In this document: positions 1 through 64,000 of the stretch, one piece after another
How the letters are laid out: the number at the start of each line of letters is the position of its first letter
Numbering within the stretch: the stretch's first letter is position 1
IMG/VR virus record: IMGVR_UViG_3300023094_000010
DNA: 64,000 nucleotides
Direction: 5' to 3' (one strand)
Source of the DNA: an uncultured virus (IMG/VR IMGVR_UViG_3300023094_000010)
Taxonomy: Duplodnaviria > Heunggongvirae > Uroviricota > Caudoviricetes
Made by a program: the position numbers and the translations under genes
Notes under the pieces: generated by a model
What the model was told of the DNA's origin: nothing
Databases searched by the model: none
Seen by the model: only the letters and a program-made list of their open reading frames with translations

Positions 1-27
1 AGCTGAGTTGCAGCGACCGTTGCCGTA

Positions 28-1893
28 ATGATCGACCTCAAAGCCCTGAGCCGCGAAGTCGCTCTCCCTCTCCACCTCGACGATCCGATGACCGCGGCCC
101 GCATGGCGCTTGACGGCCTCGGGAAGGCGGACGTCCTGATCACGACCAACCACGACGCGTACACAGTTCTGTCGGCGCTCCTGCACGCGCTCCTTGACAA
201 CGACATGTACGCCGAGGCCGCATGCCTCCTATGGAAGCCATCGCAATTCACGGCCGAGCCGGAGTCGGTGGGGGCGATTTTTTCCAACCTTTTCAGCGAG
301 AGCCAAATCTTGGTTCAGGGTGCGGCGTCGATGGGGAAATCTTTTTCGATCGGCGTCTGGATGTATCTCGACTGGCTGCGAGATCCGGCGAACACGAACG
401 TGCAGGTGGTCGGGCCGAGCGAGGACCACTTGGAGAAAAATTTGTTCTCCCACTTGATCAGCCTGCACAACTCATGCAGCATCCCGAGCCCGGGCACGGT
501 GACCACCCTCTGTATCGCGCTTGATCCTCACGACAAGTACGCCGGCATTAAGGGGCTCGTGATCCCGCTCGGCAAGAAGAGCGCCGGCAAACTGCAAGGC
601 GTCAAGGTGAAGCCCCGCAAAGTCCCGCACCCGCGGCTGGGCAAGATGACGCGCCTGCGCGTGGTGTTGGAGGAGGCCGAGAACATCCACGTCGGCATCT
701 GGGAGGACATGATCAATTTGTCCGCCAACGCCGCGAACAAGGAGCAATTCAAAGTTATTGCCGCGTACAATCCGAAGGACCGGAGTTCGCAAGTCGGCAT
801 CCGCGCCGAGCCGCAGGATGGCTGGGGTTCTGTCGACATCGACACCTCCTACCAGTGGTACACGAAGCGCGGCTGGAAGCTTATCCGGCTCGACGGCTGG
901 AAGTCTGAGAACGTGATTTTGGACTGGGAGAAGTACGCCGGCCTGCAGACGAAGCGCGGCTTGGAAGTCCTCACCCTGCAGGCCGGCGGCATGAACACGG
1001 CCGGTTATTACACGATGGCGCGTGGCTGGTACCCCGAGGAGGGTCTGGACACCGTTGTGTTTCCCCCGGGCCTCCTGAAGGACGAGGCGGTTGTTGGCGA
1101 GTACATCTGGGCGGAGGAGCCGGTGAACGTCGGGTCCTTGGATTCGGCGCTCGAGGGCGAGGATACCGCCATTTTCAAGACCGGCCGTTTCGGGCCGGCG
1201 TTCGGATACAAAACGCTGCCATCGCTGACAGACCGAGGGGTACCCCCGACCATCCTTTTCAAGGACGCCCAAGGCCGGCGCACCTACCGGCAGGTGCTGC
1301 AGGTGGATCAGATCATTTCCGTGCCGAAAGGCCGCACCGAGGAGGTCGGCGAGTCCACGATCAAGCTGGCGAAGGCCGCTGGCATCAAACCAGAATGGCT
1401 CGGCATCGACCGCACCGGTAACGGTGCCGGCGTTCACGACTACGTCCGAGCCAATTACGGCGATGCAGTGCATGGTATCAACGGCTCGACGTCCTCGACG
1501 GACATGCGTATCTTGGTCGAGGATAAACTCTTACCCTGCGACGAGTACAATCTGTTGTACACCGAGCTCTGGTTCGCCCTGAAGAAGTGGGTCGAGGTGG
1601 GCGTGTGCAAGTTCGCCTTCTCGCTTCCCCGCGACCCCTTGGTGTCCGAGCTTTTGGGCCGGCGGTACATCCAGCCGGTGGGGAGTCCCAAGGTGAGGGT
1701 CGAGCCGAAGAAGGCCTACAAGTCGCGAGGCAACAAGAGCCCCGACCGCGCCGACGCCTTGACGATGCTGCTGCACGTGGTGCGTCTGCAGACGTCGCTT
1801 GTCCAATCGTATCGGACTGGAAGCGTTGCAGAGAACGAGGGTCCGATGAAGCAGAGGATCGACTCGACAAATCGTTTCCAGTCCTTGGATTGA
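28..1893 (+). CDS. terL: Terminase large subunit
   Basis: Walker A-like QGAASMGKS, Walker B-like VVLEEAE, nuclease motifs GIDRTGNG and KSPDRADAL; 621 aa at the start of the structural arm. Confidence 0.9.
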   Translation: MIDLKALSREVALPLHLDDPMTAARMALDGLGKADVLITTNHDAYTVLSALLHALLDNDMYAEAACLLWKPSQFTAEPESVGAIFSNLFSESQILVQGAASMGKSFSIGVWMYLDWLRDPANTNVQVVGPSEDHLEKNLFSHLISLHNSCSIPSPGTVTTLCIALDPHDKYAGIKGLVIPLGKKSAGKLQGVKVKPRKVPHPRLGKMTRLRVVLEEAENIHVGIWEDMINLSANAANKEQFKVIAAYNPKDRSSQVGIRAEPQDGWGSVDIDTSYQWYTKRGWKLIRLDGWKSENVILDWEKYAGLQTKRGLEVLTLQAGGMNTAGYYTMARGWYPEEGLDTVVFPPGLLKDEAVVGEYIWAEEPVNVGSLDSALEGEDTAIFKTGRFGPAFGYKTLPSLTDRGVPPTILFKDAQGRRTYRQVLQVDQIISVPKGRTEEVGESTIKLAKAAGIKPEWLGIDRTGNGAGVHDYVRANYGDAVHGINGSTSSTDMRILVEDKLLPCDEYNLLYTELWFALKKWVEVGVCKFAFSLPRDPLVSELLGRRYIQPVGSPKVRVEPKKAYKSRGNKSPDRADALTMLLHVVRLQTSLVQSYRTGSVAENEGPMKQRIDSTNRFQSLD

Positions 1894-1894
1894 C

Positions 1895-1903
1895 GTAGAC
1901 TCT
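1895..1903 (+). promoter_or_regulatory. GTAGACTCT putative late-promoter motif, copy 1
   Basis: Exact 9-mer 13 nt before ATG 1917; recurs nine times in the late arm. Confidence 0.75.
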
Positions 1904-1916
1904 TTTCGACAGAGTC

Positions 1917-2405
1917 ATGGCCAACCTGAATTTTCCTCAAGCGACGCCTGTGGGCACGACGAAGCTCGTCGGGTTCGACGCGGCCACGCCCGGCGGAGAA
2001 AAGACGTATCTGGCCAAGGATCTTCCCGTGTCAGACGCCACAGCAGCCGCGATCGCTGCGGCGGTCGGAGGTGTGTTTTCTCAGCGCACAAGCTCGAATT
2101 CGATGGGGGACATCACGGTGACGTTTTCAGCTGGAAAAAGGCTCCACGTTGAAGAGGTTGTGTTCAGTGGGGCTCCCCGCACCACGGACATCGTAGCATC
2201 GAATTCCGATCGAGAGTCCGGAGACCTCTTGATCCTGCGGCTTGTAAACGATTCCGTGACCGGCGTTGTGCAGGATGTGTACAGCACCGACGATGAGGGG
2301 GACTCCATTTATTCGCTTGCGAGCGATGATGGCACGGCAGTTTTAGTTCTTTTTTTCACAGGCTCCGTTTGGAAGAAACTTTTCAATGTGCAGCCGATTC
2401 AATAA
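1917..2405 (+). CDS. Hypothetical virion-associated protein
   Basis: 162-aa ORF, beta-rich composition, follows late motif, precedes fibre genes. Confidence 0.6.
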   Translation: MANLNFPQATPVGTTKLVGFDAATPGGEKTYLAKDLPVSDATAAAIAAAVGGVFSQRTSSNSMGDITVTFSAGKRLHVEEVVFSGAPRTTDIVASNSDRESGDLLILRLVNDSVTGVVQDVYSTDDEGDSIYSLASDDGTAVLVLFFTGSVWKKLFNVQPIQ

Positions 2406-2412
2406 ATTTCCC

Positions 2413-4026
2413 ATGTTTAAAAAACTTCTACTCACGCTCGCGCTTGTGACCGGCCTCTCGGCCGAAGCGCCCGCTCAGGCCAATATCCAACGCGTCGGCG
2501 GCACGAACACTGATAAGTTCGATGTCACGGTGCCGCTTGCCGTACCGTCCGGAAAGTCGATTACGATCAACTCGGGGGCGAGTATCATCGCGCAGCCGGG
2601 TGCAACCGTAAGCGGATTTACTGGTGCGCAAATCGGCGTGCTCGACGCGTATGGCAACCTAATCCTTTCCGACGTCGTGAAGCCTACCGCGCCGACGGCG
2701 GTTCTGGGCGCATCGGGGTCACTCACCGGCACTGCGGTCTATCAGGTATCCTACCTGACAGCGCAGGGCGAGACCCCGCTGAGCCCGAACAGCTCGACCA
2801 TCACGCCGTCATCGCAACGAGTCATGGTCACGCTTCCTGTCTCCACGGATTCTCGGGTCACGGCTCGTCGACTGTGGCGCTCTAAGGTGGGGGACACCTC
2901 CCGCACCTATCTTGTTACCCAGATCTCCGACAACACCACGACCAGCTACTCGGACAACACGGTTGACGGCTCGCTCGGCATCGAAAGTCATTACCTTTTT
3001 TCGGTAATTGGAAGTGCTGCCCCTGCAATCAAAGTTGGCAGCGTCACTGTTTTTCGAGATAGCGGACTGAATCTTTCAATCGCAAACAACGCCGGCATCA
3101 GTTGGACACCGAGTTCCTTTTATAATATCGGCATAGGAGGCGGAGCCCTTAGAAACAATACACTCGGTGAGGGCAATACGGCCGTTGGTGGCGGTTCACA
3201 GAACTCGTTAATCTCGGGCTCGGGAAACGCCTCATTTGCTGAAAAGTCTTTGTTTAGTGCAACGTATGCCGACGCAAATACGGCAATCGGCGGGAATGCA
3301 GGGTTCAACGTGACTGGTAGTTACAATACTCTGACTGGAAACAGCTCCGGCGACACTCTTACCACCGGCGAATACAACTCCCTTTTTGGTTTTCACTCGG
3401 GCCGCACCACCTCCGCCAATATCACCACGGGGTCTTACAATACATACATCGGCGTTGATACCGGCGGCGCTAGTTCGGGAGTCAGCAACGCGACGGCATT
3501 GGGTGAGGGTGCAATCGCGCCCGCCTCGAATACGATGATGCTGGGCAAGTCGGGGGTGCGTGTGTTGGTTAGCGGCACGGGCGACAATGGCGGTTCAGCC
3601 CTTCAAGTGCCGGGCGACATCTTGAGTCGTCGTTCTTCGGGTGATAATGTCATGCAGCTTTACGCGCCCGCAGGCGTGTCAAAACGCATGCGCTTGGGCA
3701 ACACATCCGGCACGGGCGGCACGCTGCGCTGGGACTTCGGATCGGATGGAGAAAGCGAAGCGGGCAGTAATGCAGGATCAAATTTCTTTATTGCCCGTTA
3801 TGCGGACAACGGAGACTTCCTCGGAAGCCCGATCACGATCAGCCGCAACTTTGGCGCTGTCGCAATCGAAGGCGCAGCGAGTGTGGGCGGCGTGCTTACG
3901 ACGTTCGCAGATGTTAACTGGACCGGGACGGGTGCGACAGGCCCCGTGCTCCGTGCGCCTGATGGCTCCAAGTGGCGCATCACCGTGACCAACGCCGGCG
4001 AACTCGGAACCGTTTCCGTCCCTTAA
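2413..4026 (+). CDS. Tail fibre/adhesin-like protein with N-terminal signal peptide
   Basis: Start MFKKLLLTLALVTGLSAEAPAQ; Gly/Ser/Thr/Asn-rich NTAxG-type repeats; C-terminal LRAPDGSKWRITVTNAGEL. Confidence 0.7.
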   Translation: MFKKLLLTLALVTGLSAEAPAQANIQRVGGTNTDKFDVTVPLAVPSGKSITINSGASIIAQPGATVSGFTGAQIGVLDAYGNLILSDVVKPTAPTAVLGASGSLTGTAVYQVSYLTAQGETPLSPNSSTITPSSQRVMVTLPVSTDSRVTARRLWRSKVGDTSRTYLVTQISDNTTTSYSDNTVDGSLGIESHYLFSVIGSAAPAIKVGSVTVFRDSGLNLSIANNAGISWTPSSFYNIGIGGGALRNNTLGEGNTAVGGGSQNSLISGSGNASFAEKSLFSATYADANTAIGGNAGFNVTGSYNTLTGNSSGDTLTTGEYNSLFGFHSGRTTSANITTGSYNTYIGVDTGGASSGVSNATALGEGAIAPASNTMMLGKSGVRVLVSGTGDNGGSALQVPGDILSRRSSGDNVMQLYAPAGVSKRMRLGNTSGTGGTLRWDFGSDGESEAGSNAGSNFFIARYADNGDFLGSPITISRNFGAVAIEGAASVGGVLTTFADVNWTGTGATGPVLRAPDGSKWRITVTNAGELGTVSVP

Positions 4027-4035
4027 TTTCATCCC

Positions 4036-5400
4036 ATGAAAACAAAGCTACTGCTCCTCCTCGCAATCATCACAGCGCCTGCTTTCGGCCAGACGCTCCA
4101 GCCTTACGATCTTCGCGTAAGTACGATTAACTCAGCCGGCACATTGATCGTTCCGAATTATTCTGTCCGGGCAGACACTTCTGAGCCGGTGTTTGTATTT
4201 TTCGATAACACGTCGCTGGCGTGGGAATCGGCAAAGTTCGGAAACGCGTTCTCGCTGAACACCAGCACGAACTCCCTTGGTCTCAACATGAGCAACGTGC
4301 TCACTGATGCCGTCTCAGGGGGCATGGCGACGGAGACCTTTGCCGAAGGCTACACGGACGCGAAGGTCGCCGCCGCGATTGCCGACTCCGAGGAGTACCT
4401 TGAAGGGTTGATCGATGAAATCGAACTAACGCCAGGACCAGCCGGACCAGCCGGTCCGACCGGCGCAACGGGCGCTACTGGATTGACGGGGGCGACTGGT
4501 GCCACCGGCGCGGCCGGCCCCAAGGGCGATAAGGGTGACACCGGAGATACGGGCCTGACCGGCCCCGCCGGCACCAACGGTACGAATGGCACCAACGCCA
4601 CCAATCCGAGCTTTAGTGTTTCGACCGGCGCGGCGGGCGCGAGCGTGGTGCTCTCGGGCACGTACCCCAGCCTCACGCTGACCATCCCCCGGGGTGATAC
4701 GGGTGCAACGGGCAGCGCCGGTGCTGCGGGAACCAACGGCACGAACGGAAGCAACGGTGCGGCTGCAACGATAGCAGTCGGCACGGTCACCACGGGCGCC
4801 GCCGGCTCGAGCGTAACCATCACGAATGTCGGCACGTCCTCGGCCGCGACGTTCAACTTCTCCATTCCCAAGGGCGACACCGGCGCGACCGGAGCCACTG
4901 GCGCAACGGGCGCGGCAGGGACGAATGCTCTCGTAACCTTGACCACCACCGGCACGGGTGCGGCCACCTACAACAGCGGCACGGGTGCGCTCAACATCCC
5001 GACCTATGCTCCGCCGGCTCGCGTGTTTTCCAATACGCCATCCCGCACGATCCAAACCGTCGCAGCGGCGGCGAACGGCTGGCAGATCGATGCCTCCCGC
5101 GACGCCTTCGTGAACTACTCGGTGACGATCAACACCAGCCTCACCCTGTCGGGCGGTACGTCAGGCTACGTTGTGCTCGAGATCAACGCGTCCAGCGCCA
5201 CCACCGGCTGGCAGGAGATCGACCGCGTGACCAGCGGCCAGAGCGGCACCGGCCTCGTCGTGGGTCTCGGCCTCAACAATGCCGGCGGTGGCGGTGTCAA
5301 CGGATATGTCCCGGCCGGTTACTACGTCCGTATCCGATCGGTGAATACCTCGGGCACGCCCACCTACGCGTACAACAGCGGCCAAGAAACCAAGCAGTGA
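4036..5400 (+). CDS. Collagen-like fibre protein with signal peptide
   Basis: [19 protein letters not shown]; three Gly-X-Y tracts (GATGATG, GTNGTNG) separated by IPRGD/IPKGD linker modules. Confidence 0.8.
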
Positions 5401-5891
5401 TCCCCACCGGCCCACAGTCCGTCAAGTTTCCGGACGAGCTGATCACCACGCCCATTTTCGGGCGTGCGGATTACGTCCGTTTTCTCGCGCCGTTTCATTT
5501 CGATTCGGACATCGTGGGCCGGGTCACGGCGGAGAAGGGGTTCGACAGCGATGGCGCGAGTATCCCTCTCCTGATCCGTCCCATCATCAATCCGGGCGGC
5601 GGCCTGCGCTGGGCGTCGGCCCCGCACGACGTGCTCTATCACTACGGCGCGGTGTCGTGCGAGCCGGGAGCGCGGCCCGTGACGCAGAAGGAGGCCGACA
5701 AAGTCATTCGCGAAGCGATGGAAGCCTGCGGGTCCAACGGCCTGATGATCGACACCGTTTACCGCGCTCTCCGCCTCTGCGGCTGGGTAGCGTGGAACCG
5801 CGCACGTAAGGCGCGAGAGCACGAGCTCAATGGCGGCGTCTACACGCCCGTCGCTCCGACTTTTGTCCGCAAGAAATGGAAAAAACAATGA
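5397..5891 (+). CDS. DUF1353-like protein
   Basis: [15 protein letters not shown] and [12 protein letters not shown] motifs; GTGA overlap with upstream stop. Confidence 0.75.
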
Positions 5892-6166
5892 AAACTCTCC
5901 TCGTCCTCATCTCCCTCGCGCTCCTCTCCGGATGCGCGGCTCGCACCCGCATCACGATCAAGTCCACTGACGGCACGGTCGCGGAGTTCAATTCCGGCAA
6001 GAACGTCAAGTTCGAGTATCTCCTGCTCACCGACAAAAAACTCGAGATCAAAAATCTCGTGACGGATGCGAGCTCCGTGATCAAGGAAAAGAACGTCGGT
6101 GTCGTGGCTGTCACGGGCACCATCAGCGACGCAGCGAAGGCCGCGGCCCCGCTTTTAATTCCATGA
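5888..6166 (+). CDS. Small lipoprotein
   Basis: [16 protein letters not shown] lipobox. Confidence 0.7.
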   Translation: MKTLLVLISLALLSGCAARTRITIKSTDGTVAEFNSGKNVKFEYLLLTDKKLEIKNLVTDASSVIKEKNVGVVAVTGTISDAAKAAAPLLIP

Positions 6167-6176
6167 AGATTTTTCG

Positions 6177-6204
6177 TTGTCTTTTCAAAGCCCCGTGGTA
6201 AAGT
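6177..6204 (+). promoter_or_regulatory. Sigma70-type promoter for the RNA island
   Basis: TTGTCT-N16-TAAAGT with TGn extension, 17 nt upstream of tmRNA 5' end. Confidence 0.55.
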
Positions 6205-6221
6205 GATCTCGTTCTTTGATT

Positions 6222-6592
6222 GGGGCTGTTAAGGAGTCGATTCCAAGACAAGTTCCCTGCTGCATGCAGAGCACGGTGCGTCGCTCTTTAAAACGCGCAC
6301 CAAACACAAACGGCAACACCAATCGCCTGCTCGCCTCCGCTCCCTCCGTGTCCGACGCTGACGCCATCTTGGCCAAGTTCGGGTACGTGGAAAAGTCCGA
6401 GCTTCAAGCCGCCTAAAACGGCCTGACGATCCCTCACATGGGTCGTATCCAAATGTGAACTACAATTGGCCGCGCAAGCTCGCGGATGGTGGAGGAGCGT
6501 CCATTTGGACATTCCCTATGTTAGGATTAAGCATGTCGACGCAGGGCGCAGACTTTTGGAAGACCCGGGTTCAAATCCCGGCAGCTCCACCA
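6222..6592 (+). ncRNA. ssrA: tmRNA
   Basis: 5' GGGGCTG, 3' T-arm CCGGGTTCAAATCCCGG then CAGCTCCACCA with G3:U pair; internal tag frame about 6312-6416 ending ELQAA*. Confidence 0.93.
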
Positions 6593-6673
6593 CTTTGGGT
6601 CTCGCACCGTTGCAACGGGGCGATGTACCCGCCGTCAGCCGGCCGGGATGCCCCACGATACGGGTCCAAATAT

Positions 6674-6751
6674 GATGGCGGTAGTTTAATATCAAAACCT
6701 TCAGGGGCTATACTCTGTTGATTGGGGGTGAGAATCCCTCCCGCTGTCCCA
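6674..6751 (+). ncRNA. tRNA-like element with non-canonical anticodon arm
   Basis: Acceptor ATGGCGG/CCGCTGT plus G-1:C73, D-arm GTTT/AAAC, T-arm GGGGG-TGAGAAT-CCCTC, CCA; no standard 7-nt anticodon loop. Confidence 0.6.
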
Positions 6752-6753
6752 TT

Positions 6754-7502
6754 CCCGGCCTTCACAGGCTCGGGTTCTCACTGCCCCTCTCACGCTCTGA
6801 AAGCGTGCTCTGGGCCGACCAACACCCCAGACGCGGATCTCGCAAAGTCCCCGCGTTTGCCATCCTCGGCGTTCCTGTAAGCCTTGCTTGTTGGGCTTCC
6901 GTCTCGTATTCACACGAGCACTACAGGATGTGAGAGTAGTTCCGGCGCTACGCAATCACCGGCAAGTTTGGGGAGGCTACGATGGTGGTCTTGTGCTCAT
7001 GAGGCACTGATCAAACTCGTACGTCGGGCCAGCGGGAACGCTGCTGCCTCCCCGCCAATTAGAGGGAGACGTCCGATCGTGACGGACCGTCGACTCATGG
7101 AGTCGACGTCGTATAGATGGACCTGTGCTAAGGTTGTGCGCTGCTTCGGGTAGCCGGCCGAAAACGAAAGTCTTGCGGATATTACGCCCTCGTCACTTCA
7201 GGCCCTGTCCGGACAGGACGCCTTCCGACAGTCGGACGTGATGCAAGCGACGATACAGCGGCACGAATTTCCGGTGGATGGGAGTGATTTTGCTCCCGTC
7301 CTCCGTCTGATCATGACAGACGAAATAATGCTCCGATAAAGCATTCGTTGTGTGGGCCGAACGAAGCAGGACACCGAAGTGGCTGGGTCACGAGGGAAAA
7401 CTCGCCAGCCAGACGGAAACGCGCTCAGAGCGAAGTAGCCAAAAGTAAAGTAGGCCTCGGCCGAAACGCGAAGTAGCCAAAAGCCGATGTTCATCGCCGT
7501 CT
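6754..7502 (+). ncRNA. Large (~750 nt) highly structured ncRNA, family unidentified
   Basis: No credible ORF; more than 15 hairpins, nested long-range stems, GGAA and cUUCGg tetraloops; lies between tmRNA and tRNAs. Confidence 0.7.
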
Positions 7503-7507
7503 TTTTC

Positions 7508-7584
7508 ATCTTCCTTAGCTCAGTCGGTAGAGCGGCGGTCTCCAAAACCGCAGGTCGAAGGTTCGAGGCCTTCAGGAGATGCCA
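7508..7584 (+). tRNA. trnW: tRNA-Trp(CCA)
   Basis: Anticodon arm GCGGT-CTCCAAA-ACCGC, T-arm GAAGG-TTCGAGG-CCTTC, CCA end; acceptor stem has one bulge or mismatch. Confidence 0.88.
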
Positions 7585-7646
7585 TTTTACGACGGGATAA
7601 GGCGGCCGCGTTAGTATTTCCGATGCAAACTCTCGTCCCCATTTTC

Positions 7647-7722
7647 GCGTCGGTAACTCAGTTGATAGAGTGCCTGACTTCCACTCAGGCGGTCGCGGGT
7701 TTGAGTCCCGCCCGACGCTCCA
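7647..7722 (+). tRNA. trnG: tRNA-Gly(TCC)
   Basis: GCGTCGG/CCGACGC acceptor, CCTGA-CTTCCAC-TCAGG anticodon arm, U73 and CCA. Confidence 0.92.
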
Positions 7723-7858
7723 ATTTACCAGCAGTATACTAGCCTCGCCATGAGGCCGCCCACATAACAGCCCCGCGAGTCGGGGCCGTCGCTGGTCACT
7801 GTGGGGGGATAGTTCAAAGGTCGGTCGGACGACTTGTAATGGCGAGATCCGAACAGTT

Positions 7859-7934
7859 GCCCTCGTGGTCTAAACGGTTATGACACCTCCCTTTCACGGA
7901 GGAGATTTGGGTTCGATTCCCGGCGGGGGTACCA
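7859..7934 (+). tRNA. trnE: tRNA-Glu(TTC)
   Basis: CCTCC-CTTTCAC-GGAGG anticodon arm, GGTTCGATTCC T-loop, CCA. Confidence 0.92.
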
Positions 7935-7958
7935 TTTTACAGACCGTGGGGTCGATAG

Positions 7959-7967
7959 GTAGACTCT
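7959..7967 (+). promoter_or_regulatory. GTAGACTCT late motif, copy 2
   Basis: 6 nt before ATG 7974. Confidence 0.75.
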
Positions 7968-7973
7968 AAGTCA

Positions 7974-8717
7974 ATGGCACTCGAAACATTCGTCGTCTTC
8001 GGCGATCCCCACGGCGACGAGATTGACCCGGCGATGAAAGCTTCGCTCCTGAATTTTCTTCGGGAGTTCAAGCCTGACATCCTCGTAAACGCGGGGGACA
8101 ATTTCAATTTCAGCCACATCCGCTGCAAGGCCTCGCCGGCTGAGCGTAACGCGTCGTCCGCGGAAGATTGGCGTGCCGGCAGTGAGTTTTTCCTCGAAGC
8201 GATGTCCTTTGGCAGGAGTCGCTTTTTCCTGCGTGGCAATCATGACGAGCGTCTCTGGGACGTCGCCAAGAATTCGCTCGAGTCCGATCGCCGCGATGCG
8301 GCCGAGGAGGGCATTCGAAAGATCGAGCAGATGGTGCGCCGTCGTCGCGCCGTGATGCTGCCGTATCATTCGAACAAGGGTGTTCTCGATGTCGACGGCC
8401 TCCGAGTGATCCACGGGTACTCGGCCGGCGTCGGCGCGGCGCGTAAATTCGCGCAGGTGTACGGATCGTGCGCGTTTGCCCACACCCACTCCATGGACGT
8501 GGCTCCGGTCGAGCAGTGGCCCCACGCGGCCGTCGCGTACGGCACCGGGTGCCTCATGCGGATCGATCAAGAGTACAACGCTCGTAACCTCGGAAAGCTC
8601 CGGCACGAGAACGGTTGGCTCTATGGATTTGTCAAAGACGGAAAAGCGACATACTTTCAAGCCAAACAAAATGCTGACAAAAAAGTCTACGCTCCGACCG
8701 ACTTTAAAGGGTTCTGA
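7974..8717 (+). CDS. Calcineurin-like metallophosphoesterase
   Basis: GDPHG, AGD, GNHDER, HG and AHTH metal-binding motifs. Confidence 0.85.
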   Translation: MALETFVVFGDPHGDEIDPAMKASLLNFLREFKPDILVNAGDNFNFSHIRCKASPAERNASSAEDWRAGSEFFLEAMSFGRSRFFLRGNHDERLWDVAKNSLESDRRDAAEEGIRKIEQMVRRRRAVMLPYHSNKGVLDVDGLRVIHGYSAGVGAARKFAQVYGSCAFAHTHSMDVAPVEQWPHAAVAYGTGCLMRIDQEYNARNLGKLRHENGWLYGFVKDGKATYFQAKQNADKKVYAPTDFKGF

Positions 8718-8943
8718 AGATCCGGCATGGCTGCGCCTGCTGGAGTCCGATTCCAAGGGCACCTTCACGCCCCAGCACCGCTCATTTATCCAGCTCAGGG
8801 AGCTGCGTCGGCTCGCAAAGCTCCCGTACGGAGAGAAAGCGACATACCGCTGGATCGCCGAACTCAAAGCCAACGGCAAGATCAGGGCCGATCGAGGTTT
8901 TGAGCCCGGCGGCCGAGCCACGATAAAATACATTTTCACGTGA
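8671..8943 (+). CDS. Small basic protein, possible winged HTH
   Basis: In-frame ATG at 8671; pattern TYRWIAELKANGKI; stop overlaps next start. Confidence 0.45.
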   Translation: MLTKKSTLRPTLKGSEDPAWLRLLESDSKGTFTPQHRSFIQLRELRRLAKLPYGEKATYRWIAELKANGKIRADRGFEPGGRATIKYIFT

Positions 8944-9542
8944 TCCCTCGCACCGGGGTTATCCCGCCCAACGGGTACCATTTCATCGAGCGTCACGGCG
9001 ACGTCGAGAAGATCATCAACGGCACGTCGTACGAAAACGTCGCTGAGCAGCTGCTGAAGTATCGAGTTTCGAACCAGCTCCCGCTCGGCCGCCCGTACGA
9101 AGAGGTGTGCGCGTATGTGTGCGGCACGTGGCCACATTTCTGCACCGATCAAGAGCCTGTCGGTCTCGTGCCCGAGTCGAGCAAACCCACATTCACGATC
9201 GAGGTGCTGCAGTGGGTCCAGCTGCTTTGGAAGCGACAGGCGCACGTCCCCCAGCCCCTTGTAAACGACATGGAGGCCAATCGCCGGGCAGAGATTTGCA
9301 AGGATTGCCCGTTTCAAAAGGACTGGTCCGACTACGGCTGCGGCACGTGCGTAGACTCGGTGCGCCGACAATCCCTCGTGTTCCGCGCCGGCAAGGACGT
9401 TGCAGGCACGAAGAAGCCCATGGGGTGCTCAATTTTAGGCCAAGAAAACCACGCTGCGGTGTGGGCCGCCAAGGGTTCGTTGCCTGACATGACCCCTGAG
9501 CAGAAAGCGCAGCTTCCGGCACCGTGCTGGCGTCGCGCATGA
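8940..9542 (+). CDS. Cys-rich hypothetical protein
   Basis: 200 aa; ICKDCP, CGTC and PAPCW motifs; coupled to neighbours. Confidence 0.65.
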   Translation: MIPRTGVIPPNGYHFIERHGDVEKIINGTSYENVAEQLLKYRVSNQLPLGRPYEEVCAYVCGTWPHFCTDQEPVGLVPESSKPTFTIEVLQWVQLLWKRQAHVPQPLVNDMEANRRAEICKDCPFQKDWSDYGCGTCVDSVRRQSLVFRAGKDVAGTKKPMGCSILGQENHAAVWAAKGSLPDMTPEQKAQLPAPCWRRA

Positions 9543-9790
9543 TCCGGCCAAAGATAATGACCGCCGTCAGCGCCGCGTGGCGGGCGACGCGGTATTTTCT
9601 CTGGCACGGCCGCATCCAAATTTCGGATACAGACCGCGAGGCACGGCTCCGAATTTGTCTGGCCTGCCCGCATTACAAACCAGTTTCGAAGCATGAACTG
9701 ATGGGTCAGTGCAAAATTTGCACCTGCATCGTGCAGGCCAAGACCCGCCTGATCACCGAGAAGTGCCCCAAGGATTTATGGATACTCTAA
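9539..9790 (+). CDS. Small Cys-rich zinc-finger-like protein
   Basis: RLRICLACPHY...CKICTC...KTRLITEKCPKDLW. Confidence 0.65.
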   Translation: MIRPKIMTAVSAAWRATRYFLWHGRIQISDTDREARLRICLACPHYKPVSKHELMGQCKICTCIVQAKTRLITEKCPKDLWIL

Positions 9791-10410
9791 CCGCCCCCTA
9801 TTTCATCATCGGCCCAGCAGAAAACGGCAAATCGACAGTTCGAAAAAAGCTGTGCGCCCTGACGGGTCTCAAAGGAGGCTCGTGCTCCGACGTCATCTTC
9901 ACGATTTGGTCTCTCGTGTCGGGGAAGAGCGAGGAATCGCTCCGAGCGATCCCGAAAAGCGAGTCGCGCCCGGCCTTGGTTGCCCTCGGAGACTGGCTCA
10001 CCGGTGGGACACCTGACGCGGATGGGTTCCGCAGGCCGGTGAAGAGTTTTGTCGAGAATTTTCCCCACCACCTCGTCGAGGGAGACCCGTCCTTGCTCGT
10101 CGACAGCAAGCTGCCGCTGCCCAACCCGTCCTTTATGATCCACTTTTTGTGGAAAAACGGGTACCGGGTGATCGACGGCATCCGCCGGGAGGATGAATTG
10201 GCGTGCTCTTACCCTCCTTTGGAGTGGGTGGGCGCTCGTCCGCTCATCGTCCGCGTCGAAGACCCTCGAAAAGAGGCCGTGGTCGGAGATAACTTCAATA
10301 TCCGGGACTTTTGGACGGATTTCGACCTCGTGAACGATGGAGAATTGGACGATTTGGACGCTAAAGTGCTCCAGCTCACTCAATTCTATCATCACATGCT
10401 TTTGGAGTGA
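9778..10410 (+). CDS. P-loop kinase, dNMP kinase-like
   Basis: N-terminal IIGPAENGKST and VIDGIRREDE (D-x-R-x-x-x-E) motif. Confidence 0.6.
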   Translation: MDTLTAPYFIIGPAENGKSTVRKKLCALTGLKGGSCSDVIFTIWSLVSGKSEESLRAIPKSESRPALVALGDWLTGGTPDADGFRRPVKSFVENFPHHLVEGDPSLLVDSKLPLPNPSFMIHFLWKNGYRVIDGIRREDELACSYPPLEWVGARPLIVRVEDPRKEAVVGDNFNIRDFWTDFDLVNDGELDDLDAKVLQLTQFYHHMLLE

Positions 10411-10435
10411 TTATTTTTCGGTTTTAATCACCCGC

Positions 10436-10444
10436 GTAGACTCT
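10436..10444 (+). promoter_or_regulatory. GTAGACTCT late motif, copy 3
   Basis: 9 nt before ATG 10454. Confidence 0.75.
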
Positions 10445-10453
10445 GATTCAGAC

Positions 10454-12520
10454 ATGACCAGCGCCCTCATCCCTGTCAGCGACGAAAACACCCCCGCCTC
10501 GCTGACTTCCGACGGTGCGGGCGTGAATACGCCGGACGTCGGCCGCAGCCTCAAGCCGAAGCGCCGTTCCATCACCTCGGTCAGCCAGCTGAACAACATC
10601 GCGGCCAATCTGGAGGACGCCGGCAAGGGTCGTAACCTCAAAAACGGCAAGATCGCGGCCCGCTACGACTCGGAGCGCCCGTACAATGCCGAGGAGCTCA
10701 AATCGGAAGGCCTCGCGTGGAAGAACAATTTTTCCACCAAGCCCCTCGCGACCGCGATCGACAAGATTCCGCCGCGTCTGACCCGGGCGGTCCACAACGC
10801 CCGGTATCTGACCTCGGCGTCCCTCCCCGACACCGTCGAGGGCGGCAAGCTCAAGACGGAGAAGTTCCGCGCCGGCATCACGAAGCTCGTCCGTGCTTGG
10901 CCGGGCTGGCGGCCCTTCCTGAATGAGGTGGCGGCCGAGAATGCGACGTACGGGTTCACCTCCGTGTCGTGGCTTGATCGTTACTCGTGGAAACCCACTC
11001 ATTTTCGTCAGGACCATTTTTTCGTTCCCGACCAGACCAAGCAGTCGTCTGCGTATTGCCAAATCTGGATCGGTCGCCAAGAGATCCAGATTTTTGAGCT
11101 CGTCAATTTGATCGACGACCCCGACACGGCGGCCGCCGCCGGCTGGGATTTGGACGAGGCCGTTGCAGCGATCAACGAGGCGTCCTCCAAGGACACCAAT
11201 CAGACGGCCTCGCCGTACACCGATGCCCGCACCTACGAGGACGCGATCCGCGAATCGTCCGTCTACCGCTCCCTGCAACAGGGTGCGAAGGTGATCGAGC
11301 TGAATCATTTCCTCGTTGCCGAGGCGGATGGATCGGTCAGTTATTACATGACCAACGCCCGCGGTAAGAAGGGCCTGCTTCGACAGCAGCTGGATTTGTA
11401 CGACTCGATGGAGCAGGCTCTGTCGTTCTTCAGCTATCAGCAGGCCAACGGCCTCTTGATGGGCTCCAAGGGCATCGGCCGCGAGCTGTTCGAACTGGCT
11501 GGTGCCGTTGACCGCGCACGCAACGAGGCCGTCGACCGACTCATGCTGTCTGGCAAGACGTGGATTCGAGGCACCGACAAGGCGCTGGAGCGTCTGCGTC
11601 TTTCGATCGTCGGCAATTTGGTGCTCCTGCCGGAGGCGTTCGAGGTCGTGGAGAATAAGATCACGGCCGGCGCGGCGGAGTTCCGCGAGCTGTCCATCAT
11701 GCTCACCGAGTTGATGGATCAGATCGCCGGCGGCGTTACACCAAAGCAGTTGCAGGGCGAGCGCGTCACCGCAGCGCAGGTGAACGTCTACACCGCCCGT
11801 GAGGAAGAGAAGCGCGACGACATCACCGAGCGTTTTCTTCTGCAGGTGGCGGAGGTCGTGCAGGTGGTGCAGCGTCGTATCGCCGACTCCGAAACCATCG
11901 ACAAAGATGCCAAGCGTCTCCGGGAGGAACTGCTTCGTCACATGACCCCCGAGCAGCTCAAAGAAATCGCGGACGAGCCGGCACTCCGCACGATCGATGA
12001 CTGGACCGCCGACGAAGCGCAGAACATCATCCTGTTCGCACAGGAGAAGCGCAACGACCCCCTTTTCGACCAGTACAAGCTTGCCCTGAAGGCCACGTCG
12101 GCCCGCGTCAACGCCGAGTTCGCCGAGGACGTTCTCCTCCCCGTCAACGATGCGACGCAGGAGGCCGAGCAGGCCCGCATGCAGGTACTCGAAAACATCG
12201 CCCTCGGCTTGGGCAAGGAGATGCCGGTTTCGTCCCGCGATAACCATCGCATCCACGCGGACGTCATCAAGGCCGATTTCTCCGAGCTCTTCCCGGCCCT
12301 CGCATCGAATCCCGACTTGCTCCCCGAGATTCAGGCCAAGCTCGCCCATTGGCAGGCGCACTTCGAAGCCGCCCTCGAGGGGGGTGCGGTGGCCGACGAT
12401 TGGGCCGAGGACAAGACGATGCTCGACGCTGTCGCGGCCGAGTTGCAGGCGCTCCAAGCCCCGCAGCCGGCCGTCCCAGCCGAGGAAGTCCCTGCGGACA
12501 CCGCGTTGGCCCCGGTCTAA
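10454..12520 (+). CDS. Portal protein
   Basis: 688 aa, helical; position before scaffold and capsid; GERVTAAQV resembles podoviral portal C-terminal motifs. Confidence 0.7.
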   Translation: MTSALIPVSDENTPASLTSDGAGVNTPDVGRSLKPKRRSITSVSQLNNIAANLEDAGKGRNLKNGKIAARYDSERPYNAEELKSEGLAWKNNFSTKPLATAIDKIPPRLTRAVHNARYLTSASLPDTVEGGKLKTEKFRAGITKLVRAWPGWRPFLNEVAAENATYGFTSVSWLDRYSWKPTHFRQDHFFVPDQTKQSSAYCQIWIGRQEIQIFELVNLIDDPDTAAAAGWDLDEAVAAINEASSKDTNQTASPYTDARTYEDAIRESSVYRSLQQGAKVIELNHFLVAEADGSVSYYMTNARGKKGLLRQQLDLYDSMEQALSFFSYQQANGLLMGSKGIGRELFELAGAVDRARNEAVDRLMLSGKTWIRGTDKALERLRLSIVGNLVLLPEAFEVVENKITAGAAEFRELSIMLTELMDQIAGGVTPKQLQGERVTAAQVNVYTAREEEKRDDITERFLLQVAEVVQVVQRRIADSETIDKDAKRLREELLRHMTPEQLKEIADEPALRTIDDWTADEAQNIILFAQEKRNDPLFDQYKLALKATSARVNAEFAEDVLLPVNDATQEAEQARMQVLENIALGLGKEMPVSSRDNHRIHADVIKADFSELFPALASNPDLLPEIQAKLAHWQAHFEAALEGGAVADDWAEDKTMLDAVAAELQALQAPQPAVPAEEVPADTALAPV

Positions 12521-12526
12521 TTTTTC

Positions 12527-12778
12527 ATGCTCCCACCCACAGTTAAGAAACCGGCGTGGAATACTTTCGACGCCGAGCAGACTCGAATCTTTTTGGACAG
12601 CGCCGTAGGGCAGCGTTTACTGACGCGCCTCATGTATGCAGTTCCTGAATACGGCAAGTTTACCTCGATCGAGGAGCGTGCTGTGAAATCCGGGCAGGTG
12701 GAAGGATACGAACTTTGTGTCGGCTCCATCCAAGCCCTTCGTGAGCCCGACCCCGAACCCAAGAATCAGCAGACCTAA
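12527..12778 (+). CDS. Small head-assembly-region protein
   Basis: 83 aa between portal and scaffold, usual position for a small head-assembly gene. Confidence 0.55.
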   Translation: MLPPTVKKPAWNTFDAEQTRIFLDSAVGQRLLTRLMYAVPEYGKFTSIEERAVKSGQVEGYELCVGSIQALREPDPEPKNQQT

Positions 12779-12786
12779 TTTTTCCC

Positions 12787-14106
12787 ATGCCACTCCCCAC
12801 CGAATCGAACATCATTGACGAAGATCCCACTTCAGGCCCGGCGCTTGATGCCCTTTACAAGGAGCACGGCGATGAGCCGGCCGCCGGTGAGAGTCCTGCC
12901 GAAGCCGCACCGGCGGCCGTTCCGGAAGCCAAGCCGGTCGCGGAGCCGAGCGTTTCTGCGGTCGAGAAGCCCGTCGATGAACCGGCCCCCGCAGACCCAA
13001 AAACCGATGATGGTTTGCCCGCCGAGGCCCCTGTGTCGCGGGTGCCCGCTGTCGATGAAGTTCAGCCGGCGGCGGTCGTTGAAGAGACAGACCTCACCCT
13101 CAAGGCCTTCGACGAGGTCAAGCTTCGTCCGGATGCGTCGCAGAAGACGAAGGACACGTTCGCCAATTTGAAGAAGATTTCGACCGAGGCTCTTCGCGCT
13201 GCCAACGCCGAGAAGCTTCGTCTCCGTCAGGAGCATGAGCAACAGATCGCCGATCTTCGCAAGACCATCACGGCTCCGTCCACTGAGTTGTCCCCCGAGG
13301 TGAAGGCCGAGCTCGAAGCCCTGCGCGGCTTCAAGGCGACTTTCGACATCGAGAACGACCCCAAGTTCAAGGAAGAGATCGCCACCAAGATGGAGATCCC
13401 CAAGAACGCCAACTACGACGCCATCTACGCGGTGTTGCAGTCGCATGGACTGCCTGATTCCGAGGTGAAGGCCGTGCGCGAGATGTCCGAAGCCGACCGT
13501 GTCGCCAACATCGGCGAGTTCATGGAGAAGCTTCCGCGCCTTTCGCGCATGAAGGTCGAAGCCAAGCTCCTCGAAAATCTCAACCTCGACAGCGCCCGTG
13601 AAAAAGCTATCGCCGAGGCCCGCAACGCGGCGGCCGGCAAAAAGGCCGAATTCCGCGAGGCCCCCGAGAAGCTTCGTGAGAAGGAGGTCGCCGAGGTGAA
13701 ATCGCATGCCGACCGCTTCCGCGCTCACACGGTGTTCAAAAAGCACGAGGTCACCGCCGGCACCCCGGCCGAGGAAAAGAAACGCTTCGAGGCTGAGAAC
13801 GCCCGCATCGATGGCCTCACCAAGATCTATGAGGAAGCCGTCAGTGACGCCACCCCCGCCGGACGCGCCGAGAACGCGTTTGGCGTCGTCCTCGCGCATC
13901 ATTTCAAGGCGCAGGCCGACGCGGCCACCGCCAAGATCCAGAAGCTCGAAGCCGAACTCGAGGCGATCAAGAAACGTGGCGGCTTGGGCAACCTCGGCAA
14001 GGTCGTAAACACCCCCGCCGATGGCGTGCGTCCGAAGGTGGACGCCGACCGCGACGCCGGGGCCAGCCTCGACGACTTGGCCAAGGCCGCGGGTATTCCC
14101 GTATGA
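12787..14106 (+). CDS. Scaffolding-like protein
   Basis: Acidic Pro/Ala-rich N-terminus, long coiled coil, between portal and capsid. Confidence 0.6.
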   Translation: MPLPTESNIIDEDPTSGPALDALYKEHGDEPAAGESPAEAAPAAVPEAKPVAEPSVSAVEKPVDEPAPADPKTDDGLPAEAPVSRVPAVDEVQPAAVVEETDLTLKAFDEVKLRPDASQKTKDTFANLKKISTEALRAANAEKLRLRQEHEQQIADLRKTITAPSTELSPEVKAELEALRGFKATFDIENDPKFKEEIATKMEIPKNANYDAIYAVLQSHGLPDSEVKAVREMSEADRVANIGEFMEKLPRLSRMKVEAKLLENLNLDSAREKAIAEARNAAAGKKAEFREAPEKLREKEVAEVKSHADRFRAHTVFKKHEVTAGTPAEEKKRFEAENARIDGLTKIYEEAVSDATPAGRAENAFGVVLAHHFKAQADAATAKIQKLEAELEAIKKRGGLGNLGKVVNTPADGVRPKVDADRDAGASLDDLAKAAGIPV

Positions 14107-15143
14107 GTTTTCTCTCAGATCTGGTCGTCTCCAAGTGCAAAGAACTCGGCCCCGTCAAGGCCGCCGAGTTCTTTGCAGTCGGCGAGAGCTTGGTCCGCCA
14201 GTGGATCGCAGGCTCCAAGCCGGTGTCGCTCGCGGCCGTCGATAAAGTCTTTGCTCCCGCGAGCGAGGGCTTTGCAGGCGTGTCGTGGGAGGGCAAGAAG
14301 GTGATGCTGATGCTGCCGTGGTATAAAACCACGCACCCGCTCACCGCGTTCTGCCTGCTCGCCCTCTTGGACAAGGCCAAGATGGGCGCTGCCATGGAGT
14401 TCGGAGACGCGATGATCGCGCATGCCCGTAACCGGCTTCTGGATACGCTGGTCAGCTCCGGGATCGAGCACGGATTTTTTCTCGACGACGATATGATCAT
14501 CCCGTGCGGCAACGCCGGGTGGTTCAATCGTTACACAGGACTGGCTATCCCAGAGAATTTCGCCGGACTTAACACTCTCGATCGTCTGGCGTCGCACAAA
14601 AAGACGTTGGTGTCGGGGCTGTATTTCCAGCGCAAGGAGAACGGACGGCCGGTGTATCTCGAGGGTTTGCTGGAGACATCCGCCGGCGATGTTGAGGCCC
14701 GCGAAGCGCGGCAGGCTCCCGCAGATCGGCTGAAAGAAACCGAGTGGGCCGGCACTGGATGCCTGCTTGTTCATCGCTCGGTCCCGCTGGACATCCGTGA
14801 GAAAATGCCGTGGCTGGCTCCGCTGGCGGCGGGCGAGGCGTGGCACTATTTTTCCTCGGCCTCGGATGCGTTGATCAAGACGTTGCCTGATGTTTCCACA
14901 CAGCTGTCGGTCGCGCTCGAAGAGTATTCAAAATCTGGAGACGCGTCCGGGCTGGAAACGAATATGGCGGAGGCGGCTGCGAAGATTTCGACGCTTGTTG
15001 CATCGGCCACGAAGGCGAATCGATTGAACGACGGCGAGGACGCCGTCTTTGGTCGCCGCGCCAAGTTGTGCGGCCATCCGACTTTCGTGGATTTCGGAAT
15101 TGTCTGTGGCCATCTGGGTGGTAAGGTCTACGCCACCAAATAA
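14103..15143 (+). CDS. HTH-glycosyltransferase (GT-A-like) fusion
   Basis: N-terminal KAAEFFAVGESLVRQWIAG (HTH-like); IAHARN, FLDDDM, AGTGCLLVHR, GEDAVF and CGH GT2-like motifs. Confidence 0.65.
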   Translation: MSFLSDLVVSKCKELGPVKAAEFFAVGESLVRQWIAGSKPVSLAAVDKVFAPASEGFAGVSWEGKKVMLMLPWYKTTHPLTAFCLLALLDKAKMGAAMEFGDAMIAHARNRLLDTLVSSGIEHGFFLDDDMIIPCGNAGWFNRYTGLAIPENFAGLNTLDRLASHKKTLVSGLYFQRKENGRPVYLEGLLETSAGDVEAREARQAPADRLKETEWAGTGCLLVHRSVPLDIREKMPWLAPLAAGEAWHYFSSASDALIKTLPDVSTQLSVALEEYSKSGDASGLETNMAEAAAKISTLVASATKANRLNDGEDAVFGRRAKLCGHPTFVDFGIVCGHLGGKVYATK

Positions 15144-15856
15144 TGCTCGTCCTCGCACTTCAGTATTGGAACGGCGATCGTGAACAGGCGCTGACCCTCG
15201 CCCGGCGCATCGCCGACATCGAGAGTCAGCGCCGCACTGACGTGGCCATCGAGTTCGTGCTGCGGTTTGACGCCAAGCCACCGTCCCCCGAGACGATAGC
15301 GTATGTCGGCGAGAAGTTCAATGTCAGCGTGTATCGTTGTTTGCGGCGTGGCGAGGGTCACCCCTCCGGGTGCAACGACATGGTCCACGATTATTTCGGG
15401 AAGTGTTGGGAGCGTTGGCTTCGCGACCGGGTGTTCCACGATAACGTCGATGGGGTCTGGCTCTTCGAAGGAGATAACGTGCCGCTCCGAAAGGACTGGC
15501 TCGACGTGATGGTGGCCGAGTGGAAAGAGGCCCGGGAGGCCGGCAAATGTGTGCTGGGGTGCTGGGAACCCTACCCCGAGGGCGTCGGGCACATCAACGG
15601 GAACATGATCGTCGCCCCCGACATTTACGGACGGATCAAGGGCCTTGAAGGCTGCCCGTCTCAGATTGCATGGGATTTTTTCCACGCCGAGAAGTTTGCT
15701 CCCCTTTGGTTTAAGAGTAAGCACCTCATTAATTTATACAAGCAGCGTGAGGTGGCCGAGACTAAGTTGTTCACGAAATCCGGTGCAGCGAGGTACGCAA
15801 ACTGCCACGGAGTGAAAGACAATTCGGTGTACGACATGGCCTTGAAGAAGTTCTGA
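15143..15856 (+). CDS. Glycosyltransferase-like protein
   Basis: WLFEGDNVPL and HINGN motifs; coupled to upstream GT. Confidence 0.5.
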   Translation: MLVLALQYWNGDREQALTLARRIADIESQRRTDVAIEFVLRFDAKPPSPETIAYVGEKFNVSVYRCLRRGEGHPSGCNDMVHDYFGKCWERWLRDRVFHDNVDGVWLFEGDNVPLRKDWLDVMVAEWKEAREAGKCVLGCWEPYPEGVGHINGNMIVAPDIYGRIKGLEGCPSQIAWDFFHAEKFAPLWFKSKHLINLYKQREVAETKLFTKSGAARYANCHGVKDNSVYDMALKKF

Positions 15857-16503
15857 TGGGGTCTTTAGAAGATAGAAAAGAGAAGCATCGTCTGCGTGCA
15901 GTCGAGTACCGGGCCAAGAATGCAGAGCGATTGAGAGCGTACGCTCGTAATAGAGCGAGGCAGATTAGGGTAGAAGAGCCCGGCATGCTCCGAGATAAGC
16001 TTAAAGAATGGAGACGTAAAAATCCAGATAAAGTAGCTTCCCAGCAACGCAGGGCTGCAGAACGTCGACACGCTGCTGGCATAGAATACGGTCGGAGGAC
16101 CCGGGCTAGCCCGGAGTATAAAGCACGCATGCAAGAATGGCGTCAGAGGCCCGAAAATTTAATTCTGATACGCATCAGGACCCGGTTTAAACGCACCATG
16201 AGGTCGGCCTTCAAAGGCACGCTTTCATCGCGGAGCCGTGATGCGGACGCCGTTCGGTTTTTATTGTGGTCGGCCGAAAAACGGGGAATCGATCCTCGGG
16301 ACGGGAAACATTGGCACGTAGATCACGTACGACCCGCGAGCGCGTTCGCGAGGGATGAGGCGGGAATAAATGAACCCGAGAACTTACGATGGACGTCGGC
16401 CAAGGAAAATTTAGTGAAGAACGATCGTGCTCCCACAGAGGAGGAGATTAAAGATGCCCGTGAGCATGCGATGGAGTGGAGAAAATCTATTTCACAAATT
16501 TAA
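15856..16503 (+). CDS. HNH homing endonuclease
   Basis: WHVDHVRP...PENLRWTSAKENLVK; basic N-terminus; AT-richer codons than neighbours. Confidence 0.8.
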   Translation: MGSLEDRKEKHRLRAVEYRAKNAERLRAYARNRARQIRVEEPGMLRDKLKEWRRKNPDKVASQQRRAAERRHAAGIEYGRRTRASPEYKARMQEWRQRPENLILIRIRTRFKRTMRSAFKGTLSSRSRDADAVRFLLWSAEKRGIDPRDGKHWHVDHVRPASAFARDEAGINEPENLRWTSAKENLVKNDRAPTEEEIKDAREHAMEWRKSISQI

Positions 16504-16511
16504 CGACTAGA

Positions 16512-16520
16512 GTAGACTCT
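16512..16520 (+). promoter_or_regulatory. GTAGACTCT late motif, copy 4
   Basis: Starts the long leader of the capsid gene. Confidence 0.75.
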
Positions 16521-16686
16521 TGTTTACAAGGCGCTCTAAGCACAGGCATCCACGTAGCGCAGGGAGGCAAAAGAATCGGCCCTAGAAGTCCAGCTGGCCG
16601 ACGGACGAAGCGAGCATCGCGGTCTTCCCGCAATGGCGACGTTCGTTCATCCTATTCTTTTGCGGGAATCGTCAGCGTTTCCTCCC
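16521..16686 (+). promoter_or_regulatory. Structured 5' leader of major capsid gene
   Basis: GCAAAAGAAT(16567)/ATTCTTTTGC(16654) stem enclosing two hairpins; GGGAGG(16562)/CCTCCC(16681) can pair just before the ATG. Confidence 0.55.
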
Positions 16687-17910
16687 ATGCCCTTTACTCC
16701 CGCAGCTGCCTCCGACATCGCGTCGAAGGACACCAACCGCCTCCAAGGCGCGATTGCCCGCGCTCTTGCCGTTAACTCCCCGTGGGTCAACGTGCTCAAG
16801 GGTGGCGTTTTCCCGTCCGGCGTCTCCGACACCGTCCGTTCCGTCGTTCAGGAAATGGCCCTCCCGGCCGACTCTCTGACCATCCCGACCTTCACCGAGA
16901 CCTCCATCATCTGTGCGCCCGTCGTCAGTCAGGACAACGTCGCCACCACCGAGTACGACTACAAGCTCGGTACCAAGCGCGGCACCGGTCCTCGCATCTG
17001 TGTGAAGGGTGCTTACGCGGCCTTCCGCGGCTCCTATCTCGCCGCCGAAGACTCGATGAAGAAGCTGATGTTGGAATATATCAATTATGATATCCGGGCA
17101 CAACTCTATCTCCGTTCGGGAGTTAAGTTCGTCGCCGGCAACTCCGGTACCGTCACCTTCTCGCAGGGCCTCACCGGCGGCGAGTCGCAGATCGATGTGG
17201 GCTTCGCCAACGTCGCCGAGATCAACATCGGCCAGCTCTCGTTCAAGGCGCTCCATCAGATCGCCCGTTACAACAAGGAAGTGCTCCTCGGCGAGCAGTT
17301 CGACGACGGCTCCGCCACGGCCCACTACAAGTTCATCGGCGGCTCCGACATCATCGAGAAGTTCCGCGAAGAATCCGGCGTCAAGGAAGTCCTCATCGCC
17401 CTGACCACCGGCAACGTCAAGTTCGGCGAGACCTCCCTCCGCGGCTACAGCTGGGAGTCGGCCACCCCGTACCGTGGCATCCAGTTCGGTGTCGACCAGC
17501 GCCCCCTCCGCGCCTCGGCCGTCGTCAACGGTGTCCCCACCCTCGTGCAGCCGTACATCAGCGTCGCCACGACCAAGGGTAACGCCCGCCGCGTCAATCC
17601 GGCTTGGGTCAGCGCCCCGTTCGAGGTCGGATTCCTCGTTGGTGACAACACCTTCGAGCGTCTCGTGCCCCAGAGCTTCACCGGTGAAGGCTCCTTCAAG
17701 TTCGCGCCCCAGCTGGCCATGGGCGAACTGCAGTGGCACTATCAGGTCGACAACGCGGACAATCTCTACGGCGACTCCGGTTTCCACAAGTACGAGATCA
17801 CCCGCGCCTACCGCCCGATCCGCCCGGCCAACGTCATCCCGATCGTGTTCCGTCGTTGCCCGTACGACACCGGCATCGTGAGCTGCCCGACCTCGGGTAG
17901 CATCCTCTAA
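16687..17910 (+). CDS. Major capsid protein
   Basis: About 407 aa, very strong C-ending codon bias, follows scaffold region, strong terminator downstream; alternative start at 16633. Confidence 0.8.
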   Translation: MPFTPAAASDIASKDTNRLQGAIARALAVNSPWVNVLKGGVFPSGVSDTVRSVVQEMALPADSLTIPTFTETSIICAPVVSQDNVATTEYDYKLGTKRGTGPRICVKGAYAAFRGSYLAAEDSMKKLMLEYINYDIRAQLYLRSGVKFVAGNSGTVTFSQGLTGGESQIDVGFANVAEINIGQLSFKALHQIARYNKEVLLGEQFDDGSATAHYKFIGGSDIIEKFREESGVKEVLIALTTGNVKFGETSLRGYSWESATPYRGIQFGVDQRPLRASAVVNGVPTLVQPYISVATTKGNARRVNPAWVSAPFEVGFLVGDNTFERLVPQSFTGEGSFKFAPQLAMGELQWHYQVDNADNLYGDSGFHKYEITRAYRPIRPANVIPIVFRRCPYDTGIVSCPTSGSIL

Positions 17911-17927
17911 GGAGGACCGGTCAGAAC

Positions 17928-17961
17928 AAAAAGCCCTCCGAGCAATCGGAGGGCTTTTTTT
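17928..17961 (+). terminator. Rho-independent terminator
   Basis: AAGCCCTCCGA-GCAA-TCGGAGGGCTT followed by T run. Confidence 0.9.
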
Positions 17962-17963
17962 GT

Positions 17964-17972
17964 GTAGACTCT
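17964..17972 (+). promoter_or_regulatory. GTAGACTCT late motif, copy 5
   Basis: Immediately after the terminator, 7 nt before ATG 17980. Confidence 0.8.
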
Positions 17973-17979
17973 CAGTTAC

Positions 17980-18411
17980 ATGGCCAAGTGGGACGCATTC
18001 GACGGAAAAAATATCCTCCTGAAAAATTGGTTGGACGCCTTCCGTGCGGACAAGGCCATCACGGACCCGCTCACTCGTTGGGAGCCGATCGACGGCGATT
18101 ACGCGATCTTGCGGAAGCTGCTTTTCTGCTACAACGAGGCGTACAACTCACCCGACACGTCTGAGGCCTCGTGGCGTCCGATGGACACCGAGAACGACGT
18201 TATCCGTAAGATCCTCGGCGCTCTCCGCCTCGCTCCCGCCATTTCTTCCGGGCCGGCATACGAGTGGCGTCCGATCGACGGTACCCGCGACATCCTTTCC
18301 AAGATCCTTCGAGTCACGTGCGAGATCAACGCCGATCCGGACCCTCAGGCAAATGTCCAGCCCATGGACAACGAAATCTGGCTCCTGCGCAAAATCGTGG
18401 GGCAGCAATAA
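17980..18411 (+). CDS. Five-repeat protein, putative virion decoration
   Basis: Five repeats like W-x-P-x-D-x5-(L/I)-R-K-I-L. Confidence 0.7.
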   Translation: MAKWDAFDGKNILLKNWLDAFRADKAITDPLTRWEPIDGDYAILRKLLFCYNEAYNSPDTSEASWRPMDTENDVIRKILGALRLAPAISSGPAYEWRPIDGTRDILSKILRVTCEINADPDPQANVQPMDNEIWLLRKIVGQQ

Positions 18412-18419
18412 GTTTTTCC

Positions 18420-18656
18420 ATGTCCATCTTTCGAGTCGTCGACGACATTCCTGCATCAGTGGCCCACTCCGTGGGTCTCGCCAGCGGCGTCACCGGGCTG
18501 GCCTTTTGGGCTGAGCTCGCGCAGCACCTCACGGTTGTCGTGGGGTTTTTGTCCGCCGGGCTAGCGTGTCTCGGTGCCTTGTTCTACGCAGGCTACGGAG
18601 CCTTGAAGCTCTACGCCAAATGGAAGCGCATTCAAAAAGGCGATTTCGGCGAGTAG
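18420..18656 (+). CDS. Holin-like membrane protein
   Basis: 78 aa, two hydrophobic segments, basic C-terminus. Confidence 0.5.
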   Translation: MSIFRVVDDIPASVAHSVGLASGVTGLAFWAELAQHLTVVVGFLSAGLACLGALFYAGYGALKLYAKWKRIQKGDFGE

Positions 18657-18661
18657 ACTCT
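18653..18661 (+). promoter_or_regulatory. GTAGACTCT late motif, copy 6
   Basis: Overlaps upstream TAG, 5 nt before ATG 18667. Confidence 0.75.
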
Positions 18662-18666
18662 ATTTT

Positions 18667-19011
18667 ATGAAGCCCATCTCACTCGTCAAAAAGCCCAGCG
18701 AAGGGGAGAAGTCTTCGATGTGTTGCCCGGTCTCGTGCGAAGATTACGGCACCCGCGTGTATCTCTCCGGCCCGAAAGAGCTGGCTGCGATCCCCGAGGA
18801 AGGCACGATCACCTTCAAATTCGAGCGTTGCTCGGTCACGCTGAGCGATGGCAGTGATCCGGTTCGGATGGAGATCAAGCTGCTCTCCGTCGAGTCCGCC
18901 AAGAAGGAAGACGTCGATGATGTAAAACCCGCAAAACGCGAAGCCGACGAGGACGCAGGCACTGCGATCGATAAGCTTCTGGCGGGTCTGCAAGACGAGA
19001 TTGAGGATTAA
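18667..19011 (+). CDS. Hypothetical protein
   Basis: 114 aa acidic ORF after late motif. Confidence 0.6.
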   Translation: MKPISLVKKPSEGEKSSMCCPVSCEDYGTRVYLSGPKELAAIPEEGTITFKFERCSVTLSDGSDPVRMEIKLLSVESAKKEDVDDVKPAKREADEDAGTAIDKLLAGLQDEIED

Positions 19012-19014
19012 TCG

Positions 19015-19251
19015 ATGAGTTGCCCCAATCCTTCGGCTCTTGTCCCGAGGGTGTGGACCCCGGGGCACAATTCTGCCACGTCGCTCGAATCCCGGGCATG
19101 GGACCCGAAGCGCAACAAAGCGACGTCGGTGAGCGCCCGGCTCTGGGCACCGGCGGACAACCCAAGCGCGTGCGGGTGTGACGGGGGATTGGTCACGTTT
19201 GCCGACGAACCTCTCATGACATTTGCCGGCGACTGCATTTTTCCTTTTTAA
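19015..19251 (+). CDS. Hypothetical protein
   Basis: 78 aa, tightly packed, three short W-x-P repeats. Confidence 0.5.
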   Translation: MSCPNPSALVPRVWTPGHNSATSLESRAWDPKRNKATSVSARLWAPADNPSACGCDGGLVTFADEPLMTFAGDCIFPF

Positions 19252-19254
19252 CGC

Positions 19255-20952
19255 GTGAGCAAGTTCAACCACACCTGCGGCCAAGAGCTGCCCATCGCGA
19301 TCGACATCCTTTTCAACGGACGTCGACGTGTTACGCGTCGCTTCGAGCTGGGGAAGAACGACAACGTCGACGACACGATTTTTGCCGCTTATGGGGCAGA
19401 TGACCCCGGCGAGATTACGTCGTGCCTGACTGGATACGCGGATCTGCACTTGATCGCGCCGCAGAAGGTGGTGCCGTCTCCGGACCCCAAGTCGACTTCC
19501 ATTTTGGTGCAGGTTTTTGAGACCCTGAAAACCGAGTTGATGGCCGAGGGACCGCGAGTGCTCGGTCGCGACATCAACGACATTCTTGTCGCGAAAATCC
19601 CGTACATCGGGTTGCCCGGGGCGACCGGAGGTTTGTCGATCGGCGATACCTTCGTCGTTGGTGGGGTGACTTGCGTCGTCTCCGAAACCGAAGTCGAGGA
19701 GAACGACGGATTCACGCGGATCACGTACGTGGCTCGGCAGGTCGGCATCGGCGCGGGTGGCGCGGACGAACTTCAAGTTGGCGGTGATGAGCTGCAGATC
19801 GATTCGAACGAGCGGCACACCCTGATTCGGCGTTCGACGCAGGCATCCAGCGGCACGTTCGTGCCCGGCGTCATCGGCTCTACTTTGGTCGTCGACGGCG
19901 TCGCCTACGTGCTGAGCGAGGTCAAAAAAACCGAGAACGCGGGGTACCGTGAAATTACCCGCGTTTACCTCGAGGCGACGGGGACATTTGTGGTTGTTGG
20001 CCCCGACATCGCAGACCGCGAGATGAACGGCCTGTTGCGCGTGCGCCGCCTTCTGGTGGCCCGTGCCGGCACTGTGCCGCCTGCGCTCACGGTCGGCGTC
20101 TCGCAGTACGTCTACGGTTCGATCTACACGTATCTTTCTGCGATTTCGGACGAGGGCAGTGACGAAGCGGTCACTCGTATCACGGTCTCGTACATGGAGG
20201 AAGGCATCTTCGACGCAACGACCGATTTCAGCGTCGAAGATCAACTGTTGTACGTGACGTTCCGCAGTCTCGGGGTCCGATTCCGCCCGACTGCCTTGAA
20301 GGCCGGCTCTGTGCTCAGCGACGACCCGCTCGTTGCTTTTCAGGGGGGCGACGAGGCTTCGCTTCGATTCGCAAAGATCTCGAATGTCGCTGGTCTCCGT
20401 ACGTACGTCACGACGGTGATGATGAAGCTCGATGGCGCAGCCCTCGATCCCGAAGAAGACAACTTGCTGAGCAGTGTCCAAGATTGGGCGCAGTACCAGA
20501 AGCCGAGTTTACTCGAACTCACGAACGACGGGGTGCTGGCGACCCCCGGTCCGGATCGATGGATCAAGGTCCAGCACGAGGAGACTCTGACCACCGAAGA
20601 AGGGATCGTCGACGACGAGGGAAAACCTTTTTCGGTGAAGAGCTGGGCGTATTTCCGAATCAGCTACGTCCCTTCTGACGGTTCGGCCCCTGTGATCGAG
20701 GCCAAGGGCGCGTCGGGATACCTCGGCACGGGGTCGGTCTCGATCACGAACGGTACCTTCGCGAACGTCGATGTGATTTCAGCGGCCGGTGTCGCTGGCT
20801 CTGACCCGTCTCCAGAGGTTTTTTACGACACGGAAAATGTCGTACTCGAATTCAATAAGGGGTTGTCTTTTATCACTGACGAGGGAGTGCGTTGGTATCG
20901 TAAGCGCGTGGTGACGCTGGTGGGTAAATTCGGAGATTATCTGTTGACGTGA
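19255..20952 (+). CDS. Putative tail structural protein
   Basis: 565 aa, beta-rich with internal repeats (RITYV, EITRVY, RITVSY). Confidence 0.55.
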   Translation: MSKFNHTCGQELPIAIDILFNGRRRVTRRFELGKNDNVDDTIFAAYGADDPGEITSCLTGYADLHLIAPQKVVPSPDPKSTSILVQVFETLKTELMAEGPRVLGRDINDILVAKIPYIGLPGATGGLSIGDTFVVGGVTCVVSETEVEENDGFTRITYVARQVGIGAGGADELQVGGDELQIDSNERHTLIRRSTQASSGTFVPGVIGSTLVVDGVAYVLSEVKKTENAGYREITRVYLEATGTFVVVGPDIADREMNGLLRVRRLLVARAGTVPPALTVGVSQYVYGSIYTYLSAISDEGSDEAVTRITVSYMEEGIFDATTDFSVEDQLLYVTFRSLGVRFRPTALKAGSVLSDDPLVAFQGGDEASLRFAKISNVAGLRTYVTTVMMKLDGAALDPEEDNLLSSVQDWAQYQKPSLLELTNDGVLATPGPDRWIKVQHEETLTTEEGIVDDEGKPFSVKSWAYFRISYVPSDGSAPVIEAKGASGYLGTGSVSITNGTFANVDVISAAGVAGSDPSPEVFYDTENVVLEFNKGLSFITDEGVRWYRKRVVTLVGKFGDYLLT

Positions 20953-21545
20953 TCAACACCGCTTACAAAGGGATCACATCTTCGAAGGGCCTCGAATCCT
21001 CGAAGGGACTTCAGTCTTCGACGGGAATTAAATCCTCGGGGGGTCTGAAATCATCCACCGGAATTAAAGCTTCCGGCGGTCTGGACTCGCACCTGCCTGC
21101 ACCGGTGGATCTCCGTAAGACCACGGTCCGACGCAGGAACATCGACGACCCTTTTGATGTTTTTTTATCAGGGCGAGGTGGCGGGGCCGGAAGTGCGCAG
21201 CACCCTCTACAGGGGTACTTCCAAACCGTTTCGGGGGTTCGTAAGGTAAGGATAAGAAATGGAGACGTGAACAGTGTAGTGCCACCCGAGGTGCAGGGCG
21301 GTTCCGCCCCCGTGGACTACGATGATTCCGACAAGGTGTATTGGGTCGACGCGGAGTTTGATTCAATGGGCGTATTTACAGGCCCGGTCGTTGTCGGCCG
21401 GGGGGCATCCCTGCCGGCAAATACTGCGACTCACGCCTACCGCAGAATTTTCGAGGTATCCGGCGGCGTAATACTACAAAGCGTCACCAGCTCGCTCGAG
21501 GTGGCCAGCTGCGGAGTCGGCGTCTATTCGTGGGGGTCTGTTTAA
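20949..21545 (+). CDS. Hypothetical tail-region protein with hexapeptide repeats
   Basis: N-terminal SSKGLE/SSKGLQ/SSTGIK/SSGGLK repeats. Confidence 0.55.
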   Translation: MINTAYKGITSSKGLESSKGLQSSTGIKSSGGLKSSTGIKASGGLDSHLPAPVDLRKTTVRRRNIDDPFDVFLSGRGGGAGSAQHPLQGYFQTVSGVRKVRIRNGDVNSVVPPEVQGGSAPVDYDDSDKVYWVDAEFDSMGVFTGPVVVGRGASLPANTATHAYRRIFEVSGGVILQSVTSSLEVASCGVGVYSWGSV

Positions 21546-22465
21546 TGCCACTCCCTCCATCAGTGGGCTGTGAGGATTGCTGCACGATTACCTGTGAAAT
21601 GCCTACCATTTCGTGGGAATCCAGATCGGCAAGCAAGACGAAGTGCGGTCACGTCGAGTTCCCCGGGTTTGTCAGCACGCCGCCCAAGATTTATCTCAAT
21701 AGCACCCTGTCCGGATTCACCAAGCGGTGTCGTCAAAACTCCGGCGAAGATCCGTGCATCCCGCCACCCGGCGAGGAAAGCGTGTTCTTGGTGGATATAA
21801 ATACAGTGTCAGGCCAATGCGAATACGACTCAACCACCTGTTCGCCCACAAACACCAAGCGGGTGGAGACTCGATTCAGCACGGACAATGAATCATGTGA
21901 CGATACCCCACCTGTATCCGATGATCAGGTCATCTCCTGTGGAACTCCGTTCGCCGGCGATTTCGTCGTGCCCACGTACCTGTCCTCCACTCATGCTGAA
22001 TCAAATATAGACCCGGTCATCGCGGCCGATTCCTGCGTGGTCGACGGCCCGCAGGTTTGTGATCTTTCTGATGAGCACACCGATTTATTGCTGGAGACCA
22101 ATACTCAGACCGCACTTCCTGATGGATACCCCAACACAACCCCGGGTAGCTATTACAATTTAACGGCCGATCACATCACCCTATCCATACGCGAAGGCAG
22201 ATATCAGTTCTCATTCCCCGGCCCCGTCACACGGAACCGACCCAATCCATGTTATAAAATAAATTGGGTCGAGCGGTTCACGCCGGACGTGGGGGCTGTG
22301 ATTGATACATCCAAGACTTGGTCGTGGGATGGGGTATTGCCGCCCGGCTACAGCCCCGGGGATTCATCCACTTGGCCGAAGTCGCCTAAATTTATCGCAC
22401 CGATCCCGTCCAGCAACGGAACCACCTCCGTTGTTATTACCGCCGTGCTCTGCGACTGCTCATGA
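21545..22465 (+). CDS. Cys-rich hypothetical protein
   Basis: About 306 aa, many Cys, Ser/Thr/Pro-rich; TAATG coupling. Confidence 0.6.
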   Translation: MPLPPSVGCEDCCTITCEMPTISWESRSASKTKCGHVEFPGFVSTPPKIYLNSTLSGFTKRCRQNSGEDPCIPPPGEESVFLVDINTVSGQCEYDSTTCSPTNTKRVETRFSTDNESCDDTPPVSDDQVISCGTPFAGDFVVPTYLSSTHAESNIDPVIAADSCVVDGPQVCDLSDEHTDLLLETNTQTALPDGYPNTTPGSYYNLTADHITLSIREGRYQFSFPGPVTRNRPNPCYKINWVERFTPDVGAVIDTSKTWSWDGVLPPGYSPGDSSTWPKSPKFIAPIPSSNGTTSVVITAVLCDCS

Positions 22466-22893
22466 GAACCGAAGACGTACAGGTGAGGCGGGATATTTGC
22501 GAGGGGTGTAGGCTGACATGCGATGCTCGCGCCTTGATCAACCATGCTGACCCCTGTGTGGGCTGCCCCTCCGGAGTGTGGCACGCCCACGGGCGATGTG
22601 AGATTTCAGGGGAAGCTCAAGATGGAGTTTTAGACATGGCGTCTTCGGCTGCTAGATCCGTATCTCAATGGATTAAGTCCGGGGCACCTTTAGTTTCGTC
22701 CTCGATTTACAGGGGAAGGCTTTCGCTCTGTCGCGCTTGTCCGCATTGGAACGAGGGAGCGAGAATAGGGCTGGGCAAATGCAAGGCTCCCGGTTGTGGG
22801 TGTACCAAGCTGAAGCTTAGGCTCGCCACTGAAAGTTGTCCATTGCCCGTGCCGAGGTGGACGCGAATTCCTGCTGCGCCTGAGGCATCCTAA
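22462..22893 (+). CDS. Cys-rich zinc-finger-like protein
   Basis: RLSLCRACPHW...CKAPGCGC..KLRLATESCP, similar to 9539-9790. Confidence 0.6.
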   Translation: MRTEDVQVRRDICEGCRLTCDARALINHADPCVGCPSGVWHAHGRCEISGEAQDGVLDMASSAARSVSQWIKSGAPLVSSSIYRGRLSLCRACPHWNEGARIGLGKCKAPGCGCTKLKLRLATESCPLPVPRWTRIPAAPEAS

Positions 22894-22901
22894 AACTTCG
22901 C

Positions 22902-22910
22902 GTAGACTCT
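22902..22910 (+). promoter_or_regulatory. GTAGACTCT late motif, copy 7
   Basis: 6 nt before ATG 22917. Confidence 0.75.
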
Positions 22911-22916
22911 TTTAAA

Positions 22917-23861
22917 ATGCTCCTAGTCTCCGATGTTTATGATGAGGTCCAGCGCGTGATGGGCCAGTGCGACGACGCTTCGACGTTCAATCGAATCTCG
23001 GACGCCACGGAGATCCTGTGCAACAAAACCGACATCGATCCTCTCATCGGATGGGTCGACATCAACACCGCCGGCGGCCGAGCAATCACGCTGCCGCGGG
23101 AGGTGGACACGGTGCTGGCCCTGAACATTTCGGGGCGTCCGACATTCCCTCGCGACCGCTGGGCGGAATTTCACCTGAACGGCAAAGGCACCGATTGCGG
23201 TCCTGCGTGCGGCCACTACTGGGACGACAAAGGTGACTTCCCCATCTTCGTGGACCCGACGGCACCGGTGCAGCTCACCGGAGTTTGCACAGCAGATGAC
23301 GTCGCGGCGGAGCTCTGGGCGTACGGATACGACGCCGACGACCGACGCATTTTTTCCACCGTCGGCGGCAATACCGTGGACGGGTACAAAGTGGTGCTCT
23401 CAACGACCCCCACGGCACCCGGTGGTGGGGCTCCTTTTTTCAAACGCATCACTGAGATTCGGAAGACCGCGACCAAGGGGTTTGTCTCGCTCTATGGCAC
23501 TGACGATACCCCCGTCACCGGACTGCTCGGTGAATATGAGCCCTTCGAAACTCTGCCCAAGTACCGCCGACTTCTGATCTCGAGCGACGCTTGCTGGGTC
23601 CGAATCCAGTATCGTCGAAAAGTTTTTCGAGTGACGGCCCAGACGGACCGCATTCCCATCCATTCGCGTTACGCGCTTATGCTGATGTGCAAGGCGCTGC
23701 AAAAATTCGACGATGACAAGATCGAAGAGGCCAAAATCTACGAGGACAAAGCGGTTGCGTATCTGCTCGAAAAGCAGAATGCTACCAACCCGCCGACCTC
23801 TCCATCCATCCAAGTCTCGCCCCTGTCGACACTTGTTGATCCGTGTGAGCGTCTTACCTAA
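22917..23861 (+). CDS. Head-tail adaptor-like protein
   Basis: 314 aa, helical N- and C-termini flanking a beta core, precedes ejection-type genes. Confidence 0.5.
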   Translation: MLLVSDVYDEVQRVMGQCDDASTFNRISDATEILCNKTDIDPLIGWVDINTAGGRAITLPREVDTVLALNISGRPTFPRDRWAEFHLNGKGTDCGPACGHYWDDKGDFPIFVDPTAPVQLTGVCTADDVAAELWAYGYDADDRRIFSTVGGNTVDGYKVVLSTTPTAPGGGAPFFKRITEIRKTATKGFVSLYGTDDTPVTGLLGEYEPFETLPKYRRLLISSDACWVRIQYRRKVFRVTAQTDRIPIHSRYALMLMCKALQKFDDDKIEEAKIYEDKAVAYLLEKQNATNPPTSPSIQVSPLSTLVDPCERLT

Positions 23862-23864
23862 GCC

Positions 23865-25301
23865 ATGAACGATCCTTTTGCAATTCAGACCCGTGAAGGC
23901 ATGGACGCGCCCGACCTGCAGGTTCGCACGGCCCAGTTGAAGCTGCAAGCCGGCATCGCGCCGACGGAGAAAGAAATTCGGAGGCTCGCAGTTCGCCAAG
24001 GCCTCGAGTCGGAAGTGGCTCGACAAAACGAAGAGCGCACCGCCGCCGGTTTTTCTCCTGTCGCGCCGGTGCGCGTCTCGGTAAATCAAGGTTTGGCCGG
24101 CACTGGCTTGGACCCGGTGCTGGTGAATGCTCGTGTACAGGCGGCCCGCATCGCGTCGGACCCTGTTGAGCGGGCCAAGTTCGAACAGGCGCAGGAGTTG
24201 GCCTCCTTCGGGCTTCGAGCGACCCCCGGCACGCCTGAGGCAGCCGATGCATTGGTCAATGCAAAGGTGCGAGCCTCGACGGCGCTGAATTCCGGGCTTC
24301 CGCTTGAACAGGTTGATCAGGCCCGATTGGTCGGATCTGTACCGACAGCGGCTCCTGTGCTTGCGGCGGACGTGGCGATCCCCGAGGCTGTGGCACCGGT
24401 CGACGCGCCGGTGCTGGCCCCCATTGCGACGCCGACCCCGGTGGTCAGTCTGAGCCCCGTTGAGCGAGTGAAGGCAGTAATTCCGAAAGAGTACGAGCCG
24501 AACGCCACCGATCCCACCGCTGTGGTGGACAAGGAATTTTCTCGTCGTTTCGCGGGTCAGCGCATGTCCGTGGCGCAGCTTCGTGACGCCAAGGCTCAAA
24601 TCCGCAAGGAACTGACTCCTTCGCGCCAGACGCGCAGTATCACCGACCCCCTCACCCGCGATGTGTACGACATCGAAGTGATGACGGACCCCCTTGGGAA
24701 CATATATCAGCGCGGGGAACCCATTTTCAAGAGCGCAGGCCCCAACAAAAAGATCGACGAAGAATATCAGAAAGACGTCACCGATTGGACGGCTGGCGGC
24801 GGTGCGTCCCAGACTCGAGCGAACATCCAGCGTTTGCAGAGCGCCATCGACGTACTCAAAGATCCCAGCACGGTGCTTTCTTCCGGTCGCGTGGCGGGAT
24901 TGCTTCCCGAGAGCGTTCGTAAAGTGTTCCAGAGCCCCCGCACCGCGTCGGCGCAAGCGGGCATCGAGTCCGTTGCGCAAGAATCGTTGCGCAAGATCCT
25001 CGGGGCTCAGTTCACCGAAAAAGAGGGCGAGAAGTTTCTCGCTCGCGTTTTTGACGTGAAAATGCCCGAAGAAGAAAATGCTCGCCGCGCCACGCTGCTC
25101 GTCAAAACGCTGGACAATATGGCCGACACCAAGGATCGCGCCGCTGATTATTTCCGCCAGCACGGCACCATTCAGGGCTTCGTCGGCCCGACGTCTTTTT
25201 CGATGACCGATCTCGACAACGCCATCCTCGGTTCAACGCCCGCAAACCTCGCCCCCGTCAGGTCTGCCAAAGACGCGTACTTGTCTCAGTTCAAGCAGTA
25301 G
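23865..25301 (+). CDS. Internal virion (ejection)-like protein
   Basis: 478 aa Ala-rich helical; LRKILGAQFTEKEG motif. Confidence 0.55.
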   Translation: MNDPFAIQTREGMDAPDLQVRTAQLKLQAGIAPTEKEIRRLAVRQGLESEVARQNEERTAAGFSPVAPVRVSVNQGLAGTGLDPVLVNARVQAARIASDPVERAKFEQAQELASFGLRATPGTPEAADALVNAKVRASTALNSGLPLEQVDQARLVGSVPTAAPVLAADVAIPEAVAPVDAPVLAPIATPTPVVSLSPVERVKAVIPKEYEPNATDPTAVVDKEFSRRFAGQRMSVAQLRDAKAQIRKELTPSRQTRSITDPLTRDVYDIEVMTDPLGNIYQRGEPIFKSAGPNKKIDEEYQKDVTDWTAGGGASQTRANIQRLQSAIDVLKDPSTVLSSGRVAGLLPESVRKVFQSPRTASAQAGIESVAQESLRKILGAQFTEKEGEKFLARVFDVKMPEEENARRATLLVKTLDNMADTKDRAADYFRQHGTIQGFVGPTSFSMTDLDNAILGSTPANLAPVRSAKDAYLSQFKQ

Positions 25302-25306
25302 ACTCT
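25298..25306 (+). promoter_or_regulatory. GTAGACTCT late motif, copy 8
   Basis: Overlaps upstream TAG, 9 nt before ATG 25316. Confidence 0.75.
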
Positions 25307-25315
25307 GTTCTACGC

Positions 25316-28300
25316 ATGGACCCCATTCTGACCAAGGACGCCGCAGCGCAGCGCGTTGATTATCTCTCCTCGCTTCCGCTCGCCAAGCTGAAGCAGGAAC
25401 AGGAGAAAGAAAAAGCGGCCGGGTCCTATACCCCGCAGACGCGGGGTCTGTACGAGGCGTTGGCGTCCGAGAAATTGGACAACCTCTCGGCGCAGCTCTC
25501 CGCACTCCCCTCGAAGCAAATCGCTTTTGAATTCGAGCGTGGGCTGGCCGACGGTGAATACGACGAAGGCCTTGCACCCGTTGCACAGGAACTTTTCAAC
25601 ACCAAATTCAAAGAAGAACGAGGCAAGTCGGGCCTCGAGAAGACGGGGAGTTTTCTCTCGTCGGCCGCTTCCATGGTCGGAAACGAACTGGCGGCCCCGT
25701 TCACCGAACGCGACAGCCAAATCGTGAAGCCCTTTGTGAAGGGGGTCGCGAAATCCGCTCGAGATCTCGCGGTCGGGTCCAATTATTTCGCTTTGGGCAA
25801 TCTCGGCTCTGGAGTACCCGTTGAAGACCAGCGCAAGGCCACCAACCGTCTGTTGAGCGGAGCCGAATTCGGAACGCGTCAGACGGCGGATCTCGTCCGT
25901 GATATTTTTGACGACCAAGCTGACGAAGAGTTCAAGGCCAAGGGGGATCAGTCGCTGGGAGATATTTTTAAGGCGCGTCGTGCTGAACAGCGTTCGTTGG
26001 TCGACGCCGCACGCGGCGCGGGCACGCTCGTCACCGGTGATGGCCGCTCAGCGCCCGCACAGATGGACGCGCAGGACTTGGCAGACATTCAAGAGATGTC
26101 TCAGGGTTTGGATGCTACCAATCTGGTACCGTTCGGCGGCGGTTTTAAGCTGGGCGCTTCAGGAGTGTCCCGCGTTTTGCAGGGCGTCGCAAAAAAGGTC
26201 GGCATCGAATCGGTCGAGCGCGGGATTGCTGCGGCTGCGAAGGTCGCCGACAAGGTGTTGGAGACTGGTCCCCGTCGACAGGTGTTGGGCACTCCGTTGA
26301 TGACCGCCGAAGAGGCTCTCATTCGACAGGCCAAAACAGACGGGCTGCTCCGCAAGGCGCGTCTCGCGGCCGGTAAAGGCACCGTCGCGTTGGGCGATGG
26401 CATCCAAAACATCGTCAAGGCTCTGCCGGCTGCCGGCACCACGGGCGTTGCTGCGGCCGGTCTCACGCTGGCCTCCGGCGGTGACGCGCAGGAAGCTTTG
26501 ACCGCTGGTCTGTCCACGCTCGTCGGTCGGAAGATTTTGGGGTCTCGCGCCGGTATGACGGGTGTCGGCAAGGGTCTGCAACTCGCCGGTCGAGCCATCC
26601 AAAAAGATTTGCCGACCCCGTTTTCCAAAACGCAGGCGGCGATCAACGCTTTTCGCTACGAGTATCGCCCGGTCAAAACGGCGCTGACTGCTGCCGGTCT
26701 CGGTGCGGTGGAAACCGGCCTGTTGTCTCTCGGCGCGGATTCGCCTGAAGAGGCGGGCTCCATCGTTGGTGGTGGCGCTACACTCGGTGCGGCCGGTTCG
26801 GCCCTCGGTACCTTGCAGGCGGTCGGACGCGATCAGCTCGTGAAGAAGGCCGCCGGGGTCACCGGTGACACCTCAGGTGCTGTCGTGGACGTTCCTCCGT
26901 TGGGCCTCGATCCCGTGGCAGACAAGATCAATGCCGAAGCCCTAAAGCAGCTCACTCCCGCAGGATCTGTTTTCCTTCAGACCGCCCGGGCAATGCTGCC
27001 AGATCAGCACGTATATGTCGCCATGACCGGCGATCAGGCGCAGTCGATCTATACACGCCTCACCGGTGATCAAACCGACGTGCGCAACGTCAATGGTGTC
27101 ACGGTGCCGACCAAGGACGGCAAGCAGCTGGTGATCATTCGCCCTGCCGGCGTCACGCCCGGGATCACCGGCGAGGCGGGCGGCCACGAGGTTACGCACG
27201 CGCTGAAAAACATTGCACTGGCGGACCCCAAGACCCGCGGCGCTTGGCTCGCGGTCGAAGAAGAGGCCCGCAAAGCCCTCGGACCGGAAGGCAGCGAAGT
27301 TTTTGAAGGGGTCAAACAGCAGTACCTCGATCAGATGCCCCCGGGCTCGACCATGACCGAGCAGCAGGTGGTCGACGAGTTCATCGCGGAACACGGATCT
27401 GTGATTCTGTCCGGATTGCCGGCGGGAAAGCTCGGCGGCAATCGCAACGTGGCGCAGACGCTCACGAGCGCACTTTTCCGCCTCGCCGAGAATGCGGGTC
27501 TGCGTAAGGTTGGCTTTGCCCGTGATGGATCGGACCCTGTCACCTCGTCCACGCTGCCTTACACGCCGTCGTTCAATCTGCTCGATTCGCTGGAGTACGC
27601 CATCAATGCCTCGCGACTCGAGGCGTCCGATCTGGTGCCGGACAATTCTGTGCCCCCCGCAGCACCAACGCCGGCTGCTCCCGCCGTCCCCCCGGCGACT
27701 TCCACCCCCGCAGCACCGGCTCCGGTGGTTGCGCCCACTGCGAGCACTTTTTCTGGCGGTCCCGGAGTCCTCAATCCGATTCCGACGGGACTGGCGACCG
27801 ATCGGTCGCTGGGTACCACTACGCCTCCGCAACAGCCGACGGTTGAAACGCCTGCCCCAGAGGCCCCCGTCGTCGCTCCTGCAGTAGAGGCGACCCCCCT
27901 TGCGTCTACTGAAACGGCTCCCGCGATCGACAAGTCGGTCAATGGCGCGATCCGCGGACAAGAAGTTCAGGCGGCCCGCACCAACTCGGAGTCCCCGCTT
28001 TCGTCTGTCGAGGAAAAGCAGATGCAGGATGCGCAGCCCGATAAGGCCAAACAGCCCGTCGCTCGCAAGGTCTGGGAGTCGGTCAAGGCCCTCGGAGGCC
28101 AGCGCATCGGTCTGCCCATTTTCGAAGCCGCGATCAATCAGGACGGCGTGGTGCGCTCGAAGCGCGTCGCCCCTTACGCGATCGAGGTTTCGTCCGGCGG
28201 TAAGGTCACGGCGATCGCTGTCGATATGGACCGCGCCAACTACAATGCCAAGCTTCTTTTCGACTGGGCGGCCGAGAAGGGCACTCCCAATCGCTTCGGA

Positions 28301-31300
28301 TACGAGGGGATCAACGACCCGAAATTTGTCGCTGACCTTGGCACCTACCTGCGCAATCAGGCCGAGGGCCGCCGAGGGTCCGGTGAAACCTTGACAGCTG
28401 AAGGCGTCGGTCCGTCCACCGGCAGCCCGGTCGCAAAGCTTTCCCGCGAGCAGGAGCAGTTTTTCAACGTTCTCATGGGCCAGACGCCGCCCAAGGAGCT
28501 CACCACGCGCAGCGCCGCCGCGATCGCCCGCATCCGCGCCACCGCGAAAGCCTCGGGCATCGACGTCATTAAGACCGACGGGGGCTCGGTCGAACCGAAC
28601 GCGCTGCGTGACGCGCTCCGCAAAGAAGGAGCTCCGATCGAGCGCATCGGCGAAGATCCTGACCCGACCCGCCGTCAGTCGAACCCCAAGGATCGCAACA
28701 GTGTCATCGCTCGCATTCGTCTGCAGGACTTCGAGAGCCTCAACCCGACGGGGCAATCCACGTCGCAGCCGAACATTCGTGCAATCGAGGCGAGCTTCAT
28801 GCCCGGGGCTCCGCGTCGTGAGGCCACCGAGTGGGTAGATACAGCCGCCCTAAAAGCGAAGAGCGGCAAGATCTACACCGGGGCGGCTCACTGGCAGGCG
28901 TTGGAAAAGGCCGAGGTGGCTGGAGAGCCGCTTAAGGGACTCGTAGACGGATTTTTGACCAATAAAGGTCGTTTTCTCGACCGCGAGGCTTCTTATAAAC
29001 TGGCGGCCGATTCAGGTCAACTGGACGAAGCCGCGTATTTCAAGAGCCAGCGGGACTACGCCGAAGAAGACGGGCGCACCCTCAAGGAGTCCGTCAAAAA
29101 GTTGGAGACGTTTACGTTTGACGATGCTCGGGCTCCGGGATCACCCGGTGCGCAGTTCATGCCGTCTGCCGCCGGTCAGCCGACTCCGCAAGAACCGGCA
29201 AAAATTCGCGCCTCCAACGAGGACGTGAAACGCATCTCGAAAAAGTACGTCGATCAGGCGGGGCTTCCGTATCAGCCGCATGAGAAAGCCGTGCCGGTGC
29301 GCGAAGAGACTGCAAAACGCATCGCCGATTTTTACGACAAGGCGGTTGATTCGCCGAATGACCCGCAGGTGAAGGCCGCGTACACCGCGCTCGCCGACGA
29401 AGTGGTGGAACAGTGGAAGCAGTTCGAAGACGCCGGATACACAGCCGAGCTCTGGACCGGCGAAGGTCAGCCGTACGCCGACAGCGCCGCAATGATGAAG
29501 GATGTGCGTGACAACAAGCACATTTATTACTTCGGAACCGAAGGTGGTTTTGGCCTCGGCGGCATCACCCCTGAAATGCGTTCGAACCCGATGCTGGCCG
29601 AGTCCGGCGTCAACTTTGAAGGCGCGAGCAACGTGCCGGTGAACGATGTTTTTCGCGTGGTCCACGACATCATCGGCCATGGTGCCCACGGGTACGAGTT
29701 CGGACCGAAGGGAGAATTTAACGCCTACCTCGAGCATTCGCGCATGTTTTCCGACGCGGCCAAGCCGGCCCTCGCGGCCGAGACGCTCGCACAAAATTCG
29801 TGGGTCAATTTCGGCCCGCACTTGCGCAACTCGGATGGCTCGTTGCCCAAGAAGGGAGATGCGAATTTCATCCCCGCCGCGGAGCGCCGTTTCGCAGACC
29901 AGAAAAATATCATCATCCCCGACAAGATCTTGAAGGAGGTCGATGCATACGCCCGCGAGTCGACGAAGCCTGCGACCCCCGACTCCATCGAGGAACAGAG
30001 CATCAAAGCGTCCGAAGCTGCGGAGCTCGCGGCCAAGAAGATTTCTTTGTTGCCGTCGAAAGACTCGGAACGGATCGTGCGTGCTGCGGTGCGCTTCGGA
30101 GATGAGATCCGCAAGGGTTCCTCGCACGTTAGTATTTTGTTAGACGCAGTAGACGAAGGCTTGGTAGAGGAAAAAGGATTCGGAAACTTTGTCGGGGACT
30201 ATGAAGATGGCTTTGTTACCGCATCTGGTAAATTTCTCAACCGCGAAGAAGCTTTTGAGCAGGCAGGCAAGTCGGGTCAGCTCGATGAGGATGCTGTGGA
30301 CGAACTTTCGAACCCCGACGGCTCGGGCTCTTTGGAGAGCATTACGCTAAACGAATCCGGACGGCGCATTTCTGAAGGAGCCTCTCCGGCTGCGTTCATG
30401 CCGAGCCTCGCCAACGCGAAGGCCAAAGGCAAGGACGTGCAGTTCAAACGCGAAAAACCCATCAAGGGAGCCGTCGGCGGCGTCCTCGACATCGTCCATT
30501 TTTCGAGCAAGGACCTGACCCAAATCGACCCTGCCAAATCGTTCGGCAAGGGTGCCGCGACCCAGACGGACTTGAAGGGCGCACCCAAGGCATTTTTCTA
30601 CGCCAAGGGCACCGCATACGAGGCACCGATCGCCGGCCGCTCGAACGTCTACACCGCCAAGGTCGACGGCAACAGTATCTACGATTTGAATACAGACGTG
30701 CTGAACGTCCAGAGCATCGTCAACCGCGAGAAGCGCGACCAAGCCATCGAGAACGCGGGCTTCAAGGGCTTTTATGCCGAGACCCCCGGGTTCGACGCCG
30801 TCGCCATCTACGACAAGATCGACGTCACCCCCGCGCTCCGTCAGGATGTGATGACGCCGAAGCAGCTCAAGAATCTGGGCCTGCAAGCGCAGGAGGCTCC
30901 GGATGCCGGAGAAGCCGCACGCGCCGCAATCACGTCATCTCCTGCGTACGAGAAGGCACGTCAGCGGATTGCTAAAGAAGTCGGCTCCTCGAGCAACGGC
31001 GCGTTTTTCGACGCTGTGGATGCGTGGGTTGACGGACGGCTCGCGCAGCCGGCGTTCATGCCGGCCAACAACGACGCCGGTCGCATCAGCACGCGTAATC
31101 CCTCGGGCCTCAAAGCCACTGAGAACGCTCTCACCGACGATCTCGTTGCCGACATCGCGACGATGAAGAAGACCCCAGAGCTTCTGCGCACCAACGCCAA
31201 GTTGATCGCCAAATATCCGGCCCTCCGTCTCTCCACGGTCTCGCCCGACAAGATCCTGGCCGAGCTTAAAAGCCTCGCAGAATCCAACCTGAATTACCTG

Positions 31301-32290
31301 CACGACAACACGCCGCAGGTCATTCGCGACCGCTCGAAATTGTGGTACGTCGGCGGCCGCAAGCTCGCCGAGGACATGGCCACTCAGTACAAGTCGACCC
31401 CCGAGGGCGCGGCCGGCGTGCTCGCAGCGCTGTCCCCGCAAAAGGACTGGTACATGAACGTCGATCTGGCAGACCGCGTGTACAAAAATCTGGGCGAGTT
31501 GCAAGGCTCGAAGGTGCAGAAAAATCACGTCACTTGGCTGGCCGACAAGCTTGCAGGCGACACGCCGTCCAACGCCACCAAGCGTGCGCTGCTGGAGGGT
31601 CTCGAGGGAGCCGATTTTTCCGAACTCCCGCGCTTGCAGCAGGCCATGGTTCTTCGTGCCAACGATGAGTTGAATCACGCCCGTTCGTACCGTTTGGTGA
31701 CCCCAGAGGGTGAAAAAGGTGACTTTGTGCGCTCGAACTCGGGCAACGAAGCCAAGGTGGCGTGGGGCGACTTCGGTTCCATCGCGAAGGCGGTCGGCAT
31801 CGCCAACGACCCATCCCGCGAGGTCATTTCCAACTCCCTCGGTCTCCAGCACAAGGTACGCAATTTCTTCAACAACATTGCGTATCCAGACAGCGACAAG
31901 GGCGACGTCACGATCGACACCCATGCCGTGGCCGCCGCGCTCCTGAGCCCCCTGTCCGGCAGCAGCACCGAGGTGTTGCACAACTTCGGCGGTGGCGGCG
32001 CGGCCGGCTCGTCCTTGACGGGCATCTCAGGCACATACCCCATCTACGCCGACGCCTACCGTGACGCGGCCAAGAAATTGGGGTTGCTACCGCGTGAGCT
32101 GCAGTCTATCACTTGGGAAGCAGTAAGGGGACTTTTCCCCGACACATTCAAAACTTCTGAAAATGCAACCAAAATCGCCAACATCTGGAAGCGTCACGCA
32201 GCCGGAGAACTCTCCGTCGCAGACGCTCAAGCCCAAATCGCCGAGCTCTCCGGAGGAATCCGCCACCCATCTTGGTATGCAGCTCGATGA
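25316..32290 (+). CDS. Giant internal virion / polyvalent-type protein
   Basis: 2324 aa; Ala/Gly-rich N-terminus, HEVTH zincin-like motif, C-terminal modules separated by FMP motifs. Confidence 0.7.
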   Translation: MDPILTKDAAAQRVDYLSSLPLAKLKQEQEKEKAAGSYTPQTRGLYEALASEKLDNLSAQLSALPSKQIAFEFERGLADGEYDEGLAPVAQELFNTKFKEERGKSGLEKTGSFLSSAASMVGNELAAPFTERDSQIVKPFVKGVAKSARDLAVGSNYFALGNLGSGVPVEDQRKATNRLLSGAEFGTRQTADLVRDIFDDQADEEFKAKGDQSLGDIFKARRAEQRSLVDAARGAGTLVTGDGRSAPAQMDAQDLADIQEMSQGLDATNLVPFGGGFKLGASGVSRVLQGVAKKVGIESVERGIAAAAKVADKVLETGPRRQVLGTPLMTAEEALIRQAKTDGLLRKARLAAGKGTVALGDGIQNIVKALPAAGTTGVAAAGLTLASGGDAQEALTAGLSTLVGRKILGSRAGMTGVGKGLQLAGRAIQKDLPTPFSKTQAAINAFRYEYRPVKTALTAAGLGAVETGLLSLGADSPEEAGSIVGGGATLGAAGSALGTLQAVGRDQLVKKAAGVTGDTSGAVVDVPPLGLDPVADKINAEALKQLTPAGSVFLQTARAMLPDQHVYVAMTGDQAQSIYTRLTGDQTDVRNVNGVTVPTKDGKQLVIIRPAGVTPGITGEAGGHEVTHALKNIALADPKTRGAWLAVEEEARKALGPEGSEVFEGVKQQYLDQMPPGSTMTEQQVVDEFIAEHGSVILSGLPAGKLGGNRNVAQTLTSALFRLAENAGLRKVGFARDGSDPVTSSTLPYTPSFNLLDSLEYAINASRLEASDLVPDNSVPPAAPTPAAPAVPPATSTPAAPAPVVAPTASTFSGGPGVLNPIPTGLATDRSLGTTTPPQQPTVETPAPEAPVVAPAVEATPLASTETAPAIDKSVNGAIRGQEVQAARTNSESPLSSVEEKQMQDAQPDKAKQPVARKVWESVKALGGQRIGLPIFEAAINQDGVVRSKRVAPYAIEVSSGGKVTAIAVDMDRANYNAKLLFDWAAEKGTPNRFGYEGINDPKFVADLGTYLRNQAEGRRGSGETLTAEGVGPSTGSPVAKLSREQEQFFNVLMGQTPPKELTTRSAAAIARIRATAKASGIDVIKTDGGSVEPNALRDALRKEGAPIERIGEDPDPTRRQSNPKDRNSVIARIRLQDFESLNPTGQSTSQPNIRAIEASFMPGAPRREATEWVDTAALKAKSGKIYTGAAHWQALEKAEVAGEPLKGLVDGFLTNKGRFLDREASYKLAADSGQLDEAAYFKSQRDYAEEDGRTLKESVKKLETFTFDDARAPGSPGAQFMPSAAGQPTPQEPAKIRASNEDVKRISKKYVDQAGLPYQPHEKAVPVREETAKRIADFYDKAVDSPNDPQVKAAYTALADEVVEQWKQFEDAGYTAELWTGEGQPYADSAAMMKDVRDNKHIYYFGTEGGFGLGGITPEMRSNPMLAESGVNFEGASNVPVNDVFRVVHDIIGHGAHGYEFGPKGEFNAYLEHSRMFSDAAKPALAAETLAQNSWVNFGPHLRNSDGSLPKKGDANFIPAAERRFADQKNIIIPDKILKEVDAYARESTKPATPDSIEEQSIKASEAAELAAKKISLLPSKDSERIVRAAVRFGDEIRKGSSHVSILLDAVDEGLVEEKGFGNFVGDYEDGFVTASGKFLNREEAFEQAGKSGQLDEDAVDELSNPDGSGSLESITLNESGRRISEGASPAAFMPSLANAKAKGKDVQFKREKPIKGAVGGVLDIVHFSSKDLTQIDPAKSFGKGAATQTDLKGAPKAFFYAKGTAYEAPIAGRSNVYTAKVDGNSIYDLNTDVLNVQSIVNREKRDQAIENAGFKGFYAETPGFDAVAIYDKIDVTPALRQDVMTPKQLKNLGLQAQEAPDAGEAARAAITSSPAYEKARQRIAKEVGSSSNGAFFDAVDAWVDGRLAQPAFMPANNDAGRISTRNPSGLKATENALTDDLVADIATMKKTPELLRTNAKLIAKYPALRLSTVSPDKILAELKSLAESNLNYLHDNTPQVIRDRSKLWYVGGRKLAEDMATQYKSTPEGAAGVLAALSPQKDWYMNVDLADRVYKNLGELQGSKVQKNHVTWLADKLAGDTPSNATKRALLEGLEGADFSELPRLQQAMVLRANDELNHARSYRLVTPEGEKGDFVRSNSGNEAKVAWGDFGSIAKAVGIANDPSREVISNSLGLQHKVRNFFNNIAYPDSDKGDVTIDTHAVAAALLSPLSGSSTEVLHNFGGGGAAGSSLTGISGTYPIYADAYRDAAKKLGLLPRELQSITWEAVRGLFPDTFKTSENATKIANIWKRHAAGELSVADAQAQIAELSGGIRHPSWYAAR

Positions 32291-32477
32291 CCCCGTGGAC
32301 GAGTTTTTGACGCTGAAGAAGCTGCCAAAGACCCGTGAAAATTACCTGACGGCGATGTTTCTGGGCGCGATCCCCGAAACCATCGCCGCCGAGGTCGAGG
32401 CCGCTTTGCCCGACTACGCGAAGAAGCCCTCGGGCGAGTTGGCCGAGGCCAAGGTGAGTAGACTCTCCTCTACATGA
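32277..32477 (+). CDS. Small hypothetical protein (may start at 32163)
   Basis: DPVDEFLTLKKLPKTRENYL...AEVEAALP; fills the gap with typical codon use. Confidence 0.55.
   Translation: MQLDDPVDEFLTLKKLPKTRENYLTAMFLGAIPETIAAEVEAALPDYAKKPSGELAEAKVSRLSST
32458..32466 (+). promoter_or_regulatory. GTAGACTCT late motif, copy 9
   Basis: 7 nt before ATG 32474. Confidence 0.75.
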
Positions 32478-33052
32478 ACGAGCTAGCTTCCGCAACCGTC
32501 GCTCCGGCCGCCGCTCCTGCGGTGGGTGGTCAGGAACTCGCGCCCGTCCAAGCGCCTGAGATCCCGAGCCCGTTGGCGGAGGTGACGCAGGGCGTCGTGC
32601 CGGCTGCGCTCCTCGCTCCGGTGGAGCCCGACGCCGCCTTGGACCCCGCCCAGTCTTTCCTGATCGATAACTTCGAAAAGCTGGCCGAGCTCGGTCTCGA
32701 CGTGTACGAGGCCCCCGATCTTTCGACGGTGGTTTTCAACACGTCGCTCGTAGATCGCAAGGCCGTCGAGGCGGCGGCCGCCGGCGGAACCCTGCAGCAG
32801 CTCCTCACCCCGCCCGCGCAGGCTGGCGCAGAGCTCGCGCCCAACCCGGCCGCCGCGCAGGTTGCCCAGACTCGGGCCGCTCAGCGGCCGGAGATGCCCG
32901 TGCAGTCAGCCCCGATGGTCGCGCCCAAGGTGCCGGCATCGACCCAGACGGCGCTGGCCAAGGTTCGAGCCCGTGCCATCACCAATCCTAAGGCGACGCC
33001 CGGCGGCACCCCCGTGACCACCGGCACGCAACTCTCCAAGCGCCCCGTTTAA
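32474..33052 (+). CDS. Hypothetical Ala/Pro-rich protein
   Basis: 192 aa after late motif. Confidence 0.6.
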   Translation: MNELASATVAPAAAPAVGGQELAPVQAPEIPSPLAEVTQGVVPAALLAPVEPDAALDPAQSFLIDNFEKLAELGLDVYEAPDLSTVVFNTSLVDRKAVEAAAAGGTLQQLLTPPAQAGAELAPNPAAAQVAQTRAAQRPEMPVQSAPMVAPKVPASTQTALAKVRARAITNPKATPGGTPVTTGTQLSKRPV

Positions 33053-34086
33053 TGGCCTCTTTTTCCTCTCGTTTGCCGCTCGGGTTTGCTGAAGCTGGTT
33101 TCGCCAGTCAGGCCGAGTATGACGCCGCCAAGGCGGGTCCTCAGACTCAGCTCGCGGGTGCGGCTGCGCTGGCCCCGGGGCAGGCGTCATTCGGCGGTCT
33201 CCGACTTCCTCCGATCGAGCCGGTGATGGAGGACCGTTGGAGCGCCCTCAACTACCCGTCGAAAGACGCGTACGAGACTTCGATGCTTGAAGCTCGTCAG
33301 CGTCTGGATGCCAAGGGGATCGATTTCGATCGGGTGATGCAGCCCAGCTCCACCAACCCTACGCTGCCCCCGATCAGCCGCCTGCCGGTGGCCGGCCCGG
33401 CGGTTTTTGGTCCCGGGGCGTCTGCTTTTCCCGAAAAAGAGTCTCAGATGGCCGCTCAGCAGCTTGCTACAGCACAGGCGACGCAACTGTCGCGTCTTCC
33501 TGCAGGCGTCATGCCTGTGGCGTCCCCTCAGAGTTGGATGCCGGGAGCAAACCGCACTCTCACTCAAAATGCCCCCGGCCGCAGTCCGCTGGTCAAAGAG
33601 ACCCCGCAGGCTGACGCGGTCGTCGCTCAGGCCGATCAACGGGCGGCCGCCGCATCCGCTCGTACCGCCAACATCGCAGCAGCGAAAAAGCTTCCGGATT
33701 CGGACCCTAATTCGTTTTATTCGAAGCGCACCGCCTTCAACCACGCCAACGTCGACCAGCACATGGACGCCGAGGGTAACATCACGAAGACGACAAAGGC
33801 CCAGAAAGACCACTTCACGACGCTCGACGCCGCCGATGCCACCGCCCGCGCCGCGCAGCTCAAAGCGGAGGCCGTAAAGGCTCAGGCGGTGTCCAAGCTC
33901 GCGGCAGATGAAAACAAGGCCGAGAAAGAGCGCCAAAAGGCGGCTGCGGAAGCCGCAAAAAACACACCTGCTGCGGTGTCACAACGGCTGACAGCGATCA
34001 TCGCTCCTCCGACTCCGCAACCTGCGCAGGTCAAACCGTCGTTCAAGAAGAGCTGGCTCCCGATTTTGGACGCCTTCAAGTATTAA
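33052..34086 (+). CDS. Hypothetical protein, last of late arm
   Basis: 344 aa, TAATG coupling, converges with the - arm. Confidence 0.6.
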   Translation: MASFSSRLPLGFAEAGFASQAEYDAAKAGPQTQLAGAAALAPGQASFGGLRLPPIEPVMEDRWSALNYPSKDAYETSMLEARQRLDAKGIDFDRVMQPSSTNPTLPPISRLPVAGPAVFGPGASAFPEKESQMAAQQLATAQATQLSRLPAGVMPVASPQSWMPGANRTLTQNAPGRSPLVKETPQADAVVAQADQRAAAASARTANIAAAKKLPDSDPNSFYSKRTAFNHANVDQHMDAEGNITKTTKAQKDHFTTLDAADATARAAQLKAEAVKAQAVSKLAADENKAEKERQKAAAEAAKNTPAAVSQRLTAIIAPPTPQPAQVKPSFKKSWLPILDAFKY

Positions 34087-34499
34087 GGACGTCGGGGGAG
34101 TTGGCCTCCGACCCAGAAAGGGGTCATGTCGAACCAACTGATCAAATCGGAGCCATCCGGTTTGTAACGGACCCCCTGAGCGGGGTCCAACACGGAGATG
34201 CACCCTTTGGAGCTGGACCACCGCACTAAGATCTGATGGGCACCGCCCGGGTGGTTCCGGCTCGGCACTGATATGAAGTACCAGCCGTCGAAGATGAAGG
34301 TGCCAAAGACCATCTGGTTCCAGACGACCTTGCATTCAGTTAAAATCGACGTGAGGGTCTGTTGGTTCAAGGCTTCGCCGCCCCAACGGTCGATCACCTC
34401 AGATACCGGGACTCCGAGCGCCATGGCGATGCACGTCTGCACACAGGTGCGATCGGTCGGCTGAGTCTGATGTACGAGGTCGATGGTTTCTTGTGTCAT
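34083..34499 (-). CDS. C39-like cysteine peptidase
   Basis: QPTDRTCVQTCIAM (Q, C), later H and VLDP. Confidence 0.6.
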   Translation of the reverse strand: MTQETIDLVHQTQPTDRTCVQTCIAMALGVPVSEVIDRWGGEALNQQTLTSILTECKVVWNQMVFGTFIFDGWYFISVPSRNHPGGAHQILVRWSSSKGCISVLDPAQGVRYKPDGSDLISWFDMTPFWVGGQLPRRP

Positions 34500-35602
34500 T
34501 TTATTCTTTGAATTTCGTATCCAAGGTTTGAGTACGTTTTCTGGCGGGCGATGGCCTGCGCATAGGCGAACTTCGCGCCGCGGTCGAGATAGTCGTGGAC
34601 GATCCCGAATTCCTTGTCCCCGTGGGGGCGCATGACGCGGCCGGACCGCTGTTCAATCTTGGCGGCGCTGCGGCCGCCGGCCAGCAGGACCAACTCCGAC
34701 GCGATCGGACAGTCGAGGCCTTCATCGGCCAGACTGGTTGCGATCATCGATTTGAGGGAGCCGTCTCGGAAACCCGCGATCGCGGCGCGACGGGCCTTGA
34801 TGCCCATTTTCGAGTGCGCCACCACCGAGCCCGGAACCTGTTCGGCGATTTCCATTCCGTGAACGATCGAGCCGACGAGCGTCAAAACCGACTTTCCGGC
34901 CTCGACGGCGGTGCGGATCGTGTGGCAGGCGTGAGCGTTTCGAACGCGATTTTGCTGTACGAATTCCTGCGTGATTTGCCACGTGGCACGACGCTCGTGT
35001 TCGAATTTCGGGATCGACCAGAATTGCCGGCAGCGCCGTGCGACTTCGATCACAACCCGCTCTCCGATTTCGTCGTCAAACTGGCCTTGGACGTCGAGAT
35101 CGTACATGAAAACGAGGCCCTTCGCGAGGCTGCCACCGGCCATGACCTCCTCGCGAGGGATCTCGATAAAATTTTCCATTCCGCCGAAAAATTCGACGAG
35201 CGCGGCGTCCCGTTCGGGGTCTGTGCTCCACGGGGTCGCTGAGAGCCCCCAGACGATCCCACAGGCAGCAGACGCGGACGCCAGCCACGTGGGGGCCATG
35301 AGGTGGTGGCATTCGTCAATTACGAGGATGTCAGCGTCCGAGACGTCCGGGGAGCCGGCGGCGCAGCGAATTTCAAACCGCACGTCCTGCGGACCCTCAG
35401 TGCCGGAGAGCGCCGCGATCGCCTGCTCGACCTGTTCGTGTGTATTGGCCAGCCAACTACACTTTTGACCGGGCTGGATTTTTCTCGCGACGGCGTTCGC
35501 GCCGATGATGGTTTTTCCCGAGCCGGCAGGAGCCTTGACGAATCCGCGGCTTCGAGGCTGCAAGAATTCGACGCTTCGAGACTGATAAGGTCGAAGTATC
35601 AT
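34496..35602 (-). CDS. Superfamily 2 helicase
   Basis: LRPYQ, APAGSGKT, DECHH, LSATP, EGLDCP, QRSGRVMR. Confidence 0.9.
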   Translation of the reverse strand: MILRPYQSRSVEFLQPRSRGFVKAPAGSGKTIIGANAVARKIQPGQKCSWLANTHEQVEQAIAALSGTEGPQDVRFEIRCAAGSPDVSDADILVIDECHHLMAPTWLASASAACGIVWGLSATPWSTDPERDAALVEFFGGMENFIEIPREEVMAGGSLAKGLVFMYDLDVQGQFDDEIGERVVIEVARRCRQFWSIPKFEHERRATWQITQEFVQQNRVRNAHACHTIRTAVEAGKSVLTLVGSIVHGMEIAEQVPGSVVAHSKMGIKARRAAIAGFRDGSLKSMIATSLADEGLDCPIASELVLLAGGRSAAKIEQRSGRVMRPHGDKEFGIVHDYLDRGAKFAYAQAIARQKTYSNLGYEIQRIK

Positions 35603-35763
35603 GGTATTTTTTCTGCTGTTCGGGCGGCAACAATTAACTGCACCGCTTTCTCCACGTCGGCCTCGTTCACCATGACGATACGCTTGGCTTTTAAGCCCGT
35701 AGTGCAGCACACCGTCCGCAACGCATCCCACAGCTCGGTTTTAGTAACTGGTTGATCGATCAT
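35599..35763 (-). CDS. Hypothetical protein
   Basis: 54 aa, ATGA-coupled on both sides. Confidence 0.45.
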   Translation of the reverse strand: MIDQPVTKTELWDALRTVCCTTGLKAKRIVMVNEADVEKAVQLIVAARTAEKIP

Positions 35764-36119
35764 TGGCCGAGGCGATCGTAGGCCTCTGCAAGACGTTCTT
35801 TGCCGTACAAGCCGCCAGAATTTCGTTGCTCCCAACGCAACCAATCACGGAAAGAATCGAAGCACTCCGAGACTTCGCGATAACGCTGCCACCGCAGCTG
35901 TGAGCGTGTGGGTTTACGAGGCTTGCCGAGGCCGAGATAGACAAGGTCGCTCGTGGGATGACAATTACTGACGACCCCGGGCTTCTGGTCGTCGAAGTTG
36001 ACGCCGACATAGTGGCCGCGATCTTCCACGATCGTGCCTTCTCGAGAGACGCCGAGACGAACGCGGCGACCGATTTCAGCGGGCACGCCGTACGTTTTGT
36101 GGACGTACTCGAAGCTCAT
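35760..36119 (-). CDS. Hypothetical phage protein
   Basis: 119 aa, YGVPAEIGRRV...CHPT. Confidence 0.6.
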   Translation of the reverse strand: MSFEYVHKTYGVPAEIGRRVRLGVSREGTIVEDRGHYVGVNFDDQKPGVVSNCHPTSDLVYLGLGKPRKPTRSQLRWQRYREVSECFDSFRDWLRWEQRNSGGLYGKERLAEAYDRLGQ

Positions 36120-36385
36120 GCGACTCCGTTAAACCCGCGGTTCCAACGCTGAGCAATGTAACGGTCACGCTCGGATTGCGTCGGCCGGTCGAACTCCGAA
36201 CGCGAACGATAAAAAACCGCCTTCGCCGCGGGCGACATCGAGTTCCAGTCGGCGGTGAAAATATGAACTGCGCGGATGTATCTTTTGCGATCTCGCTTGT
36301 CAAAAAAGATGACGAACACGACGTAGATGAAGAGAAGAGCGGCGGGAGTAAAGACTCCGAGAGTGTAGACGATCCAAGGATTCAT
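36116..36385 (-). CDS. Small membrane protein
   Basis: N-terminal hydrophobic helix. Confidence 0.55.
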   Translation of the reverse strand: MNPWIVYTLGVFTPAALLFIYVVFVIFFDKRDRKRYIRAVHIFTADWNSMSPAAKAVFYRSRSEFDRPTQSERDRYIAQRWNRGFNGVA

Positions 36386-36984
36386 GATCTTTTTTTACGA
36401 GGTTTTTTAGGTGCGATGGGTTGTACGGCGATCACCTTGGCGGTCGGATCGAACCCATGCAAGAACTTTTCGTCAAAATCTCGCAGCGCGTCGTACGGGG
36501 TCGGCCCGCGACCCAGCACCTGTTGGTTCGTGCCGGCTCCGATCACGGACACCCAGTCGTTCAGATCGACCCGGACCAGCACCGCCTTGTGCCGGATGTG
36601 AGGTGCGTTCGATTGGGCAACGTGAAAAAGGGAGGCTTCCGAAGCCTTCGCGGCGTTCTCGAGGTACCGATTGTAGCTCTGCTCAAGTGCCCCGCCGCTC
36701 GAGTCCCAGCGGCTCATATCGTCGAGAATGTTGTCGAGCTGGGACAGCGCGTGCAACGACGTCGACGTTGCCTTGGCGGCGAGCTCGGGCGCACAATCGG
36801 ACCAGCTGGCCTTGTCGTCCTCGCGGCCTTTGAACGTGAAATTCTCCAACTTGTCGAGCACGGTCAATAACACGTCCACTTGACGTTCGGTGCGCTCGAT
36901 GAGCGTGGGAAAAATCGTCAGCGCCTGATGCTCGCGGGCACCTTGATTATCAGTCCTGATCGGGATCTGAGCTTTGGATGGCAT
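36382..36984 (-). CDS. Hypothetical protein
   Basis: About 200 aa; GRGPTPYDALRDFD. Confidence 0.55.
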   Translation of the reverse strand: MPSKAQIPIRTDNQGAREHQALTIFPTLIERTERQVDVLLTVLDKLENFTFKGREDDKASWSDCAPELAAKATSTSLHALSQLDNILDDMSRWDSSGGALEQSYNRYLENAAKASEASLFHVAQSNAPHIRHKAVLVRVDLNDWVSVIGAGTNQQVLGRGPTPYDALRDFDEKFLHGFDPTAKVIAVQPIAPKKPRKKRS

Positions 36985-37375
36985 TGGTTTTTTTGATCTG
37001 GCGTCGCAGTTCGTTTTCTTCGGCGGTTTTTTTAGCGTGGCAGGTCTCGCAGCGGGCGGCATACCCATCGGCTTCGAGGAACATCCGGTCAATGTATGTG
37101 TTCCAGTCGACGAAGCCGACCCTCGGGTCGATGACGGGCTCGATGTGGTCGGCCTTCATGTCCCCCTGAGCAAACAAGCCCTTGCAGTCTTCGCAGCGGT
37201 GCAGCTTGCAGGGGCGGCCCGTCGCGGGGTTGGGGCCGTTCTGAACAAACGCTCGTTTGATTGCGGCGTGCTTCGGCCCCCACCGCATGGTGCCGGCGCG
37301 GAGCAGGGAAACGATGAAACTGCGAAACCGAGCAGCCGTCCACTGGCCGCCGTTACGGGTCTTAACGCCCTTCAC
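36950..37375 (-). CDS. HNH endonuclease with Zn sites
   Basis: CEDC...ADHIEPV...CETCHAKKT. Confidence 0.8.
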   Translation of the reverse strand: MKGVKTRNGGQWTAARFRSFIVSLLRAGTMRWGPKHAAIKRAFVQNGPNPATGRPCKLHRCEDCKGLFAQGDMKADHIEPVIDPRVGFVDWNTYIDRMFLEADGYAARCETCHAKKTAEENELRRQIKKTNAIQSSDPDQD

Positions 37376-37887
37376 TGTTTTAACCCTTCTCTCGCTGCGG
37401 CGAGATATGCGAGAGCGTCCTCGAGTCTTCTACGACACGTAGATTTTTTTACTCCCTCTTTCTCGACACTGGCAATGAACCAAACCCCCGGGCGGCCTTT
37501 TCGTACGCGCACCGAGATACCAATCGGAAGCGTCTGATTTCGGCCTGCTTTCCGATGTCGATTTAATTGGTTGTCCGACGCGGACGAAGGCCTGAGATTC
37601 TCCCAACGATTATCGTCCCTTTTTCCATTGATATGGTCCACCATCGGAGGAGGTTCTTGGCCCATGAACAGAAACGCCACCCGATGAGCCGTCACCAGCC
37701 GGCCGTCCAAACATGACAAAGTCACATACCCATGTTTCATCAAAAATCCAGCGCTATCGCCTTCTTTTTTGCCCAACCTTCGCCCGTTCGAGCGCATAAG
37801 CCCTCCTTGATACGTGAACTTACCTGTAACCGGGTCGTATCTAAACCGGGCCAACAATTCCGCTCTCGGGAGCTCTTTAGGAACCAT
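37372..37887 (-). CDS. HNH homing endonuclease
   Basis: AHRVAF...VDHINGKRDDNRWENLR; AT-richer codons. Confidence 0.85.
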   Translation of the reverse strand: MVPKELPRAELLARFRYDPVTGKFTYQGGLMRSNGRRLGKKEGDSAGFLMKHGYVTLSCLDGRLVTAHRVAFLFMGQEPPPMVDHINGKRDDNRWENLRPSSASDNQLNRHRKAGRNQTLPIGISVRVRKGRPGVWFIASVEKEGVKKSTCRRRLEDALAYLAAAREGLKQ

Positions 37888-37895
37888 GGGGACCT

Positions 37896-38870
37896 TTAAT
37901 TAGAGAGAGTGATTTTGAGGACATGCAGAATAGTTTGGATGCGTTCTTTGACGAGAAAAGCAGAGAGGCCACGGGACTTTCCGATCTCGGCGAACGAGAG
38001 ACTACGGGAAAAACGATCGTGCAACAACCCCAATTCTTCGGTGCCGAGCTTCATTTTTGCTGCCTCCAATTTCTGGAGGAGCTCTTCCTGTTCGCCGCGT
38101 TCCGCGTCCTCTTCGGCCGCGATCTCAGCCACCTGTTGCAATGGATTGGAGACGCACGTGATCGGGGTCTGATCTTCACCGGTGGGGTTGTCCATGCTGC
38201 GTGAGACCTCACGCGCCTCGACCCGCTCTTGAAATGCGTCGAAACTATCCTGCCGGCCGCCGGGGAGGGAGAGAATGCGGACCACCTCGGACAGGTTGAC
38301 GCTTAGAATCTCCGAGATCTCTTCGGCCCGCATGCCCTCCCGTATCATCTTCGCGAATTGCGAATACTTTTTCCGATCACTGCTCGGCACCTTGATGGCG
38401 TGAACTTCGTAACGCGCCTCCGACAGGGCCTTCTTGATCCACCAGCCGGCGTAAGTGGTGAACCGGGCTCCGTTCTTCGGGTCGAACTTCCGGATGGCTC
38501 GCATGAGGCCGAGGTTGGCGGCGCTGATGGCATCGTCTTCGGCCAGCCCGCATTTCATGCGAGCCTCGACGGTGCGGTGGCCCATATCCTTGCGGGCTTG
38601 GCGAAGCGCGAAGAACAGGTACGAGCGGACGATGCGTTCGACGATCTTGGCGTCTTCGGGACTGTCCTGCAGCGAGAGAAAAAGGCTCTGCTCCTCCGCG
38701 GATGTGAGCCTCACTGGCTCGATTTCTTGGTGGGAATAATAGCGGCGATCATGGAACGCCCCATACAACCGAGCATCGGCATTACTACTAACAAGCGGGT
38801 GACTTCGTCCGAATTGTGCCTGAGAAACGGAGATATCCCGGGCGGTCCGGTTTTTTCGTTCTTTGATCAT
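37896..38870 (-). CDS. Sigma70-family sigma factor (A)
   Basis: Region 2 DAISAANLGLMRAIRKFDPKNGARFTTYAGWWIK; region 4 SFAEIGKSRGLS. Confidence 0.88.
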   Translation of the reverse strand: MIKERKNRTARDISVSQAQFGRSHPLVSSNADARLYGAFHDRRYYSHQEIEPVRLTSAEEQSLFLSLQDSPEDAKIVERIVRSYLFFALRQARKDMGHRTVEARMKCGLAEDDAISAANLGLMRAIRKFDPKNGARFTTYAGWWIKKALSEARYEVHAIKVPSSDRKKYSQFAKMIREGMRAEEISEILSVNLSEVVRILSLPGGRQDSFDAFQERVEAREVSRSMDNPTGEDQTPITCVSNPLQQVAEIAAEEDAERGEQEELLQKLEAAKMKLGTEELGLLHDRFSRSLSFAEIGKSRGLSAFLVKERIQTILHVLKITLSN

Positions 38871-38919
38871 TTTAAAAATCGCTTTTTAGCCGCCCCAAAG
38901 GGTAGCGTTTTTGCAGGGA

Positions 38920-41076
38920 TCATTTTTTAGTTTCGATGCGCTGAACGGTCCAGATGCGTTGGTTGTTGAGCTCTTTGGAATCGATCTTGTGCCCCTTGGC
39001 CTTCAAGGCTCCGAGTTGTCGCATCACGGTGTCGACGGTGAGGTTTTTCGTTGCTGCACGACGGTCATCTTCCTTGGAAAATTCCTTGAGCAATCGAAAG
39101 GCGGTGCCCTCCCATGCCTGCTCGGTGGGGTGCTCCTTGAAATACTCGACCGCCCAGTCCTCCAAGATCTCGGAGAAGGCGTTCGATCGGGAGGAGTGCT
39201 CGGCCCGCTTCAGGAGCGACGGCTCGTGGTAACGAGCAACGCCGTACCGGTTCGCACCGACGACGTGCGCCGGGGGTTCCCAATCGAGCAGCCACCGTGC
39301 GAAATACGGAAGCTCGCGGCGGATGATGACCTCGAGCTCGGCGTCGGGCGGGAAATTGTACGGGGTCTTGGTGGTGCGGAAAAGATGCGTTTTTTCGAGC
39401 GACGACAGCTCCAAATCGGGGATGATGCGGAGGGATTCTTCATCGTCGTTGGCGGTCACGAACACGCGCCCCAGCCATTCAACCATGGCAGCGATGCCGA
39501 ACTTTTTCGAGTATTCGAAAAGCTGATTCGAGGAGAGCTTTTTGATCGTCGATGAAAAAATCGCGTGCTTCTGGGCGCTCACCGTGGTCGAGTTGTCGTC
39601 GACAAGCCACATCGCCACTTCGAACAGCTGGCTGTTGAAATTGGTGTCGCCGAGGAGGTAGGCCTGCGCATCCACAGCGCCGCTCATCAGCTTGGTGAGG
39701 ATGTTTTGGGAGAGGAGCGTTTTTCCGGTGCCGGGAGGCCCGATCAGAAACACGTTCTGGCCGCGCTCCATCTTCAACTCGAACGCGCCTTTGTAGAGAC
39801 GACGAAGCCACGCAAGGAAAAAGTCCTTTTGCTCGACGGGGTCGAAGAGATAGTCGAGGTACATCGATAGCCACGGAAACTTGCCTTCAGGCCCCCAAAC
39901 GCCATCGGTCTCAGCGGGAGAAAGGACCCGGCGTGTATGCGTATTCAGGATACGAGGCCCTGCCCCAGAGTAGATGCCGTACGACTGAAAGGCGCACGGG
40001 GCGGCCCCGTCGATGTACTGCCAGTGGCGGATGTACTCGAGGGCCTCGTCGACGTCCGAAGGAGCGCCCTTATACCGCTCCGCGTTGAGCTTGCGGGTGA
40101 TTTGAAGATGGGACGCCATGTCCTCCTTCGAGAAGGAGCGCCACGAGCCGGTGCCGGCTTTCACCCAGTATTTCATGCCGTCGTGGTAGATGCCTTCGAC
40201 CGCTTTTCCGAGACTCTTGGTCTTGTACTCGTTCGTGAAATCAGCGCCCAAGAGGTCCTGCCAGCTCCAAAACGGCTTCGACGCGTGGGCGGAGAAGGTG
40301 TAGAGGCCCGTCGACTTGACGATCGCTGACTTCGGCGAGGACGACTCAGGAATCCAGAATGTCGGACCTTGGGACTCGAGCTCGAATTCGGTCGGCCAGC
40401 CGTGCATCGGCCACTTCTTTTGAAGCTCGGCCCAGACCACAGGAATCGGCAGCTCAATCGCGGAGGACTCTTTTTTCCACGCGTGTTTCTTCGCCACCTC
40501 GAACAGCCATCCTTGAACGAGCGCCGTCGGTATCCGATATGTGGATACCTCTCTCCAATCGCCCGAGTTGGTGTAATATCGATTTGGCTCGTCCCATGCC
40601 GGTGTATCAAGGCCGACGGAGAGGAGTTCTGCCTTCACCGACTTACGGGCGAGCTTCAACAGCTCGATCATGAACTTGTAACTCGGTACTGCCACCGGGG
40701 CCTCGAACAGCCACACAAAGCGGCTGTTGCCCGACAAGGTACGCTCGAAATACGCAGGGGTCTTGCCCTCGAGACGACCGATGCCGAGGAGCAGTTCGTC
40801 GTCGGTCACCGGCGCGTCATAATCGCCCACCAGCCCATGGATCTTGAAGGGCGGGTTGCCCTCAAGCTCGCCTTTTCCCTCGGAGATGCGGAGGGACGGG
40901 TTTACGCCCTCGATCAGCGAATAGCAGTCGTGCTCCAGCGAAATTTCGCTGATCCACTTGTCTCGCTCGCCCTTGTTTTCCTTCCCGCGGACTCCGGCCG
41001 GGATTTTACTGCTCGTGAAGGTCCATGGGGTGCTGGGGGAGACGTCTGTGGATACGAGGTTCTTGAGCGAAAACAT
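38920..41076 (-). CDS. Primase-helicase (SF3/D5-like C-terminus)
   Basis: GDYD primase-like motif; GPPGTGKT, WLVDD and VTAN helicase motifs. Confidence 0.75.
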   Translation of the reverse strand: MFSLKNLVSTDVSPSTPWTFTSSKIPAGVRGKENKGERDKWISEISLEHDCYSLIEGVNPSLRISEGKGELEGNPPFKIHGLVGDYDAPVTDDELLLGIGRLEGKTPAYFERTLSGNSRFVWLFEAPVAVPSYKFMIELLKLARKSVKAELLSVGLDTPAWDEPNRYYTNSGDWREVSTYRIPTALVQGWLFEVAKKHAWKKESSAIELPIPVVWAELQKKWPMHGWPTEFELESQGPTFWIPESSSPKSAIVKSTGLYTFSAHASKPFWSWQDLLGADFTNEYKTKSLGKAVEGIYHDGMKYWVKAGTGSWRSFSKEDMASHLQITRKLNAERYKGAPSDVDEALEYIRHWQYIDGAAPCAFQSYGIYSGAGPRILNTHTRRVLSPAETDGVWGPEGKFPWLSMYLDYLFDPVEQKDFFLAWLRRLYKGAFELKMERGQNVFLIGPPGTGKTLLSQNILTKLMSGAVDAQAYLLGDTNFNSQLFEVAMWLVDDNSTTVSAQKHAIFSSTIKKLSSNQLFEYSKKFGIAAMVEWLGRVFVTANDDEESLRIIPDLELSSLEKTHLFRTTKTPYNFPPDAELEVIIRRELPYFARWLLDWEPPAHVVGANRYGVARYHEPSLLKRAEHSSRSNAFSEILEDWAVEYFKEHPTEQAWEGTAFRLLKEFSKEDDRRAATKNLTVDTVMRQLGALKAKGHKIDSKELNNQRIWTVQRIETKK

Positions 41077-41096
41077 GCAGGGAAGCGGAAGCTATA

Positions 41097-41807
41097 TTAT
41101 TTTGAACCGAGGACAACCGGCTTTTGAGAACTCCGCCACTCTGCGACTAGAAGGAAATGGGCTTGCATCTCCTCGGCGGTCGGCATACGCGAGTGTTTCT
41201 GCAAATTCTCCGTCGCGGTAAGCCAGCGTACATTCTCGGGAGCGTTTATTTTATATTCGCGAGGCTCGTCGTGCCACCGGTCAAAGGGAATCAGATGGTC
41301 AACGTGAAATAAAGAGGAATTTAAAATGGTGACGCCGAGACGTTCCGCGGACCAGACCAAAAACAACACCCCTTCAGCGTCTTCTTTCCTATACGTTTTA
41401 GCTCCTCCCAGAGCGGACCTTACCACTTTTCTCATCCGAGACCGCAATCGGGTTTTAACGTGCGAATCCAAGTCTGTCCGATCCATGAGCCTGTTGTAAG
41501 ACACACGTTTTGCCTTCTCCAAAGGGAGAGCAGCTCTAACCTTTTGAAGAGCCCTTTTCCGCTGAAGATTCTCTGGGCGGAGCCGGTACTCTAAACGACG
41601 CTTTTGCACGGCGTCCGACTTTTCTCTACTATTCACGCCTGCCTTCAGTCGATCAAAATGTTCTCGGGGTATCCAGTATTCGAACCCCCTTGAATACTGC
41701 TGGTATGCCCAAAAGACCTTCCCATCTTCGCGGATGTCCCCGGGCTTGTGTACGCGTGGATGGGCCAAAAACGCCTGCCTACGAGCAATATTGCGGTCAG
41801 AGATCAT
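41097..41807 (-). CDS. HNH homing endonuclease, paralog of 15856-16503
   Basis: FHVDHLIP...PENVRWLTATENLQK. Confidence 0.8.
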   Translation of the reverse strand: MISDRNIARRQAFLAHPRVHKPGDIREDGKVFWAYQQYSRGFEYWIPREHFDRLKAGVNSREKSDAVQKRRLEYRLRPENLQRKRALQKVRAALPLEKAKRVSYNRLMDRTDLDSHVKTRLRSRMRKVVRSALGGAKTYRKEDAEGVLFLVWSAERLGVTILNSSLFHVDHLIPFDRWHDEPREYKINAPENVRWLTATENLQKHSRMPTAEEMQAHFLLVAEWRSSQKPVVLGSK

Positions 41808-43966
41808 TTAGAGTACCTATCGGCCCACAATCCTTCGGCTGCAACCGGTAAACCCGGAGCCCACTCAGGAGCTTGAGAAAGCAGCGCGATACAGCGTCCC
41901 AGCGCAGAATCATCCGGGGCCTCCAATTTAGTGCCGAGAGGAAGCCCATCATCATCGACGCTCAGGATCGCTTCATCATAGACGTTGAAAACCATTTCGT
42001 AGCCCGCGTCGTCACACCTAAGCAGGCCTTCAATGAAAACGTCTCTTGCGAATCGCTGACAAAAATTCTCAGTCAGTTTTCCTCCATAGGTGCCCGTCGA
42101 GCCGTACCCGATGTCGACACGGACCTCCCAACGATCGTACGCCTCTCCGGTCTCTTTATCGACCTTACGACGTTTCTCCATCCGGCAATTGCGGTACGTC
42201 ATTTTACCTCCGTCCGGCATGTGAATTACAAAGTCCTCGCGTTTTTTAGCCGACTCGCGCAGAGCATTGTCCAGCTTGCGCCAAATACCCGGCGCGTCGT
42301 CGTCCTGTCCCGCGATCAACGGATTATTTTTACGGAATTCACTTACGATCTTTCGAGCATTGATGCCATAAATATTGTCGCGCACCGGAGGCCCTTCTTC
42401 TGATGGGCGAACAATGAATCGCTTTCGGCGAACCTTCTCGGTCTCGCCGTGTTTCTTCGCATCGTAAACCACGGGCACGAAAAAGGTCTGCACCTTCCCG
42501 TTGCTGATTTGTTCCTGCTCTTCTTCGATATAAAAATTTTTGTCCACGCTGACCTGCAGCGCGATTTTTTCGTCGTCTGCGCACAGGTCCAAGTTGCCGT
42601 ACATCGGCATCAAAGCCATCGTAATAAACTTCTGCCAGCCGGCGGCATACCCGAGCGCCAACACCTGTGCTTTTGCCAGCGCGTACCCGTATTTGTCTTC
42701 GACCTTGAGTTTCCCGCCTTTCCATCCGGTAGCGGTTCTCGCGAAGGCCTCATAAATAGCCATACCACTCCTCACCTGATCCAGCAAGGTGTGGTTTCCA
42801 ATCGCCCAGTTGAGACACCGCGGCTCGATCTGAGAAAGATCCACGATGGCAAATCGCTTACCCGGACGAGCACGAATCAAGCCGCGAATATCGATGCCTC
42901 GACCGCACTCCTTATCCCACTCAACAAAAAGGGGCTCCTTGTTAAAGTTGAGGAAGTTCAAACCACCCACACCCGCAAATCTAAGTGTATGTGTGCCAGC
43001 ATAAAGGAGAGAAAAAGGAATCGACCCGTCTTCGCGCAAACGACTCTTCATCGTCTCCAACGTCGCGAGCATCTTTTTACCACGGCGGAGGTCTTTCAGC
43101 GCCTTCACCCACGGCAGCTTCGCTGCGTACAGTTCCAGCCACTCGTCCGCGCCCTCAGGGTCACCGTTCTTGCCCGACTTGGTGGGAGGGCACGGGATGC
43201 CCGAACTGCGGCATTCCTCAGCCACGCCGATTGTTGACCCTTCCTTGCGCCCGCGCTTCACCCACGGCAGCAACTCGACGCTCTCGGCGATGACGTGCTG
43301 ACACAGAGCGATGCCGCGCAGAAGCTCGGGGATGTCGATCATCACGCCCTTTCGGCCGGCCTCGCGGTTGCGGCGACTGATCTTGCGTTCACGCTCCGGC
43401 CACGTGTGCCCGTATTTCTGCCAGATGGTCAAACACACCGTGTCGTCACCCGCGTAGTCGACCATCGCCTGCGCGAAGGTGGTTTTGGTGCCGTTCTCCA
43501 GCACGATTTCTTTGACGAGCATGTCCTCCCACGTCAGCCCGTTGGCGTCTGTACGGACGGCCTTGCTAATCTCGAGTCCGAGGAGGTCCTTGACCGCGGC
43601 TTGCAGGTTGCGAGACCCGCAGAGGTACGTCGACAAGTCGGCCGAACACACCCACTCCTTGTACGCAACTTTTGGATACGCGCCGCGCTCCACGCCCGCG
43701 CAGTAGACGTCCTCGTCGTGCGAGGCGTTGTGGCTGACGAGGATTTTACCCTCCAACACGGTCCAATCGAAATCCTCGGGGCGTCCGACCCACAGGTTTT
43801 TCCCGTCCGACACCGACACGATGAACGCGTAGGATTTGGGGTGCCGGTTGTACGCGTGGCCTCCGAGGGTGTCGATGTCGTGGACACCTTTGAGGTAGTA
43901 GGACTCGAAGTCGACGGCGACTTCCGGACCCCATTGAATTTGAGACTGCAGACGGGTGTGGAGCAT
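41804..43966 (-). CDS. DNA polymerase family A with 3'-5' exonuclease
   Basis: Exo DFES, HNASHD, YAGDD; motif A DLSQIEPR, motif B AKAQVLALGY, motif C VYDE. Confidence 0.88.
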   Translation of the reverse strand: MLHTRLQSQIQWGPEVAVDFESYYLKGVHDIDTLGGHAYNRHPKSYAFIVSVSDGKNLWVGRPEDFDWTVLEGKILVSHNASHDEDVYCAGVERGAYPKVAYKEWVCSADLSTYLCGSRNLQAAVKDLLGLEISKAVRTDANGLTWEDMLVKEIVLENGTKTTFAQAMVDYAGDDTVCLTIWQKYGHTWPERERKISRRNREAGRKGVMIDIPELLRGIALCQHVIAESVELLPWVKRGRKEGSTIGVAEECRSSGIPCPPTKSGKNGDPEGADEWLELYAAKLPWVKALKDLRRGKKMLATLETMKSRLREDGSIPFSLLYAGTHTLRFAGVGGLNFLNFNKEPLFVEWDKECGRGIDIRGLIRARPGKRFAIVDLSQIEPRCLNWAIGNHTLLDQVRSGMAIYEAFARTATGWKGGKLKVEDKYGYALAKAQVLALGYAAGWQKFITMALMPMYGNLDLCADDEKIALQVSVDKNFYIEEEQEQISNGKVQTFFVPVVYDAKKHGETEKVRRKRFIVRPSEEGPPVRDNIYGINARKIVSEFRKNNPLIAGQDDDAPGIWRKLDNALRESAKKREDFVIHMPDGGKMTYRNCRMEKRRKVDKETGEAYDRWEVRVDIGYGSTGTYGGKLTENFCQRFARDVFIEGLLRCDDAGYEMVFNVYDEAILSVDDDGLPLGTKLEAPDDSALGRCIALLSQAPEWAPGLPVAAEGLWADRYSK

Positions 43967-43977
43967 GAATTTATTTT

Positions 43978-44442
43978 TTAACCGAAAGGGTTTGATTCGT
44001 CGAAAGGCTCTTCAGACGTCGGCTCTGGAGCGGGCTTGTTTTCGAATTTGTGCGAACAATTATCTGCGTACCCGAGGGGACGGATGTTGTCCTTCGAGTA
44101 AGGCCCCCGAGTGTCCGGCCACCTGTCGACTGTCAGGCTGGCCGGCTCTTTGCCCTTCTTCTCGAGGTACCCGTATTTCTTACAGAAGTCCGCGAACTCG
44201 TCGCGTGTAAGTAAAAATTGGATACCGCGTTTGCGGGCAGAGCTTTTTAGATTTTGAAACGCATAATAAAGGGGATCGCCGAGACGACGGAGACGGCTTT
44301 CACACGTGTGACAGCGGAAGCGATCGTCGCGAGCCTTCCGTCGACACCGAAAAGAGACGCACACCTTACGCTTCTTTTTCTCTTGGACAACCGCGTCCGA
44401 CACGGGAATGAAAAGATAGCGGTGAGGAAAAGTGACGGTCAT
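43978..44442 (-). CDS. HNH-like endonuclease
   Basis: Cys cluster; SARKRGIQFLLT...SLTVDR..DTRGPYSKDNI. Confidence 0.6.
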   Translation of the reverse strand: MTVTFPHRYLFIPVSDAVVQEKKKRKVCVSFRCRRKARDDRFRCHTCESRLRRLGDPLYYAFQNLKSSARKRGIQFLLTRDEFADFCKKYGYLEKKGKEPASLTVDRWPDTRGPYSKDNIRPLGYADNCSHKFENKPAPEPTSEEPFDESNPFG

Positions 44443-44450
44443 CCAATATA

Positions 44451-44487
44451 GAGAAAGAAAAAGGCCCCTCACAGCGAGGGGCCTTTC
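44451..44487 (-). terminator. Rho-independent terminator
   Basis: AAAGGCCCCTC-loop-GAGGGGCCTTT with T-rich tail on - strand, after gene ending 44511. Confidence 0.8.
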
Positions 44488-44510
44488 ATTTGCTGAGCGT
44501 CCGTCGGGAG

Positions 44511-45365
44511 TTAGCCGCGGAGGCTGCGGGCGAATTCGACGAGCTCGGCGGGGGCCTTTTCCAGCACCTTGACGTACGGCTGGAAGGACTCGCCGGACTT
44601 GCCGGGGACGAGGGTCGACTTGACCTCGATGAAGCGGGTCGGGAAACCCTCGCGGAGGATGCCGGCCTTCTGCTCGCTGTTGAGCTTGATGTAGAAGGCG
44701 TAGTAGGCGAGCGACTTCACGCTGAAGAGCGCCACGCCGTAGGCCTTGCCGTCGATCACCTTGATGAAGCGGTCCTCAGCGACGTTCTCGGGCTTCTCGA
44801 TGAGGAGAAGCGCGGTGACGGAGGGCTGGAACCACGGTTTGTCGGAGGTGACCTTCGGGTTTTCCTTCGACTCGAACCAGCTGGTGGTGCCGCCGACGGC
44901 GTCGACTTCCTCCAGACTGTTCACGATCTTGGCGTTGCTGTTCGCGCCGGGGGTGTACTTCGTCTTCTCGATGTAACGCTTCGAGGAGAAGCCGACGACG
45001 ATGATGCGGAGGGTCTCGCCGAGCGGGAGCTCCTTGTTCAGGACGAAGCTGCCGAGACCAAGCTTGAGGAGGGCGGCGGCGGAGGACTTCTGGACGAGGT
45101 TGAGGCGGGGCCAGCGGACGTCGCTGACATCGTCGTCTTCCTCGCCGCCGTAGGTCGGACGCTCGGGGACGGCGACTTGGCTGGCGGGACGGGGCGCAAG
45201 GGCGGCGGAGACAGCAGCATTGCCGGCGGCCGGTGTATTCACGACTTCGGCGTTGGCCGGGGTGGCCTGCTCGGGGGTCGAGGCAGCGGGCTCGGGGGAG
45301 CCGGCGGGAGGGGTGACGTTTTTGGGGTCGGGTTTCTTAACGGGAGCGAACGATACGGAGGCCAT
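44511..45365 (-). CDS. Putative ssDNA-binding protein
   Basis: DVRWPRLNLVQKSS motif, strong codon bias, located between Cas4-like nuclease and polymerase. Confidence 0.5.
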   Translation of the reverse strand: MASVSFAPVKKPDPKNVTPPAGSPEPAASTPEQATPANAEVVNTPAAGNAAVSAALAPRPASQVAVPERPTYGGEEDDDVSDVRWPRLNLVQKSSAAALLKLGLGSFVLNKELPLGETLRIIVVGFSSKRYIEKTKYTPGANSNAKIVNSLEEVDAVGGTTSWFESKENPKVTSDKPWFQPSVTALLLIEKPENVAEDRFIKVIDGKAYGVALFSVKSLAYYAFYIKLNSEQKAGILREGFPTRFIEVKSTLVPGKSGESFQPYVKVLEKAPAELVEFARSLRG

Positions 45366-45436
45366 GTTTTTATTGGTTGGTTTTCCTAACGGGAAAGTGA
45401 GAAAGATAGCGGAGAAAAAAGAAAAGACAACTGGGT

Positions 45437-45643
45437 TTATTGACCTGCCCTCAGACGTTCCCACGAGAACTCTTCGGCGGCCAAGATTTGAGAGGCTGTC
45501 AGGTTGACAGGCTTGCCGTCTTTCGTCGCGGTGACGTCGCTGCACTGCCATGCGCCGGCCCCGTCTTTGTACCAACGGCATTCGACATCCACGTTGATGT
45601 CTTCGTCGGGGCCGGCGATGATCTGTGCGTGGGTGACGATCAC
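45437..45643 (-). CDS. Hypothetical protein
   Basis: 68 aa, GTGA-coupled. Confidence 0.5.
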   Translation of the reverse strand: MIVTHAQIIAGPDEDINVDVECRWYKDGAGAWQCSDVTATKDGKPVNLTASQILAAEEFSWERLRAGQ

Positions 45644-47013
45644 CGGATGTTGAGCGGTTTTTCCTCGACGGCGACGTCCTTGGAGTTGCGAACCTCGCGG
45701 AGGTACATGTACCCGGGGTCGCGGGTCAGCAGACCTGCCTCGGTCAGGGCCTCCTCGAACTGACGGAGACGCGCCGCACCTTTGCCCTTGGCGGCCTTCG
45801 ACTTCACTTTATCCTCGACCTTCGTAATCGGGATGGTTGCGCAGTTGTCGTACTCGTCCGACGTGATGAAACCGCCCTCGATGAGGACGCGCTTGACGTC
45901 CGACGGAGCTCCGAGAATGCGTTCCGTGCGGCGGGTCAGTTCGTACCCCGGCACGAGCACGCCCTCGGTCAGCGCGGCGTCGGTGACGCGTTTCTTGATC
46001 GCCTTCGCGACCGCCTCGAAGGTGTTGGCGAACTTGTACGCCTTGGCGTAATCCTCGGGCTTCGTGAGCTGGTTGGGATTGAAGACGTCGGGGACTTCGA
46101 TCTCTTTGTGCTTCGACGCGCCGAGCACCATCAACGCGCCGAGCGCATCGCAGTCGGCTTTCTTCGCGCACCACAGGCACAGCGACGTTTTCGGAGTCGC
46201 CTTGATCGGACCAGAAAAGCCCGTCTCTTTGGCGAGCTTTTTCTTGGCGATGACGGTGCGAAGTTCGAGCTCGATGCGTTCGCAGTCTTCACGCTTGAAG
46301 ACATGCGTGTACTCGGGCATCGAACGGGTCTGGCCGTCCAAATCGATCTCGATGTGCGGATGAAAAAAGACGACCTTGATCTCCTCCAAATTAACCCAGC
46401 GTTCAAACGCGGCGGCCGCGTACGCCTTGCCCTGCAGATTTTCAGCCGTGGGAGTCACGAGCTCCTTGCCGAACTTCCAGTCGAGGATGATGCCGAGCGG
46501 ACCTGCCATGAGGACGTTGTCGGGGAACCCGCCGGTGATGCCAAACCACTTCTCCCAGATCTCTTCATATACCTTGCGGGTGCGGGTGAATCCGGCACCT
46601 TGGACGACCTCGGTGGACTCGGCAACGCCGACCTTGACGTTCTCGATGTGCTCGGAGCAGACGGCGAGGTACTCTTCCTTCACGCTAATGACGTCAAGAG
46701 TGACAACCTCATCGTGAACTCGGCTAACTACCTCACTCGTCGTAGAGGTAGCCGCGTCCACTAACGTCAGTCGAAGTTCAGCGATCGAAGCATCCTCCAA
46801 GGCCAGAGCGCGATTAACAGCGGCAACCTGCTCCGCGTCTTCCAAAATCGAAAGATCCCGAGTCTCGGCCGCTTTGTGCTGCAGGGTGCCCGCGGTGGCC
46901 GCCGCACTTTCACGCTGCTCGTTCTCGAAGTGGGCACAGGCCTCCGAGGATTGCAGGGAGCTGGGGCTGTGAGGGTGGTGACCGCGAAGTTCGGTGTCTA
47001 ATTTTTCACTCAT
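45640..47013 (-). CDS. Cas4-like PD-(D/E)XK nuclease (DUF2800-like)
   Basis: HSPSSL, GTLQH, GFPD...LDWKFG, Q..AY, CLWC...C. Confidence 0.8.
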   Translation of the reverse strand: MSEKLDTELRGHHPHSPSSLQSSEACAHFENEQRESAAATAGTLQHKAAETRDLSILEDAEQVAAVNRALALEDASIAELRLTLVDAATSTTSEVVSRVHDEVVTLDVISVKEEYLAVCSEHIENVKVGVAESTEVVQGAGFTRTRKVYEEIWEKWFGITGGFPDNVLMAGPLGIILDWKFGKELVTPTAENLQGKAYAAAAFERWVNLEEIKVVFFHPHIEIDLDGQTRSMPEYTHVFKREDCERIELELRTVIAKKKLAKETGFSGPIKATPKTSLCLWCAKKADCDALGALMVLGASKHKEIEVPDVFNPNQLTKPEDYAKAYKFANTFEAVAKAIKKRVTDAALTEGVLVPGYELTRRTERILGAPSDVKRVLIEGGFITSDEYDNCATIPITKVEDKVKSKAAKGKGAARLRQFEEALTEAGLLTRDPGYMYLREVRNSKDVAVEEKPLNIR

Positions 47014-47173
47014 GTTTTTTACTTTTTTGGAGTCCGGAGTTCATCAGAACAAGACGCTCATCTAAAACGGCGTCGATCTGTTTGACAACCTCGATACGTT
47101 CAGAAAACCGGGCTGTGGCCAACTTAGGCGAAAGCTCGGCGAGGGATTTATCTATCGATTCAATGGTTTTCAA
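47006..47173 (-). CDS. Hypothetical protein (55 aa, not in ORF track)
   Basis: TTG start overlapping upstream TGA; MKTIESIDKSLAEL... Confidence 0.45.
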   Translation of the reverse strand: MKTIESIDKSLAELSPKLATARFSERIEVVKQIDAVLDERLVLMNSGLQKSKKHE

Positions 47174-48003
47174 ATGTCGGGGGATTCGATCGGGAAATTC
47201 CAGCGCACCCCCAGCAGGCTCTCATCGAGCTGCGTGTAGGGAGTTCGTGGATACGTGAAAAGATCTTCGCTCCGCGCCGCGTTCCAGAATTTTTCATCCA
47301 GCTCGAGGTTCAGAAACTGATCGTTCATGCGCCGGAAGAGTTCGAGGGTGAACGCCGCCGACACGTGATTGAACGTCCAGAACGGGCGCACGACGCGCCA
47401 ATTCTGGCGGAACCAGCACCCGAAGCCCGGGAAGGACGAGAGGTCGCAATTCTTGATGAACCGGCGGATGTGGTGCTCCGATGTGGCCTGAAGAAAGTGC
47501 TCGTCCACCAACATCAACCGGCCGCGAGCCTTGAAGTCTGCTCGCACCTCGTCGGTGGCGCAATACTTCAAAATGTCGCTGGAGAGGATGAAGTGGTTGT
47601 GGAAATTCGGCACACAAATTTCAACGACATCCGGCCGCACCCCGAATTGCCAGATGTTTTTCTCCGCCGTTTTCAGCGTGTTAAACATACCGAAATTCTC
47701 GTGGTGCTCGTGGATGAAAATGTCGGCCTCGCTGATGGTTCGGAGCAGGTGGGCTTCGGTCTCGAGCGTCTCGATCTTGGCGAGGCAATCTTGGGGCCGT
47801 CCATAAATGTCGAACGAGTAGTCGTTCGGATTGATGTACGTGATCGAGAACGGACGCCCGGCGGATTCGTTGTACCGGTGGAGATAGTTCAGGTACGGAA
47901 TCCCTCGGCAAGCTGCGACGATTAATATCCGCTTTTGGGGGGTCTGGGACCCGACGGTAAACAGCACCGCCTGCCGGGCCTTGATGTCATTTGTGTTGAA
48001 CAT
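47170..48003 (-). CDS. WcbI-like polysaccharide modification protein
   Basis: ADIFIHEH and PFWTFNH motifs resembling the WcbI family. Confidence 0.5.
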   Translation of the reverse strand: MFNTNDIKARQAVLFTVGSQTPQKRILIVAACRGIPYLNYLHRYNESAGRPFSITYINPNDYSFDIYGRPQDCLAKIETLETEAHLLRTISEADIFIHEHHENFGMFNTLKTAEKNIWQFGVRPDVVEICVPNFHNHFILSSDILKYCATDEVRADFKARGRLMLVDEHFLQATSEHHIRRFIKNCDLSSFPGFGCWFRQNWRVVRPFWTFNHVSAAFTLELFRRMNDQFLNLELDEKFWNAARSEDLFTYPRTPYTQLDESLLGVRWNFPIESPDI

Positions 48004-48935
48004 CAGGCATCGACCTCCGTGCCGGCGGGCTTCCACGTGACGCCCCCGTCGGTGGAGATCTCGTTGCCTTCCAAGAGGGTCGAGTACGCGTAATAAAAAC
48101 CCTCGGGGATTTTGACCCCTGTGCGGTTCCACGAGACAATCAGGCACGCAACTTCCGGCAACCCTTTACTACGCGTAAGGACGAGTCCCTTGGGGGCCGT
48201 AGCGAACGTCCACGGCACGAGTTTCTTGGGCTTGGGGAGGTAGAATCCGGCGGGCTTGCTGGTGCGATACATGGCTCTGACCGCGAGCGGCCCAAAATTC
48301 TCGGGACGAACGCGCCAATTCGCATCGCCGAAGTGCCAGAATTCGAGGCCTTCGAACGAACGACCTTCTTCGAACGACTGGAATTCTTCGACCGACAACA
48401 GTCGCCAGCCCTCGCCGACTTGATCGATAGTGAACTTCCGAGGGTTGTGGCCCTCGGCGATCTTTTTGGGCAGGAAGTAGCCGGCGGGGCGGCTGGTGCG
48501 GTATGTGGCGATGTCGTCCGTCCCGTCGGCATAATCGTTCCAGCGCGGCGACGCCCCAGTAGTGATCCACATCTGGCGGTCTCCGAACGGAAAAACCGCG
48601 TGGAGTTGGCCAAGAACATTCAGGTTGCTGATGTTCGTGATCTCTTCGAGCGTCAGCAAACGATAACCCGCGCCGACTTGGTCGTCTGTCAGGTTGGCGG
48701 GGTTGTTGCCGTCGGCGATTGAGACCTCCTTGACGCACTCTCGCCACCCGGTGCCCTCGGTTCGAAACGGATATTGAGTGCCGGAAATGACTCCGCACAA
48801 AGAACGCGACGGGATGCTTTCCCAAGGTTTGTTTTCGGGGTAGTCTCGGAACCGCAGACCCGGGATCGGCGCACCGCCCGACGCAACCAACATTTGAAGG
48901 CCCTCGAGAGGCGTGATAGGAATGTATTTTTTCAT
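48003..48935 (-). CDS. Hypothetical protein with duplicated domain
   Basis: Two copies of G-x-NP...DQVG-x-G(Y/W)RLL...YRTS-x-PAG-x-x-LPK. Confidence 0.65.
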   Translation of the reverse strand: MKKYIPITPLEGLQMLVASGGAPIPGLRFRDYPENKPWESIPSRSLCGVISGTQYPFRTEGTGWRECVKEVSIADGNNPANLTDDQVGAGYRLLTLEEITNISNLNVLGQLHAVFPFGDRQMWITTGASPRWNDYADGTDDIATYRTSRPAGYFLPKKIAEGHNPRKFTIDQVGEGWRLLSVEEFQSFEEGRSFEGLEFWHFGDANWRVRPENFGPLAVRAMYRTSKPAGFYLPKPKKLVPWTFATAPKGLVLTRSKGLPEVACLIVSWNRTGVKIPEGFYYAYSTLLEGNEISTDGGVTWKPAGTEVDA

Positions 48936-48938
48936 GAC

Positions 48939-49655
48939 TTATTTGGAAGGAAATTGGGACTCGAGCTCGGCGCGGTGTGCGCCGATGCCGCCCCAGCTCC
49001 AACGCTGATTGGCGACAAGAGGAGGAAGCGGATCGACGTCTGTATCAACCCAGTGGAAATGGTTGTGCATGTGCTCGAACGCGTACGCCCCGAGCAAATT
49101 GAACTCCGAGAGTTTGCGACCTTCGATCGAACTGACCCACTTAGGCCACGAGCCGGCGCGGTTGATCAGGTGCTGACGCAGGGATGCGTAGAGATTGATC
49201 GGATACACCAGCGGCAGCCGGCGCATGTACTCGTGGCTGACGCCCCACCCCAGATGCTTTTCGGTGGGGGCCTTCCACGGAACCTCGGGGGGGAGTTTAT
49301 CGTACGGGGTGCGGAGCATGATGGGCTTACCATCACGAAAAAGAGCGTCGAGCGGGGCCGTCAGGACGGTGTCGCTGTCGATGTGGATGATGTGCGTCGT
49401 TTTGCGAGACGCAAACACGTAAAGGTCGGCGTGAAGCTTGGAGAGCTGTTGGCCGACGTAATCGTCGGAGTGCTCCTCAACCGCTGTCATACACGTGGCC
49501 GCAGGGCCTTGAATCTCAAGCAACACCGGCCGCAAAGGGTCTGAGGTAACCACGAACACCGGCACGTCGGGGGCGAATTTCTTAATGCTGCGCAGGCAAT
49601 ACGTCAACCATTCGTAGTCCTTCGGGTAGGTGCGGATGAAGATGACGGGATTCAT
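48939..49655 (-). CDS. Glycosyltransferase-like protein
   Basis: YCLRSI, QQLSKL, HIDSD (DxD), SEFNLLG. Confidence 0.6.
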   Translation of the reverse strand: MNPVIFIRTYPKDYEWLTYCLRSIKKFAPDVPVFVVTSDPLRPVLLEIQGPAATCMTAVEEHSDDYVGQQLSKLHADLYVFASRKTTHIIHIDSDTVLTAPLDALFRDGKPIMLRTPYDKLPPEVPWKAPTEKHLGWGVSHEYMRRLPLVYPINLYASLRQHLINRAGSWPKWVSSIEGRKLSEFNLLGAYAFEHMHNHFHWVDTDVDPLPPLVANQRWSWGGIGAHRAELESQFPSK

Positions 49656-50077
49656 TTTTTCGCACTATTAAGGATTGCCTCCGCCAAGACAACTGTGAAA
49701 GGGTCGCGAACTTTCCGACTGCGAACGACGGCGGTCAAAGACCCCTTGGGGGCCAGACGCTGAACAACGCCCATGTCTTCGAGCTCGGGGCGGAAATGCG
49801 AGGTCAGGCGGCGGAGCTTCTGCAGCGCCCGGTTTTCGATGCCCTCGATGGCTTGCTTGCTGCAGCCGACGGCCTCGGCGATGCAGTCACGACTAAGCGG
49901 CTGTTTATTGATGCCGAGGTCGCAAACCATGAATTCGAGGACGGAGAGACCAACCTCCCAATCGTCATTCGATTTGGGAGCCTTGGCGTGCTGTTGAGGT
50001 GCGGAGAAGTCGGTGAGGGTTTGGGTCATAAAAGTTGGAACGAAAAGGAGGCCATCAGAGAAAATCCGATCGGTCAA
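49652..50077 (-). CDS. Sigma region-4-like HTH regulator
   Basis: LSRDCIAEAVGCSKQAIEGIENRALQKLR. Confidence 0.65.
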   Translation of the reverse strand: MTDRIFSDGLLFVPTFMTQTLTDFSAPQQHAKAPKSNDDWEVGLSVLEFMVCDLGINKQPLSRDCIAEAVGCSKQAIEGIENRALQKLRRLTSHFRPELEDMGVVQRLAPKGSLTAVVRSRKVRDPFTVVLAEAILNSAKK

Positions 50078-50107
50078 TACTATTTCTCCAAATTCTTTTT
50101 GTGGGGG

Positions 50108-50136
50108 TTGTCCACGAGCGAGGGCGCTGCTATTTT
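50108..50136 (+). promoter_or_regulatory. Sigma70-type promoter
   Basis: TTGTCC-N17-TATTTT with TGn, 7 nt before GTG 50144, at the divergence point of the arms. Confidence 0.55.
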
Positions 50137-50143
50137 ACTGATC

Positions 50144-50788
50144 GTGCATATCCTCCCGTTAAACCTCCACCTCCACGCCCGCTGCGTTGATGTTCCTCTC
50201 TTTGCCCTGATCGACGACTCACTCGCCGCCGAGGCGTCCAAGATTCGCTGGCTGACCAGCGGCAAACGCCCCGTCCACTCGAAATACGATCCGGAGTCCA
50301 AAAAATCCGCGCCCGAGAGCCTTGCCCGCTGGGTGTGGGCTCGGTCCAAGTCCGGCCCGATGCCACGGTACCTCGCGAATGCCAACGCCGATCTGCTCGA
50401 TTGCCGAGTCGACAACCTGATCGACGCCGTCAATCCCTCCCTCGCCCGTTCCGGCAAAACCGGGGAAGTGGTGCATGCTGAAATCATCCGCTTGCTCGGC
50501 GAAAATACCCCGGCAGAGATCCGGAAAATCCTCGGCTTTTCCGAAGCCGGCGTCAGCGCCAAACGAGGGAAAAAAGCGTCCGTATCCACAGATCAACTAC
50601 AGCAGATTCTTGACGCCCGTCTCACCGTGGCGTCGTCGCTGTCGTTAAAAACATTCAACGCCGAGGTGGTCGCCGAGATCGTCGGCACCCAGCTCAACCC
50701 CGTGACGCTGTCGAAGCTGATGAAGGGCAAGATCAGCCCCCTCGAGGGGTTTGATTACTCGAAAATTATTCCTTTCCGCCGCCACTGA
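50144..50788 (+). CDS. Hypothetical DNA-binding protein, degenerate HNH-like N-terminus
   Basis: ALIDD...NADLLDCRVDNL followed by HTH-like segments. Confidence 0.45.
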   Translation: MHILPLNLHLHARCVDVPLFALIDDSLAAEASKIRWLTSGKRPVHSKYDPESKKSAPESLARWVWARSKSGPMPRYLANANADLLDCRVDNLIDAVNPSLARSGKTGEVVHAEIIRLLGENTPAEIRKILGFSEAGVSAKRGKKASVSTDQLQQILDARLTVASSLSLKTFNAEVVAEIVGTQLNPVTLSKLMKGKISPLEGFDYSKIIPFRRH

Positions 50789-50831
50789 TCGCAGTTGTTA
50801 TCCCTCCCCTGATAGTCCAGCATTATTTCCC

Positions 50832-50987
50832 ATGATCTCCCAAACCATCGAACTCATCCGCGTCCAAACCAGCACCGTCTCTGCGGTCGAAAGCAAACAG
50901 ACGCTGTTCGCCGCCCGTCGCTCCACGTTCCTCTTCGGTATCCGCATCTGGGTCACCCACGAGATCCAAACTCAAATGTACGTCTAA
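50832..50987 (+). CDS. Hypothetical protein
   Basis: 51 aa, TTTCCCATG start context, C-ending codons. Confidence 0.5.
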   Translation: MISQTIELIRVQTSTVSAVESKQTLFAARRSTFLFGIRIWVTHEIQTQMYV

Positions 50988-51031
50988 AAATAATTCTTGA
51001 CTCTCGAGAATTTCCTACCCACAACGGACCC

Positions 51032-51277
51032 ATGAGCCAACCGATTCCCATCAACCTTCAGAAATTCCAATCCTTCCTTCAGAAGAAAGGTTACGGCCGT
51101 TCGAAGGTCCCCAACCGCGCACAGGTCAGGGCGGATCGTGAGCTGCGGCTCGCCATAAAAGCGGAGGAAGGCCTTCGTCGTCCCAACAGCACCGCCGAGG
51201 TCAAATCCTCCTACACCGACAGCAAAGGCCACGTCTACGACCGCTACGCCAACGGCCGCGTCGTCCGCCGCGCCTGA
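51032..51277 (+). CDS. Small basic hypothetical protein
   Basis: 81 aa after AT-rich TTGACT element. Confidence 0.6.
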   Translation: MSQPIPINLQKFQSFLQKKGYGRSKVPNRAQVRADRELRLAIKAEEGLRRPNSTAEVKSSYTDSKGHVYDRYANGRVVRRA

Positions 51278-51307
51278 CACTCCCAATAGTAATATCTCGT
51301 TATCCTT

Positions 51308-51643
51308 GTGAAAAAATCCATCCTCAACATCGGCCTCGCCCGCAAGGGGCAGGCCGAACTCAATTCCCTCTTCGTCTGGGAGCTCCTGATCCAAACCCTG
51401 CCGGCCGGCGTTTTCAACTACAAGACGCTGCGTTCCCAGACCGAGCCCACCCTCGTCGCTGAAGTGGCCACCGACGACATCCCCGACACCTTCCTCGAAG
51501 GCCTCGCCGTCGTCCTTGGACAGGACTGCCTTGCCTGCTTGGATGACGGCAAGACTGGCAGGCTCGTAGGCCCCAGAGCCGCCGACTGGGGCACCTTCAG
51601 CGGGTCCCAATTCTATCTCCTCAACGGAAACACCCTTGAATAA
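51308..51643 (+). CDS. Hypothetical phage protein
   Basis: LNIGL...TEPTLVAE...LGQDCLA...GRLVGPRA. Confidence 0.6.
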   Translation: MKKSILNIGLARKGQAELNSLFVWELLIQTLPAGVFNYKTLRSQTEPTLVAEVATDDIPDTFLEGLAVVLGQDCLACLDDGKTGRLVGPRAADWGTFSGSQFYLLNGNTLE

Positions 51644-51842
51644 AGCCACCCTCGCAGCCGCCAACCTCGTTACAACTTCCGGTCCTCTCAATTATGTCCA
51701 CGCTCTCGAAAATCCCTCCTTCAAAATCTCCTACGACGCCGAAACGCTCGCAGCTGCGGCGCTCCGCGTCGCCGAGCAACGGGGATACGAGCGTGGTCGC
51801 GCCGACGCCCGGCGAGATCTCATCGACCGGCTTTTCTCTTAG
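51636..51842 (+). CDS. Hypothetical protein
   Basis: 68 aa; overlaps the N-terminal extension of the sigma ORF. Confidence 0.4.
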   Translation: MNKATLAAANLVTTSGPLNYVHALENPSFKISYDAETLAAAALRVAEQRGYERGRADARRDLIDRLFS

Positions 51843-52644
51843 TCGCATCGCCCGTTTGGCCGGCGAGTTCAAGCCGCTGTCGGGGTCCGAGGAGCGAAAG
51901 CTCTTGGCCTCGAGAAAAACGAAGGACGAGAAACGCCTCGCCCTCTGGCACCACAATCTGCGGTACGCCGGCCTCCTCACGACCGAGGCTTTCAATCGCC
52001 GCCTGCCTCACCAAATCTGCACCCGCGACGACCTCGAGTCCGCCGCGTTCGTCGCGCTGTGGGACGCCGCCGGCAATTTCGAACCTCAACGGGGCACGAA
52101 GTTCATCTCGTACGCCAAATGGGGCATCAACAAGGCCCTCTCCGACGTCCTCACGCACTCCGCGAGCGGCCTGACGGTGCCTCGTGCGGCTATCCGCATC
52201 TTGGGAGCCCTCAAAACGCAGGAAGACACCGGCGTCGAAAGCAAACAGTTTTCTCAGCGTCGACTGCAGAAGGCCGCCCTCTATCGAACTGCGGTGACCT
52301 CTATCGATTATACACATCTCAAAGGGGATTCCGCCGACGTCATCGAGGGCCGTCACGCTCTTATCCCCGGCGACATCGACACTGTCAAGGAGGTCGAGAC
52401 GCCCGAGCTGTCCGCCAAGCTCGACGAGATGCTGGAGAAGCTGGCCGGATTAGATCCCCGCATGCCCCAGATGCTGCGTGATTATTACGACTTCGACGGC
52501 CGCCACCACACCCTCGACACCATCGGGAAAAAACACGGCATCACCCGCGAACGCGTCCGCCAAATCCTTTTCCAAGGGCTCCGCCGTCTCCGCATCCTCG
52601 CGCAGGCGCGGGGCATCAAATTCCAAGACCTCCTCGCCTCGTGA
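51694..52644 (+). CDS. Sigma70-family sigma factor (B)
   Basis: HNLR, DDLESAAFVALWDAAGNFEPQRGTKFISYAKWGI; region 4 TLDTIGKKHGITRERVRQI; true start uncertain. Confidence 0.88.
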   Translation: MSTLSKIPPSKSPTTPKRSQLRRSASPSNGDTSVVAPTPGEISSTGFSLSRIARLAGEFKPLSGSEERKLLASRKTKDEKRLALWHHNLRYAGLLTTEAFNRRLPHQICTRDDLESAAFVALWDAAGNFEPQRGTKFISYAKWGINKALSDVLTHSASGLTVPRAAIRILGALKTQEDTGVESKQFSQRRLQKAALYRTAVTSIDYTHLKGDSADVIEGRHALIPGDIDTVKEVETPELSAKLDEMLEKLAGLDPRMPQMLRDYYDFDGRHHTLDTIGKKHGITRERVRQILFQGLRRLRILAQARGIKFQDLLAS

Positions 52645-53246
52645 TCATCATCTCCGACGTCCACGGCTGCTACAACACGTTCCGCCGCCTTCTGCGCAAA
52701 TGTCCCGACGAGCCCCTTGTTCTTGGCGGTGACAACATCGACCGCGGGCCTCGGTCGGCTGAAATGGTCCGCTGGATCATGGACACTCAGACCCCTTCGG
52801 TGAAGGGTAACCACGAAGACCTGATGCTCGGCGAACTCGGCATCGTCGATCACTACGACGAAGGACTGTGGGTCATGAACGGCGGCGGGGATGCAATAAA
52901 ATCGTGGAACGGACTTCCTCCGAACGACGTCCGGAAATGGGCATTCGAGCTGCCGTATTATCTGAAGTTCGACAACCTCCTCATCTCTCACACCGGACAC
53001 GGATTGGCCGGCGATAAACCGCACGGGCACCTGTCGGCGCTCTGGCACCGCGACCCTCAATTTCCGGACGACGGCCTGTTCCGCGTCTTCGGTCACACTC
53101 CCGCCAAGGAGCCCGTCATCACATCTTCCTACGCCATGATCGACACCGGCTGTGCGTATCAGAATCGTGGATACGGAACTCTCACGGCCTTGCAATGGCC
53201 GTCGATGCAAATTTTTCAGCAACCCTACGACGAATCTCCTCTTTAA
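52641..53246 (+). CDS. Ser/Thr protein phosphatase-family metallophosphoesterase
   Basis: SDVHG, GDNIDRG, GNHE, FGHTP, IDTGC. Confidence 0.88.
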   Translation: MIIISDVHGCYNTFRRLLRKCPDEPLVLGGDNIDRGPRSAEMVRWIMDTQTPSVKGNHEDLMLGELGIVDHYDEGLWVMNGGGDAIKSWNGLPPNDVRKWAFELPYYLKFDNLLISHTGHGLAGDKPHGHLSALWHRDPQFPDDGLFRVFGHTPAKEPVITSSYAMIDTGCAYQNRGYGTLTALQWPSMQIFQQPYDESPL

Positions 53247-53251
53247 ATCTC

Positions 53252-54516
53252 ATGGTCGACTTTGCAAAACTTCTCGATAAAAACTGTGCCTCCGACAAGG
53301 CCCCGATCGTGTTCACCCCCGATCAGCAGGAGGCCTACGACGCCGTCTGCTCTGGAAAAAATGTCTGCATCACCGGCCCCGCCGGGACGGGAAAATCCGT
53401 GCTGTTGAATTGCCTTCGCGAGGCTTTCAAAGGCGGCCTCGACGTCACCGCTTCCACCGGCATTGCCGCGCTCAACGTGAGCGGCATCACGATCCACTCG
53501 TGGGCCGGCCTTGGACTCGGCGAGGACCCGATCAACTACATCGTCAGCCAAATCCTGCAACGTCGCAAGGTCCTCTATCGCATACGAAATTGCCGACGCC
53601 TCGCCATCGACGAGGTGAGCATGCTCTCGGCTCCGCTGCTGACCAAGCTCTCCGAGGTCTTGTCGGCCGAATGGGCTCGCGCCGAGATTGAAGTGCATGA
53701 GCTCACGACCATCGTTCGTCAAAAGGATGCCAATTTCGCCGCCCTCCTCAACAAAATCCGCGTCGGCACCGTCGACCACGAAGTGGCTGCGCTGCTCCAG
53801 TCCCGGCTCGAGGCGGTCGACAATGACCTGACGATCAAGCCTGTCGTGCTGGAAGGCCGCAACGAAGACGTCGACCGCCTGAACCAAAAGGAGCTGGCCA
53901 AAATCGACGCCGAGGTTTGTCGCTCCGTCGCACAAGACACCGGCGAGCCCTCCTTTGTTGAACGCCTGAAAAAAGACTGCATCGCCCCGAGGTGCTCGAT
54001 CTGAAAATCGGGGCTCAAGTGATGTGTCTCAAAAATCTCAATCCCGAGTACGGCGTGGTCAACGGCAGCGTCGGTGTGCTCGTGTCGTTCGACGGAAAAA
54101 CCGAGGACGGTGACAACCTGCCGCTGGTTCAATTTGGAGCCTCGAAGATTCTGTGGCCCATCGCGCCGGCGGTGTGGGAACTGAAAGACGGCCAGAACGT
54201 CATGGCTCGGCGCGAGCAATTCCCGCTGCGTCTTGCGTGGGCCATCACCATCCACAAATCACAGGGCATGACGCTCGACAAGATGAGCGTGAATTTGCAC
54301 GACATCTTCGAGGCCGGCCAGTCGTACGTGGCCTTGTCCCGCGCCCGCACGCTCGAAGGCGTTTTCCTCACTGCAGTGGACGCGGGGCGCATCCGCGCTC
54401 ATCCGGACGCCGTCGCTTTCTACGCCAAGAACAAACGTATCCAAAATTCGGATACCGCCGAAGCCGACCGTTGCCCCTTCGAGGATCACGGCGTTGACGA
54501 ACCTGAAATAAATTAA
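53252..54516 (+). pseudogene. Pif1/RecD-like SF1B helicase, disrupted
   Basis: GPAGTGKS, DEVSM, TIVRQ in one frame; LKIGAQVM, WAITIHKSQG, YVALSR in another; frameshift near 53987; motif III segment absent. Confidence 0.7.
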
Positions 54517-54525
54517 AAATAGTTG

Positions 54526-54557
54526 TTGACGGCGGGAGCGCGGTCTGTTTTTCTCGG
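54526..54557 (+). promoter_or_regulatory. TTGAC-N22-CTCGG early motif, copy 1
   Basis: A-rich upstream tract; same spacing as copies at 61461 and 62941. Confidence 0.6.
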
Positions 54558-54575
54558 ATCAACCTAGTAATACAA

Positions 54576-54920
54576 ATGATCTCCCTGACCACTCCCGCCT
54601 TCATCTCTTTCCTCGCCGGTGCCGAGAAAATCACCGTCGACCACATCACTGCCAACTACCCGCGCAATGCGGCTCTCATCGAGCTCAAACTCGTAGCGAC
54701 CGAGGGCAAGAAAAACATCCACGTCGTCCGCACCGAGCGTTGCCGCAAGGACAACAAAATCATCACCAGTTCCAGCCACTGCCTGATCGATCGCGCCACC
54801 GGCGACGTGTTGAAGCCCGCTGGCTACGGCCGCCCCGCCAAGGGCACTCGTGGCAACATCAACGACCAGCACAACGGCCTCGGCCGCATGGGCGAGTACG
54901 GCCCCCACTACAATCGCTAA
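54576..54920 (+). CDS. Early phage protein
   Basis: IDRATGDVLKPAGYGRPAKGTRGNI. Confidence 0.65.
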   Translation: MISLTTPAFISFLAGAEKITVDHITANYPRNAALIELKLVATEGKKNIHVVRTERCRKDNKIITSSSHCLIDRATGDVLKPAGYGRPAKGTRGNINDQHNGLGRMGEYGPHYNR

Positions 54921-54939
54921 AACTTTTTCCTCCCAACAC

Positions 54940-56214
54940 ATGAAATCCATCCCGTCTCATCTCCCTCCGTTGCCTGTGGGCACCGTTTTTCTCGGCCTCG
55001 GCGGCTCGTTCAAACTTCTGCCGGGCAGCGCCTACTTCAAATCGTACACGTTCTACAAGAACGACCATCAATGGAGCGGTCTGGAAAGTAATGCGGGTGA
55101 CGGTAGCCGCACCTACTACGCCGCCCCGGCCGACTCCGAGATCGTGCGCCTGAACGCCCCGAAGTCTGTCGACCTGAGCTCCTGCGTCGTTGGTCAGAAG
55201 CTCCGCTGCCGCGACGGTTCCTTCTACACCTTCGAGGGTTCGTGTGTCCGTGGTGGGCACATCTGCCGCATCGCCCTGATCGATAATCCAAAACACTACC
55301 GAAGCGTCTACACCTCCACCGGCCGAGGCAACGAAGTGGGCGGCATCGATTGCGACTGCGACGTCCTCGAAATCCTGCCCCTCGAACAGCAGGCCTCCCC
55401 CGCGCCCGAGATCGCCAAACCCCCGGCCGCTCCGCGTTCGCCGCGGGAGCTTTACTTGGAGGGAGCCAAGCTGGCCGACTTCAAGGCCGGCGAGTGGGTC
55501 AAGGTGCTCTTCGCAGTGCCGACCGAGGCTGGCTGGCCCGGAACGTGGGTTGAGGACATGAACGCGTTCGTCGGCGAGACGCACGAGGTCGTCACTCCTG
55601 CCGTGACCGCGCCCGACGCTCGTTATCCGTCCGGCAACGTCGGGATCAAAAACAAAAAAGGTGTCCGCTGGTTTTTCCCGTGGTTCTGTCTCCAACGCGC
55701 CGAGTCCCCCAAGCCGCCGACTCCGAAAAAGCCGGAGCCGGTCAGCATCAAGCTGGACGATAGTTTCACGGCTGTCATCGACAACGCTCTCACCGTCAAG
55801 GTCGGCTGCCAGACCTTCGAGGTCCAGAAGCTGAAAGAGCTCGAAACCTCAATGGGGCCGGCGTCTCGCACGCTTGCTCTGAACAGCTCGTACGTCGCGC
55901 AATTCACCGCCCCAGCGGTCGACCACTGCGTCGTCAACGGCACCAAGATCGCGGCTGACACGCTCCGCCAGATCATCAAGGCCGCCGAGGTGTTCGCTGC
56001 CCCGGCTGCGCAAGCAACCGAGCTCGCCGCCAAGGTCCGTCGCTTCACCCACGCCCAAATCAAATGGGACTACCACATGGAATTCAAACCCGACGGTACC
56101 GTTACCATGATCAAGGACGACAAAGACAAAAAACGCACCGTCATGACCCATTTTTACAAGATCTACGAGGCCGAACGCATGGTTGCGCAGGGCATCTGGA
56201 AAGAGATCCCGTAA
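54940..56214 (+). CDS. Multi-module hypothetical protein
   Basis: About 424 aa, short modules separated by Pro-rich linkers. Confidence 0.6.
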   Translation: MKSIPSHLPPLPVGTVFLGLGGSFKLLPGSAYFKSYTFYKNDHQWSGLESNAGDGSRTYYAAPADSEIVRLNAPKSVDLSSCVVGQKLRCRDGSFYTFEGSCVRGGHICRIALIDNPKHYRSVYTSTGRGNEVGGIDCDCDVLEILPLEQQASPAPEIAKPPAAPRSPRELYLEGAKLADFKAGEWVKVLFAVPTEAGWPGTWVEDMNAFVGETHEVVTPAVTAPDARYPSGNVGIKNKKGVRWFFPWFCLQRAESPKPPTPKKPEPVSIKLDDSFTAVIDNALTVKVGCQTFEVQKLKELETSMGPASRTLALNSSYVAQFTAPAVDHCVVNGTKIAADTLRQIIKAAEVFAAPAAQATELAAKVRRFTHAQIKWDYHMEFKPDGTVTMIKDDKDKKRTVMTHFYKIYEAERMVAQGIWKEIP

Positions 56215-56225
56215 ACCACAACAAC

Positions 56226-56256
56226 GGCGGGCGACCTCCGAGGTCGCCCGCCTTAA
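56226..56256 (+). terminator. GC-rich hairpin, probable terminator
   Basis: GGCGGGCGACCTC-C-GAGGTCGCCCGCC followed by TTAATTAA; weak U-tract. Confidence 0.55.
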
Positions 56257-56275
56257 TTAACACTCGTAAAATTCA

Positions 56276-56617
56276 ATGAACGCCAAACAACGAAAAGCAC
56301 ACTCCGCCAAGCTCAGCCGGGCTTGGTATCGCACCCCAAAGGGTCAGGCCTATCAACGGACGCTCCGTGAGCGCCTGTTTTCTCCCGAGTGGAAGCTCCT
56401 CCCCGGCCCGCGTAAATGGACCTTCCGCGACGACGTCGCCGTGCTGAGCAGGACGAAGTCCGACCGCGAGCTCGCGCAAGCCTTCGGGCTCACGATGCCG
56501 GCGGTTCGTCAGCGCCGCAATCGCCTCAATAAACTCCTCTGGACGGCCGGCCAGCATTCGCTGGTTGCGAGCGGCCAAATCTCTTACTCCCTCCGCCTGC
56601 AGAAGGCCCTCTCCTAA
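56276..56617 (+). CDS. HTH-like basic protein
   Basis: SDRELAQAFGLTMPAVRQRRNRL. Confidence 0.55.
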   Translation: MNAKQRKAHSAKLSRAWYRTPKGQAYQRTLRERLFSPEWKLLPGPRKWTFRDDVAVLSRTKSDRELAQAFGLTMPAVRQRRNRLNKLLWTAGQHSLVASGQISYSLRLQKALS

Positions 56618-56886
56618 TGTCCTACAGCTACAAAACCGAACGCCCGTTCATTTTCACCGAGGAAGGACAGGTCCAATTCTTGGCCGTCCGGGATCGTGTC
56701 CAGCACCTGATCAAAACCGCGGGGGCTTTCCGCATGGATCGCGCCATCGAAAAGCAATCCGGCGACTCGTGGCACCTACTCGCCTGCGTCGACCGTCTCG
56801 TGGAGCTGAAAGAAATCCACGAACTCACCCCTCCAAACTCGTGCGCGGGTCAGCACCGCGTCTTCACCAACTTCGACCGCCTGTGA
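56617..56886 (+). CDS. Hypothetical protein
   Basis: 89 aa, TAATG-coupled. Confidence 0.6.
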   Translation: MSYSYKTERPFIFTEEGQVQFLAVRDRVQHLIKTAGAFRMDRAIEKQSGDSWHLLACVDRLVELKEIHELTPPNSCAGQHRVFTNFDRL

Positions 56887-57437
56887 AACACTCCATCGAA
56901 ATCCTCCCGTGCGGGAGCTACTGCCTCGCCCGTCCCGATCACACGCCGTATTCACTCGGTGAATACCAACTCCTCCTGAAGTGCGTCGACCCCGAGGCCG
57001 AACGCCTCCTCGACAACATACTCGACTCCACCGATCACGAAGGCGACGCCGACAAAAAAAACGTCGACACCTTCGAGGCCTACAAGCAGGCAAGGGCGCT
57101 GCTGCCCGAGACACTCAAAGAGCTTGAATTGCTCCGCGATAAAAACTTGGAGCTGCATGCTAAAATCGCCGGCCTCAACATCGGCCGACTTGATTTGGAA
57201 AAACTACGCGCCGAAGAAGCAGACGGCCTAAACGCCGAGATCGAATCCCTCCGCGCCACGGTCGCGTCGCAGGATAAAAAGATCACTTCGCTGATTCAAA
57301 CCGGGCGACCCCTCAGGACTGGATATGAAAAGTTGCTGTCCCTCTCTTCGGTGCAGCCGGGAGCGCCAAACCCATCCATCACCGCCTACGACGAAGCTGT
57401 TCAATCATGCACACGCCGCCCCCTCTCACCCTCATAG
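56883..57437 (+). CDS. Coiled-coil hypothetical protein
   Basis: GTGA-coupled start, heptad-rich. Confidence 0.5.
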   Translation: MKHSIEILPCGSYCLARPDHTPYSLGEYQLLLKCVDPEAERLLDNILDSTDHEGDADKKNVDTFEAYKQARALLPETLKELELLRDKNLELHAKIAGLNIGRLDLEKLRAEEADGLNAEIESLRATVASQDKKITSLIQTGRPLRTGYEKLLSLSSVQPGAPNPSITAYDEAVQSCTRRPLSPS

Positions 57438-57706
57438 ACGGCCCCGACTGCTACCATCTCGCAGGGTGGGAGGACCGAAAACACTGGGCACGCTTCAACG
57501 ACGCCCTGTGGTCCCACATCTTTTCGCAAGGCTTCCATCACGGTATCCAAGAAATCGATACATTGAAGATTTTGGCTGACGCTCAGGCGGCCGAGATTGT
57601 GCGCCTGCGTGCGGCGCTTAAAGACGCAGAACTCACGCGTCCCTTCCAAATTACGGTGCCCGCAGATTTTAGTTTAAAAACGCTTGACGGGGCCAAGCCT
57701 CTCTGA
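57407..57706 (+). CDS. Hypothetical protein
   Basis: 99 aa in + strand run. Confidence 0.45.
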   Translation: MHTPPPLTLIDGPDCYHLAGWEDRKHWARFNDALWSHIFSQGFHHGIQEIDTLKILADAQAAEIVRLRAALKDAELTRPFQITVPADFSLKTLDGAKPL

Positions 57707-57719
57707 ATTACTTCATGCC

Positions 57720-57893
57720 ATGACCTCTTTCTCTAAACTTTCCTCCACTGCCCAAGACCTGATCATCGATGCTCTCATGGGAAAATTCGACGAGAGCGGA
57801 CCTCCTGAAATGTCCCCGGAAGTGCGAGCAGAGCTCGAAGCTTGGAGCATCACCGACGGCACCCACGACGCTTTTACCCACTCCCATGATTGA
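57720..57893 (+). CDS. Hypothetical protein
   Basis: 57 aa in + strand run. Confidence 0.4.
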   Translation: MTSFSKLSSTAQDLIIDALMGKFDESGPPEMSPEVRAELEAWSITDGTHDAFTHSHD

Positions 57894-58065
57894 CCTTCTC
57901 CTCTGCATCCTCTTCACCCCCGTCGTTCTGGCCTATCAGGCTTGGATCGACCGGGGCGGCGAAAACAACGAACACGACTAAAGCCGTGTGGTTTTTCCTT
58001 CTCGTCGTCTTCATCCTCTGGTGCCTGATGGAAGAGCCTCCATCCGACCCCAACCCGTCCTGACC

Positions 58066-58443
58066 ATGGCCGACTTCAACACCACATCCACGCACAAAGC
58101 CCGTGTCGCCCGCACGTGCTACGAGACCGGCGAGATTATTGCCGCCGGGGACCGTTACACCCGCTTCGCCGGCACCCACGAGGGCGACTTCTACTGCATC
58201 TGCATGAAGACGGAGGTCGCTGAGATTTTTAATCGCCTCAACTCCGAGTCGTGGAAAACCAACAAGGAAGGAATTGTCTTCGGGGGTCTGATCGATTACA
58301 TCTACGACAGCCTGAACGAATCCTCCACGCCGCAACAAATGGCCGACGCCAAAGCCATTCACATGCTGTCGGGCCGCAAGCACGCTTGGATGTTCGAGCG
58401 CATCGCCGACGTCGAGGCAGTATCCAATTTACCAGTACAATGA
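58066..58443 (+). CDS. Hypothetical protein
   Basis: HKARVARTCYETGEII.AGDRY motif. Confidence 0.55.
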   Translation: MADFNTTSTHKARVARTCYETGEIIAAGDRYTRFAGTHEGDFYCICMKTEVAEIFNRLNSESWKTNKEGIVFGGLIDYIYDSLNESSTPQQMADAKAIHMLSGRKHAWMFERIADVEAVSNLPVQ

Positions 58444-58718
58444 GAAAGAAAAAGAAACTGCGGAAATCTCTGCCCAAAACGGGCCGTTTTTATTCTTTGT
58501 GGGAGCGTCAGACTCGACGACACAAATGGAGGAACACCCATTGTTTTGTGTGGGTCACTAATTGCGTCCCGGCAACCCGGGACGACCCTAAACACCTGCA
58601 CGCCGAAATTTCCTACCAGACTTCGAACAGTGGAGGACCGTCTCGCACGGGCTGGGCTGTTTGCTACCTCTCTGACTACCGCCAATTGCGCACCCCGATC
58701 TTCGATTCGCCGCTCTAA
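58440..58718 (+). CDS. Hypothetical protein
   Basis: ATGA-coupled, 92 aa. Confidence 0.45.
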   Translation: MRKKKKLRKSLPKTGRFYSLWERQTRRHKWRNTHCFVWVTNCVPATRDDPKHLHAEISYQTSNSGGPSRTGWAVCYLSDYRQLRTPIFDSPL

Positions 58719-58744
58719 TTTTCGCTAGCCAATCCAAAAAACAC

Positions 58745-59461
58745 ATGAGTAACATCACTGATCCCCGGGCCAAGTTCTGGGGTAAATTCGCCAAGTTCGC
58801 CGCCCTCGGGGTAGGCTGCTTTTTCATCGCCCCGTTCGTCTGGATCGCCATCGGCGGTCTTCTCGGCCTCGTCTGCTTCGGCGGCATCGTCGGCACCCTC
58901 TGGTTCACCAAGGACTGGATCGCGGGTGTCGCCGCCAACGCCCGCCTGAAGCTCATCAAACACGAGGCGGCGTCCAATCCCGTCGAGACCTTGCAGGCTG
59001 AATCCCTGCGCCAGTCCAAGGTGCTGGAGGAACGCAAGGTCGCTCTGGAGACCCTCAGCGGTGCTATTCGGTCGCTCGACCAAGCCATCGACGAGTTGCA
59101 ATCCGAGTTTCCCGACTCCCCTGAATTGCCGCAGATGCGCTCCGACCAAGCAGAACTTGACGCCCTGCTGAAATCGCGCACCGAAAGCTGGACCGCAGCC
59201 TACGTGCAGCTCGGCGAATTCGACCGCGAAGTCGTGCGTGTCGGCAAGCTGTGGGACGTGTCCCTGAAGGCCGCCAAGGCCCGCGGCGCGTCGGGCCTGA
59301 CCGAAGGCGAGTGGGTGGCCAAACTCCAGACGTCCACGGCCATTTCCTCCATCCGCAACAACCTGAACACGCAGCTCTCAGCCCTGAGCGTCGAGCGCAT
59401 GCAGGTTGAGGCCGATCGAATCCTGAAGGGCAAGTCCGTCAAAACCGCCCTTCCCGCCTAA
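58745..59461 (+). CDS. Membrane-anchored coiled-coil protein
   Basis: Two N-terminal TM helices then long coiled coil. Confidence 0.6.
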   Translation: MSNITDPRAKFWGKFAKFAALGVGCFFIAPFVWIAIGGLLGLVCFGGIVGTLWFTKDWIAGVAANARLKLIKHEAASNPVETLQAESLRQSKVLEERKVALETLSGAIRSLDQAIDELQSEFPDSPELPQMRSDQAELDALLKSRTESWTAAYVQLGEFDREVVRVGKLWDVSLKAAKARGASGLTEGEWVAKLQTSTAISSIRNNLNTQLSALSVERMQVEADRILKGKSVKTALPA

Positions 59462-59465
59462 TCCA

Positions 59466-59759
59466 ATGACCACTCGTACCAAGAAAAAACTGCTCGTCGC
59501 CGCGGCGGCGCTCTTCATTGAAGTTGCACCTCGGGGATCGCTAACACCCACGGTCACGTGGCAGGCCCTCAGTCGCGCTGTCAGCAATGCTTATCCCCAA
59601 CGGGGTCCTTCGGATCGTTATCAGATGGCATACGATCTACTCCGGGATTTCCGCAGCATGTTCACAACAGACCCCGCGTTCGGCGTACCTCAATGGCCGT
59701 ACGGAGACCGCGAAACGCGTTGTCTCGCCCTTCTTTTTCTCGCACACTCCCTCGAATAA
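59466..59759 (+). CDS. Hypothetical protein
   Basis: 97 aa; C-terminal R..ALLFL shared with 61855-62169. Confidence 0.5.
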   Translation: MTTRTKKKLLVAAAALFIEVAPRGSLTPTVTWQALSRAVSNAYPQRGPSDRYQMAYDLLRDFRSMFTTDPAFGVPQWPYGDRETRCLALLFLAHSLE

Positions 59760-59770
59760 ATTTTCCTCCT

Positions 59771-60874
59771 ATGAAAAACATGCTCCGTTCCCTCGCCCTC
59801 CTCTGCGTCCTCGCCTTCACGGCAGCACACGCCCAGCAGCCCGCCGCCTCGCCGCCGGCTCCCGACGCCGCCTTCATCAAAGGTGATTTGTCGATCCAGT
59901 TCAACACCCGCACCCAACTCGACGGAGGAAAGCCCCGTGAAGGCGTGGCCGACAAGTACAAGCTCAAGCTGAACGTCTCCAACAGCGTCGTTTTCGACGG
60001 CACCATCGAGAGCCTGCCCAACATCAAGGGCATGGTCAGCCTGAACCAGCCCGGCCGCCTGACGCATTCCATCGAGTGCCTCGTCGTGAACCCGCGTAAT
60101 CCGTCCCAGACCCGCAACATCGGCCGCCTCTTCGGCACCGTCCCCGTCGACACTGAAAACGTCTACCGCTTCGAGGACGGCAATCTCAAGATCGGTGTCT
60201 TCGGCGTCGGCAACGCGCAACCATTCGAGAGCCGTGTCCGCGGCTTGGCCCTCGGCAAACCGACGTCCTCCGGCGAAGGCTTTTTCGCAAAGATGAAAAA
60301 AGAGGCGATGCAAATCACCAAGTCGGTCGGCGGGAAAAACGTCGCCATCGCGGTGACTAAATACGATCGCATGGAATTCGTGAACCACGTGCTCTCCGCC
60401 GGCCCTGTCATGGTTTATCCCGAAGTGACAGTCTCCGGCACGACGATCTATGACTACGACCGCACCGCGTGGTATTTGAACGGCGTCACGGTTTCGTACT
60501 CCATGGAAGACGCCCGTGGCCTGCGCGTGGCTGTGCAAGACCGACTGTCGGGCAACATCCGCTGGGTTGAGGCCGCTGATCGCGGTCGGTCCGGCCTCGG
60601 CGAGTACCAATTTGATGTGCGCGTCAACGAGCCTGCAGCCTCGGAGGCTTCGATATTTGCAGGAGCCGCAACCGAGGCCGACTTCTTCGCCACGGATGCC
60701 TTGAACCCGAGCCTCACCGGCACGATGAAGTACAAGGACTCGATCCAGAACGACGTCGTGTCGTCCTCGCAGGTCTCTGTTGATCTCACCGGCAACAAGC
60801 TCACCAAACAGCAGGTGATGTACCTAGCCAAACTGCTGCTCATGTCCTCCATCGTTCCCCTCAACGCCGAATAA
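59771..60874 (+). CDS. Secreted beta-rich protein
   Basis: Signal peptide MKNMLRSLALLCVLAFTAAHA-QQ; 367 aa. Confidence 0.7.
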   Translation: MKNMLRSLALLCVLAFTAAHAQQPAASPPAPDAAFIKGDLSIQFNTRTQLDGGKPREGVADKYKLKLNVSNSVVFDGTIESLPNIKGMVSLNQPGRLTHSIECLVVNPRNPSQTRNIGRLFGTVPVDTENVYRFEDGNLKIGVFGVGNAQPFESRVRGLALGKPTSSGEGFFAKMKKEAMQITKSVGGKNVAIAVTKYDRMEFVNHVLSAGPVMVYPEVTVSGTTIYDYDRTAWYLNGVTVSYSMEDARGLRVAVQDRLSGNIRWVEAADRGRSGLGEYQFDVRVNEPAASEASIFAGAATEADFFATDALNPSLTGTMKYKDSIQNDVVSSSQVSVDLTGNKLTKQQVMYLAKLLLMSSIVPLNAE

Positions 60875-60875
60875 C

Positions 60876-61208
60876 ATGAGCAGCATCGAAGTCACCCAAA
60901 CCATCAAGCTGACCATCCGTGGCGTCCCCGTGGAGCTCAGCAAGGACGAGGCCACCGAACTGCGCGACGCCCTCGCTGCACTGCTCGGCGACCCGAAGCA
61001 GGACGACCGTTACGAAGCGATCCGCAAGAAGATCGACCAGATACGAGACAAGAGCGTCGATCGCATCCCGTTCCCGATCATCCCGACGACGCCCCCGCGC
61101 ACCCTCCCGTGGCCACCGCCTCGAGACGACTCCGGCAAATGGCCCTACCAGTACCGGGAAATCTGGTGCAGCGCCGACGCCAACCTACGGATGGCGATTG
61201 GTCCATAA
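60876..61208 (+). CDS. Hypothetical protein
   Basis: 110 aa; VELSKDEATELRDAL, Pro-rich tail. Confidence 0.55.
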   Translation: MSSIEVTQTIKLTIRGVPVELSKDEATELRDALAALLGDPKQDDRYEAIRKKIDQIRDKSVDRIPFPIIPTTPPRTLPWPPPRDDSGKWPYQYREIWCSADANLRMAIGP

Positions 61209-61212
61209 CCTC

Positions 61213-61243
61213 AAGGGCCGACCAATCTGGTCGGCCCTTTTTT
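61213..61243 (+). terminator. Rho-independent terminator
   Basis: AAGGGCCGACCA-ATC-TGGTCGGCCCTT plus T run. Confidence 0.88.
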
Positions 61244-61249
61244 GTATCC

Positions 61250-61447
61250 ATGAAAAAACTACTCGCAATCCTCTGCCTCGCCACGGCCGGCTGCTCCACC
61301 ACCCGTCAAGTCCACGACGTACCGAAGGGCGTTGTATCCGGAAGTGGATACGACTACGAATTGTTCGAACGACCCGACGGCTCTCGGTATATCAGGAACG
61401 AAGCCGGCAAGGTGATGGACGTCGCCGAGTCCGGGACTTTAAAATAG
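61250..61447 (+). CDS. Small lipoprotein
   Basis: MKKLLAILCLATAGC lipobox. Confidence 0.65.
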   Translation: MKKLLAILCLATAGCSTTRQVHDVPKGVVSGSGYDYELFERPDGSRYIRNEAGKVMDVAESGTLK

Positions 61448-61460
61448 TTGAAGAAAGTTG

Positions 61461-61492
61461 TTGACCGCCCTGCGCGAGTCGTTTCTTCTCGG
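61461..61492 (+). promoter_or_regulatory. TTGAC-N22-CTCGG early motif, copy 2
   Basis: 4 nt before ATG 61497; shares AGTTGTTGAC with copy 1. Confidence 0.6.
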
Positions 61493-61496
61493 TCCC

Positions 61497-61850
61497 ATGA
61501 GCCTTACCTCCATTCAAATCACAGCTGCCGTCGCATTCGATTCGGCCCTCGCCTCCGGGTACTCCGAGATCGAGGCCGTGCGTTACGTCTGGAAATTCCT
61601 GCGTCGTGCCGAGCTCAAGAATCTTCGCGCTCCCGACGCCTTCGAGCAACTGCACGTCAACACCGGATGCCGGAAATCCTACGTCAGCCCAATCGCTGCC
61701 GCCCTCGACCTCCCCTTTGCCGACGGCAACCGCGTCTTCGGCCACCACTCCTCCAAATACCCCCGCACCGGGCGAAGCTTTTCTGAGTCGATCTCGGCCC
61801 AAAACGACGTTCTCTCGTGGTTCCGCTCGCAGTCCAAACTAGCCGCCTAA
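61497..61850 (+). CDS. Hypothetical protein
   Basis: 117 aa after early motif. Confidence 0.55.
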   Translation: MSLTSIQITAAVAFDSALASGYSEIEAVRYVWKFLRRAELKNLRAPDAFEQLHVNTGCRKSYVSPIAAALDLPFADGNRVFGHHSSKYPRTGRSFSESISAQNDVLSWFRSQSKLAA

Positions 61851-61854
61851 TTCT

Positions 61855-62169
61855 ATGACCTCCTCCATCCGCACCAAACTCCGCGCCATCCTCCTGCTCG
61901 CTGCCGAGCGCATCGACCACCGCCCCGTCGCGTTGGTCCAAGATCGGATTGACCCCGTCCTCGGGGCCGGCAACAATTACATCGAGACCGCCTGCGATCA
62001 AGCCGCTCTCTACCTGCACCACGACTTCGCCGAGGCCCGTCCGCTGTTCCGCATGCTCGTCGAGCTGACCGGCGTCCAAGGAGCCGAGGACCCCGACTTT
62101 ACCGAGGGTTGGACCCTCGAAGACCGCGTGCTTTTTCTGCTCCTCCTCCGCGAATCCCTCCGCACGTGA
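61855..62169 (+). CDS. Hypothetical protein
   Basis: 104 aa; C-terminal RVLFLLLL. Confidence 0.55.
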   Translation: MTSSIRTKLRAILLLAAERIDHRPVALVQDRIDPVLGAGNNYIETACDQAALYLHHDFAEARPLFRMLVELTGVQGAEDPDFTEGWTLEDRVLFLLLLRESLRT

Positions 62170-62591
62170 GACCGATCAATCGCCAATCCGCCATCGTCAC
62201 GAGCCCGGGCGTGCGCCACGTCCCGGAGCCGCCTACGACCCTTCACTGGAATCACTGCCCGGCCATCACGACGACGCGACTCGTCGAGCACGACTTCACC
62301 GGCATGCGCTGCGGTTCGCTCTTCGTGAAGGGTGTCTACGCCGGCGACACTCAAGTCCGCTGGGTCGTGCGCTGCACCTGCGGCCGCTACGAACTCCGCA
62401 CCTCGAAGGCCCTGAGATCCTCGGGCAATAAAGCATGCCAGAGCTGTTCCAAAAGCGGCTCGGTGGTGCCGCTGCCCCACGAAACCGATCGCTGGGCTCG
62501 TTTCAAGGCTCAGAGTCCTGACGGCTTCGCGCATCCGAGCGACAGAAAAAAGCACCTCATCCACACACCTTTCATCTCCCGACAAAAATGA
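62166..62591 (+). CDS. Zn-ribbon-containing protein
   Basis: DFTGMRCGSLFV...WVVRCTCG...CQSC. Confidence 0.55.
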   Translation: MRPINRQSAIVTSPGVRHVPEPPTTLHWNHCPAITTTRLVEHDFTGMRCGSLFVKGVYAGDTQVRWVVRCTCGRYELRTSKALRSSGNKACQSCSKSGSVVPLPHETDRWARFKAQSPDGFAHPSDRKKHLIHTPFISRQK

Positions 62592-62791
62592 AACTCACCC
62601 GCACCAGAATCCTCGGGCGCTACAAAAACCCTCAAACCGGCCGCCCCGTAAATGTTCATAAAGGCACCCGCGTGGACCGCAGCACCGACCACCTGTTTTT
62701 CATCCGCAGCGGCCTGCGGATATTCATTAATGATGGCGAGTTCTATTCGAAGTGGACAAAGATCCATCGGGCTGGCGTATCCATCCTGTGA
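62588..62791 (+). CDS. Hypothetical protein
   Basis: 67 aa, ATGA-coupled. Confidence 0.5.
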   Translation: MKLTRTRILGRYKNPQTGRPVNVHKGTRVDRSTDHLFFIRSGLRIFINDGEFYSKWTKIHRAGVSIL

Positions 62792-62940
62792 ATACCCCTC
62801 GCGTACGCCACATCGCTGGCATGTCAATTCCTGATGACGGCGCTGTCAGCCCCCTGAAGGATGAATCGTTTCGAGCCTTGGCGGCACAGCGGGCTTCATC
62901 CTCTCCGGATGCGAGGCTGAAAGAATCTGAGAAAAAACCC

Positions 62941-62972
62941 TTGACCCCGTCGCACGATTTTCTTTTGCTCGG
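62941..62972 (+). promoter_or_regulatory. TTGAC-N22-CTCGG early motif, copy 3
   Basis: A-tract upstream, 3 nt before ATG 62976. Confidence 0.6.
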
Positions 62973-62975
62973 CTC

Positions 62976-63266
62976 ATGACCCCCCTCCCTGCAAACGCCG
63001 AGCGAAACGACTCCCTGTGGACCTCCCGCTGCCCAGCCAAGGCTGGAACTTTCCGATGGTCCAAAGACCGGAAATGGGAGTACGTCACCCGCGTGGTCAC
63101 GCAGCAGGACGACGGCACACTCGTTTGCTGGTCCCATAAGCTCGAAAATTACGTCCCGGTCGCTTGGGTCGAGGGTCGTTGGCTGATTGAGGACCTCGTC
63201 GCCCAGAACGCCCTGCCGGCCCCCAAAAACTCCTGTGTCGCCCGTCGCTCCATCTTCCGCAAATGA
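62976..63266 (+). CDS. Hypothetical protein
   Basis: 96 aa Trp-rich. Confidence 0.5.
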   Translation: MTPLPANAERNDSLWTSRCPAKAGTFRWSKDRKWEYVTRVVTQQDDGTLVCWSHKLENYVPVAWVEGRWLIEDLVAQNALPAPKNSCVARRSIFRK

Positions 63267-63691
63267 AACCTCACTTCGACCTCCACCCGCTCCGATCCAT
63301 CGACTGGGAGACCCTCCATCTCTCGAACCGCATGGGAAAAACAGACGCTGCCCGTCGCATGCTCGCACTCCATCAACAGCCCGTGCGCCTCGGCCGGTGG
63401 CAGCGCCTCAAGGACTGGTTGTCCTCCAATGTAAAAGCCTGTAAGGGTTGGAGGCTCGGCCGCTGCTATGGCATGAGCCGCCGGCCGCTGGGCGATCGAG
63501 ACCTTGGAACTGAAACAGATGGAGTATGCCCGCCGATGAAAACCACGTTAATTTCAAAGCTCCATCTATCTGCGGCCACTGCAACGCTTGGACTGGCAAT
63601 CATCCCGCCGATCGACTGGGTGATCACAGGTTCTTTCATCCTTATGGCCCTCTGTTCGTTCGTAAACTGGGACGCGACCCGACAATCGTGA
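63263..63691 (+). CDS. Hypothetical protein with C-terminal TM segments (internal start possible at 63536)
   Basis: ATGA-coupled; hydrophobic C-terminus. Confidence 0.4.
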   Translation: MKPHFDLHPLRSIDWETLHLSNRMGKTDAARRMLALHQQPVRLGRWQRLKDWLSSNVKACKGWRLGRCYGMSRRPLGDRDLGTETDGVCPPMKTTLISKLHLSAATATLGLAIIPPIDWVITGSFILMALCSFVNWDATRQS

Positions 63692-64000
63692 AACTCTACC
63701 GCTACCACCTCAACTGGGACCGCACGTCCCTGACCCGCGAAGAATTCGAGGTCGTGAAGACCACGCCCTGCGGTGTCTGGATCACCGATGATCGCTTCAA
63801 ACCGCGTTTCATCAACCTCCAACGCCGCAAGCAATGGGCCAACAAGACGCCTGAGGAGGCGCTGGAGGCGTTCAAGGCCCGCAAGCGCCGGCAGATAAAG
63901 ATCCTGTTTTCCCAGCTGCTGGAGGCCAAGAAAGCCCTCGCAGTGGCCGAGGGTACGAGCCTTGCCGTGTTGCAGCTCCCTGAATCGTCCTCCTTCGAAA
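63688..64000 (+). CDS. Hypothetical phage protein, truncated by window end
   Basis: GTGA-coupled; EEFEVVKTTPCGVWI...EALEAFKARK, open to the end. Confidence 0.55.
   Translation, partial: MKLYRYHLNWDRTSLTREEFEVVKTTPCGVWITDDRFKPRFINLQRRKQWANKTPEEALEAFKARKRRQIKILFSQLLEAKKALAVAEGTSLAVLQLPESSSFE

What the first reader, a model, noticed from the sequence alone, without database searches (positions are those of the whole stretch)
6754..7502. Unnamed ~750-nt giant structured RNA with self-complementary loops in the tmRNA/tRNA island
Seen: no credible ORF and near-continuous pairing. Nested stems include CTCTCAC(6787)/GTGAGAG(6930), TCCTGTA/TACAGGA, GGGGAGGC(6970)/GCCTCCCC(7046), TGGCTGG(7380)/CCAGCCA(7405) and AGACGG(7411)/CCGTCT(7497), with GGAA and cUUCGg tetraloops. 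Many hairpins have palindromic tips: TCATGA in loops at about 6997 and 7311, TCGTGA at about 7077, CGTCGACTC-ATG-GAGTCGACG (7088), CCTGTCCGGACAGG (7204), TCCGAC-A-GTCGGA (7224). Established: GOLLD and ROOL are large phage-associated RNAs often found beside tRNAs, and they multimerise via loop contacts. Inference: this is a large RNA of that functional class, either a divergent member or a new family, that may self-assemble through palindromic kissing loops. I do not recognise family-specific sequence.
Basis: partly seen in the sequence, partly recalled or inferred. Interest (0 to 1): 0.85.

Follow-up and report, generated by a model that had tools for sequence, protein, structure and literature searches.

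The report
New large folded RNA in phage
A soil phage carries, wedged between transfer-RNA genes, a gene for a roughly 750-base RNA that makes no protein, keeps its folded shape in related phages, and matches no catalogued RNA family; what it does is unknown.

Summary
Window 6752-7507 (+) is an ORF-poor gap in a phage RNA operon, bounded by a tRNA-like element (6675-6751) and tRNA-Trp (7508).

It matches no Rfam 15 family, even at E<=10. One full homolog was found (L091, about 70% identical). A strain variant (run X3) and pieces of a third lineage (run X6 contig) also turned up.

- **Compensating changes:** pairs predicted from the window alone keep pairing in L091 through 26 double changes, against 9 broken. 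Shuffles average 6.4 (maximum 14) and coding controls give 8-10.
- **Folding energy:** z is -2.8 and -4.1 for the two RNAs, against +0.5 and +1.2 for coding controls.
- **Not coding:** substitutions show no codon periodicity.
- **Strand:** G-U pairs and four of four helix SNPs point to a + strand RNA.

Weak points:
- Only two full sequences exist.
- The long-range core helices never vary.
- Several alignment-wide statistics are no better than coding controls.
- There is no expression evidence.

The proposed palindromic kissing loops are not conserved.

Verdict: a real, new family of large structured phage RNA in the GOLLD/ROOL niche, but not a member of either. It is probably cut out of the transcript by tRNA-processing enzymes. 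Its function is unknown.

The parts
6177..6204 (+). Promoter-like element: TTGTCT, 16-nt spacer, TGG-TAAAGT (an extended -10 shape). It ends 17 nt before the first RNA gene.
   Evidence: The 52-nt stretch 6169-6220 is 77% identical to L091 1797-1848, which sits at the same distance before L091's tRNA-like gene. It matches only 8 of 12 consensus positions, so the scan did not list it. The promoter role is inferred from conservation and position.
6222..6592 (+). Phage-encoded tmRNA, the first gene of the RNA operon in the window. It is absent from L091.
   Evidence: Rfam tmRNA at 104.6 bits, full length. ARAGORN did not call it.
6675..6751 (+). Aberrant tRNA-like element ending in CCA, directly before the large RNA.
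   Evidence: Rfam tRNA at 25.4 bits, below the threshold of 29. The positional homolog in L091 (1851-1922) is called tRNA-Lys(ctt) by ARAGORN but not by Rfam. The acceptor stem and T arm covary: 6 of 16 pairs changed on both sides.
6752..7507 (+). The large structured RNA as a whole, about 756 nt. The L091 homolog is about 775 nt (1926-2700).
   Evidence: Colinear alignment with L091 at 70.5% identity over aligned columns, with fully identical blocks of 49 and 29 nt. No Rfam match. Folding z -2.76.
6754..6774 (+). P1, the 5' hairpin (7 pairs, one C-C mismatch in the window).
   Evidence: Perfect in L091 (CCCGAGC/GCUCGGG). Predicted in both single-sequence folds.
6788..6935 (+). Domain 1, closed by UCUCACG/UGUGAGA. 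Inside it are hairpin P4 (6828-6859, with an invariant 14-nt loop AUCUCGCAAAGUCC) and a three-way arm: H4 6873-6879/6922-6928, H5 6880-6884/6893-6897 and H5b 6903-6907/6914-6918.
   Evidence: P4 has 3 pairs changed on both sides; H4 has 1 and H5 has 1. Possible loop-loop pairing CCAACA 6819-6824 with UGUUGG 6889-6894 has 1 compensating change. The closing helix never varies except G-U to A-U.
6936..6951 (+). H8 hairpin with the conserved loop UCCGGC. Its CCGG could pair with CCGG at 6959-6962.
   Evidence: G-C to C-G swap at the closing pair. The loop is kept in L091 (UCCGGU). The pseudoknot is my inference.
6970..7053 (+). H1 arm: an 8-pair helix GGGGAGGC/GCCUCCCC closing a variable interior with two hairpins.
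   Evidence: 4 of 8 pairs changed on both sides and 1 on one side, all kept (UGGAGGUU/GACCUCCG in L091). The interior hairpins differ in sequence but sit at the same places.
7054..7087 (+). Invariant linker GCCAAUUAGAGGGAGA, then H3, a T-arm-like hairpin (5-pair stem, 7-nt loop) at 7071-7087.
   Evidence: 3 of 5 pairs of H3 changed on both sides. In L091 this segment shares 14 identical bases (variable loop, T stem and loop start) with the neighbouring tRNA-His (E 0.002 in that small search).
7088..7108 (+).
   Evidence: Replaced in L091 by a different hairpin of about 58 nt at the same place.
7122..7198 (+). Conserved block 1 of the core. 7122-7170 is identical in L091 (49 nt).
   Evidence: CUGCUUCG 7141-7148 pairs with CGAAGCAG 7362-7369, CGGCC 7155-7159 with GGCCG 7355-7359, and GUG 7136-7138 with CAC 7372-7374. 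These are predicted independently in both folds but never vary. The X6 contig covers 7086-7192 with 8 differences.
7199..7265 (+). Window-only insertion holding the palindromic hairpins at 7204 and 7224.
   Evidence: A 71-column gap in L091. The X6 contig has 73 other letters in place of 7193-7342.
7272..7349 (+). Three adjacent hairpins inside the core junction: 7272-7305, 7306-7320 and 7319-7349. The last has the conserved loop CGAUAAA.
   Evidence: Helices 13 and 14 have 3 and 1 pairs changed on both sides. AAUGC/GCAUU becomes GAGAC/GUCUC in L091, 3 double changes. X3 SNPs at 7295 and 7327 keep pairing.
7347..7374 (+). Conserved block 2, identical in L091 together with 7346 (29 nt). It forms the 3' strands of the core helices.
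7380..7411 (+). H13 hairpin, UGGCUGG/CCAGCCA, with a variable tip.
   Evidence: UGGUUGA/UCAACUA in L091: 2 double changes and 1 single change, all kept. The differences listed for the X6 contig also fit a compensated stem by my reading.
7411..7507 (+). 3' domain closed by AGACGG/CCGUCU, followed by UUUUU. Inside are a small hairpin with a CUCG loop (7453-7462) and an exact 15-nt duplication (7431-7445 and 7469-7483).
   Evidence: The closing stem and U run are identical in L091. The CUCG hairpin stem differs in L091 (GCGAC/GUUGC). The terminator scan did not list the site because the loop is too long for its rule.
7508..7934 (+). Downstream genes of the same operon: tRNA-Trp 7508-7584, tRNA-Gly 7647-7722, a second small conserved structured RNA at about 7745-7850, and tRNA-Glu 7859-7934.
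   Evidence: tRNAs. The small RNA has 5 of 30 predicted pairs changed on both sides against L091 and no Rfam match.

Best explanation
Window 6752-7507 (+ strand) is the gene for a roughly 750-nt structured non-coding RNA of a family not yet catalogued, carried by a large uncultured phage.

**Shown:**
- It is non-coding.
- It is conserved colinearly in a related phage, with many compensating base-pair changes.
- It folds better than shuffled sequence in both phages.
- In both phages a tRNA-like element lies immediately before it and a tRNA immediately after it.

**Inferred:**
- It is transcribed from the conserved promoter-like element at 6177-6204 as part of one precursor: tmRNA, tRNA-like element, large RNA, tRNAs, small RNA.
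- It is cut out by the host's tRNA-processing enzymes. 3' maturation of the tRNA-like element would set its 5' end, and RNase P cleavage at tRNA-Trp would set its 3' end just after the U run.
- It folds into three parts: a 5' domain (6754-7053); a T-arm-like hairpin plus a variable hairpin; and a 3' core in which two invariant blocks pair across about 220 nt to form a multi-helix junction. A stem-closed tail follows.

**Function (my commitment, low certainty):** it acts as a free, stable RNA scaffold during infection, in the same functional class as GOLLD and ROOL. It would work on the translation or tRNA machinery that the rest of the operon serves, rather than as a cis regulator.
For: **Context.**
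- The phage is shown by a tail fibre, a chaperone, a DNA polymerase, helicases and two sigma factors.
- The RNA lies between a tRNA-like element and tRNA-Trp. In L091 it lies between a tRNA-like element and tRNA-His.
- The upstream promoter-like stretch is conserved at the same distance in both.

**Homolog.**
- L091 1926-2700 is colinear and 70.5% identical, with identical blocks of 49 and 29 nt.
- The flanking tail genes are not alignable.

**Compensating changes.**
- Pairs predicted from the window alone and mapped onto L091 keep 26 double changes and break 9. In the reverse direction the figures are 14 and 9.
- 60 column shuffles average 6.4, with maxima of 14 and 10.
- Three coding control windows give 7-10 kept against 6-14 broken.
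- In a curated set of 101 pairs, 19 changed on both sides and 201 of 202 cells pair. Slid controls give 0-3.
- Two further helices read directly have 3 and 2 double changes.

**Other support.**
- A strain variant in run X3 has 9 SNPs here. All 4 that fall in modelled helices keep pairing, always through G-U or to G-C.
- One contig of run X6 carries pieces 7086-7192 and 7343-7507, plus the downstream small RNA, in the same order. This is a third lineage.
- Folding z is -2.76 and -4.12, against +0.47 and +1.21 for coding windows.
- It is not coding.
- It matches no Rfam family.
Against: **Too few sequences.** Only two full-length sequences exist, so no proper covariation statistic such as R-scape is possible.

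**Selection bias.** I chose the curated helices knowing both sequences, so overstates support.

**Statistics that do not beat controls.**
- One-sided changes in window-predicted pairs are kept in only 10 of 51 cases. That is no better than shuffles (about 28%) or coding controls.
- The structure conservation index is 0.48, against 0.49-0.50 for coding controls.
- A blind count of stems shared by both sequences with compensating changes is no higher than in coding controls.

**Unity of the molecule is unproven.** The helices that would tie the parts into one molecule never vary between the two phages. These are 6788/6935, 7141/7369 and 7411/7502. One molecule of 750 nt is therefore inferred from contiguity, not shown.

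**Inference only.**
- The promoter, the processing route and the RNA ends are all inferred.
- The promoter-like site matches only 8 of 12 consensus positions.

**Dispensable.** A third relative of the neighbouring gene (L092) lacks the RNA, so the phage can do without it.
Confidence: 0.72

Rival explanations
1. The region is not one RNA but a string of independent pieces between tRNA genes. These would be spacer hairpins, decayed tRNA remnants and two or three separate small RNAs, each processed apart.
For: - The region is framed by tRNA-like genes.
- H3 is a T-arm look-alike that in L091 shares 14 bases with the neighbouring tRNA-His.
- All helices with compensating changes span 85 nt or less.
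- The three longest-range helices never vary, so nothing proves that the domains belong to one molecule.
- Variable hairpins are inserted or lost freely.
Against: - The order and spacing of all conserved blocks are kept in L091, and as far as covered in the X6 contig.
- The two invariant blocks, 220 nt apart, are complementary over 8+5+3 pairs. Both single-sequence folds pair them.
- No tRNA, promoter-like or terminator-like site lies inside 6752-7497.
Confidence: 0.12
2. It is a very divergent member of GOLLD or ROOL that the Rfam models fail to recognise.
For: - It has the same niche: phage, beside tRNA genes.
- It has a similar size.
- Its most conserved part is in the 3' half and it holds a freely varying internal insert. 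The paper I read passages of says the same of GOLLD and ROOL (PMC12286853).
Against: No match to either model, or to any other large RNA family, even at E<=10 with relaxed filters, in either homolog.
Confidence: 0.06
3. It is a cis-acting or DNA-level element rather than a free RNA. Examples are a long structured spacer that controls processing or read-through of the tRNA operon, or a single-stranded DNA structure used in replication or packaging.
For: - It ends in a stem plus a U run directly before tRNA-Trp, which could modulate read-through.
- It is hairpin-rich.
Against: - The curated helices hold 13 G-U cells, and all 4 helix SNPs of the X3 variant pass through G-U. On the other strand or in a DNA cruciform these would be A-C mismatches.
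- The - strand folds less well (z -1.48).
- 750 nt with 49-nt invariant blocks is far more than a terminator or spacer needs.
Confidence: 0.06
4. It encodes one or more small proteins.
For: A TTG-started ORF begins at the equivalent place in both phages (6884-7153 and L091 2114-2308). The two align at 40% identity.
Against: - The identity is confined to the stretches where the DNA itself is invariant.
- The middle is out of frame: indels of 5, 5 and 2 nt.
- The stops differ.
- Substitutions fall evenly on the three codon positions (27/31/26, against 44/29/121 in the next gene).
- None of the 7 ORFs tested reaches its Pfam gathering cutoff; the one hit at E<=0.1 scores 14.8 bits against a cutoff of 40.
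- The longest - strand ORFs show no similarity at all.
Confidence: 0.02

Closest known systems
[quoted passage not shown]
   Same: - Large (many members over 800 nt) and of unknown function.
- Encoded in phages and prophages, often near tRNA islands.
- Has a better conserved 3' region and a variable internal region. These points are from passages of PMC12286853.
- Here: about 750-775 nt, in a phage tRNA/tmRNA operon, with the invariant blocks in the 3' half and a 71-nt variable insert.
   Different: - No match to the Rfam model at E<=10 in either homolog.
- No sequence similarity found.
- The 14-mer cage of GOLLD cannot be tested here.
ROOL RNA (rumen-originating, ornate, large)
   Same: - Encoded in phages and prophages near tRNA islands.
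- Multiple pseudoknots.
- An unconserved internal linker (PMC12286853 passages).
- Here: the same niche, candidate loop-loop pairings and a variable insert.
   Different: - No match to the Rfam model.
- Longer than ROOL (about 580 nt, as I recall).
- The kissing loops that hold ROOL cages together are conserved. The palindromic tips here are not.
Stable small RNAs of the phage T4 tRNA gene cluster (species 1 and 2).
   Same: Non-tRNA stable RNAs are co-transcribed with phage tRNAs and released by the tRNA-processing machinery. Their function is still unknown.
   Different: The T4 RNAs are about 120-140 nt, and no sequence relation is known. The small RNA at 7745-7850 is closer to them in size than the 750-nt RNA is.
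Other orphan large RNAs in phage tRNA islands noted earlier in this scan (e1-5740938, e1-1993759, e1-5938054)
   Same: The same kind of place (tRNA/tmRNA operon of an uncultured phage), no Rfam family, and support from compensating changes in one or a few relatives.
   Different: No shared sequence words with any earlier window. These are unchecked AI notes, and I tested none of them.

Membership tests
GOLLD | Match to the Rfam covariance model | tested here: not met
   No GOLLD row at gathering score or at E<=10 with relaxed filters, in window 6550-7560 or L091 1780-2800.
GOLLD | Phage or prophage gene near a tRNA island | tested here: met
   Phage proteins. tRNA or tRNA-like genes on both sides in both homologs.
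GOLLD | Universally conserved 3' region and less conserved 5' region | tested here: inconclusive
   The 49-nt and 29-nt invariant blocks lie in the 3' half. With two sequences this is only a hint, and the 5' domain is also fairly well kept.
GOLLD | Homo-oligomeric RNA-only cage (14-mer) | not testable with these tools
   Needs in vitro transcription and native gel, mass photometry or cryo-EM.
ROOL | Match to the Rfam covariance model | tested here: not met
   No ROOL row.
ROOL | Conserved kissing loops that join protomers | tested here: inconclusive
One conserved CCGG loop (6942-6945) could pair within or between molecules.
tmRNA, tRNA, RNase P RNA, group I and II introns, OLE, HEARO and all other Rfam 15 families | Match to the family's covariance model inside 6752-7507 | tested here: not met
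   Within 6752-7507 the only row at E<=10 is uc_338 (12.6 bits against a threshold of 120, E 2.8), which is chance.
Intrinsic terminator (for the 3' end 7411-7507) | Short GC-rich hairpin directly followed by a U run | tested here: inconclusive
   A 6-pair stem AGACGG/CCGUCU plus UUUUU is conserved. It encloses 80 nt, so the scan rule did not list it. tRNA genes follow within 5 nt.

The most novel reading that the evidence does not exclude
This would be a third, independent family of phage 'ornate' RNAs that, like GOLLD and ROOL, assembles into an RNA-only multimer. Its distinctive feature would be framing by tRNA-like handles, so that the host's tRNA-processing enzymes release it. It also carries a T-arm module that lets it engage tRNA-binding factors, or capture the phage's own tRNAs, during infection.
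Probability: 0.15. Interest if true: 0.85.

Novelty: new variant of a known kind. Interest (0 to 1): 0.6.

Why it matters
Large, elaborately folded RNAs beside phage tRNA genes (GOLLD, ROOL) were recently shown to build RNA-only cages, yet their function is unknown and only two such families are catalogued.

A further unrelated family in the same niche would show that phages have invented this kind of RNA repeatedly. It would also give a new, well-delimited 750-nt candidate for structural work.

Its framing by a tRNA-like element and a tRNA, and its borrowed T arm, suggest a concrete and testable route of biogenesis, and a link to tRNA biology that the known families have not yielded.

Tried and rejected
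**Whole-genome search.** Not possible, because no genome is held for this window.

**Homolog searches that found nothing.**
- blastn against phage records with the window RNA and with the L091 RNA.
- blastn against plasmids.
- The tail chaperone in IMG/VR: 0 relatives.
- The phosphoesterase in IMG/VR: 36 loci, all at 43% identity or less. None of the 36 resembles the RNA and only 1 of 36 has any tRNA.
- Pattern scans of IMG/VR with CGAAGTAGCCAAAAG (51 hits), GCCGAACGAAGCAGGAC (1 hit, inside a coding region), GGGTAGNNNNNNGAAAACGAAAG (1 hit) and CGACTTGTAATGGCGAG (1 hit). All are chance matches by BLAST of the flanks.
- The tRNA-Trp pattern: 0 hits.
- The same degenerate pattern in one genome per 185,579 species: 32 hits, all chance.
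- The tmRNA 3' end: a prophage attachment site, plus another phage (L090) with a tmRNA and 12 tRNAs but no similar RNA.
- A profile of the two RNAs run with nhmmer over the 201 other loci (832 kb including L091) and the rest of the window: nothing.
- Earlier notes of this scan by place and by sequence: nothing.

**Sequencing runs.**
- No RNA holder is listed. Run X6 is labelled RNA-Seq, but the tool judges it probably DNA.
- Run X4 gave no cover of the RNA itself. Parts of the RNA are also uncovered in X2, X3 and X6.
- The X6 contig could not be fetched, so only its listed differences were used.

**Not attempted.** A covariance model of the whole RNA, because about 750 columns exceeds the tool's 400-column limit.

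**Neighbouring genes.** Pfam and PHROGs gave no RNA-related function. The only hit is a calcineurin-like phosphoesterase at 7974-8717.

**Literature.**
- Searches for a published description of such an RNA found only GOLLD/ROOL papers and a survey of IMG/VR structured RNAs.
- I read passages of that survey (PMC10690425). It required three or more IMG/VR regions, which this RNA lacks.
- I did not read its supplements, so I cannot rule out that a fragment is listed there.

**Ideas rejected.**
- A diversity-generating retroelement template next to the tail fibre: the nhmmer profile found no similar sequence elsewhere in the window.
- An RNase P-like RNA, suggested by the AAAGUCC in the P4 loop: no model match.
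Full report
**What is there.** The window is part of a large uncultured phage.
- It has a tail fibre and chaperone just upstream.
- Further on it has a DNA polymerase, helicases, nucleases and two sigma-factor genes.
- No whole genome is held for it.

Between the tail module and a phosphoesterase gene lies an RNA-only stretch on the + strand:
- tmRNA at 6222-6592 (Rfam 104.6 bits);
- a weak tRNA-like element at 6675-6748 followed by CCA (25.4 bits, below threshold);
- tRNA-Trp at 7508, tRNA-Gly at 7647 and tRNA-Glu at 7859.

**It is not a known family.**
- At Rfam's own thresholds the window holds only the tmRNA and three tRNAs.
- A relaxed scan of 6550-7560 at E<=10 gave 7 rows. The only one inside the gap is a chance row (uc_338, 12.6 bits against a threshold of 120).
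- The same scan of the homolog gave 4 rows, none meaningful within the RNA.
- There is no match to GOLLD, ROOL, OLE, RNase P or any intron model.

**Relatives.** Most searches failed; the full list is under Tried and rejected.

The one metagenome scan, seeded with the downstream phosphoesterase, gave 77 loci. Three of them are at 67% protein identity or more.
- **L091** (77%) holds a colinear homolog of the RNA at about 1926-2700.
  - It is 70.5% identical over aligned columns.
  - Blocks of 49 and 29 nt are fully identical.
  - The tail genes upstream are not alignable.
  - Here too a tRNA-like element lies immediately before the RNA (ARAGORN calls it tRNA-Lys; Rfam does not) and a tRNA (His) immediately after it.
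  - L091 has no tmRNA.
- **L092** (71%) has only one tRNA in this slot and no such RNA. The RNA is therefore an accessory cassette.
- **L093** is cut 110 nt before the gene.

Public runs add two things.
- Contigs of run X3 are a strain variant with 9 SNPs in the RNA.
- One 15,336-nt contig of run X6 carries 7086-7192 (8 differences), 7343-7507 (15 differences, 9 gaps) and the downstream small RNA, in the same order and on one strand. This is a third, more distant lineage, but its sequence could not be fetched.
- Run X2 holds identical pieces.

**Is the fold real?** Evidence for it:
- The + strand folds better than dinucleotide shuffles in both phages: z -2.76 and -4.12, with 0 of 20 shuffles as good. 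Two coding windows of equal length do not (+0.47 and +1.21). The - strand gives -1.48.
- The least biased test folds one sequence alone and asks what the other did at those pairs.
  - From the window to L091, 26 pairs changed on both sides and stayed paired, and 9 broke.
  - From L091 to the window, the figures are 14 and 9.
  - Sixty column shuffles average 6.4 kept, with maxima of 14 and 10.
  - Three coding windows give 7-10 kept and 6-14 broken.
- On a curated set of 101 pairs in 16 helices, 19 pairs changed on both sides and 201 of 202 cells pair. Slid controls give 0-3 and 38-43% paired.
- The best helices in that set:

| Helix | Pairs changed on both sides |
|---|---|
| 6970-6977 / 7046-7053 | 4 of 8 |
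| 6828-6836 / 6851-6859 | 3 of 9 |
| 7071-7075 / 7083-7087 | 3 of 5 |

- Two helices that MAFFT misaligns by one column were read directly:
  - AAUGC/GCAUU against GAGAC/GUCUC (3 double changes);
  - UGGCUGG/CCAGCCA against UGGUUGA/UCAACUA (2 double changes).
- Of the 9 SNPs in X3, 4 fall in modelled helices and all 4 keep the pair. The other 5 are in loops or linkers.

Evidence against, told as fully:
- I picked the curated helices knowing both sequences.
- One-sided changes in window-predicted pairs are kept in only 10 of 51 cases, no better than controls.
- The structure conservation index is 0.48, against 0.49-0.50 for coding windows.
- A blind tally of shared stems with compensating changes is no higher than in coding controls: 4 stems with three or more changes, against 1, 2 and 0.
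- Neighbouring coding windows reach similar raw energies.

I read this as a real fold whose helices are well supported locally. The support rests on an alignment of only two sequences with large variable inserts, and that drags down the alignment-wide measures.

**RNA, + strand, non-coding.**
- The curated helices hold 13 G-U cells, and all four helix SNPs pass through G-U or repair one. On the opposite strand or in DNA these would be A-C mismatches.
- Substitutions fall evenly on the three phases (27/31/26), while the next gene shows 44/29/121.
- Indels are mostly not multiples of three.
- The one ORF that starts at the same place in both phages aligns only where the DNA is invariant.
- The longest - strand ORFs do not align at all.
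- None of the 7 tested ORFs reaches its Pfam gathering cutoff.

**Architecture** (window coordinates). Helices with compensating changes are marked *.
- P1, the 5' hairpin: 6754-6774.
- Domain 1, closed by 6788-6794/6929-6935. It holds P4* (with an invariant 14-nt loop) and a three-way arm H4*/H5*/H5b.
- Hairpin H8*, with a conserved CCGG loop.
- Arm H1*, with a variable interior.
- The invariant linker GCCAAUUAGAGGGAGA.
- H3*, a T-arm look-alike. In L091 it shares 14 bases with the neighbouring tRNA-His.
- A variable hairpin.
- The core, where the two invariant blocks pair with each other: 7141-7148/7362-7369, 7155-7159/7355-7359 and 7136-7138/7372-7374. They enclose a junction with three hairpins*.
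- H13*.
- A tail closed by 7411-7416/7497-7502, followed by UUUUU.

The long-range helices are predicted independently in both single-sequence folds. They never vary, so they are plausible but not proven.

The palindromic tips are features of this one phage.
- The hairpins at 7204 and 7224 lie in a 71-nt insertion that L091 lacks.
- The 7088 hairpin is replaced in L091 by a different, longer one.
- The TCATGA tips are not kept.
- Only the CCGG loop at 6942-6945 is conserved, and it could equally pair with CCGG at 6959-6962 within the molecule.

Conservation therefore gives no support for assembly through these loops. Assembly as such remains untested.

**How it probably works.**
- A 52-nt stretch ending 17 nt before the first RNA gene is conserved between the two phages. 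In one the first gene is a tmRNA and in the other the tRNA-like element.
- That stretch has the shape of a promoter with an extended -10. It is weak by consensus (8 of 12 positions) and the scan did not list it.
- I infer one precursor transcript.
- The large RNA is framed by a tRNA-like element whose acceptor stem and T arm covary (6 of 16 pairs) and by a true tRNA 5 nt after its U run.
- The ordinary tRNA-processing enzymes would therefore release it with defined ends. This is inference from position and from textbook knowledge of RNase P and tRNA 3' maturation. No ends were observed.
- For its role I can only commit to the class: a stable, free, structured RNA made together with the phage's tRNAs and tmRNA, likely acting on translation or tRNA biology, as is suspected for GOLLD and ROOL.

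**Comparison with the known.**
- GOLLD and ROOL are large RNAs of phages and prophages, often near tRNA islands. They have variable internal linkers, and GOLLD has a conserved 3' region. Both form RNA-only cages. These points come from passages of PMC12286853.
- This RNA shares the niche, the size class and the conserved-core-plus-variable-insert pattern.
- It fails the only membership test I could run, the covariance models.
- It is therefore a separate family of the same kind.
- Earlier notes of this scan list several other orphan RNAs in phage tRNA islands. They share no sequence with this one, and I did not test them.

**Verdict.** This is a real, new, rare family of large structured phage RNA: three lineages seen, two of them full length. 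The structure is supported locally. Unity of the molecule, biogenesis and function are inferred.

Noticed in passing
window 7745-7850 (L091 about 2797-2900): A second, small (about 105-135 nt) conserved structured RNA lies between tRNA-Gly and tRNA-Glu. 5 of 30 predicted pairs changed on both sides against L091, and no Rfam match at E<=10 is meaningful. It is also present on the X6 contig (7736-7849, 24 differences).
   Followed up: partly
window 6758-6763 with 6972-6977: The 5' strand and loop of P1 (GCCUUC) can pair with the 5' strand of H1 (GGAGGC). This alternative also shows 3 double changes in L091 (AGCCUC/GAGGUU). It could be an alternative fold or chance; coding controls gave 0-2 stems of that strength per window.
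   Followed up: partly
L091 2283-2296 and L091 tRNA-His 2742-2755: The T-arm-like hairpin of the L091 RNA shares 14 identical bases with the neighbouring tRNA-His (variable loop, T stem and start of the T loop). This suggests exchange between the RNA and tRNA genes, or a tRNA-derived module.
   Followed up: partly
window 6222-6592: Rfam scores this tmRNA at 104.6 bits, but ARAGORN does not call it. The frame 6216-6416 is open up to a TAA, so the tag peptide may be unusually long. The tmRNA of the unrelated phage locus L090 has a 27-residue tag.
   Followed up: no
window 7431-7445 and 7469-7483: An exact 15-nt duplication (CGAAGUAGCCAAAAG) lies inside the 3' domain. It is only loosely kept in L091, so it is probably a recent duplication in this phage.
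   Followed up: partly
window 6761-6766, 6777-6782, 6788-6793, 6838-6844: Four YCUCRC-like motifs (UUCACA, UCUCAC twice, UCUCGCA) could each pair with the single invariant UGUGAGA at 6929-6935. The true partner of that strand is therefore ambiguous.
   Followed up: no
L090 (IMG/VR contig, 5025 nt held): Another phage with a tmRNA and 12 tRNA genes, and ORF-poor gaps of about 305 and 430 nt between RNA genes. It has no similarity to the RNA studied here.
   Followed up: no
window 37896-38870 (-) and 51694-52644 (+): Two phage-encoded sigma-factor genes (PHROG 351, E 2.5e-25 and 4.6e-24). The RNA operon's promoter may therefore be read by a phage sigma rather than the host's.
   Followed up: no
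L092 2700-3000: A relative whose phosphoesterase is 71% identical has only a tRNA-Arg where the window has the whole RNA operon. The operon therefore behaves as a gain-or-loss cassette at a fixed slot.
   Followed up: partly
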